From: Arcobacteraceae bacterium
GTDB taxonomy: Bacteria; Campylobacterota; Campylobacteria; Campylobacterales; Arcobacteraceae
Assembly (NCBI GenBank): GCA_048268245.1
Contig: JBLWVX010000028.1
Coordinates: 1 to 34,353, forward strand
DNA length: 34,353 nucleotides
Direction: 5' to 3'
Positions 1 to 34,353 of this stretch are shown here, one piece after another. Each line of letters opens with the position of its first letter. Position 1 is the first letter of the stretch. A model generated the notes under the pieces. That model was given only the letters and a program-made list of their open reading frames with translations, was not told the DNA's origin and made no database searches. A program made the translations under genes and the position numbers.

Positions 1-71
1 ATTTTACTAATATTTTACAACTTTTATATATAAAAACTATCTTTTTATATTAAGTTTTACTTAAATTTCAG

Positions 72-77
72 TATAAT
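72..77 (+). promoter_or_regulatory. -10 box (TATAAT) of the permease-PRTase operon
   Basis: TATAAT about 30 nt upstream of ATG 109 in an AT-rich context. Confidence 0.55.
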
Positions 78-108
78 TTCGCATTAATTTAAAAATAAGG
101 ACTAGCTT

Positions 109-1401
109 ATGAACTTTTTTAAACTAAAAGAGCATAATACAACAGTAGGTACTGAATTTTCTGCTGGTTTTACAACATTTTTAACAATGATGTATATTGT
201 TCCTGTTAATGGTTTTATTTTGGCCGATGCAGGATTACCAATGGATGCAGTAGTTACTGCCACTGCATTAATTACAATTCTAGCTACACTTTTCTCTGGA
301 TTATGGTCTAATACTCCAATTGCAATGAGTGTTGGTATGGGGCTTAATGCATATTTTTCTTATGGATTAGTGTTAGGTATGAAGCTTCCATGGGAGACAG
401 CTTTAGGTATTGTATTTTTATCAGGTTTACTTTTTGTGATTTTATCATTAACAAACTTCAGGGTCTGGATAATGACATCAATACCCATGAGTTTAAGAAG
501 AGCAATTAGTGCTGGTATTGGATCATTTATTGCTTTTATTGGTTTAAAACAAATGGGTATGATTAGTGCAAATGAAGCTACTTTAGTTTCACTAGGAGAT
601 TTTACTAATCCAAATGTACTTTTAGGAGTTTTAGGATTAATTCTTTCTTTTTTATTCTATGCTTATAGATTAAAAGGTGCTTTCATCTTATCAATTTCTA
701 TAACATCAATAGTTGCATGGATTTTTGGTCTAGGTGAGCTTCCTAGCGCTGTTCTTTCTGCACCAGCTTCAATCGAGCCAATCTTTTTTAAACTTGATAT
801 TATGAGTGCATTAAGCTTGTCTTTATTACCTATTATTATTACTTTTTTAATTACTGATATGTTTGATACTTTAGGAACATTAACAGGAGTTGGTACTAGA
901 GCAAAACTTTTTCAAGAGAATAATAAAGATGACAAATCTTTACAAAAAACTTTAGAAGCAGATGCTATTGCTACTACTGCTGGATCTATGATTGGTGTTT
1001 CTACAACTACTGCATTTATTGAAAGTGCTTCAGGCGTTGAAGAGGGTGGACGAACTGGTCTTACTGCTGTATTTACTGCTATGTTCTTTGTAGCAACTTT
1101 ATTTATGTTGCCTTTATTTAAATCAATTCCTTCAAATGCTATTTACCCTGTATTAGTTGTTGTTGGTGTTTTAATGTTTACAGAACTTGGGAAAATAAAT
1201 TTTGAGGATTCTGATTTAGCCACTAGTGCAGGGGCATTTTTAATAGTAATTTTAATGCCTTTAACTTTCTCAATTACAAATGGTATTGCAGCTGGATTTT
1301 TAGTTTATACAATTATCAAAATTGGGAAAAAAGATTTTGAAAGTCTTAATTTAGGTATATTAGTAATTACATTTATTAGTGCATTAGCATTTATTTTATA
1401 A
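109..1401 (+). CDS. NCS2-family (AzgA/PbuG-like) purine nucleobase permease
   Basis: 430 aa, highly hydrophobic; motifs GMGLNAYF, FDTLGTL and TTAFIESASGVEEGGRTGLTA typical of the AzgA subfamily; RBS AAGGA at 97-101. Confidence 0.9.
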   Translation: MNFFKLKEHNTTVGTEFSAGFTTFLTMMYIVPVNGFILADAGLPMDAVVTATALITILATLFSGLWSNTPIAMSVGMGLNAYFSYGLVLGMKLPWETALGIVFLSGLLFVILSLTNFRVWIMTSIPMSLRRAISAGIGSFIAFIGLKQMGMISANEATLVSLGDFTNPNVLLGVLGLILSFLFYAYRLKGAFILSISITSIVAWIFGLGELPSAVLSAPASIEPIFFKLDIMSALSLSLLPIIITFLITDMFDTLGTLTGVGTRAKLFQENNKDDKSLQKTLEADAIATTAGSMIGVSTTTAFIESASGVEEGGRTGLTAVFTAMFFVATLFMLPLFKSIPSNAIYPVLVVVGVLMFTELGKINFEDSDLATSAGAFLIVILMPLTFSITNGIAAGFLVYTIIKIGKKDFESLNLGILVITFISALAFIL

Positions 1402-1410
1402 GGATATTTT

Positions 1411-1857
1411 TTGGAAAAACTTTATTATAGTTATGAGCTGTTCAAAGAGGACACTCAAAAATTAGTAGATAGTTGTAGAGATTATGAGCCAGATATTTTA
1501 CTTGCAGTTGCAAGAGGTGGTTTAACGCTTTCTCATTTAATGGCACAAGCTTTAGATATGAGAAACCTTTACTCTTTAAATTCAATTCATTATGAAGGTG
1601 AATTAAAACTTGATACATTTAATATTTTTAATATTCCTGATGTATCTCATGCAAAAAGAGTATTAGTTGTTGATGATATTGTTGATTCTGGTGAAACAAT
1701 GGAAGAGATTTTAAAAATTTTAAAAGAAAAATTTCCTACAGTTGAATTTAAATTAGCAACTATTTTTTATAAAAAAACTGCAGTTTTACAACCTGATTAT
1801 ACAGTAAGAGAAGCTACACAATGGATTGACTTCTTCTGGGAAGTAGACGTTAAATAA
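1411..1857 (+). CDS. Type I phosphoribosyltransferase, xanthine/guanine PRT-like
   Basis: VARGG motif, PRPP-binding VLVVDDIVDSGET, C-terminal WIDFFWE; TTG start; directly follows a purine permease. Confidence 0.85.
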   Translation: MEKLYYSYELFKEDTQKLVDSCRDYEPDILLAVARGGLTLSHLMAQALDMRNLYSLNSIHYEGELKLDTFNIFNIPDVSHAKRVLVVDDIVDSGETMEEILKILKEKFPTVEFKLATIFYKKTAVLQPDYTVREATQWIDFFWEVDVK

Positions 1858-1862
1858 TTACA

Positions 1863-1893
1863 TTAGGTCAAAATAAATAATATTTTGACCTAA
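1863..1893. terminator. Perfect 13-bp inverted repeat (terminator or operator)
   Basis: TTAGGTCAAAATA-aataa-TATTTTGACCTAA, 5 nt after the PRTase stop; no U-tract follows. Confidence 0.55.
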
Positions 1894-1994
1894 AAACTAT
1901 ATAAAATATTACTTTTATTAATAAATTATAAAAGATTTAGCTTATTTTTACAAACTTGCTTGTATAATCTAAAAAAAACTAATGGACATAAGAA

Positions 1995-2273
1995 ATGACA
2001 TTTATAGAATTTAAAAAACTACTTTTAGATGCTGAACTTACAATACCAAAATTTACTGCGTTAATTAAGGTGAGTGAGAAAAATATTCAAGCTTATAAAA
2101 AGAAAAAAGAAGTACCTAATGCAATTGCTGCTGTTGCTGCTTGTTTCGCTAAAATGAATCAAGAAGGTATAGACTACAAAACATTAATTAATGATTTAGA
2201 ATTAAAGAAAAAAGAGAAAAAAGGCGCAGGCTTTTCTAAGAAAAAAGAAGAAAAAGATAAAGAGCTTCAATAG
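1995..2273 (+). CDS. Small basic protein with probable Cro/XRE-like helix-turn-helix and Lys-rich tail
   Basis: FKKLLLDAELTIPKFTALIKVSEKNIQAYKKKKEVP fits the XRE helix pattern; TATAAT at 1963-1968. Confidence 0.6.
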   Translation: MTFIEFKKLLLDAELTIPKFTALIKVSEKNIQAYKKKKEVPNAIAAVAACFAKMNQEGIDYKTLINDLELKKKEKKGAGFSKKKEEKDKELQ

Positions 2274-2334
2274 TCGCTACATACTATTAACATTTTTTTG
2301 ATATACTTCGCAAAAATCAAAATTGGGAAGTATA

Positions 2335-2721
2335 ATGTCACTTAATCAAAATTCAAAAAAATTTCTTGTTATTGCAAGTTTTTTATTTGCATTGGCTATT
2401 GCTATAGGCGCTTTTGGTGCCCATGGCTTAAAATCAATAGTATCTGAAAAAATGCTAATTATTTATAACACAGGTGTTGAATATCACTTTTACAACACAC
2501 TAGGCTTATTTATTCTTGCTATTATTATGAATTTTAAACCAAACTCAAAAAAATTAGTATTATCTGCTTGGTTGGTATTAATTGGTTTATTAATATTCTC
2601 ATTTTCACTATATGCTTTAGTTTTACTGAATATGCCAATATTAGGGGCAATAACTCCTATTGGTGGTACTTTACTTATTATTGCTTGGTTGCTTACAACT
2701 TATGCTATTTTAAAGGAGTAA
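2335..2721 (+). CDS. DUF423 (YgdD/TMEM256-like) membrane protein
   Basis: GAFGAHGL, IFSFSLY and GAITPIGG motifs; ATG 2335 after GGGAAG preferred over TTG 2323; TGaTATACT at 2299-2307. Confidence 0.88.
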   Translation: MSLNQNSKKFLVIASFLFALAIAIGAFGAHGLKSIVSEKMLIIYNTGVEYHFYNTLGLFILAIIMNFKPNSKKLVLSAWLVLIGLLIFSFSLYALVLLNMPILGAITPIGGTLLIIAWLLTTYAILKE

Positions 2722-2725
2722 TTTA

Positions 2726-3529
2726 ATGACTGCAATGGAAAAAATACAAGAAATAAGAGATGCAAAGTGGTTCTCAAATTTAACTACATTTATTATTTTA
2801 GCTTACGCTTCAATTTTAGGATTTAAAACTTTAGATGAAGTTGAAGGGCACTATGATCTTTTTTTAAGAGTTGCTGATTATTTTGTAACTGTTTATTTTG
2901 TATTTGAATTAGCCATTAAAATGGTTGCAGAAAAGAAGTTTGTAAACTTCTTTAAATCTGGTTGGAATGTATTTGATTTTGTAATTGTTGTAATTACACT
3001 TCTACCTTTAGAGTCATCAAGTTTTGCAGCTATTGCTAGACTTATGAGGGTATTTAGAATTTTAAGACTATTTACAGCACGACCTGAATTAAAAGCAATA
3101 ATTGATATGCTTATAAAAGCTATTCCTTCAATCATTGATATAGTTATTTTAATGTTTATAATTTTCTATATTTATGCAATTATTGGTAGTTTCTACTTTG
3201 TTGATTTACCATCTGGTTTATGGAAAGATTTCTTAGTTTCAATGCTTACACTATTTAGGGTTTTAACTTTTGAAGATTGGACAGATGTAATGTATGAAGC
3301 AATGGAAGTATATCCTTGGGCATGGATATATTTTGTATCATTTGTTATTATTGCAGCATTTGTATTTTTCAATCTTTTTGTTGCAGTTATTATTGGAGAG
3401 ATGCAAAAACTTCAAGAAGCTGAAATGAAAGAAGAGATTCATGAAGATAGTAAAAAACTTGATGTATTACTTGAGGAAGTAAGAAGTTTAAAACAAGAAA
3501 TTAGTGAACTAAAAAAGAAAGATAGATGA
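2726..3529 (+). CDS. Bacterial voltage-gated cation channel (BacNav family, 6TM)
   Basis: WNVFDF in S3, S4 RLMRVFRILR with four Arg, pore filter TFEDWTD, S6 FNLFVAVII, C-terminal coiled coil. Confidence 0.92.
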   Translation: MTAMEKIQEIRDAKWFSNLTTFIILAYASILGFKTLDEVEGHYDLFLRVADYFVTVYFVFELAIKMVAEKKFVNFFKSGWNVFDFVIVVITLLPLESSSFAAIARLMRVFRILRLFTARPELKAIIDMLIKAIPSIIDIVILMFIIFYIYAIIGSFYFVDLPSGLWKDFLVSMLTLFRVLTFEDWTDVMYEAMEVYPWAWIYFVSFVIIAAFVFFNLFVAVIIGEMQKLQEAEMKEEIHEDSKKLDVLLEEVRSLKQEISELKKKDR

Positions 3530-4293
3530 AAACATTTTCAATATTAGGTACTGGATGGTTGGGTTATGCTTTAGCTTGTAGTTTAAAAAATAGTTATGAT
3601 ATAAAAGTCTCTATTAAAGATGACAAAAAACTAGTTTCTTTAAAACATGAGGGATTTACTCCTTATGTTTTAAATGAAAAACAGCTTGATAATTTAGATT
3701 CATTACTTGATTGTGACTTTTTATTTATTAACTATCCTCCCTCAAAATTTGAGAATTATCTTTTATTTTTAGAAAAGATATATACTCATCCAAAAATTTC
3801 AAATGTCAAAAAGATATTTTTTATTAGTTCTACTTCTATTTATCCAACTTTTGAAGAGTGTTTTACTGAAGAGTATAATATAAAAAAAGAAGATTCAAAA
3901 TTGATAGTTTTTGAAGCAGAACAAGTAGCTAAAAAAAGTCATGTAATATTTAGGTGTTCTGGTCTTATGGGAAATGATAGAATTGCTGGAAAATATTTTA
4001 GTGGAAAAGTTTTAAAAAGCTCAAATAAAAAAATAAATCATGTACATAAAGATGATGTAATTAATGCAACTACTTTTGCAATAGAAAATGATATTAAAGG
4101 TATATATAATCTTTGCTCTAAACTTCATCCTTTAAGAGATGATTTATATGAATCAAATGCAAAAAAGTATAATTTTGAGAAACCTATTTTAGAGTATACA
4201 AATAAAAAAGTTTTAAATCGAATAATTGATGGAAGTAAAATTGAGAGTTTAGGATTTAGGTATAAGTACCAAAACCCTATGCAGTATAATTAG
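3526..4293 (+). CDS. Atypical SDR / NAD(P)-dependent epimerase-dehydratase (YeeZ-like)
   Basis: ILGTGWLG Rossmann motif, FISSTSIY, NHVHKDDV; ATGA overlap with the channel gene. Confidence 0.8.
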   Translation: MKTFSILGTGWLGYALACSLKNSYDIKVSIKDDKKLVSLKHEGFTPYVLNEKQLDNLDSLLDCDFLFINYPPSKFENYLLFLEKIYTHPKISNVKKIFFISSTSIYPTFEECFTEEYNIKKEDSKLIVFEAEQVAKKSHVIFRCSGLMGNDRIAGKYFSGKVLKSSNKKINHVHKDDVINATTFAIENDIKGIYNLCSKLHPLRDDLYESNAKKYNFEKPILEYTNKKVLNRIIDGSKIESLGFRYKYQNPMQYN

Positions 4294-4913
4294 CCATTTG
4301 TATTAAAGGCTCTATCTCCTGCATCTCCAAGTCCTGGTCTGATATATTTGTTTTCATCAAGTCTTTCATCAATTTGAGCAATATAAATATCTACATCAGG
4401 GTGTGATTCTTGAACATTTTTAATACCTTCAGGACAACCTAAAATATTTAATGAAATAATTCTTTTTGCACCTTTTGATTTTAAATAATCAATACCATCT
4501 ATTAATGAACCACCTGTTGCAATCATTGGATCTAATAGTAACACTGTTTTATCTTCAATTGCAGGAATATTTTCATAAAATAGTTTACTTAAAGCAGTTT
4601 CTTCATCTCTTTTCATAGCTAAAAAACCACTTCTTGCATATGGAAGTGTTCTTAAAATACCAGTAAGCATTGGCTCACCAGCTCTTAAAATTGGAACAAG
4701 TACAAGTTTTTGAACTTCAATCATTTCAACATCTAAAGCGCCTTGCCAAGTATTAATATTTTGAGTTACAGTTTCAAAATCACTTAATGCTTCAGATACA
4801 ATAATTCTTGAAATTTCTTCAATAGTTAATCTAAATTCATTTGAAGCAGTTCTTGTATCTCTTAATCTATTTACTAAATGTTTAACAACAACATTAGAAC
4901 TCTCTTTATACAT
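4290..4913 (-). CDS. upp: Uracil phosphoribosyltransferase
   Basis: VPILRAG, LLDPMIATGGS, YIRPGLGDAGDR. Confidence 0.97.
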   Translation of the reverse strand: MYKESSNVVVKHLVNRLRDTRTASNEFRLTIEEISRIIVSEALSDFETVTQNINTWQGALDVEMIEVQKLVLVPILRAGEPMLTGILRTLPYARSGFLAMKRDEETALSKLFYENIPAIEDKTVLLLDPMIATGGSLIDGIDYLKSKGAKRIISLNILGCPEGIKNVQESHPDVDIYIAQIDERLDENKYIRPGLGDAGDRAFNTNG

Positions 4914-5045
4914 ATAAAATCCCCATTATTTTATTTTAAAGTTTATATAATACTGAAAAATTGCTTATAAATTGCATATAAATTTAATTTTTATTAACTA
5001 TTAATTTGTTATCATTTCAGGTTAAATTTTTCACAAAGAGGTTTT

Positions 5046-6302
5046 ATGAACGCCACTGATTATAATTTTAGAGTCAAGGATTCGATTTTAGGTTTACAAT
5101 TTTTATTTGTAGCCTTTGGTGCACTTGTACTTGTTCCTATTTTAACAGGACTTGATCCAAGTGTTGCACTTTTTACAGCTGGAATTGGTACTTTAGTATT
5201 TCAATTTGTTAATAGAGGTGCAATTCCACCTATATTTTTAGCATCATCTTTTGCCTTTATTGCTCCTATTTCACATGGAGTTAAAACTTGGGGTATTGCT
5301 GCAACTATGTCAGGACTAGTAGCTGCTGGTTTATTATATGTGTTTTTGAGTTTTTTAATTAGACTTAAAGGAGATAACTTTTTACATAAACTATTACCTT
5401 CAGTGGTTGTAGGTCCTGTAATTATGTCTATTGGACTTATTTTATCTCCTGTTGCAGTAAATTTGGCTATGGGAAAAACTGGTGATGGAGAAGTAGTACT
5501 TGTAGATTTTGATATAGCAATCATTATATCAATGGTATCTTTATTAGTAACTGTATTTGTATCTTTAAAAGCAAAAGGTATATTCAAACTTATTCCTATT
5601 TTGTGTGGTATAGTTGTTGGGTATGTTTTATCACTTTATTATGGAATAGTTGATTTTACTGCTTTTAAAAATGCAGCTTGGTTTGCAGTACCAAATTTTA
5701 CTGCACCTGAATTTAATTGGCAAGCTATTTTATTTATTTTACCAATTGCAATTGCTCCTGCTATTGAGCATATTGGAGATATATTAGCAATTTCAAATGT
5801 AACTAAACAAGATTACTTAAAAAAGCCAGGTTTAAAAAACACACTTTTAGGTGATGGTTTAGCTACATCTGTTGCTTCACTATTTGGTGGTCCACCAAAT
5901 ACAACATATTCAGAAGTTACGGGTGCTGTAACTGTAACAAAAGCATATAATCCTGCTATTATGACATGGGCTGCTATTTGTGCTATTGCACTTGCATTTG
6001 TTGGTAAATTAGGTGGATTACTTGCAACAATTCCTACTGTTGTTATGGGTGGAATTATGCTTTTACTTTTTGGTATTATTGCAACTTTAGGTATTTCTAC
6101 TTTAGTTAAAGCTAAAACTGATTTTACTTGTCCTAGAAATATGGTTATTGTTTCAATGATTTTAGTATTTTCTATTGGTGGAATGACATTTAACTTTGGT
6201 GGGGTTCCATTCTCTGGAATTGGTCTTGGAGCTATTGTTGGTATTATCTTAAATCTTATATTACCACAACCAGCAAAAGATAAAAGTGATGAATTAATCT
6301 AA
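5046..6302 (+). CDS. uraA: Uracil permease (NCS2, UraA/PyrP)
   Basis: LASSFAFI, EHIGD, GGPPNTTYSE; divergent from upp. Confidence 0.92.
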   Translation: MNATDYNFRVKDSILGLQFLFVAFGALVLVPILTGLDPSVALFTAGIGTLVFQFVNRGAIPPIFLASSFAFIAPISHGVKTWGIAATMSGLVAAGLLYVFLSFLIRLKGDNFLHKLLPSVVVGPVIMSIGLILSPVAVNLAMGKTGDGEVVLVDFDIAIIISMVSLLVTVFVSLKAKGIFKLIPILCGIVVGYVLSLYYGIVDFTAFKNAAWFAVPNFTAPEFNWQAILFILPIAIAPAIEHIGDILAISNVTKQDYLKKPGLKNTLLGDGLATSVASLFGGPPNTTYSEVTGAVTVTKAYNPAIMTWAAICAIALAFVGKLGGLLATIPTVVMGGIMLLLFGIIATLGISTLVKAKTDFTCPRNMVIVSMILVFSIGGMTFNFGGVPFSGIGLGAIVGIILNLILPQPAKDKSDELI

Positions 6303-6314
6303 TAAATCATTATA

Positions 6315-6346
6315 AAATATATGGCTATTTAGTTAGCCATATATTT
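6315..6346 (+). terminator. Rho-independent terminator of uraA
   Basis: AAATATATGGCTA-tttagt-TAGCCATATATTT, a 13-bp stem 12 nt after the stop. Confidence 0.75.
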
Positions 6347-6385
6347 AAAACTACTTAAATTATAAACAAATCCTTTCTTTTTCTT

Positions 6386-6394
6386 TGATATAAT
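6386..6394 (+). promoter_or_regulatory. Extended -10 promoter of yajQ
   Basis: TGaTATAAT followed by AAAGGA RBS. Confidence 0.7.
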
Positions 6395-6426
6395 CTTCTT
6401 CTAATTTAAAATCAAAGGAAACATTT

Positions 6427-6930
6427 ATGGCAAAAGCTAAAGAACATCAATTTGATATTTCTGCAAAACTTGATATGCAAGAGATGAAAAATGCAGTAAT
6501 TCAAGCTCAAAAAGAGATAGATAATAGATACGATTTTAAAGGTATCACAAAAGAGATTGATTTTAATCAAGGAGCTAAGACTTTAACTTTAATAAGTGCT
6601 AGTGATAATAAAATTGATGCGATGAAAGATATTTTAATTTCTAAGATGAACAAAAGAGGTTTATCAATTAATTCCCTTGAAGAGTTAAAAGCAGAAGATT
6701 CAAGTGGTGCAAATAGAAAGTTCATATATAAAATTATTGATACTATAGAAAAAGATGAAGCAAAAACAATTCAAACTGAAATTAAAAAACTAAAATTAAA
6801 AGTAACTGCTGTAAATCAAGGTGATGAGATAAGAGTTACAGGAAAAAATATCGATGACTTACAAGCTGTAATGAAACATTTAAAAGGTTTAGAGTTAAAA
6901 GCACCTCTTGTTTTTGATAATTTTAGATAA
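6427..6930 (+). CDS. yajQ: YajQ family nucleotide (c-di-GMP)-binding protein
   Basis: FDIS, NRYDFKG, QGDEIRVTGK.IDDLQ, C-terminal FDNFR. Confidence 0.95.
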   Translation: MAKAKEHQFDISAKLDMQEMKNAVIQAQKEIDNRYDFKGITKEIDFNQGAKTLTLISASDNKIDAMKDILISKMNKRGLSINSLEELKAEDSSGANRKFIYKIIDTIEKDEAKTIQTEIKKLKLKVTAVNQGDEIRVTGKNIDDLQAVMKHLKGLELKAPLVFDNFR

Positions 6931-6933
6931 AAA

Positions 6934-6982
6934 TGAAATTTAATTGTAATTAATCTGAAATTAATTGTAATTTATGTATAAT
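6934..6982 (+). promoter_or_regulatory. Four phased TGWAAT direct repeats plus a TATAAT -10 box
   Basis: TGAAAT 6934, TGTAAT 6945, TGAAAT 6956, TGTAAT 6966 (spacing 11, 11, 10), then TATAAT 6977-6982. Confidence 0.65.
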
Positions 6983-6988
6983 TACCAA

Positions 6989-7280
6989 GTTCAGAAAGGA
7001 TAGTGTGATAGAAGACTCCTGAAGAAATAGTTTTGAAAATAAGTCTTAACCCTTAGTTTTCTGTTAATAAACTTAATATTTTAATCCACTTCTATCTATC
7101 TTTTTTGTTATTGTAATGAAGTGGACTATGTAAACATAGTTGTAGTTTTTATACTTTTACTGCAACGCCAATAATAGGTTATTATATAATACTTTATATG
7201 AATTCTTCTTTCTTTTGTAGTGACCTAATACTCTTTAATATACCGAACTACATAGTCTTTACTTCATTTATTACAAGGAA
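6989..7280 (+). ncRNA. Candidate structured non-coding RNA or long 5' leader, family unknown
   Basis: No long ORF; stems 6992-7014/7089-7107, 7035-7043/7052-7061, 7111-7132/7249-7276, 7139-7146/7159-7166 and 7175-7186/7216-7227; non-Watson-Crick positions are G-U on the + strand. Confidence 0.55.
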
Positions 7281-7286
7281 TCTAGC

Positions 7287-8072
7287 TTGGAACTTTTAAT
7301 AATAAAATCTATATCTGTTGTAATACTAGTTTTGACTCTTAGTTTTATTGCAGAGAAATTAAGCCCTAAAATCTCAGGTGTTTTATCAGGACTTCCTGTA
7401 GGCAGTTCTATTACTCTTTTATTTTTTGCAGTAGAGAATGGTGTAGATTACGTAACTAATGTAGCTTTGTATAATATTCATGGTTTATTTGCAGCACTTG
7501 CATTTTGTATAGGCTATTATATTAGTACTTTTTATAAAGGTAAATTAGAAATTTCAATGAGTATTTTAATCTCTTTCGTTTCTTACCTTTTAATTGCATA
7601 TATTATATCTTTTATTCCTCCACATATAATTTTTACACCTTTAATTGTTATAATATTAATGTTAATCTCATCAGTATATTTTGCAAAGAAAGAGAATCAT
7701 GCAATAGAAAAAAAAGAAAAAGTCTCTTTTTTTGATTTAGTTTTTAGATCTATTCTTACAATAGGGATTTTTTTAACTGTTTCAAGTTTACCTAAATATG
7801 TAGACCCTAATCTTGCTGGAATTTTTTCAGCTTTTCCTACTATTTTATTACCCTTATTATTGATAATTCATTTTAGACATAGTAATTTACAAGCTAGAAC
7901 AATAATAAAGAATACACCTTTTGGTTTAAGTTCAGTTGTAATTTATTCATTAGTAGTTTTTTATACATATGAGTCTTATGGGATTTTAATAGGAACAATT
8001 TTAGCTTTTGTAGCATCTGTTGTTTATATATTAATTCAAACTAAACTAATGAAAATTTTCAAATTAATCTAA
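7287..8072 (+). CDS. Uncharacterised membrane protein (about 8 TM) with an internal duplication, GlpM/DUF3147-like halves
   Basis: Hydrophobic; repeated motif AEKLSPKISGVLSGLP vs PKYVDPNLAGIFSAFP; TTG start after AAGGA. Confidence 0.7.
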   Translation: MELLIIKSISVVILVLTLSFIAEKLSPKISGVLSGLPVGSSITLLFFAVENGVDYVTNVALYNIHGLFAALAFCIGYYISTFYKGKLEISMSILISFVSYLLIAYIISFIPPHIIFTPLIVIILMLISSVYFAKKENHAIEKKEKVSFFDLVFRSILTIGIFLTVSSLPKYVDPNLAGIFSAFPTILLPLLLIIHFRHSNLQARTIIKNTPFGLSSVVIYSLVVFYTYESYGILIGTILAFVASVVYILIQTKLMKIFKLI

Positions 8073-8130
8073 TTTACAAGAAATAAACAAAATTATATTA
8101 TAATATCTCATATTTATAAATAGGATATAT

Positions 8131-8790
8131 ATGAGAGTACTACTATTAGAAGATGATATGGCATTAAATGATTTGCTAAGTGATCATTTGGAAGACAAAG
8201 GTTATGATGTTACTTTATGTACAAATGGACAAGAAGCACTAGAGTACTTAATTGATGAAAAATTTGATTTTGCTTTACTTGACATAAATACTCCAATAAT
8301 GACCGGAATTGATGTTTTAAAGACTATAAGAGAAGACTATAAAAATAGTACTCCTGTAATAATTCTTACTGCTTATCAAGATACAAAACATTTAAAAGAC
8401 TCTTTTGAAAATGGTGTTGATGACTATATAAAAAAGCCCTTTGATTTAGAAGAGTTAGACCAAAGAATCATGAAACTTTGTAGACAGTTCTTTATTGAAC
8501 AAAATAGTAATATACAAATTGATAATAATATATTTTTCGAACCTGATTCATGTTTGATTTCATTAAATGAGAAAAGTGTAAGTATTGCACAAAAAGAAAG
8601 AGATATTTTAAAGTATTTTTGTAACCATAGAAATAGGGTAATTTCTAGTGAAGAACTACTTCAAAATATTTGGGCTTATGAAGATATGCCAACTGATGCA
8701 ACTATTAGAGTTTATATAAAAAATTTAAGAGAAATTATTGGAAAAGACAGAATAAAAACTATTAGAGGAATAGGGTATAAATTTGAATAA
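8131..8790 (+). CDS. OmpR/PhoB-family DNA-binding response regulator
   Basis: LLEDD, phosphoacceptor LLDIN, DDYIKKPF, winged-helix TIRVYIKNLR...IKTIRGIGY; TATAAT at 8099-8104. Confidence 0.95.
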   Translation: MRVLLLEDDMALNDLLSDHLEDKGYDVTLCTNGQEALEYLIDEKFDFALLDINTPIMTGIDVLKTIREDYKNSTPVIILTAYQDTKHLKDSFENGVDDYIKKPFDLEELDQRIMKLCRQFFIEQNSNIQIDNNIFFEPDSCLISLNEKSVSIAQKERDILKYFCNHRNRVISSEELLQNIWAYEDMPTDATIRVYIKNLREIIGKDRIKTIRGIGYKFE

Positions 8791-9985
8791 AAATGAAAGA
8801 AAAGCCCTTATTAGTTTTCTTAGTATTTACATTGGTTCAGCTATACTTTTAATTAGTATTATGCTTTATTTATACTACAACAATGAAGTTCGTATGTTAA
8901 AAGATAGTTGTAGTATGGAAATAAGTAGTGTTTCTATGGAAATAAAAAGTGAAATACTTGATAGTTATATGAAAAACAAAAGATTTATTCCTAAAGATTA
9001 TGGAAGTGATCATATAAGATATGCTTTATATGATGAAAATAAAAAGCTATTATATTCAAGTTTAGATGGTGAAAAGTACGTTGATTTATCAAAAAGCAAA
9101 TATGTAGAAGATATATATAATTTTTATATTGTAAAACTAAATGAACCCTCTGTTCCTACTGAATATATTGTTTTAGAGTCTTGTAGAGAGTATCAAGATA
9201 CAAACAAATTAAAAATATATATTATTGTAATTCTTATATTAAGTGCTGTATTTATTGGAATAATTGCTTACTTGTTAGCTAAGATTTTATTAAAACCTGT
9301 ACGAGAAAAAGTAGAGCATATGGATAGATTTATAAAAGATTCTGCCCATGAGTTAAATACTCCTATTTCTGTTTTGATGACATCTGTCTCAATGCTTAAA
9401 AAAGGTAAAAATCCTGAAAAAATGATGAAGTATATTTTAAGTAGTTCAAAACAAATATCTCAGATTTATAATGATATTCATTTTTCTGCTTTTAATGCTT
9501 CAAATGAAGATGTAATAGAAGAGTTTGATTTAAAACAGTTGGTTCAAGAAAGTGTTGATTATTTTAATGATATTTCAATTACTAAAAACATTGAAATTAA
9601 AACACATTTAGATGATTGTATTTTATTTATGGATAAAACAAAAACACAAAAAATTGTAAATAATCTGATTTCAAATTCAGTTAAATATAGTCATAACAAT
9701 TCAATTGTTGAGGTTAGTATAAAACATAATACTTTAAGTGTAAAAGATTTTGGAGTAGGTATTTCCCAAAAAGAGCAAAAAGAGATTTTTAAAAGATATA
9801 AAAGAGGTAGTAATAATATTGAAGGTGGTTTTGGAATCGGTCTTGATATTGTAAAAAGAATATCAAATGAATATGGTTTAAAATTACAGTTAGACTCAAA
9901 GATAAATGAGGGTACTACTTTTTATATAGATTTTTCATCTGTGATTATAGGTGCAAAGTGTGATATTAAAGATAAAGAAATTTAA
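8783..9985 (+). CDS. Sensor histidine kinase
   Basis: Two TM segments, H-box AHELNTP, N-box NLISNSVKYS, G1 DFGVGI, G2 GFGIGL; overlaps the regulator. Confidence 0.95.
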   Translation: MNKNERKALISFLSIYIGSAILLISIMLYLYYNNEVRMLKDSCSMEISSVSMEIKSEILDSYMKNKRFIPKDYGSDHIRYALYDENKKLLYSSLDGEKYVDLSKSKYVEDIYNFYIVKLNEPSVPTEYIVLESCREYQDTNKLKIYIIVILILSAVFIGIIAYLLAKILLKPVREKVEHMDRFIKDSAHELNTPISVLMTSVSMLKKGKNPEKMMKYILSSSKQISQIYNDIHFSAFNASNEDVIEEFDLKQLVQESVDYFNDISITKNIEIKTHLDDCILFMDKTKTQKIVNNLISNSVKYSHNNSIVEVSIKHNTLSVKDFGVGISQKEQKEIFKRYKRGSNNIEGGFGIGLDIVKRISNEYGLKLQLDSKINEGTTFYIDFSSVIIGAKCDIKDKEI

Positions 9986-10036
9986 AAGAGTTTTTATAAA
10001 AAAAGCAATAGAATACAAAAAATAAAAAGAGATAAA

Positions 10037-10621
10037 ATGAATAATATTATTAAAAATTTTAAGACAAGTGATTTAGAGAATACAAAGTTTGTTCATCCTT
10101 TAAAACTAACTTATACTCAAAATGGTAAAGATAAAGCATGGGAAGCTGTTAAAAGTCATGATAGTGTTGCAGTACTTTTATATCATGAAGAAAAGCATTC
10201 TTTTTTATTAGTTAAGCAATTTAGACCACCTGTATATTTAAATGATAATAGTAAATTATGTACTTACGAACTTTGTGCTGGAATTATTGATAAAGATAAA
10301 TCTCTTGAGGAAATTGTAAAAGAAGAGATAGATGAAGAGTGCGGATATAATGTGCAGCTTGATTCTATTGTAAAAGTTACTTCATTTTATACAAATGTAG
10401 GTGTTAGTGGATCTAAACAACATCTATATTTTGCAAAAATAAATGACTCTATGGTTTGTCATGATGGTGGAGGCATTAATGATGAGCAAATTGAGCTTAT
10501 GTATCTTCCTCTTGAGCAGAGTGATGATTTTATTTTTGATGAGAATAAAGCAAAAACTCCAGGTCTTATGTTCTCTTTTTATTGGTTTATGAAAAATAAA
10601 GACAACTTGGGAATAAAATGA
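10037..10621 (+). CDS. NUDIX nucleoside-diphosphate-sugar pyrophosphatase (YffH/NudK/NUDT14-like)
   Basis: HDSVAVLL, VKQFRPPV, Nudix box ELCAGIID...KEEIDEECGY. Confidence 0.88.
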   Translation: MNNIIKNFKTSDLENTKFVHPLKLTYTQNGKDKAWEAVKSHDSVAVLLYHEEKHSFLLVKQFRPPVYLNDNSKLCTYELCAGIIDKDKSLEEIVKEEIDEECGYNVQLDSIVKVTSFYTNVGVSGSKQHLYFAKINDSMVCHDGGGINDEQIELMYLPLEQSDDFIFDENKAKTPGLMFSFYWFMKNKDNLGIK

Positions 10622-11043
10622 GTAAAAAATTTATATACCTTTTTTTAGTTTCTCCTTTTCTTCTATTTGCAAATGAACCTATGGTACAAGTAGATAATAC
10701 ATTTATTACTAAATATGAATATGGGAAAATGCTTTATAATAATCCTAGAGGAATAGGGTGTAGTACATGTCATGGTAGTGATGCTAAAGGGAAAAAAATA
10801 GTTAGTTTTTCTCATACATATAGAAAGAAGAAATATGAGTGTGATTTAGTTGCTCCTAGTATTAAAGAAGCAGATTATAAAGTTTTCTCAAAAAAAATAA
10901 ACTCTAAAATAAACCCTTCTAAAAAGTTTCCAAAAGAGCAAGTATGTGAGAAACTTATATATTATGCAAATGTAATGCCTACATATTTTTTAGTAGAAGA
11001 AGAAATCGCAGCAATTTATTACTATGTAAAAAATTTAAAGTAA
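10618..11043 (+). CDS. Periplasmic monoheme c-type cytochrome
   Basis: Signal peptide, CSTCH heme motif, distal Met in VMPTY. Confidence 0.85.
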   Translation: MSKKFIYLFLVSPFLLFANEPMVQVDNTFITKYEYGKMLYNNPRGIGCSTCHGSDAKGKKIVSFSHTYRKKKYECDLVAPSIKEADYKVFSKKINSKINPSKKFPKEQVCEKLIYYANVMPTYFLVEEEIAAIYYYVKNLK

Positions 11044-11062
11044 GCTCTATCTAGATAGAGCT
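11043..11062. terminator. Perfect 20-bp palindrome at the convergent cytochrome c/pldA junction
   Basis: AGCTCTATCTAGATAGAGCT is its own reverse complement. Confidence 0.5.
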
Positions 11063-12057
11063 ATACCAAATCCTATTCTATTTATTTTTTTGTCATAATC
11101 TATTAAACTATCTCCATAACCTGAAAATAGTTGTATAAAACCATAAGTATTTGATGAGGAAATAGCATTAGGAAAAGGGAATGTCCAGTCAAGTTGAACC
11201 GCACCTTTATTTTCTGAGTTAAATTTCATATTATTTCTTACCATTAATTCAAATACTTGTTCTTTGTAAGGATATAAAAGTTTTAAATCTCCATATCCAT
11301 AATAATCTTCAATATCTGGATTGTCATCGTCTGCTTTTTCTGGTATTCTATACCAAACTCTTGGAATTACAAATAATTTAGATAGTTGTAAATAACTTTC
11401 TAAATAGATTCTATTCCATGATCTTGAAAACTCATTGTTCCTTCCATTTGATTGATGATTTAATGCTATTTTATAACCTTTTAAAGTTTCACTATTCTTA
11501 TAAGGAAATTGTACAAATAGCTCAGGTTCATAATTTGTTTCTCTAAATGGCGCAGAGTCTGCTGCTGTTTGCCAAAAAGATTTTTGAGTATATGCAAAAG
11601 ATATAGATTCATCTAAACCTAAAAAATTGTATGTCATAGGTTTTTCAATACTAAATTGAAATTTTGTTTCAAGTCTTTCTCTGTCACTTTTTTTATTATC
11701 ATCAAAAGTAATAGGTAGTAAATAGTTCATTTTGTAAGGGTATAAACCAAAACTTTTTGTAAGTATTTGTTTGATAGTTCCATTCGCTTCTTTATCTTCT
11801 GTTTTATTTATAATTTCTTCATAAAAATCAGTTTTTAATTTAGTGAATGTTTGTACTTTATAATCATGGTCTTTTGATTTATCAACTATATATACATCAC
11901 TATTATTTGAAAGTTCAAAGGCTTTTTTATACATAATCATTGCATTTTTATAGTCATTTGCTTTTTCATACTCTTGTGCTTTTTTATAAATGTCATTTGC
12001 TTCATTTGCCCAGGTAAAACTTATAATAAGTAGAAGTAATATTTTAATTTTTAACAT
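11047..12057 (-). CDS. pldA: Outer-membrane phospholipase A1 (OMPLA)
   Basis: KFQFS, YTQKSFWQ, PFRETNYEPE, catalytic HQSNG, SRSWNR, GYGDSLIDY; signal peptide. Confidence 0.95.
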   Translation of the reverse strand: MLKIKILLLLIISFTWANEANDIYKKAQEYEKANDYKNAMIMYKKAFELSNNSDVYIVDKSKDHDYKVQTFTKLKTDFYEEIINKTEDKEANGTIKQILTKSFGLYPYKMNYLLPITFDDNKKSDRERLETKFQFSIEKPMTYNFLGLDESISFAYTQKSFWQTAADSAPFRETNYEPELFVQFPYKNSETLKGYKIALNHQSNGRNNEFSRSWNRIYLESYLQLSKLFVIPRVWYRIPEKADDDNPDIEDYYGYGDLKLLYPYKEQVFELMVRNNMKFNSENKGAVQLDWTFPFPNAISSSNTYGFIQLFSGYGDSLIDYDKKINRIGFGIALSR

Positions 12058-12167
12058 TTTATCTCTTTTTTTGTTTTTTTTAATTTTACTATAATAGAGT
12101 TTAGGTTTTTATTTTTATGAAAAGTTTATTTGTAAATATATATTTTCGCAGGATAAAAGAGAGATAA

Positions 12168-12176
12168 TGATATAAT
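12168..12176 (+). promoter_or_regulatory. Extended -10 promoter of the rpe operon
   Basis: TGaTATAAT then AAAAGG RBS. Confidence 0.7.
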
Positions 12177-12203
12177 CACAAAAATTTACTAAAAGGTTAA
12201 TAT

Positions 12204-12845
12204 ATGCTTGTTGCACCTTCGATTTTATCTGCAGATTTTGGAAAGTTGGATGAAGAAATAAAAGCAATTTGTGATGGTGGATGTGATTTAATTCATGTTG
12301 ACGTTATGGATGGACATTTTGTACCAAATATGACAATTGGTCCTGTAGTTGTAAACCCTGTAGCTAAAACTGCTACAAAGCCTCTTGATGTACACTTAAT
12401 GGTTGAAAACAATACATTTTTTGTAGAGCTTTTTGCTCCTTTAAAGCCTGAATATATATCTTTTCATATTGAAAGTGAGAAGCACCCTCATAGACTTATT
12501 CAAAAAATTAGATCTTATGGAATTAAACCTGCTATTGTTCTAAATCCTCATACTACTCCTGAAACAATTGAATACTTACTAGAAGATTTAGATATGGTTC
12601 TACTAATGTCAGTAAATCCAGGTTTTGGTGGACAAAAGTTTATTTCTTCAGTAGTTGAGAAAACTAAAAAATTAAAAGAGTTAATCAAAAAAAGAAATCC
12701 AAATTGTTTAATTGAAGTTGATGGTGGAGTAAATGATAAAAACATTCATGAACTTAAAGAAGCAGGTGTTGATGTAGTCGTAGCTGGATCTTATGTATTT
12801 GGAAATGATGATTACTCAAAAGCGATTAAAAGCCTACAGGTATAA
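12204..12845 (+). CDS. rpe: Ribulose-phosphate 3-epimerase
   Basis: APSILSADF, HVDVMDGHFVPN, MSVNPGFGGQKF, EVDGGV. Confidence 0.98.
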   Translation: MLVAPSILSADFGKLDEEIKAICDGGCDLIHVDVMDGHFVPNMTIGPVVVNPVAKTATKPLDVHLMVENNTFFVELFAPLKPEYISFHIESEKHPHRLIQKIRSYGIKPAIVLNPHTTPETIEYLLEDLDMVLLMSVNPGFGGQKFISSVVEKTKKLKELIKKRNPNCLIEVDGGVNDKNIHELKEAGVDVVVAGSYVFGNDDYSKAIKSLQV

Positions 12846-12847
12846 AA

Positions 12848-13438
12848 ATGAGAGTTAAAATTTGTGGTATCACAAATCTTGAAGATGCTCTTGATGCAAT
12901 ACAAGCAGGAGCTTCAGCTCTTGGCTTTGTATTTTATGAAAAATCACCTAGATATATTGAGCCTTTTGAGGCAAGAAAAATTGTAGATAAATTACCTCCT
13001 TTTATTCAAACTGTTGGACTTTTTGTAAATGAATCTACTAGTTATATAAATCAAGTTTGTAGTAATGCAAAAATGCAAATAGCTCAAATAATTGATGATG
13101 ACAACTATACAGAATTAGAATTATTAGAAGTGAAATATATCGAAGTTATTCGAGCAAGAAATAAAGAGGATTTGTTAAATATAGATGACAAATATTATTT
13201 AGTAGATGCTTTTGTTGAGAGTTTTGGTGGTGCAGGTAAAAGAGTAGCGTTAGATTGGTTTGATGAGGTTGATTGCTCTAAAATTATACTTGCTGGTGGT
13301 TTAACTTATGAAAATATAAAAGAACTAAAAGGTTATAACTTTTTTGCAATTGATGTAAGTTCTGGTGTTGAAGCATCTAAGGGTAAAAAAGATAAAGATA
13401 AAATGATTAAATTTATAAAAGCTTCAAATGAAATCTAG
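12848..13438 (+). CDS. trpF: Phosphoribosylanthranilate isomerase
   Basis: VKICGIT, GFVFYEKSPR, LAGGL, DVSSGVE. Confidence 0.96.
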   Translation: MRVKICGITNLEDALDAIQAGASALGFVFYEKSPRYIEPFEARKIVDKLPPFIQTVGLFVNESTSYINQVCSNAKMQIAQIIDDDNYTELELLEVKYIEVIRARNKEDLLNIDDKYYLVDAFVESFGGAGKRVALDWFDEVDCSKIILAGGLTYENIKELKGYNFFAIDVSSGVEASKGKKDKDKMIKFIKASNEI

Positions 13439-14267
13439 AAAAAGACTAATTCCAAAACCTTCTTTTAAATTAGAAAATATAATTCAAAAACTTGAAAAAG
13501 ATAAGATTGAATACAATGAGTTCTTAGTACTTCTAGAAAAAGCAAAAGATACATTTTTTGATACGCCTGAATTAGAATTTGAGCTTCTTTTATCAAATGG
13601 TTTACCTTTAGAATTAGATGAAGAAAACTATATTTTTCTAAAAACTACACATACAAAGATATATGAGCAGAATTTTTGTATTGTAGATATTGAAACAAAT
13701 GGTTCTTGTGTAAAAAAAGGTGCTCAAGTTATTGAGATTGGTGCTGTAAAATATAAGAATGGTAAGATTATTGATAAATTTGAATCATTAGTTTATGCAA
13801 AAAAAATACCTGAATATATACAAGAAGTAACACAAATAAATCCAAAAATGTTAGAAGATTCTCCTGTAGTTGAAAATGTATTAAAGGAGTTTAAACTTTT
13901 TCTAGGTGATGATCTTTTTGTTGCCCATAATATTAAATTTGATTATGGATTTATATCAGATTCATTTGAAAAGTATGAATTAGGAAAACTTTATAATAGA
14001 AAACTTTGTACTATTGATTTAGCTAGAAGGTGTATTGAGTCTGAAAAATATGGTTTAAGAGCATTAAAAGAGACTTTACAAATTGATGTAGATAATCATC
14101 ACAGAGCTTATTATGATGCTTTAGCCACTACTTATATTTTAAAAGAGTGTATTTCTAATTTAGAAAACAAAGATATTACTAGTGAAGAGTTAATAATGTT
14201 CTCAAAAAGTTCAAAAATAAAACAAAAGAATATACAGAATCAAAATAACAAAAATAAGGAGCAATAA
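13428..14267 (+). CDS. dnaQ: DEDDh 3'-5' exonuclease (DNA polymerase III epsilon-like)
   Basis: ExoI VDIETNG, ExoII VAHNIKFD, ExoIII HHRAYYDA. Confidence 0.8.
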   Translation: MKSRKRLIPKPSFKLENIIQKLEKDKIEYNEFLVLLEKAKDTFFDTPELEFELLLSNGLPLELDEENYIFLKTTHTKIYEQNFCIVDIETNGSCVKKGAQVIEIGAVKYKNGKIIDKFESLVYAKKIPEYIQEVTQINPKMLEDSPVVENVLKEFKLFLGDDLFVAHNIKFDYGFISDSFEKYELGKLYNRKLCTIDLARRCIESEKYGLRALKETLQIDVDNHHRAYYDALATTYILKECISNLENKDITSEELIMFSKSSKIKQKNIQNQNNKNKEQ

Positions 14268-14810
14268 ATGTTTTCACAAGAAGTTTATCTAAAAGCTTTA
14301 TCTTATGCATCAAAAGCCCATGGCGAGCAAAAAACTCCAAAAGATCATCCTTATGTTGTTCATATTGTAAGTGTTGCTATGGAAGTAATACATGCATGTG
14401 AAAAGTCAGGTCTTGATGAAGAAAAGTCAAATTTAGCAATAGTATGTGCTTTATTGCATGACACTATAGAAGATACTAATGTTACTTATGATGATTTATA
14501 TACTGATTTTTCTCCTGAAGTTGCTGATGGGGTTGAAGCTTTAACTAAAGATAAAAGTTTAAAGACTAAAAAAGAACAAATGCAAGACAGTTTAGAAAAA
14601 CTAATGAATCAACCTTATGAAGTTCAGATGGTAAAACTAGCTGATAGAGTAACTAATCTTTCAAAGCCACCTAAACATTGGGATAATGAAAAAAAGAAGA
14701 AATATCTTGATGAAGCTAATTTAATTTTGTCATGCTTAAAAAACTCAAATATTCACTTATCTATAAGACTTGAAGAAAAAATAAAAGAGTATAAAAAGTT
14801 TATGGATTAA
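14268..14810 (+). CDS. Stand-alone HD-domain (p)ppGpp hydrolase-like protein (small alarmone hydrolase, Mesh1-like)
   Basis: AHGEQ, PYVVH, ALLHDTIEDT, VEALTK, VKLADRVTNL match the RelA/SpoT hydrolase domain; no synthetase domain. Confidence 0.85.
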   Translation: MFSQEVYLKALSYASKAHGEQKTPKDHPYVVHIVSVAMEVIHACEKSGLDEEKSNLAIVCALLHDTIEDTNVTYDDLYTDFSPEVADGVEALTKDKSLKTKKEQMQDSLEKLMNQPYEVQMVKLADRVTNLSKPPKHWDNEKKKKYLDEANLILSCLKNSNIHLSIRLEEKIKEYKKFMD

Positions 14811-14834
14811 AAGAAAAATTTTATTTTAACATAA

Positions 14835-14867
14835 AAAAAGGGAAGTGATTTTATCACTTCCCTTTTT
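14835..14867. terminator. Bidirectional Rho-independent terminator
   Basis: AAAAAGGGAAGTGAT-ttt-ATCACTTCCCTTTTT between convergent operons. Confidence 0.9.
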
Positions 14868-14884
14868 AGTTTCATAATAATCTA

Positions 14885-15460
14885 TTACGAAGCTTGAGCA
14901 GCTTCAGCTTCTTGAGCATACTTATAACCTAAGTCATAAGCTTTATTATTAATATCATGTACTTTTGCAGGTACTTTAGAAAGCATAGTTTCTCTTAACT
15001 TTTCTCTTGGAATAGTTTCACCTGTAAAGTAATTTGCCATTGCTAATGCTAATACTGATTGAGTAATAACATTTCCAACTTCTTCTTTAGCAATAGTAAT
15101 AATTGGAATTTCAACAATATTCCAAGTTTTTCTATCTTCTTCTGTAGGGCTTACTAGGTTTGGTTCAATTACAATTGTTCCACCTGGTTTTACACCACTT
15201 TTGAATTGGTTATAAGATACATTTGCAACTGATAACATGAAATCAATTTCACCTTCATTTGCATAAGGGTATAAAATTTCTTCATCTTGTAAAGTGATAT
15301 CAACAACTGTTGGACCACCTCTTACTTGTGAAGTATATGTAGCAGTTTTTAAACCATAACCACCATCATTAATCTTAGCAGCTGCGAAAATCGCACCTGC
15401 AAGAAGAACACCTTGTCCACCAACTCCTGTAAATCTCATTAACGTTTTATTAGCTGCCAT
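14885..15460 (-). CDS. oorC: 2-oxoglutarate:acceptor oxidoreductase gamma subunit
   Basis: GVGGQG, TYTSQVRGGPT; operon context. Confidence 0.93.
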   Translation of the reverse strand: MAANKTLMRFTGVGGQGVLLAGAIFAAAKINDGGYGLKTATYTSQVRGGPTVVDITLQDEEILYPYANEGEIDFMLSVANVSYNQFKSGVKPGGTIVIEPNLVSPTEEDRKTWNIVEIPIITIAKEEVGNVITQSVLALAMANYFTGETIPREKLRETMLSKVPAKVHDINNKAYDLGYKYAQEAEAAQAS

Positions 15461-15471
15461 GATGTTTCTCC

Positions 15472-16305
15472 TTATAATTCTACTGCTGTTTTAGTTCTAT
15501 GAGCTTCTTTTACTTTTTCGTATGCTTCACAGTACTCTTGTGCTTCAGTATCGTGTTTTAAAATACCTGTAGGGAATAATCCTGTTTGCTCTTCAGCTTC
15601 TAATTTATCAAATTTAGCTTTACCAATTGAGATAGATTTAATCCACTCTAAGTTAGCCATAGCTGTAGCCATTTTATTTTTTCTTCCTAAGTTAACGTGA
15701 CAGTTAGAGAATACTTCAATAAATGAGAATCCTTTATGTTGGAAACCTTTAACTAAAACTCTTTCAAGTTTTTTAGGATCTAACATAGTTTCTCTTGCTA
15801 CGAATGATGCACCAGCAGCTTCAACTAATTTACAAGCATCAAATGTAGGATCAATATTACCTCTACTCATTGTAACTGTCCACATACCTTGAGGAGTAGT
15901 TGGAGAAGTTTGTGAGTTTGTTAATCCATAAATGAAGTTATTGATAATAATGTAGTTAAGATCAATATTTCTTCTTGATGCATGAATTGTATGATTTCCA
16001 CCAATAGCAAGACCATCACCATCACCACCAACAACAATAACTTTCTTTTCAGGGTTTGCTAATTTAATACCTGTTGCATATGCTAATGTTCTACCGTGAG
16101 TTGTATGTACTGTATTACAGTTGATGTAAGAAGAGAATCTTCCTGAACATCCAATACCAGAAACAACACAAACGTCATCCATATTCCAACCAGTTTTTTC
16201 AATGGCTCTAATTACAGATTTTAAAATAACTCCATCACCACATCCCCAACACCATAGTGTTGGCATTTTGTCTGTTCTTAAATATTCATCATAATTAAAT
16301 GCCAT
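15472..16305 (-). CDS. oorB: 2-oxoglutarate:acceptor oxidoreductase beta subunit
   Basis: WCWGCG, SGIGCS, TPP-binding GDGD...NN. Confidence 0.95.
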   Translation of the reverse strand: MAFNYDEYLRTDKMPTLWCWGCGDGVILKSVIRAIEKTGWNMDDVCVVSGIGCSGRFSSYINCNTVHTTHGRTLAYATGIKLANPEKKVIVVGGDGDGLAIGGNHTIHASRRNIDLNYIIINNFIYGLTNSQTSPTTPQGMWTVTMSRGNIDPTFDACKLVEAAGASFVARETMLDPKKLERVLVKGFQHKGFSFIEVFSNCHVNLGRKNKMATAMANLEWIKSISIGKAKFDKLEAEEQTGLFPTGILKHDTEAQEYCEAYEKVKEAHRTKTAVEL

Positions 16306-16307
16306 GA

Positions 16308-17438
16308 TTACATTCCTTTCACTTTTTCAATAATCTCTAATGGAGATAAAGGTCTTCCGTTTACTTTAAATAATGTATCAAAGTCAGATCTTCCTGATAC
16401 TCTTTGTACTTCATCTGCAAATTGACCCATATTTAATTCAGTAACTAATACTTTATCAAATTTATTCATTAATTCTTTAATTCTTTCAGCAGGACTTGGC
16501 CAAATTGTAAGTGGTCTGAACATACCAACTTTAATTCCTTCAGCTCTTAATCTATTGATTGCTTCAGTTACACCTAATGATACTGAACCATATGCAATGA
16601 TCATAATATCTGCATCATCTAACATATACTCTTCATTTAATTCTAATTCATCAGTATGTGCATCAACTTTTTTAAATAGTCTTTTCATTAATGCATCACA
16701 AGTATCTGCATCTTCTGTTGGGTGACCTGTTGGTCCATGGTGTAATCCAGTAAAGTGGTATCTATACCCTTCAAACATCGGATTTAATACAGCTGGCTCA
16801 TCTTCACCAACACCATAAGGTTTATACTCTTTTGGATCACCTTCGAATTTTTTTCTTGAAATTTTAGAAGCTTGAACTTCTTCTAAATCAGGAATAGTAG
16901 CTCTACCACTCATATGACCGATTGTTTCGTCTAATAAAACAAATACAGGTTGCATAAATCTGTCAGCTAAGTTAAATGCTCTAGCTACTTCTGTATAACA
17001 CTCATTTAAGTTACCTGGACATAATGTAATAGATTTTACATCTCCATGAGTAGGGTTTTTAGCCTGTAGTAAATCTCCTTGAGCAACTCTTGTAGGTAAA
17101 CCAGTAGATGGACCACCTCTCATAACATTTACAACAACTAAAGGAACTTCAGAAATATATCCAACTCCTAAGTTTTCTGCTTTTAATGAAATACCAGGAC
17201 CAGATGAAGCAGTCATAGATCTTTTTCCTGACATTGCTGCACCTAATGCAGTACAAATACCAGAAATTTCATCTTCCATTTGAATACATGCTTTTCCTCT
17301 TGCTGGAAGTGCAGAAGATAAAACGTGCATTATTTCACTTGAAGGAGTAATAGGGTACCCACCAAAAAACTCAAGATCTGAGTCAAGTGCAGCTTTAGCT
17401 GCTAATTCATTACCTGTTGAAATTAGTTCTCTTGCCAT
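16308..17438 (-). CDS. oorA: 2-oxoglutarate:acceptor oxidoreductase alpha subunit
   Basis: GYPITPSSE, QMEDE, RGGPSTGLPT. Confidence 0.95.
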   Translation of the reverse strand: MARELISTGNELAAKAALDSDLEFFGGYPITPSSEIMHVLSSALPARGKACIQMEDEISGICTALGAAMSGKRSMTASSGPGISLKAENLGVGYISEVPLVVVNVMRGGPSTGLPTRVAQGDLLQAKNPTHGDVKSITLCPGNLNECYTEVARAFNLADRFMQPVFVLLDETIGHMSGRATIPDLEEVQASKISRKKFEGDPKEYKPYGVGEDEPAVLNPMFEGYRYHFTGLHHGPTGHPTEDADTCDALMKRLFKKVDAHTDELELNEEYMLDDADIMIIAYGSVSLGVTEAINRLRAEGIKVGMFRPLTIWPSPAERIKELMNKFDKVLVTELNMGQFADEVQRVSGRSDFDTLFKVNGRPLSPLEIIEKVKGM

Positions 17439-17447
17439 TAATTATCC

Positions 17448-17774
17448 TTACGCCTCATCTTCATCTAAAATTCTATAGTTATTTTTAATAACTCTTTCTT
17501 TTCTATCTTTTGCCTCATCTGTTAATTTAGCAAATTTAAACTCTTTTCTATCTGCTACATAAATAGCAAAATCTGGACATGCAAGTTCACAGTCAGTACA
17601 GCCAATACATGAATCAGGATGAACAACTTTGATCATAGAACCTAAAGTTGAAGTAACCTCTTGTCTCATAGCAAGAACACCAGCTGGACAAACAGAAACA
17701 CACTTGTCACATGCTTTACATCTATCTTCATTCACCCAAACAGGAGTGTTTGCAGGAGCTTCCATATTAGACAT
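17448..17774 (-). CDS. oorD: 2-oxoglutarate:acceptor oxidoreductase delta subunit (2x[4Fe-4S] ferredoxin)
   Basis: Two CxxCxxCxxxCP motifs; first gene of the operon. Confidence 0.93.
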   Translation of the reverse strand: MSNMEAPANTPVWVNEDRCKACDKCVSVCPAGVLAMRQEVTSTLGSMIKVVHPDSCIGCTDCELACPDFAIYVADRKEFKFAKLTDEAKDRKERVIKNNYRILDEDEA

Positions 17775-17900
17775 AATTTCCCCTTATTATTTTTTGTTTA
17801 TCAATAGTTGATTAATTTTCAATTATTATTGTTGAATGATAACCTATATAACATCTAATAATTAATTAAAACTCGTATTTTAAATTCTTAATTTCTCTAT

Positions 17901-17939
17901 TGTTACATTTTGCTACATGAATTTTTAAAGTGTATTATA
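17901..17939 (-). promoter_or_regulatory. Putative oor promoter (-10 on the minus strand at 17934-17939) with tandem TGYTACAT boxes
   Basis: TGTTACAT at 17901 and TGCTACAT at 17911, 10-bp period; ATTATA reads TATAAT on the minus strand. Confidence 0.5.
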
Positions 17940-18035
17940 AGTGGCTTAAAAACTATATTTTAGCTTAATTATTAATGCTAATTTTATACTAAAAGTTATG
18001 GTTAAAATAGGTTTAAAATTTATCTATGATTTTTT

Positions 18036-18044
18036 TGATATAAT
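18036..18044 (+). promoter_or_regulatory. Extended -10 promoter of the methyltransferase-trpC operon
   Basis: TGaTATAAT then AAAGGA RBS. Confidence 0.7.
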
Positions 18045-18067
18045 ATCTAAAATAATAAAGGATAGTT

Positions 18068-18781
18068 TTGGTTTTATATCAGCCTAAAGACGGCTATTGT
18101 TACAATAGTGATACTCATTTTTTATATAACTTTATCTGTAATAATTTAGCAAAGTTCAAAAATGTAAAAGGAGAGCTTTTAGATATAGGAAGTGGTAGCG
18201 GAATACTAGGACTACTTGTATCTAGAGAGTATGAGAAACTTTCATTAAATCAAAGTGAGATACAAAAAGTGTTTCAGTTTTTCTCACAAAAAAATGCCCA
18301 GTCAAATAATATAGAGTCAAATATGTATAAAGGTTCTTTTGTAGAGATGCAATTTGATAAAAAGTTTGATATTTGTGTTTCTAACCCACCTTTTTATCAT
18401 ACAAATGTAATAAAAAGTGAGAATGAAAATATAAAGATTGCTAGATATAATGATTCAATGCCTTTAGATTCTTTTATAGAAAAAGTATCTTTAATACTAA
18501 AAGATTCTGGTCAATTCTTCTTTTGTTACGATGTGAAACAAATAAATGAAATATTGATCACACTAAATAAATACAAATTAAATTTAGAAAGTTTACAGTT
18601 TGTTCATCCCAAAAAACACAAAGATGCAACACTTATTTTAGTTTATGCAAGAAAAAACTCAAAGTCTTTAACAAAAATATTACCCCCTTTATTTGTTTTT
18701 GATGATATTGAATTTACACAAGAAGTACAAGATATTTATAAAAAATCTTCTACTCATAGTATAAAGGTTGATTATGAATAA
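18068..18781 (+). CDS. SAM-dependent methyltransferase, tRNA1(Val) A37-N6 (TrmN6/YfiC)-like
   Basis: YQPKDGYCYNSD, LDIGSGSG, SNPPFY, IAR; TTG start. Confidence 0.85.
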   Translation: MVLYQPKDGYCYNSDTHFLYNFICNNLAKFKNVKGELLDIGSGSGILGLLVSREYEKLSLNQSEIQKVFQFFSQKNAQSNNIESNMYKGSFVEMQFDKKFDICVSNPPFYHTNVIKSENENIKIARYNDSMPLDSFIEKVSLILKDSGQFFFCYDVKQINEILITLNKYKLNLESLQFVHPKKHKDATLILVYARKNSKSLTKILPPLFVFDDIEFTQEVQDIYKKSSTHSIKVDYE

Positions 18782-19157
18782 TATTTTTAAGAAAGAAGGT
18801 TTTGATTACTCTTTTGATGCAAGTGGTTGTGAATCATGTGGTGGAAGATGTTGTATTGGAGAGAGTGGTTATATTTGGATAAATAAAGCAGAAATTGAAA
18901 ACTTAGCAAAGCATTTAAATACTACAATCGAAGAAGTAGGGCAAAAGTTTTTAATGAAAATAGGATATAAATACAGCATAAAAGAGATACAATTACAACA
19001 AGATAATTATGCTTGTGTGTTTTTTGATTTAGATAAAAAACAATGTAGTATATATGAAGCAAGACCTACACAATGTAGGACATTTCCTTTTTGGGATTAT
19101 TTCAAAGAGAATAAAGAAGAGGTTTTTAAAGAGTGCCCAGCTGTAAAAAATATTTAG
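18768..19157 (+). CDS. YkgJ-family Cys-cluster (CxxCxxCC) protein
   Basis: CESCGGRCC, CVFFD, CSIYEARPTQCRTFPFW. Confidence 0.9.
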   Translation: MIMNNIFKKEGFDYSFDASGCESCGGRCCIGESGYIWINKAEIENLAKHLNTTIEEVGQKFLMKIGYKYSIKEIQLQQDNYACVFFDLDKKQCSIYEARPTQCRTFPFWDYFKENKEEVFKECPAVKNI

Positions 19158-20449
19158 GTTCATTTGTTTTAGCTACAACTTTATTTGGTTGTAGTGTTCA
19201 AACACAAAACTTAGATATAAAAACAAAAGAAACACAAAACTTTATCACTGTTAAACATAAAGATTTTATTTTAGAAGATCAATACATTATATATGCACTT
19301 GAAAATGAAAATCAAAGAAAGTTTGATATTGCTAGAGATATTTATTACAAACTTTTTTCAAAAACAAATAAATATGAGTATTTTGTAAAGTTTCTTTCTT
19401 TAAATTTTTTACTTAATGATTTAAAAACTATTAAAAAATATGCAAGTGAAAATATGACTTCTGGAATAAAAGAAGAAGAACAAATACTAAGATTTTATAT
19501 ATTAAGTTTATTTAAACTAAAAGAGTATGATAACTCTGTTTTATATGCAAAAAAATTAGTTGACAAATTTTACAAAGATGTAAACTTAGAATTATTAGGC
19601 ACAATTTACTTACAAAAAAAAGATTATGAGAATGCTTCAAAAAGTTTTCAAAGAGCTTATGATTTAACTCAAAACTCTAGAACACTTTTTTCTTTAACAA
19701 ATGTTAAATACTATTATTTAAATGAAAAAAAAGAAGCAATAGATTTGCTTGAAGAGTTTATTAATAATAATGGTTTAGTTTATAGTGTTGCAATTCAGCT
19801 TTTAACTTTTTATGAAAAAGATAAAAGTGATGATAAAATAATTGCATTACTTAAAAAAATGTATTTTGAATATAATGATAAACAAGATGAAGAACTATTA
19901 AAGAGAATTAAAAGTTTATTACTTAGATATCTAGCAAGAAAAGATATAAACGAAGCCTTAGAGTTTTTTGAAAAAAATGATAGAGATTCAGAAATTCTTC
20001 TTGCTTTATATAGAAGTTCAAATCAGCCTTTAAAGGCTTTAAATATTTTAAATAAACTTTATGAAGAAACAAATAGTTCTGAATATTTAGCACAAATTGC
20101 AATTTTAGAGTTTGAATTAGCTGATAATAAAAAAGTTATATTAAATAGTGTAATAAAAAAATTCACTAAAGCTTTAGAAACTTTAGATAATCCTATTTAT
20201 CAAAACTATTTAGCTTATATTTTAATTGACTATGATAGAGATATAGAAAAAGGCTTAGCTTTAGTGAAACTAGCTTTAGAAAAAGAGCCTGATAATTTAG
20301 CTTATATTGATACTTTAGCTTGGGGTGAGTATAAACTAAATAATTGTACTACAGCTTATGTGCAAATGAAAAAAGTTGTTGATAAAGCTGGACTTGAAGA
20401 TGAAGAAATAAAATTTCACTGGGAAAAAATAAAGGAGTGTATTAAGTGA
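19133..20449 (+). CDS. TPR-repeat lipoprotein
   Basis: Lipobox LFGC; TPR motifs including NYLAY and [11 protein letters not shown]; the GTG start is uncertain. Confidence 0.78.
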
Positions 20450-21240
20450 TATTAGATGAAATTAACAGACGAACTTTAGAAGATGTTGAAAAAAGAAAAA
20501 AAGATTTACCTTTGGATTTATTAGGAAGAACACTTTCTTCAAATCCTTATACGCCAAGAGATGTTAAACCTTATTTAACTGCAACAAAAGAAGAACCAAT
20601 TAGAATTATTGCAGAGGTTAAAAAAGCAAGTCCTTCAAAAGGTGTAATTAAAGAAGATTTTGATCCAATTGTAATTGCACAAGAGTATTCAAACAATGGA
20701 GCTAATGCTATTTCTGTTTTAACAGAACCTCATTGGTTTCAAGGAAACCTTGAATATCTAACTGCAATTAGAAGATATGTTCCAACACCACTTTTAAGAA
20801 AAGATTTTATTTTAGATAAGTATCAAATTGTTGAAGCATTAGTTTATGGTGCAGACTTTATTTTATTAATTGCAAAAAGTTTAAGTACTAAAGATTTAAA
20901 AGAATTATATGAGTATGCATTACATTTAGGTCTAGAAGTATTAGTTGAAGTTCATGATAAAGAAGATTTAACTAAAGCTATGAAGTGTGGAGCTCATATT
21001 GTAGGTATAAATCATAGAAATCTTGAGACTATGGAAATGGATATGACTTTATGTGAAAAATTAATTCCAATGATTCCAAATGGAAAGATTATTGTAGCTG
21101 AATCAGGAGTTTCTAATACAGAAATAATTGCTAGATTAAGTGAAGCTGGAGCTGATGCTTTCTTAATAGGTGAGCACTTTATGAGAGTTCCTTCGATAGA
21201 AGAAGAACTACAAAAATTTAAAAAAGCTAAAGAAGCTTAA
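20446..21240 (+). CDS. trpC: Indole-3-glycerol phosphate synthase
   Basis: [35 protein letters not shown]. Confidence 0.97.
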
Positions 21241-21273
21241 TATTCTAAAAGTTTATTTACTATTTAAAGACAT

Positions 21274-21954
21274 TTAGTCTTTAAATAGTGTAGAACCAAC
21301 TCTAATCATATTTGAACCACAAGCAATAGCTAACTCATAATCAGAACTCATTCCCATAGAACAATATTTTGCCCCTAGTGGTACTACTTTATCAAAGATT
21401 TTCTTAGTAGTTTTGAAAGACTCTTTTATGATTTTTTCATCTTCAACATGTGCACCAATACTCATAACACCTTTAAGTTTTAAGTTGGGACATGTATCTA
21501 AAATCTTTTTATAAGTTGATAGTGCATCTTCTGGCATTATGCCTGCTTTCGTATCTTCTTTTGCAGAGTTTATTTGAAGTAGGGCATTTATCTTTTTACC
21601 TTTTGCTTCAAGTTTTTTATTAAATTCTTGTGCTAATTCTAATGAATCAATTGATTGTACAAGTGAAGGATTTAAATCAATTAGATTATTGATTTTATTT
21701 TTTTGTAGTCTTCCTACAAAATGCCATTCAATTGGTAGTTCATCAAGTTTTTCACTTTTTTCTCTTAAGTCTTGTACTTTATTTTCACCAAAGGCTCTTT
21801 GACCTGCTTCATAAAGTGTAGCAACATCTTCAGAACTTGAATATTTGCTAATACCAATTACTTTTACTATATGATGTTCTGATACTCTAAGTCTAGCACC
21901 TTCTACTCTTGTAATAATATCGTCTAAATTTCTAGTAGCTGTTTTTTTATCCAT
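21274..21954 (-). CDS. yggS: PLP homeostasis protein
   Basis: FGENKVQ, WHFVGRLQKNK, SMGMSSD, RVGS. Confidence 0.95.
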   Translation of the reverse strand: MDKKTATRNLDDIITRVEGARLRVSEHHIVKVIGISKYSSSEDVATLYEAGQRAFGENKVQDLREKSEKLDELPIEWHFVGRLQKNKINNLIDLNPSLVQSIDSLELAQEFNKKLEAKGKKINALLQINSAKEDTKAGIMPEDALSTYKKILDTCPNLKLKGVMSIGAHVEDEKIIKESFKTTKKIFDKVVPLGAKYCSMGMSSDYELAIACGSNMIRVGSTLFKD

Positions 21955-21963
21955 TATAAACCT

Positions 21964-23022
21964 TTATTCATTTAAAAAAATTCTATTTATATCATTATAT
22001 ATACCAAGTAACATAAGACTTGCTAGTATTACCCAACCCATAATAGTTAAAAACATAAATACCTGATCACTTGGTTTTCTTCTTAAAATCATTTCATATA
22101 AGTTAAACATTATATGTCCTCCATCAAGTGCAGGAATTGGAAGAAGATTTAGAACTCCTAAGTTTACAGATATAAGGGCAGTTATACTAAGTAGTGCAAT
22201 TATACTTGATTCACTTGCATCTGAGATAACTTTACCAATAGTAATTACTCCACCAATTTCAGAACTAGGTATTATTCCTTGGATTAGTTTTTGTACGCCT
22301 TGAAAAATCATAGTTGATGCAAAAATCGTTTTTTCATAAGCAAATACTAAAGACTCTCCAAAAGATAAATCTAGGTTGATTATTTTACCTGATGGTGAGA
22401 TACCAATCATTCTTTTTTTAATCTTCTCTTTAAACATATTTTCTGAATCTGAAATATATGGGTTGATAGTTTTTGCAAAATATTTGTCATCTCTTTTAAG
22501 ATAGAACTTTAAAGGACCTTGCGTATTAACAATAACCTTTCCGATATCATTCCAAGTAGTGATTTCAGTGTTATTAATCTTTAAAATTTCATCATTAGCT
22601 AATATTCCAGCTTGTTGTGCAGGGGAGTTTTCTAATACTTTACCAACTTGAGGAGCTAAAGCACTTGCACCTAAAATAGCAATAAAAAAGTATAATACTG
22701 CTGCTAATATAAAGTTTGCGAAAGGACCTGCAAATAGAATAACTATTCTTTGCCAAGGTTTTTTAGTATTGTAAGAGTCGTTTCCTTCCTCTTCAATTCC
22801 TGGTTTAGTATCATCTTGACCTTTCATCCTTACATACCCACCAAGTGGTATTAAAGAAAATTGCCAAGTAGTACCTTTCCATTCTTTTGCAAAAAGCTGT
22901 TTCCCAAATCCAATTGAAAATACATGAACTTTTACACCAAAATAACGTGCTGCTAGAAAGTGTCCTAGCTCATGAAAAAATACTAAAAAAGATAGTACAA
23001 GTAAAAAAGTAATAGTACCCAA
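21964..23022 (-). CDS. rseP: Site-2 intramembrane metalloprotease (M50) with PDZ domain
   Basis: HELGH, FSIGFG, AGPFAN, NLLPIPALDGG; TTG start after GGAG. Confidence 0.95.
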   Translation of the reverse strand: MGTITFLLVLSFLVFFHELGHFLAARYFGVKVHVFSIGFGKQLFAKEWKGTTWQFSLIPLGGYVRMKGQDDTKPGIEEEGNDSYNTKKPWQRIVILFAGPFANFILAAVLYFFIAILGASALAPQVGKVLENSPAQQAGILANDEILKINNTEITTWNDIGKVIVNTQGPLKFYLKRDDKYFAKTINPYISDSENMFKEKIKKRMIGISPSGKIINLDLSFGESLVFAYEKTIFASTMIFQGVQKLIQGIIPSSEIGGVITIGKVISDASESSIIALLSITALISVNLGVLNLLPIPALDGGHIMFNLYEMILRRKPSDQVFMFLTIMGWVILASLMLLGIYNDINRIFLNE

Positions 23023-23042
23023 GATAATCTCCAGTTAATTAT

Positions 23043-23585
23043 TTAGTTTTTGAAATAATCTCTAGTATATTCATATCCAGAGTAAATTGTAAGTGCAACA
23101 GCTAACCATAGTAGAGCAGTTGCAAAAGGCCAGTTCATAATTAGAAAACCAATAGCTATCATTTGAACTACAGTTTTAATTTTACCTGCCATAGTAGAAG
23201 CTACATCTTTACCCTCACCAATAGCAACAACTCTAAGTCCTGTAATAAAAAACTCTCTTGAAAGTATTAGAAATACAGCCCATGCACTTGCTCTATCTAT
23301 TGCCATAAGTCCTAAAAAACCAGCAAGCATAAGCATTTTATCTGCAAGGGGATCTAAAATTCCACCAAGTTTTGTCATTTGATTCCATGACCTTGCAATA
23401 AAACCATCAAAAAAATCAGTTACTGAAGCAATTACAAAAATAAGTCCTGCAAAATAATCTAGCCAAGAAGGATGCCATGTAGCAAAAATAGTGTTGTCTC
23501 TATCTACTAAAAACCATAGCATTAGCGGAGCTAATGCTATTCTGAAAAGTGCCAGTGCATTTGGTAGGTTTAAACTTTTTGTCAT
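23043..23585 (-). CDS. pgsA: CDP-diacylglycerol--glycerol-3-phosphate 3-phosphatidyltransferase
   Basis: NLPN, TDFFDGFIAR...G.ILDPLADK, GKIKT. Confidence 0.95.
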   Translation of the reverse strand: MTKSLNLPNALALFRIALAPLMLWFLVDRDNTIFATWHPSWLDYFAGLIFVIASVTDFFDGFIARSWNQMTKLGGILDPLADKMLMLAGFLGLMAIDRASAWAVFLILSREFFITGLRVVAIGEGKDVASTMAGKIKTVVQMIAIGFLIMNWPFATALLWLAVALTIYSGYEYTRDYFKN

Positions 23586-24364
23586 TATTTAAACGTAGTC
23601 CCACCATCAACAATTAGTGTATGACCTGTAACCCATGAAGCATCACTTGTACATAAGAAATAACATGATTGAGCTAAATCTTCTGGTTGACCAATTCTAT
23701 TTAATGGAGAGTATTCAGCTGTTTTAGCTTTTACCTCTTCATAGTTTGTAAATGCTTTAAGTGCATCAGTATCAATAGGACCACCTGAAACAGCATTTAC
23801 TCTAATGTTAAATTCACCAAGCTCAGTTGCTGCATATCTAACCATAGCTTCAACTGCTGCTTTATTTGTACCATGACCTGAGTAGTTTTCAATGTAAACT
23901 AAGTTTCCTGTAGAAGATAAAGAAACAATCGCTCCACCACCAACTTTTTGCATTCTTTTTGCAGCTTGTTGTGCACCACAAACAAAAGCATTAACAGTTG
24001 CTGTATAAATGTTGTTTAATCCTCTTGGCTTTAATTTCATAAATTTACCATATCCACCAACAACTGCTCTTCCATAAATCATAGCATTTGAAATAAAGAA
24101 ATCAACTCTATCAAAATCTTTGTCGATTTCTAAGAATAATTCTTTAGCAGTTTCAGGTTCTAAGATATTATATGCATAACATCTACATTTTACACCAAAT
24201 TTCTCTTCTACATCTTTACAAATGTCTTCTGCAATTTGCGCATTTGAGTTATATGTAAATGCAACATTTATTCCATTGCTTGCAAATTTATATACACACT
24301 CTTTACCGATACCTTTTGTACCACCTGTAATTACTAAAGTTTTACCCTTCATTTCGTTACTCAT
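23585..24364 (-). CDS. Short-chain dehydrogenase (FabL / 7-alpha-HSDH-like enoyl-ACP reductase)
   Basis: TGGTKGIG, YSGHGTNK, VNAVSGGPIDTDAL, IVDGG; position after dapA. Confidence 0.85.
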   Translation of the reverse strand: MSNEMKGKTLVITGGTKGIGKECVYKFASNGINVAFTYNSNAQIAEDICKDVEEKFGVKCRCYAYNILEPETAKELFLEIDKDFDRVDFFISNAMIYGRAVVGGYGKFMKLKPRGLNNIYTATVNAFVCGAQQAAKRMQKVGGGAIVSLSSTGNLVYIENYSGHGTNKAAVEAMVRYAATELGEFNIRVNAVSGGPIDTDALKAFTNYEEVKAKTAEYSPLNRIGQPEDLAQSCYFLCTSDASWVTGHTLIVDGGTTFK

Positions 24365-25251
24365 TATTTTATTACCTCATATTTTTTTAAAGTTTCTTCA
24401 AGTTTTTTCATATTTTGTGCACTTGGTGCAGTTAAAGGAAGTCTATACTCTAAAGTATCTAATAATCCTGCAATATACATCGCAGCTTTTATTGGAATAG
24501 GATTACTTTCACAGAAAAGTACAGAGTTTAATTCAAATAGTTTTTCATTAATCTCTTTGGCTACACTTAAATCTCCTTTTTCTACTGAATGTACAAGTTC
24601 TGATTTTAAATTAGGAAGTAGGTTTGATGTTACAGAAATAATACCATGACCACCTGCTGTTAAAATTGGAAAATCGATTGCATCTTCACCTGAAACAATT
24701 ACTAAATCTTTTCTTTGTGCTTGAAGTTCTACAATTTTTCCAATTGAACCACTAGCTTCTTTAATAGCATAAATGTTTTCTACATCATCGTATAGTCTAA
24801 CAATTGTATCAGTTTCTATTTCTACACCTGTTCTTCCTGGTACATTATAAAGCATTACAGGAATTTCAACTGCATTTGCAATTGCTTTATAGTGTTGATA
24901 TAAACCTTCTTGTGTAGGTTTGTTGTAATATGGAGTTACAGATAAAAGTCCATGAGCTCCTACTGACTCTGCATGTTTTGCAATATCACAAGCTTCATGA
25001 GTAGCATTTGAACCAGCCCCTGCTATTACTTTTACATTTGTACCTTTACAAGTTTCAACTGCAACAGAAATACAATCTTTGTGTTCTTTATGTGAAAGTG
25101 TTGCACTCTCTCCTGTTGTTCCCACTGGAACTACTGCATCCATACCTTGTTCTATTTGTCTTTTTATTAAAGACTCATATTTTTCTAAATCAACTTTTCC
25201 ATTTTTAAATGGGGTAATTAGTGCAGTCATTGCACCTGTAATATTTTCCAT
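24364..25251 (-). CDS. dapA: 4-hydroxy-tetrahydrodipicolinate synthase
   Basis: [34 protein letters not shown]. Confidence 0.97.
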
Positions 25252-25272
25252 ATTCTTTATCCTTTCCTACTA

Positions 25273-25722
25273 CTAAATCTTAAAGTCTTCACTCACAGGA
25301 GTATTAACTGTATGTTTTGAGAACTTCTCTAAAAAATCCCAGAAGCTTTGTTTTGCTTCATCTGAAATATCTGTTTTTCTAAGAACCTCTTCCATTGTTC
25401 CAAGCCATTCTCTTCTTGCTTTTTCAGTAATAGAAAATGGCTCATGAGCCTTAACCATATCAAAGTGTCCTACAGTTTCACTATAATGCTTAGGTCCGCC
25501 AGCAGCTTCAATGAAAAACTTTACATTGTGAGCTTTAACTTTTTCCAACTCTTCTTCCTCTTGAGGAAAGAAGTTCCCAATATCACTATCTACGATTAGA
25601 TCATAAAATTCATTAAATAGCTTTTTTAAACCTTCTTCACCAAGTTCTTCAATAAAAATTGGTTTTGGGTATTCAAATTCAGGTTTTTCACCAAACTTTG
25701 TTTTACTTACATGGTAATCCAT
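25273..25722 (-). CDS. Truncated (2/2) globin, group II-like
   Basis: EFYD (B9-B10), GGPKHY, proximal His in KAHEPF, G8 Trp in REWL. Confidence 0.85.
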   Translation of the reverse strand: MDYHVSKTKFGEKPEFEYPKPIFIEELGEEGLKKLFNEFYDLIVDSDIGNFFPQEEEELEKVKAHNVKFFIEAAGGPKHYSETVGHFDMVKAHEPFSITEKARREWLGTMEEVLRKTDISDEAKQSFWDFLEKFSKHTVNTPVSEDFKI

Positions 25723-25723
25723 A

Positions 25724-27049
25724 CTATTTTTCCTGTTTTAAAATTACAGTAGTTGAATTATTTTTTGTTAAATATTTATTTGCAACTTTTACTAAATCTT
25801 TTTTTGTTAGTTTTTCAATTGCACCTTCATATTCTAATAAAGGCTTAATATTATCTCTAACTAAATATGAACCATATAAGTTAGCAACTGATGATGAACT
25901 CTCTAGTGAGAAAATAAAATCAGCTTTTGTATTGATCTTTATTTTTTCAATATCTTTTTTAGTGATTTTACCTTTTTTGATTTCATCTATAATTTCTAAA
26001 ATCTCTTTTTCTATTTTTTTAGCTTTTACACCTTCATTTGCAACTGCAACAAATAAGAAAAGTCCTGGATCTTTTAACTCTAAATTATAAGCATAAATAG
26101 AGTTAACAAGTCTTTTCTCATCAACAAGCCTTTTTTGTAAAATAGAACTTTTCCCTGCACTTAATAGTTCACTTAATCCTGATAGTGCAACTTGATCTTT
26201 GTGCTCAAAGTTTGGTAGATGATAAGCAATGGCTAACATTTGAACTGCTGAGTCTTTAATTATCTCTACTCTTTTTGCTCCATCCTGTTTTGGCTCTACT
26301 GTGTGAATAGAGCTTGGAATCTCTTTTGTATTTTTGATTTTACTAAAATGTTTTTTAGCTGCTTTAAATACTTCTTCTTTTGTAATATCTCCAGCAACTA
26401 CAACTATCGCATTTTTTGGCTGATAATAAGTACTATGGAAATCTTTTATATCGTCAATTGACCAATTTTTAATATCACTCATAAAACCAATTGGTGTCCA
26501 GTGATATGGGTGATAAATGTAGGCATTATTGAAAAGTCTAAACTGTAAATATCCCATAGGATTATTATCAGTTCTCCATCTTCTCTCTTCTGCTACTACA
26601 TCTCTTTCTGGTTGAAACTCTTCATCTTTTAAAGTAAGATTTTCCATTAACTCTGCAAATAAATCTAAAGATTTGTTCATGTTTTTTGAAGCAGATTTGA
26701 TGTAATAGTGTGTATAATCAAAAGAAGTAGAAGCATTATTAACTCCTCCAAATCCTTTTACTATTTCATCAAATTCTCCTGCATTTAAGTTTTCAGTAGA
26801 TTTGAAATTTAAGTGTTCTAACATATGAGCTATTCCACTTTTTCCCATTTTTTCATCTCTACTTCCTACTTTATAGAAAATATCTGTTGATACAACATTT
26901 GATCCATTATCCATTGGGATTGCAACAACTTGTAGACCATTTTCTAAAGTTTGTGTATGATATTTTGGTAAACTACTACTCATTAATTCTCCCGAAACTA
27001 TAATTAATAATGAAAAATGAATTAGTAAAAGTTTATAAATACTTCTCAT
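25724..27049 (-). CDS. M16-family zinc peptidase, probably periplasmic
   Basis: Inverted zincin HMLEH, NASTSFD, ERDVVAEERR; N-terminal signal peptide. Confidence 0.93.
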   Translation of the reverse strand: MRSIYKLLLIHFSLLIIVSGELMSSSLPKYHTQTLENGLQVVAIPMDNGSNVVSTDIFYKVGSRDEKMGKSGIAHMLEHLNFKSTENLNAGEFDEIVKGFGGVNNASTSFDYTHYYIKSASKNMNKSLDLFAELMENLTLKDEEFQPERDVVAEERRWRTDNNPMGYLQFRLFNNAYIYHPYHWTPIGFMSDIKNWSIDDIKDFHSTYYQPKNAIVVVAGDITKEEVFKAAKKHFSKIKNTKEIPSSIHTVEPKQDGAKRVEIIKDSAVQMLAIAYHLPNFEHKDQVALSGLSELLSAGKSSILQKRLVDEKRLVNSIYAYNLELKDPGLFLFVAVANEGVKAKKIEKEILEIIDEIKKGKITKKDIEKIKINTKADFIFSLESSSSVANLYGSYLVRDNIKPLLEYEGAIEKLTKKDLVKVANKYLTKNNSTTVILKQEK

Positions 27050-27063
27050 TTTTCTTTCCTTTT

Positions 27064-28122
27064 TTATTTTAAATCTGCGCCAATTGCTTCACTGATATGT
27101 GAGTAACCGTCTTTTTCTAGAAGTTCTAAAATCTCTTCATTGATCTTTTTAACCATTGAAGGACCTTCAAAAACTAAACCTGAGTAAACTTGCACTAAAG
27201 AAGCACCTGCTTTGATTCTTTTGTATGCATCTTCTCCTGTTATGATACCACCAACAGAGATTAAAACAGTTTTTCCAAATAAATCTTTTGCTATTTCTTT
27301 AAATAAACTATATGATTTTTCAGTTAAACAAGCTCCACTTAATCCACCAAAATCTTGACAGTTTGGAACTAAACTATAATCAATAGTTGTATTTGTAGCA
27401 ATAATCCCAGCAGCACCTGCATTTACTGCACAATTACAAAGTTCAATTGCTTGTTTTGGTTCCATATCAGGAGCAATTTTTAGTAAAATTGGCTTATTAG
27501 TCAAGCTTTTTGCCATAGTAAAAAGCTCTGTAATAAACTTCTCATTTTGTAAATCTCTTAAGTTCGGAGTATTAGGACTTGAAATATTTATTACTAAATA
27601 ATCACTTGTTGCTTCAAACTTTTTGATAAGCATTTTATAATCACTTAAAGCAAACTCTTCAGGTGTTGTTTTGTTTTTTCCAATATTTGCACCAACTGGA
27701 ATTTCAAAAGGGTATACTTTTTTTAAGTTTTTTAAAACTGTATGTGCACCTTCATTATTAAATCCCATCGCATTTTGAACTGATTTATGCTCAGGGTATC
27801 TAAACATTCTAGGTTTTGCATTTCCATCTTGTGGTCTTGGTGTCATAGTTCCAATTTCTGTAAAACCAAATCCCATAGCAGGCATTGCTTTAACCATTGT
27901 TGCATTTTTATCAAAACCAGCGGCAAGTCCTACTGGGTTTACAAACTTAACATCAAAAATCTCTTGTGTAAGTTTTTTATCACATATAAAATTCTCTTTC
28001 TCCATAGGTTTTTTAATAAGTTTACAAGTACCTACTGCTCTTAAACCTAATTCTGCAATATTATGAGCTGTTTCTGGCTCAAATTTGAATAGAACTTTTT
28101 TTATTGTGTCATAACTTAACAA
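27064..28122 (-). CDS. pyrD: Quinone-dependent dihydroorotate dehydrogenase (class 2)
   Basis: NPVGLAAGFDKN, NISSPNTPNLR, KIAPD, GGLSG; TTG start. Confidence 0.97.
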   Translation of the reverse strand: MLSYDTIKKVLFKFEPETAHNIAELGLRAVGTCKLIKKPMEKENFICDKKLTQEIFDVKFVNPVGLAAGFDKNATMVKAMPAMGFGFTEIGTMTPRPQDGNAKPRMFRYPEHKSVQNAMGFNNEGAHTVLKNLKKVYPFEIPVGANIGKNKTTPEEFALSDYKMLIKKFEATSDYLVINISSPNTPNLRDLQNEKFITELFTMAKSLTNKPILLKIAPDMEPKQAIELCNCAVNAGAAGIIATNTTIDYSLVPNCQDFGGLSGACLTEKSYSLFKEIAKDLFGKTVLISVGGIITGEDAYKRIKAGASLVQVYSGLVFEGPSMVKKINEEILELLEKDGYSHISEAIGADLK

Positions 28123-28215
28123 GTGTATCCTTTTTTAAAATTTAGATATTTTATCCAAAAATCGTTAAATATAAGTTTTAATGTTGTTTTAAAAGTATTT
28201 TTAGCAAATATTTTT

Positions 28216-29925
28216 TTAAATATTTGCTAAATTATATAGTCTTTGATACTCTTCACAAGTATCTAATAGGTTTTTTTCATTATCAATTGCTACAATATTA
28301 CCATCTTTAAATACAGCAATTTTATCAGCATTTTTAATTGTACTTAATCTATGGGCAATTACAAAAGTAATTCTATCTTTTGATACATCATCTATTACTT
28401 CTGAAATAATAGATTCACTCTCATTATCAAGTGCTGATGTAGCTTCATCTAAGATAAGAATTTGAGGGTTTTTATATAAAGCTCTTGCTATTGCAATTCT
28501 TTGTCTTTGACCTCCACTTAAGTTAGTTCCAGACTCATCAAGTTTTGTATAAATACCATCTTCTAGCTCATTTACAAAGTCATAAGCATGGGCTTGTTTT
28601 AAAGCTTCAATAACCTTTTTTTCATCAATATCATAACCATATGCTACATTTGCAGCAACGCTGTCATTAAAAATATATACTCTTTGTGTTACTACAGAGA
28701 TATTTTTTCTAAGGGAGTCTATATTTATGTCTTGAATATTTTCATTATTATATTTTATTGAACCCTTACTGATATCATAAAATCTAATTAGAAGATTAAT
28801 CACAGATGATTTTCCACCCCCACTATCTCCTACAAGAGCAAATTTTTCACCTTTTGAAACGTAAAAACTTATATCTTTTAAGGCTGTAAAGTCATCATAT
28901 TTTAATTGTACATTCTTAAATTCAATATTTTCAATTTGAGAAGGGAAAGTTTTATCTCCACTTTTAATTTCTGCTTTTTGAGCAAAAATGCTTTTGATTC
29001 TGATATCAGCAGCTATTGCATCTTGCATTTGGTTGTATAAAGAAGAAAGTCTTTTTATTGGTGTGTATAGAGAAAATAGGGCAGTTGTAAATGAAAGAAA
29101 TGAACCAGTTGTAAGTTCTCCATTTATTACTTGTGTACCACCTACTATAATAACAACTGCAAAACCAATTGAACCTATAATTTCCATAATAGGCGATACT
29201 AAAGCATTTGTTTTTACTGTATTTATATTTATTTTAAAAAACTTATAGTTATGTTCTTTAAAACTATCTAGTTCTATTTGATTTGTAGAGTTTGCTTTAA
29301 TTAGTTCTACATTATTAAAAGTTTCACTTAGATGTGAAGTAACATCAGAAATAGATTCTTGTGATTTAAAAGATAGCTTTTTCATCTTTTTAGCAAGTTT
29401 AGATAAGGGGTAAATAGCTATTGGAAGTACAACTAAACCATAAAAAGCAAGTTCAGGACTTTGATAGATTGCAACTCCTACTAATCCAATAATAGTTAAA
29501 ATTTCTCTAATCATATCTGCAATAAAGTTTGATACTGCTTGTTGAATTCTATTGATATCATTTGTGATTCTTGAAATTAGCTCACCACCATGCTTTTTTT
29601 GAAAAAATGACATATCAAGCTCTAAAATATGTTTTAGTAGTTTATCTCTAATAATTCTTACTATATCTTGACCAATAAATGAAATGTAGTATTTTTGAAT
29701 ATATCCACCAATACCTTTTATTGCATAAATACCAACAACAATAAATGGCATAATAAATAACAGATCTTTGTCTTTGTTGATAAAAATGTCATCAAGTAAG
29801 GGTTCTATAATATAAACAGTTCCAGCAGTACCACCTGCAACCATAATCATTCCAATTACAGCGAAGAAAAATTTTAGCTTATAGTTTTTTAAATAAGGTA
29901 AATAGTGTTTGTAAAATTCTCTCAT
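28216..29925 (-). CDS. msbA: ABC exporter, TMD+NBD half transporter (lipid A flippase MsbA-like)
   Basis: Six TM, Walker A GDSGGGKS, LSGGQRQR, ILDEATSALD; between murJ and pyrD as in Campylobacter. Confidence 0.82.
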   Translation of the reverse strand: MREFYKHYLPYLKNYKLKFFFAVIGMIMVAGGTAGTVYIIEPLLDDIFINKDKDLLFIMPFIVVGIYAIKGIGGYIQKYYISFIGQDIVRIIRDKLLKHILELDMSFFQKKHGGELISRITNDINRIQQAVSNFIADMIREILTIIGLVGVAIYQSPELAFYGLVVLPIAIYPLSKLAKKMKKLSFKSQESISDVTSHLSETFNNVELIKANSTNQIELDSFKEHNYKFFKININTVKTNALVSPIMEIIGSIGFAVVIIVGGTQVINGELTTGSFLSFTTALFSLYTPIKRLSSLYNQMQDAIAADIRIKSIFAQKAEIKSGDKTFPSQIENIEFKNVQLKYDDFTALKDISFYVSKGEKFALVGDSGGGKSSVINLLIRFYDISKGSIKYNNENIQDINIDSLRKNISVVTQRVYIFNDSVAANVAYGYDIDEKKVIEALKQAHAYDFVNELEDGIYTKLDESGTNLSGGQRQRIAIARALYKNPQILILDEATSALDNESESIISEVIDDVSKDRITFVIAHRLSTIKNADKIAVFKDGNIVAIDNEKNLLDTCEEYQRLYNLANI

Positions 29926-29981
29926 TACTATCCTAGTTTTTTATAAATAAGCCAATATTATATCTAAAAGAAATTTAATCC

Positions 29982-31289
29982 CTAAATAGGCTTTTTAAAC
30001 ATAATATAAAACTTCTTAAAGCCAAACTCTTTTAGTGTTAAATAAAATAAAATAAAACCACTCAAAGTTGAAGCAAATGCAAGTCCTGCAGCTCCATAAG
30101 GCTGTATTAGAAGTAGAGAAAATACAATATTAAATCCTAAACTTTTCATAGCAATTTTCGCAGCTAAAAACTGTTGTTCTTTTGCATATAGCCATAAAGA
30201 GAAGATTTTAGCTATTCCATAAGGAATAAGTCCTATTAAATACATAGATAAAATAAGTGCAGTATTCGCAGTGTCATTAGCATCAAAAGCACCTCTTTCA
30301 AATAAGAGCCAAATTATAAACTCATCAAATCCAATACCTATAAGTGTGGCAATACTTAAAAGAGCAAATAAAATTAGTGAAGATTTTTTCATAAGTCTTA
30401 GTGCTTTATCTTCATCTTTATTTTTAATAGCTCTTGCTATCATTGGAAATAGTGCTATTGATGTGGCTATTGCAAATAATGCAAGGGGTAATTGAAAAAC
30501 TCTATTTCCATAGTAAAGGTAAGAAATTGAACCAGATACTAAAAAAGAAGCAAGCCAAGTATCTAAAAAAGCAGAAATATGGGCTGTTGAAGAGCCAAGT
30601 GTTGCAGAAAAGAAGTTTTTATAAAATTTATTCTCTTCTTTTTTCTTATGTTTTTTAAAGTGAAATATTTTACATAAATTTAGGTTTTTTATAGCTATTA
30701 AATGAACTATTATTTGAAGAAGACCTCCTGTTAAAACTCCATATGATAGATAAAAAGTTATATCATATTTTTCCATATCTTGAGAGATTAGAAGAGCTGC
30801 AATCATTCCTAAATTTAAAAGTGCTGTAGCATAGGCTGTTGTAGCAAAATGGTTTTTATATTGAAGAAGTGCTGCCATAAAGGTTACAACAAAAATCATA
30901 GGTAAATAATAGAAATTTATAGCAAATAAAGGTGCTGCTAAATCTATAGTTTTATCATCAAAACCAATTGCAATTGCTTTTGCTACTAAATGAGAAAAGG
31001 CAGTTACTAAAAGTGAAAGAATAATCAAAAATCCAAAAAGCTGTAAAAATATAATAGATGAAAATCTAATTTTATGTTTTGATTTTGCATATGCAGGAAT
31101 GAAAGCTTGTGTAAAAGCACCTTCTGCAAAAACTCTTCTAAATAGATTTGGTAGTTTAAAAGCAACAAAGAAAATATCTGAATAAATATTAGCTCCCAAT
31201 ATTGAAGCTGTTAAAAGGTCTCTTATAAAACCTAAAATTCTTGAAGTTAAAATACCTGTACTATTTGTAAAAATTGATTTTATTAACAT
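29982..31289 (-). CDS. murJ: Lipid II flippase MurJ/MviN
   Basis: SRILGFIRD, AFKLPNLFRRVFAEGAF, NRVFQLPL. Confidence 0.96.
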   Translation of the reverse strand: MLIKSIFTNSTGILTSRILGFIRDLLTASILGANIYSDIFFVAFKLPNLFRRVFAEGAFTQAFIPAYAKSKHKIRFSSIIFLQLFGFLIILSLLVTAFSHLVAKAIAIGFDDKTIDLAAPLFAINFYYLPMIFVVTFMAALLQYKNHFATTAYATALLNLGMIAALLISQDMEKYDITFYLSYGVLTGGLLQIIVHLIAIKNLNLCKIFHFKKHKKKEENKFYKNFFSATLGSSTAHISAFLDTWLASFLVSGSISYLYYGNRVFQLPLALFAIATSIALFPMIARAIKNKDEDKALRLMKKSSLILFALLSIATLIGIGFDEFIIWLLFERGAFDANDTANTALILSMYLIGLIPYGIAKIFSLWLYAKEQQFLAAKIAMKSLGFNIVFSLLLIQPYGAAGLAFASTLSGFILFYLTLKEFGFKKFYIMFKKPI

Positions 31290-32860
31290 TAAAACTCTAC
31301 TTTATAATCTGATTTTTTATGAATATTAATTTGAATATTACCCTTAAATGTTGATAAATGACCTGAAAGGATTATAATCTTACTATTATTAGGAGGAAGT
31401 ATACTTTTGTCTTTGCAATAAAGTCTTATTTCCTTATTTTGAAAGTATAACTTATTATTTTTTACAATACCTTTTAAATTTGTGACTATTTCATTTTGGT
31501 ATGTCGGATTGAAAATATTTATATTTTTTGCATCTAAATATAGTTTTTTATAAGAATGAAAATCTTTGCTTTTCTCTAAAGCCTCAAACTTTTTTACTTC
31601 TTTTAATCCATAAAAGTTTTCTATTTTAGAAATTTTTAAATTATAAGCATTTCCAAGTTTCAGATTTTTTGCATTTTTGTAAAAATATATAGCTCTATTA
31701 TTTTCTTGTTTTAAAATAGCACTATATTTATTTTTATAGATTACTATTGCATTATTTATAATTACATCATTTTTTAAGCTTTCTTTATCATAAAAGTATG
31801 AGATTTTAACTTCTTTATTTTTGCTATTGTTTTGATATTTATTAAGAGAGTTTTTGTACTCTTTTTTAGTACTAAAGTTTGCAAAAATTGGTAAATGATC
31901 AGAGTATCCATATCCTTGATGAATGCCTTTTTTTATTTGCCATCTTAAAACTTTTTTATTTTTATATAAGTATTCAGATTTGAAAACTCTAAAAGAATAG
32001 GGTATATAAGAGATTTTTTTATTATCAAATAGGGCTTTTGGAACTATGATATTATCAGGAGTTTGATTTTGGTTTCTAAATTTATTTGAAAACCTTTCAT
32101 ATGTTTTTAAATCAAGCCATAAATTATAATGTACAATTTTTTCTTTTTGTGCTAAATCATCGTATGTATTAAACTCTTTTTTTATTTTTGTATTTAAAAC
32201 TTGGTTTATTCCTGTAATTCCATAAGTATTATTTAACTTTTTATCAAATTTAAATGTTTGTTCTTCATTATAGTTTGAGTTAAAGTCACCTAATAAAATA
32301 TAATCATAATCCCTTGGAAGTTCTTTTACTCTATCATAAAGTTTCTTTGCGAATTTTAGTCTATAAGATTCACTAACTCTTTTTGAAGGCCAATGATTAT
32401 TAAAGATTTTAAATTCATAATTATCAACTTTAAAAGTTGATTCTAGTATGGGTCTAAAGGTTTTATTTGTAAATTTTACTTCAATATCTTTTGAGTTTAT
32501 TATTTTTATTTTAGATATAAAACCAAGTCCCACAGCTGAGTTTTTATATTTAGAAAAAGAGTAATATTTATATGAAGGTATTTTTTTTACTAATAATTGT
32601 AGTAATTGCTTATTTTCTATTTCTTGAAGAGCAATAATATCACAATCTATATCTTTGATTACTTTTATTGTATTAGCTAGTTTTTTATTGAAATTTTGTT
32701 TATTCCACTTACTATTGGTAAAAGGTTTATACTCTTTATATTCAGTTTTTTGATTTTTTAAATCGAATAGATTTTCAACATTATAAGAAGCTACACAAAA
32801 ATCTTTAGCATTTAAATAAATGCCAAAAGCTAAAAAGAAAAGAAAAAAACTCTTAAACAA
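31289..32860 (-). CDS. Secreted endonuclease/exonuclease/phosphatase (EEP) family protein with a C-terminal extension
   Basis: Signal peptide, ASYNVENLFD, ALQEIE, NHWPSK, LGDFN, SDHLP. Confidence 0.88.
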   Translation of the reverse strand: MFKSFFLFFLAFGIYLNAKDFCVASYNVENLFDLKNQKTEYKEYKPFTNSKWNKQNFNKKLANTIKVIKDIDCDIIALQEIENKQLLQLLVKKIPSYKYYSFSKYKNSAVGLGFISKIKIINSKDIEVKFTNKTFRPILESTFKVDNYEFKIFNNHWPSKRVSESYRLKFAKKLYDRVKELPRDYDYILLGDFNSNYNEEQTFKFDKKLNNTYGITGINQVLNTKIKKEFNTYDDLAQKEKIVHYNLWLDLKTYERFSNKFRNQNQTPDNIIVPKALFDNKKISYIPYSFRVFKSEYLYKNKKVLRWQIKKGIHQGYGYSDHLPIFANFSTKKEYKNSLNKYQNNSKNKEVKISYFYDKESLKNDVIINNAIVIYKNKYSAILKQENNRAIYFYKNAKNLKLGNAYNLKISKIENFYGLKEVKKFEALEKSKDFHSYKKLYLDAKNINIFNPTYQNEIVTNLKGIVKNNKLYFQNKEIRLYCKDKSILPPNNSKIIILSGHLSTFKGNIQINIHKKSDYKVEF

Positions 32861-32919
32861 ATATAATCTCCAATATTTTTTATAATATTATCTAATATAT
32901 TATGTTTAAGAGGTAAAAC

Positions 32920-32950
32920 AAAAAGAAGCAAAAGTAAAATGCTTCTTTTT
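32920..32950 (-). terminator. Rho-independent terminator after the rubrerythrin gene
   Basis: AAAAAGAAGCA-N9-TGCTTCTTTTT just past the stop codon. Confidence 0.75.
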
Positions 32951-32954
32951 TAAT

Positions 32955-33608
32955 CTATTTCTGAGAGTTTAATCTTGATTGGTATTCTTGTGGATGTTTA
33001 CAAACAGGACATGTTTTTAGAGCTTTTTTACCTCTATGAACATGACCACATACTTCACAAATCCACTCTTCTTCCTCATCCTCACTAACAAACTCTTTAC
33101 CATTTTCAAGTCTGTCTTTTAATCTTTTGTACATGTTTTCATGTTCAATTTCAATTTTTCCAATCATATCTAACATTCTAGAAATATCTTTATGACCTTC
33201 TTCTTTTGCAACTTGTGCAAAATCTGGATACATAGTAACATTTTCATAGCTTTCGCCATCAATAGCAATTTGAAGGTTTTCAACAGTATCTCCAAACTCT
33301 TTATCATAGTTTAGAACATTATATGCTTTTAGTTCTAAATGAGCATGTTTCTTTTCATTATTTGCAGCTCTTTGGAAGTGCTCAGCAATATCTCTGTATC
33401 CTTCTTTTTGAGCAATCTTAGCAAAGTACTCATATTTATTTCTTGCCATAGACTCACCAGCAAAGGCTTTCATTAAGACAACCGAAGTTAAATCTTCTGT
33501 AATACAGTCCATTTTCTTACCACAGCAGTGAAGTTCTCCTCCACCAACTTTTGATAATTCAACCTCGTTACCACATACACTACACTTATAACTTTCATAT
33601 TGTCTCAT
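32955..33608 (-). CDS. Desulforubrerythrin (desulforedoxin + diiron four-helix + rubredoxin domains), copy 1
   Basis: CSVC...HCCG, AFAGES, EKKH, ESYE, EIEH, CEVC...CPVC. Confidence 0.92.
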   Translation of the reverse strand: MRQYESYKCSVCGNEVELSKVGGGELHCCGKKMDCITEDLTSVVLMKAFAGESMARNKYEYFAKIAQKEGYRDIAEHFQRAANNEKKHAHLELKAYNVLNYDKEFGDTVENLQIAIDGESYENVTMYPDFAQVAKEEGHKDISRMLDMIGKIEIEHENMYKRLKDRLENGKEFVSEDEEEEWICEVCGHVHRGKKALKTCPVCKHPQEYQSRLNSQK

Positions 33609-33638
33609 TTGTATCTCCTTGAAATTTGAAATTTATAT

Positions 33639-33647
33639 ATTCTAACA
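33639..33647 (-). promoter_or_regulatory. Extended -10 (TGtTAGAAT) internal promoter for rubrerythrin copy 1
   Basis: ATTCTAACA on + reads TGTTAGAAT on -; AAGGAG RBS downstream. Confidence 0.55.
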
Positions 33648-33682
33648 TTTAAAATTTAATTTGTTATTAATAAAAGAGCTTT

Positions 33683-34345
33683 TTAGCCTACTGTAACGTC
33701 TTTATTTCTTTTTTTGAAATATTCTTTTTCAACTCTACATAAAGGACAAGCACCAGGAGGTTTTTTCCCTCTATGAACATGACCACAAACTTCACATACC
33801 CATTCCTCTTCAGTATCTGATTCTAAGAAACCTTCATCAATTAATGCTTGTTTTAATTCTAAGTATTCATTTTCGTGTTCAACTTCAACTTTACCAATAG
33901 CTTTAAACATTCTAGCAATCTCTTTTAATCCTTCTTCTTTTGCAATAGCTTCAAAGTTTGGATACATTTCTTCATGTTCATATTTCTCACCATCAGCAGC
34001 ATACTGAATATTCTTTTTAGTTGAATCTAACTCTACATTATTTACTAATTTATTATAAGCTTTAAATTCAGCCATAGCATGGTATTTTTCATTATCAGCA
34101 GCTTCTTGAAAAAATTTTGCAATTCTATGTAAACCTTCTTCAAAAGCAACTTGGGCAAAAAACTCATATTTGTTTCTAGCTTGTGATTCTCCTGCAAAGG
34201 CTTTCATTAAGTTCACAGCTGTTAAGTTTTCTGTAATCATTTCCATTTCATTTCCACAACAAAATAATTTAGCATTTGTTCCTGTTTCTTGTACTTCTAC
34301 TTCACATCCACATGTATTACATTTGTAAGTTTCATATTGTCTCAT
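33683..34345 (-). CDS. Desulforubrerythrin, copy 2
   Basis: CNTC...FCCG, AFAGES, EKYH, EKYE, EVEH, CEVC...CPLC. Confidence 0.92.
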   Translation of the reverse strand: MRQYETYKCNTCGCEVEVQETGTNAKLFCCGNEMEMITENLTAVNLMKAFAGESQARNKYEFFAQVAFEEGLHRIAKFFQEAADNEKYHAMAEFKAYNKLVNNVELDSTKKNIQYAADGEKYEHEEMYPNFEAIAKEEGLKEIARMFKAIGKVEVEHENEYLELKQALIDEGFLESDTEEEWVCEVCGHVHRGKKPPGACPLCRVEKEYFKKRNKDVTVG

Positions 34346-34353
34346 AATTTATT

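Follow-up and report, generated by a model that had tools for sequence, protein, structure and literature searches.

The intergenic region upstream of the membrane-protein gene mem in the window (the whole 34,353-nucleotide stretch of Arcobacteraceae DNA that was analyzed) is, by sequence homology, a gene relic. Positions 6931–7286 comprise the ancestral mem promoter, its ribosome-binding site and start, and decayed codons 1 to approximately 112. The preliminary description had presented this region as an undescribed RNA; covariance-model, blastn, MAFFT, and tblastn comparisons instead identify it as a relic of the 5′ third of the adjacent mem gene. A functional leader or small RNA is the best reading of the element, and we propose, regarding the case as evenly balanced, that the gene fragment has been recycled and now serves as a structured leader at the 5′ end of the mem mRNA, because both its fold and its unpaired stretches have been kept nearly unchanged in five species.

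Locus and ancestry of the element

The gap between yajQ and mem (6931–7286) measures 356 nt and is, on a crude ORF map, the longest intergenic gap in the window, the second longest being 293 nt (17775–18067). A single ORF of at least 25 aa lies within it (7198–7299, 33 aa), in agreement with the earlier description of a longest gap without a long ORF. The upstream neighbor, which lies outside the element, is yajQ (6427–6930, + strand), encoding a YajQ-family c-di-GMP-binding protein (Pfam DUF520, E 7.2e-52); this gene had been named from the sequence alone, and the name is upheld by a match to the NCBIfam equivalog PRK05412 at 172.5 bits (cut-off 146). Downstream lies mem (7287–8072, + strand), an intact gene for a 261-aa membrane protein with a weak match to Pfam DUF3147 (24.2 bits, cut-off 23.6) and no match in NCBIfam. 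Previously described as an orphan, this protein is instead encoded in 33 of the 151 family genomes searched, spread over 10 of 22 genera, and the intact gene is the present-day homolog of the one that gave rise to the relic. Sequence reading places the live ribosome-binding site of mem (AAGGA, 7275–7279) and its TTG start (7287–7289) directly 3′ of the second domain of the element, on the + strand. Beyond mem, the + strand of 8073–9985 encodes an OmpR/PhoB-type response regulator (8131–8790) and a histidine kinase (8783–9985), both assigned by Pfam and NCBIfam. A promoter-like TTTACA...TATAAT within 8073–8130, ahead of the regulator and kinase, is conserved across genera g1, g6, and g18, and in genome G004.

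Turning to the origin of the element, a covariance model (CM R1) built from its five copies in genus g1 was searched against 151 family genomes and matched seven: the five copies themselves and two genomes of genus g6, G116 (E 4.8e-7) and G071 (E 4.0e-6). The G071 match lies inside an intact mem coding sequence (251–261 aa) whose gene follows yajQ after a short spacer, and the G116 match aligns at the same place; genus g6 comprises 11 genomes, three of which carry mem. Two blastn blocks, collinear between the element and the g6 gene, link element positions 5–130 to a g6 stretch made up of the intergenic region and the first 60 nucleotides of the gene (72.6% over 135 nt, E 2.3e-10), and element positions 273–342 to gene nucleotides 290–360 (74.6% over 71 nt, E 1.5e-6). 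MAFFT aligned the whole of the element with mem and revealed about eight deletions, some of them of a length not divisible by three, and tblastn matched mem residues 41–119 with a single frame of the G003 copy (E 2.6e-4). The relic proper occupies 6989–7276 on the + strand and contains the decayed ribosome-binding site, the start position, and approximately the first 112 codons of a mem gene.

The spacing of the locus agrees with this assignment. In 11 loci outside g1, yajQ and mem are separated by 65–97 nt, and a separation of approximately 356 nt is found only in g1, where the extra 280 nt or so sit exactly at the ancestral mem 5′ end, after yajQ and the promoter. The junction between the relic and the ribosome-binding site of the complete mem copy falls at about 7274. 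Its identity is 0.62 to the G116 gene, 0.60 to the G071 gene, and 0.55 to its own neighboring mem. It may have originated through partial tandem duplication or through allelic replacement, two routes that are not separable because the relic, the g6 genes, and the neighboring mem are too diverged. A hidden protein gene was rejected, since no reading frame is conserved on either strand of the element: stop-to-stop frames differ among the five copies, and they share no conserved start.

Five genomes of genus g1 carry the element and one lacks it. Four of the five other g1 species contain the whole gap including the promoter, at 94, 92, 90, and 79% identity, and the identities rank as genome divergence does (G001 > G003 > G002 > G004); inheritance therefore looks vertical rather than the result of recent transfer. 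Outside the genus, BLAST against 61 relatives returned only fragments of at most 84 nt with E 5.8e-5 or weaker. A metagenome scan with a 20-nt invariant word recovered one contig, near-identical to the G001 copy, and a scan of genome contigs recovered three records, all of them known copies.

The locus exists in several states within this one family. Genomes G071 and G116 have an intact gene with the fold described below, four species have relic and gene together, G004 has the relic alone, and G005 shows a clean deletion. In G004, yajQ and mem are both missing and the order is permease, element, response regulator, kinase; mem was removed precisely between AATCTA repeats, with promoter and relic kept. 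In G005, nothing remains of yajQ, the promoter, the relic, or mem; the permease directly adjoins the regulator, and the two-component genes are kept. The query used found no yajQ elsewhere in G004 or G005. The G005 state shows that the two-component genes do not need the element, and a role as leader of the two-component operon is unlikely, the regulator having its own conserved promoter-like site.

Predicted fold and its descent from coding sequence

The minimum free energy (MFE) and centroid structures computed with ViennaRNA for the + strand of 6989–7286 contain every helix named in the preliminary description, in both of the domains it had drawn. Domain 1 (6992–7107) consists of an interrupted closing helix (6992–7014/7089–7107) and inner hairpins; the closing helix pairs the dead ribosome-binding site AAAGGA (6995–7000) and the dead start ATA (7008–7010) with 7089–7107. 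Domain 2 (7111–7276) is a three-way junction with a closing helix (7111–7132/7249–7276) and hairpins at 7139–7166 and 7175–7227; the GTTGTAGT/ACTGCAAC hairpin and the 12-bp stem of this domain are both present in the MFE and the centroid structure. No alternative conformation of the element was found.

The + strand of 6989–7286 has an MFE of −60.6 kcal/mol and beats its dinucleotide shuffles (z −2.81, equaled by 2 of 200), whereas the − strand does not stand out (z −0.27, 75 of 200). This strand difference fits the earlier argument that the G-U positions point to an RNA read from the + strand. Folds of the five orthologous copies reach z values of −3.9 to −5.9 (60 shuffles each). When 64 nt of mem are added (6989–7350), both domains persist and z drops to −1.39. 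The live ribosome-binding site and TTG start then lie outside both domains and are unpaired in the centroid, and in the MFE a weak local 4-bp stem alone touches the ribosome-binding site; domain 2 ends one base ahead of it. Control of the live ribosome-binding site in cis by the fold is thus not seen in the 6989–7350 structure.

A search of the whole window with Rfam 15 (4227 models) gave no match at gathering score, and at E ≤ 10 returned a single chance-level match, to snoR128 (18.4 bits against a gathering score of 40, E 8.9). Membership in a known RNA family is rejected by the search at both thresholds, and the view that the element contains no known riboswitch core stands, no known aptamer core having been found.

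The five copies are compatible with the fold and show a few compensatory changes. RNAalifold predicts 76 pairs, four of them with compensatory changes, and 96% of the cells in a model-fitted alignment of the copies are paired. Double changes occur at five pairs, against 1.6 ± 1.1 in shuffled alignments (2 of 500 reach this number) and 0–2 in slid controls, in a set of five sequences; inspection of the alignment, which was itself fitted to the structure, places all five in G004, the most divergent genome. An example is the exchange of GAC/GTC for AGC/GCT in the domain-2 closing helix, which is 98.8% paired and contains two double changes. Within domain 1, pairing in the five sequences is 100% for helix 2, which contains one double change, and 83.6% for helix 1; the 12-bp stem shows no variation. 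Where the g6 gene reads GAAC/GTTC and GGAGT/ACTCC, the relic has changed to GAAG/CTTC and GAAGT/ACTTC, respectively.

The same helices appear in the MFE of the intact G071 and G116 mRNAs. There, codons ~38–47 form a helix of approximately 27 bp with the segment that holds the ribosome-binding site and the ATA start; this duplex (−26.5 kcal/mol) ranks first of 46 windows in both genes, and its counterpart amounts to −16.9 in G086 and falls between −8 and −15.5 in the remaining 27 genes. In the relic and the intact G071/G116 gene alike, AAAGGA pairs with a UCUUUUUU tract some 100 nt downstream and the start lies in an adjoining helix. Of 80 relic pairs, 52 are possible at the equivalent alignment columns of G071, compared with 30–42 of 79 when the alignment is slid, a count in which a register shift lowers the contribution of helix 2; for the domain-2 closing helix, the equivalent columns in the coding sequences of G071 and G116 already allow 20 of 22 pairs. 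Across 29 intact genes, z values of the homologous 370-nt segment range from +1.6 to −3.5, with G116 (−3.5) and G071 (−3.2) at the extreme, and the four intact g1 copies of mem give +0.3, −0.2, −1.45, and +1.6. Deletions in the relic removed interior segments, such as the whole inner hairpin in the loop of the 12-bp stem, and kept the closing helices. According to these structure models, the relic fold is largely inherited from the parent mRNA, and because it is inherited from coding sequence, foldability alone is no proof of an RNA function.

Constraint, promoter-like site, and possible traces of transcription

In all five g1 genomes carrying the element, 225 of the 288 positions of the relic (6989–7276) are invariant. 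This fraction, 0.79, makes it the most invariant of the fully covered intergenic regions, the nine others spanning 0.08–0.70, and compares with 0.766, 0.874, and 0.416 at codon positions 1, 2, and 3 of 24 coding sequences; since other g1 intergenic regions are also conserved, at up to 0.70, third codon positions may overstate neutrality. Fourfold sites of the flanking genes show pairwise identities of 0.43–0.92, against 79–94% for the element. The longest invariant run, 44 nt on the + strand (7201–7244; permutation p = 0.00025), comprises the CU-rich loop, the 3′ strand of the 12-bp stem, and the junction strand. All third-frame positions in this run are unchanged, and the constraint therefore acts on nucleotides, not on a peptide. 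A neutral pseudogene fits neither the excess over codon position 3 nor the 44-nt run. Variable columns number 36 of 152 among paired and 50 of 145 among unpaired positions; with unpaired columns only modestly more variable, structure alone does not explain the constraint, and loops and junctions are constrained too.

Upstream of the fold lies a promoter-like site, CTGAAA-16-TATAAT (6955–6982, + strand; −10 at 6977–6982), which scores 10 of 12 in a consensus scan and predicts a start near 6989, the 5′ end that had been anticipated for the RNA. Sites of this kind are no more frequent in the region than chance predicts (7 found, 7.7 expected). All five g1 copies keep the promoter-like site, its −10 reading TAAAAT in G004, and it is homologous to the promoter region of intact mem in genus g6; to judge from its sequence, it is the ancestral promoter of mem. 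Two AATTGTAATT direct repeats (6942–6951 and 6963–6972, + strand), 21 nt apart, were noted by sequence reading just upstream of, and overlapping, the promoter spacer. They are conserved in all five g1 copies and recognizable ahead of the intact gene in G071 and G116, and may form a binding site for a regulator. No promoter-like site was found on the − strand within 6989–7286, and no terminator-like site at the element in G000 or G004. Only in G004 is the closing helix followed by a tract of six U residues; the U tract is poor in G000 and absent in G003.

Assembled contigs from RNA-labeled libraries, the form of all four sequencing runs examined, may contain DNA and give neither strand nor ends, and their depth, shares, and uncovered parts carry no evidence; they provide weak hints that the element is transcribed. 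A salt-marsh metatranscriptome contains one 229-nt contig lying wholly within 7018–7245 with three differences, possibly of DNA origin and strandless. In a wastewater "RNA-Seq" run, one contig bridges 7074–7399, from the element into mem, which does not imply a single transcript and could likewise stem from DNA; the same run contains a relative with 210 nt in place of 6931–7437, that is, a form without the relic. A 1506-nt contig from another run, again possibly DNA, spans yajQ, element, and mem. Among the papers listed for Arcobacter small RNAs and transcription start sites, titles and abstracts contain nothing on this locus.

Competing readings and comparison with known systems

Under the recycled-leader reading, the old mem promoter would probably fire near 6989, and the relic would form the first 288 nt or so of the transcript. 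Domain 1 would lock the dead ribosome-binding site and dead start in its long helix and silence initiation there, and domain 2 would leave the adjoining live ribosome-binding site accessible. Selection would have preserved the fold and the long unpaired stretches in the five species. The leader could act as a stabilizing or regulatory 5′ module of the mem mRNA, and in G004, without mem, the relic would persist as a free-standing RNA. Transcription from 6989, the cis-acting role, and the action of the leader are what we infer for the element. Part of the preliminary description, which had offered a riboswitch-like leader or one or two small RNAs, survives: a leader or a small RNA fits the + strand fold, the constraint, the few compensatory changes, and the promoter-like site. 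No hallmark of a riboswitch was found, and the idea of two small RNAs has no support.

Possibly, though we advance this more tentatively, the locus records the birth of an RNA gene, in which an ancestral mRNA fold of the G071/G116 type (~340 nt) was freed from coding, kept, and tightened into an autonomous regulatory RNA under the old promoter. The ancestral fold would have locked the ribosome-binding site and the non-canonical ATA start inside coding sequence, and partial duplication or allelic replacement would have released the segment from coding duty. Selection would then have tightened the fold, moving z from about −3.3 to between −4 and −6 by way of interior deletions and double changes. 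An autonomous RNA of this kind would outlive the protein gene, as in G004.

We consider it unlikely that the relic yields a free-standing, trans-acting small RNA of approximately 290 nt, transcribed from the old mem promoter and ending or processed after the domain-2 closing helix. Such an RNA would use its invariant single strands, for instance the CU-rich loop at 7201–7217, to pair with mRNAs or bind a protein, and long invariant unpaired segments of this sort are typical of seed or protein-binding regions. The G004 locus speaks for it, keeping promoter and relic without either flanking gene and having six U residues after the closing helix, and so does the metatranscriptome contig that covers the element only. 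Against it stand the poor or absent U tract in G000 and G003, the lack of a terminator-like site in G000 and G004, and the contig bridging the element into mem, although the latter does not prove one transcript. Duplex predictions that paired four conserved unpaired segments with the starts of all 40 ORFs in the window gave no local outlier, so that no target stands out among these ribosome-binding regions. OxyS offers a precedent (PMC8825220).

It is likewise improbable, in our estimate, that the relic has no RNA function at all, its fold being leftover complementarity and its conservation the product of slow intergenic evolution or of constraint on the DNA, such as promoter, regulator-binding sites, and spacing. 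The intact G071 and G116 gene has the same helices and folds well too (z −3.2 and −3.5), yet the z values of the relic copies are more extreme than those of any of the 29 intact genes. Other intergenic regions reach 0.64–0.70 invariant, but the relic, at 0.79 over 288 nt and with its 44-nt run, tops all those fully covered. The direct repeats suggest protein binding at the promoter, and G005 lost the whole region; double changes that preserve pairing, G-U pairs, and the strand asymmetry in z nevertheless favor RNA over DNA, and the deletions relative to the gene took interior segments and spared the closing helices.

A ligand-sensing riboswitch leader controlling mem, the leading idea of the preliminary description, is very unlikely. 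A three-way junction that contains a conserved junction strand and sits immediately ahead of a ribosome-binding site would suit it, as would the absence of a match to any known family, but the element descends from coding sequence, persists where mem is deleted (G004), and occurs in a single genus (5 of 151 family genomes). Nor was an expression platform found: no terminator-like site turned up, and the fold leaves the live ribosome-binding site free.

Type I toxin-like loci typically produce highly structured mRNAs of approximately 250–300 nt with sequestered ribosome-binding sites. Least probable of these readings is that the element is a similarly folded mRNA for a small hydrophobic peptide (the 33-aa ORF at 7198–7299), in the manner of type I toxin mRNAs from Campylobacterota. 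The hydrophobic ORF is what remains of a transmembrane segment, but its ATG is ATA in G004, its C-terminus differs in every species, the peptide ends after 18 aa in G004, no ribosome-binding site precedes the ATG, the invariant third positions in 7201–7244 indicate selection at the nucleotide level, and no antisense promoter was found inside the element.

The recycled-leader reading can be set beside several kinds of known element. Ordinary gene remnants decay at about the neutral rate. Like pseudogene fragments left by partial tandem duplication or allelic replacement, the relic shows collinear homology, frame-breaking deletions, and no intact ORF; unlike them, it is 79% invariant in five species, against 42% for third codon positions, and its helices have been kept through double changes. 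With structured 5′ leaders and riboswitches it shares a long conserved folded region between promoter and ribosome-binding site and conserved junction nucleotides, whereas, unlike the leaders and riboswitches in Rfam, it matches none of the 4227 models, is without an expression platform, and has coding-sequence ancestry. In hok-type and other type I toxin mRNAs, and in the SD/U-tract pairing of the fourU type, the translation start is held closed by a long-range helix with coding sequence further downstream. The pairing of AAAGGA with the downstream UCUUUUUU tract, in the relic and the intact G071/G116 gene, is reminiscent of these mRNAs; in contrast to hok-type mRNAs, the locked start of the relic is dead, and there is neither a conserved peptide nor an antisense partner.

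To our knowledge, the acquisition of new regulatory RNAs by bacteria is poorly documented, and OxyS, the clearest case, was reportedly inferred after its parent gene had vanished. The evolutionary series at the present locus is unusually complete, and such a series of locus states in one family would allow a direct test of the passage from coding sequence to constrained non-coding RNA. For genome scans, the locus suggests that conserved, well-folding "orphan" intergenic regions should be compared with neighboring genes before a new riboswitch is named. OxyS is a small RNA that evolved from a fragment of a peroxidase mRNA and retained the regulation of its parent (Krieger et al. 2022, PMC8825220). 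Similarly, a 5′ fragment of a coding gene and the parental promoter persist here as a non-coding RNA locus at the ancestral position, and the element would stay under parental regulation. In contrast to OxyS, the element measures approximately 290 nt, has two large domains, belongs to one Arcobacteraceae genus, and is known here from its sequence and predicted fold, and its parent gene family survives in an entire copy just downstream.

Start codon and a predicted start-locking helix in intact mem genes

Eight of the 30 intact copies of mem, the DUF3147-like membrane-protein gene, carry ATA at the codon aligned with the ATG or TTG start of the others. These genes belong to genera g6, g10, and g18 (loci L043, L044, and L051–L056), and the ATA lies at oriented locus coordinate 1501 (1498 in L054). 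In all eight, the codon is preceded by a good AAAGGA ribosome-binding site and continues in frame into the conserved N-terminus (I)ELLIIKSI; approximately 10 conserved residues would be lost if the first canonical start were used. Translation of these eight genes may initiate at ATA.

In two g6 genomes, G071 and G116, the intact mem mRNA is predicted to fold back on itself, with codons ~38–47 locking the ribosome-binding site and the ATA start of that mRNA in a helix of approximately 27 bp (loci L044 and L043, oriented 1473–1650). The helix has a folding energy of −26.5 kcal/mol and ranks first among 46 windows. On this folding prediction, it could be a translational control element within the coding sequence.

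Direct repeats and other conserved stretches

Two direct repeats of AATTGTAATT lie within the old mem promoter (window 6942–6951 and 6963–6972), with a spacing of 21 nt, equivalent to two helical turns; the pattern is also recognisable in G071 and G116. These repeats may serve as binding sites for a regulator of the OmpR type, for example the one encoded downstream.

Elsewhere in the window, the second-longest intergenic gap (17775–18067, 293 nt) is 0.64 invariant across the five genomes that carry the decayed mem copy. Two coding sequences, 15472–16305 and 17448–17774, stand out for the length of their stretches without any change among these genomes (71 and 51 nt, respectively); third-position invariance is also high in both (0.60 and 0.67).

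Deletions and gene order in relatives

G004, the most divergent genome carrying the decayed mem copy, has lost the entire intact mem gene. The deletion is clean and bounded by a pair of short AATCTA repeats, which lie immediately before the mem TTG start and at the stop (L005 1835–1925 versus window 7275–7290 and 8060–8085). At the corresponding locus of G005, a g1 species (L081, oriented 820–850), yajQ, the promoter, the decayed copy, mem, and the usual promoter region of the response regulator are all absent, and the response regulator gene lies within about 20 nt after a xanthine/uracil permease gene. The order in genus g20 (loci L045–L050) is mem, yajQ, response regulator, placing yajQ after mem rather than before it.
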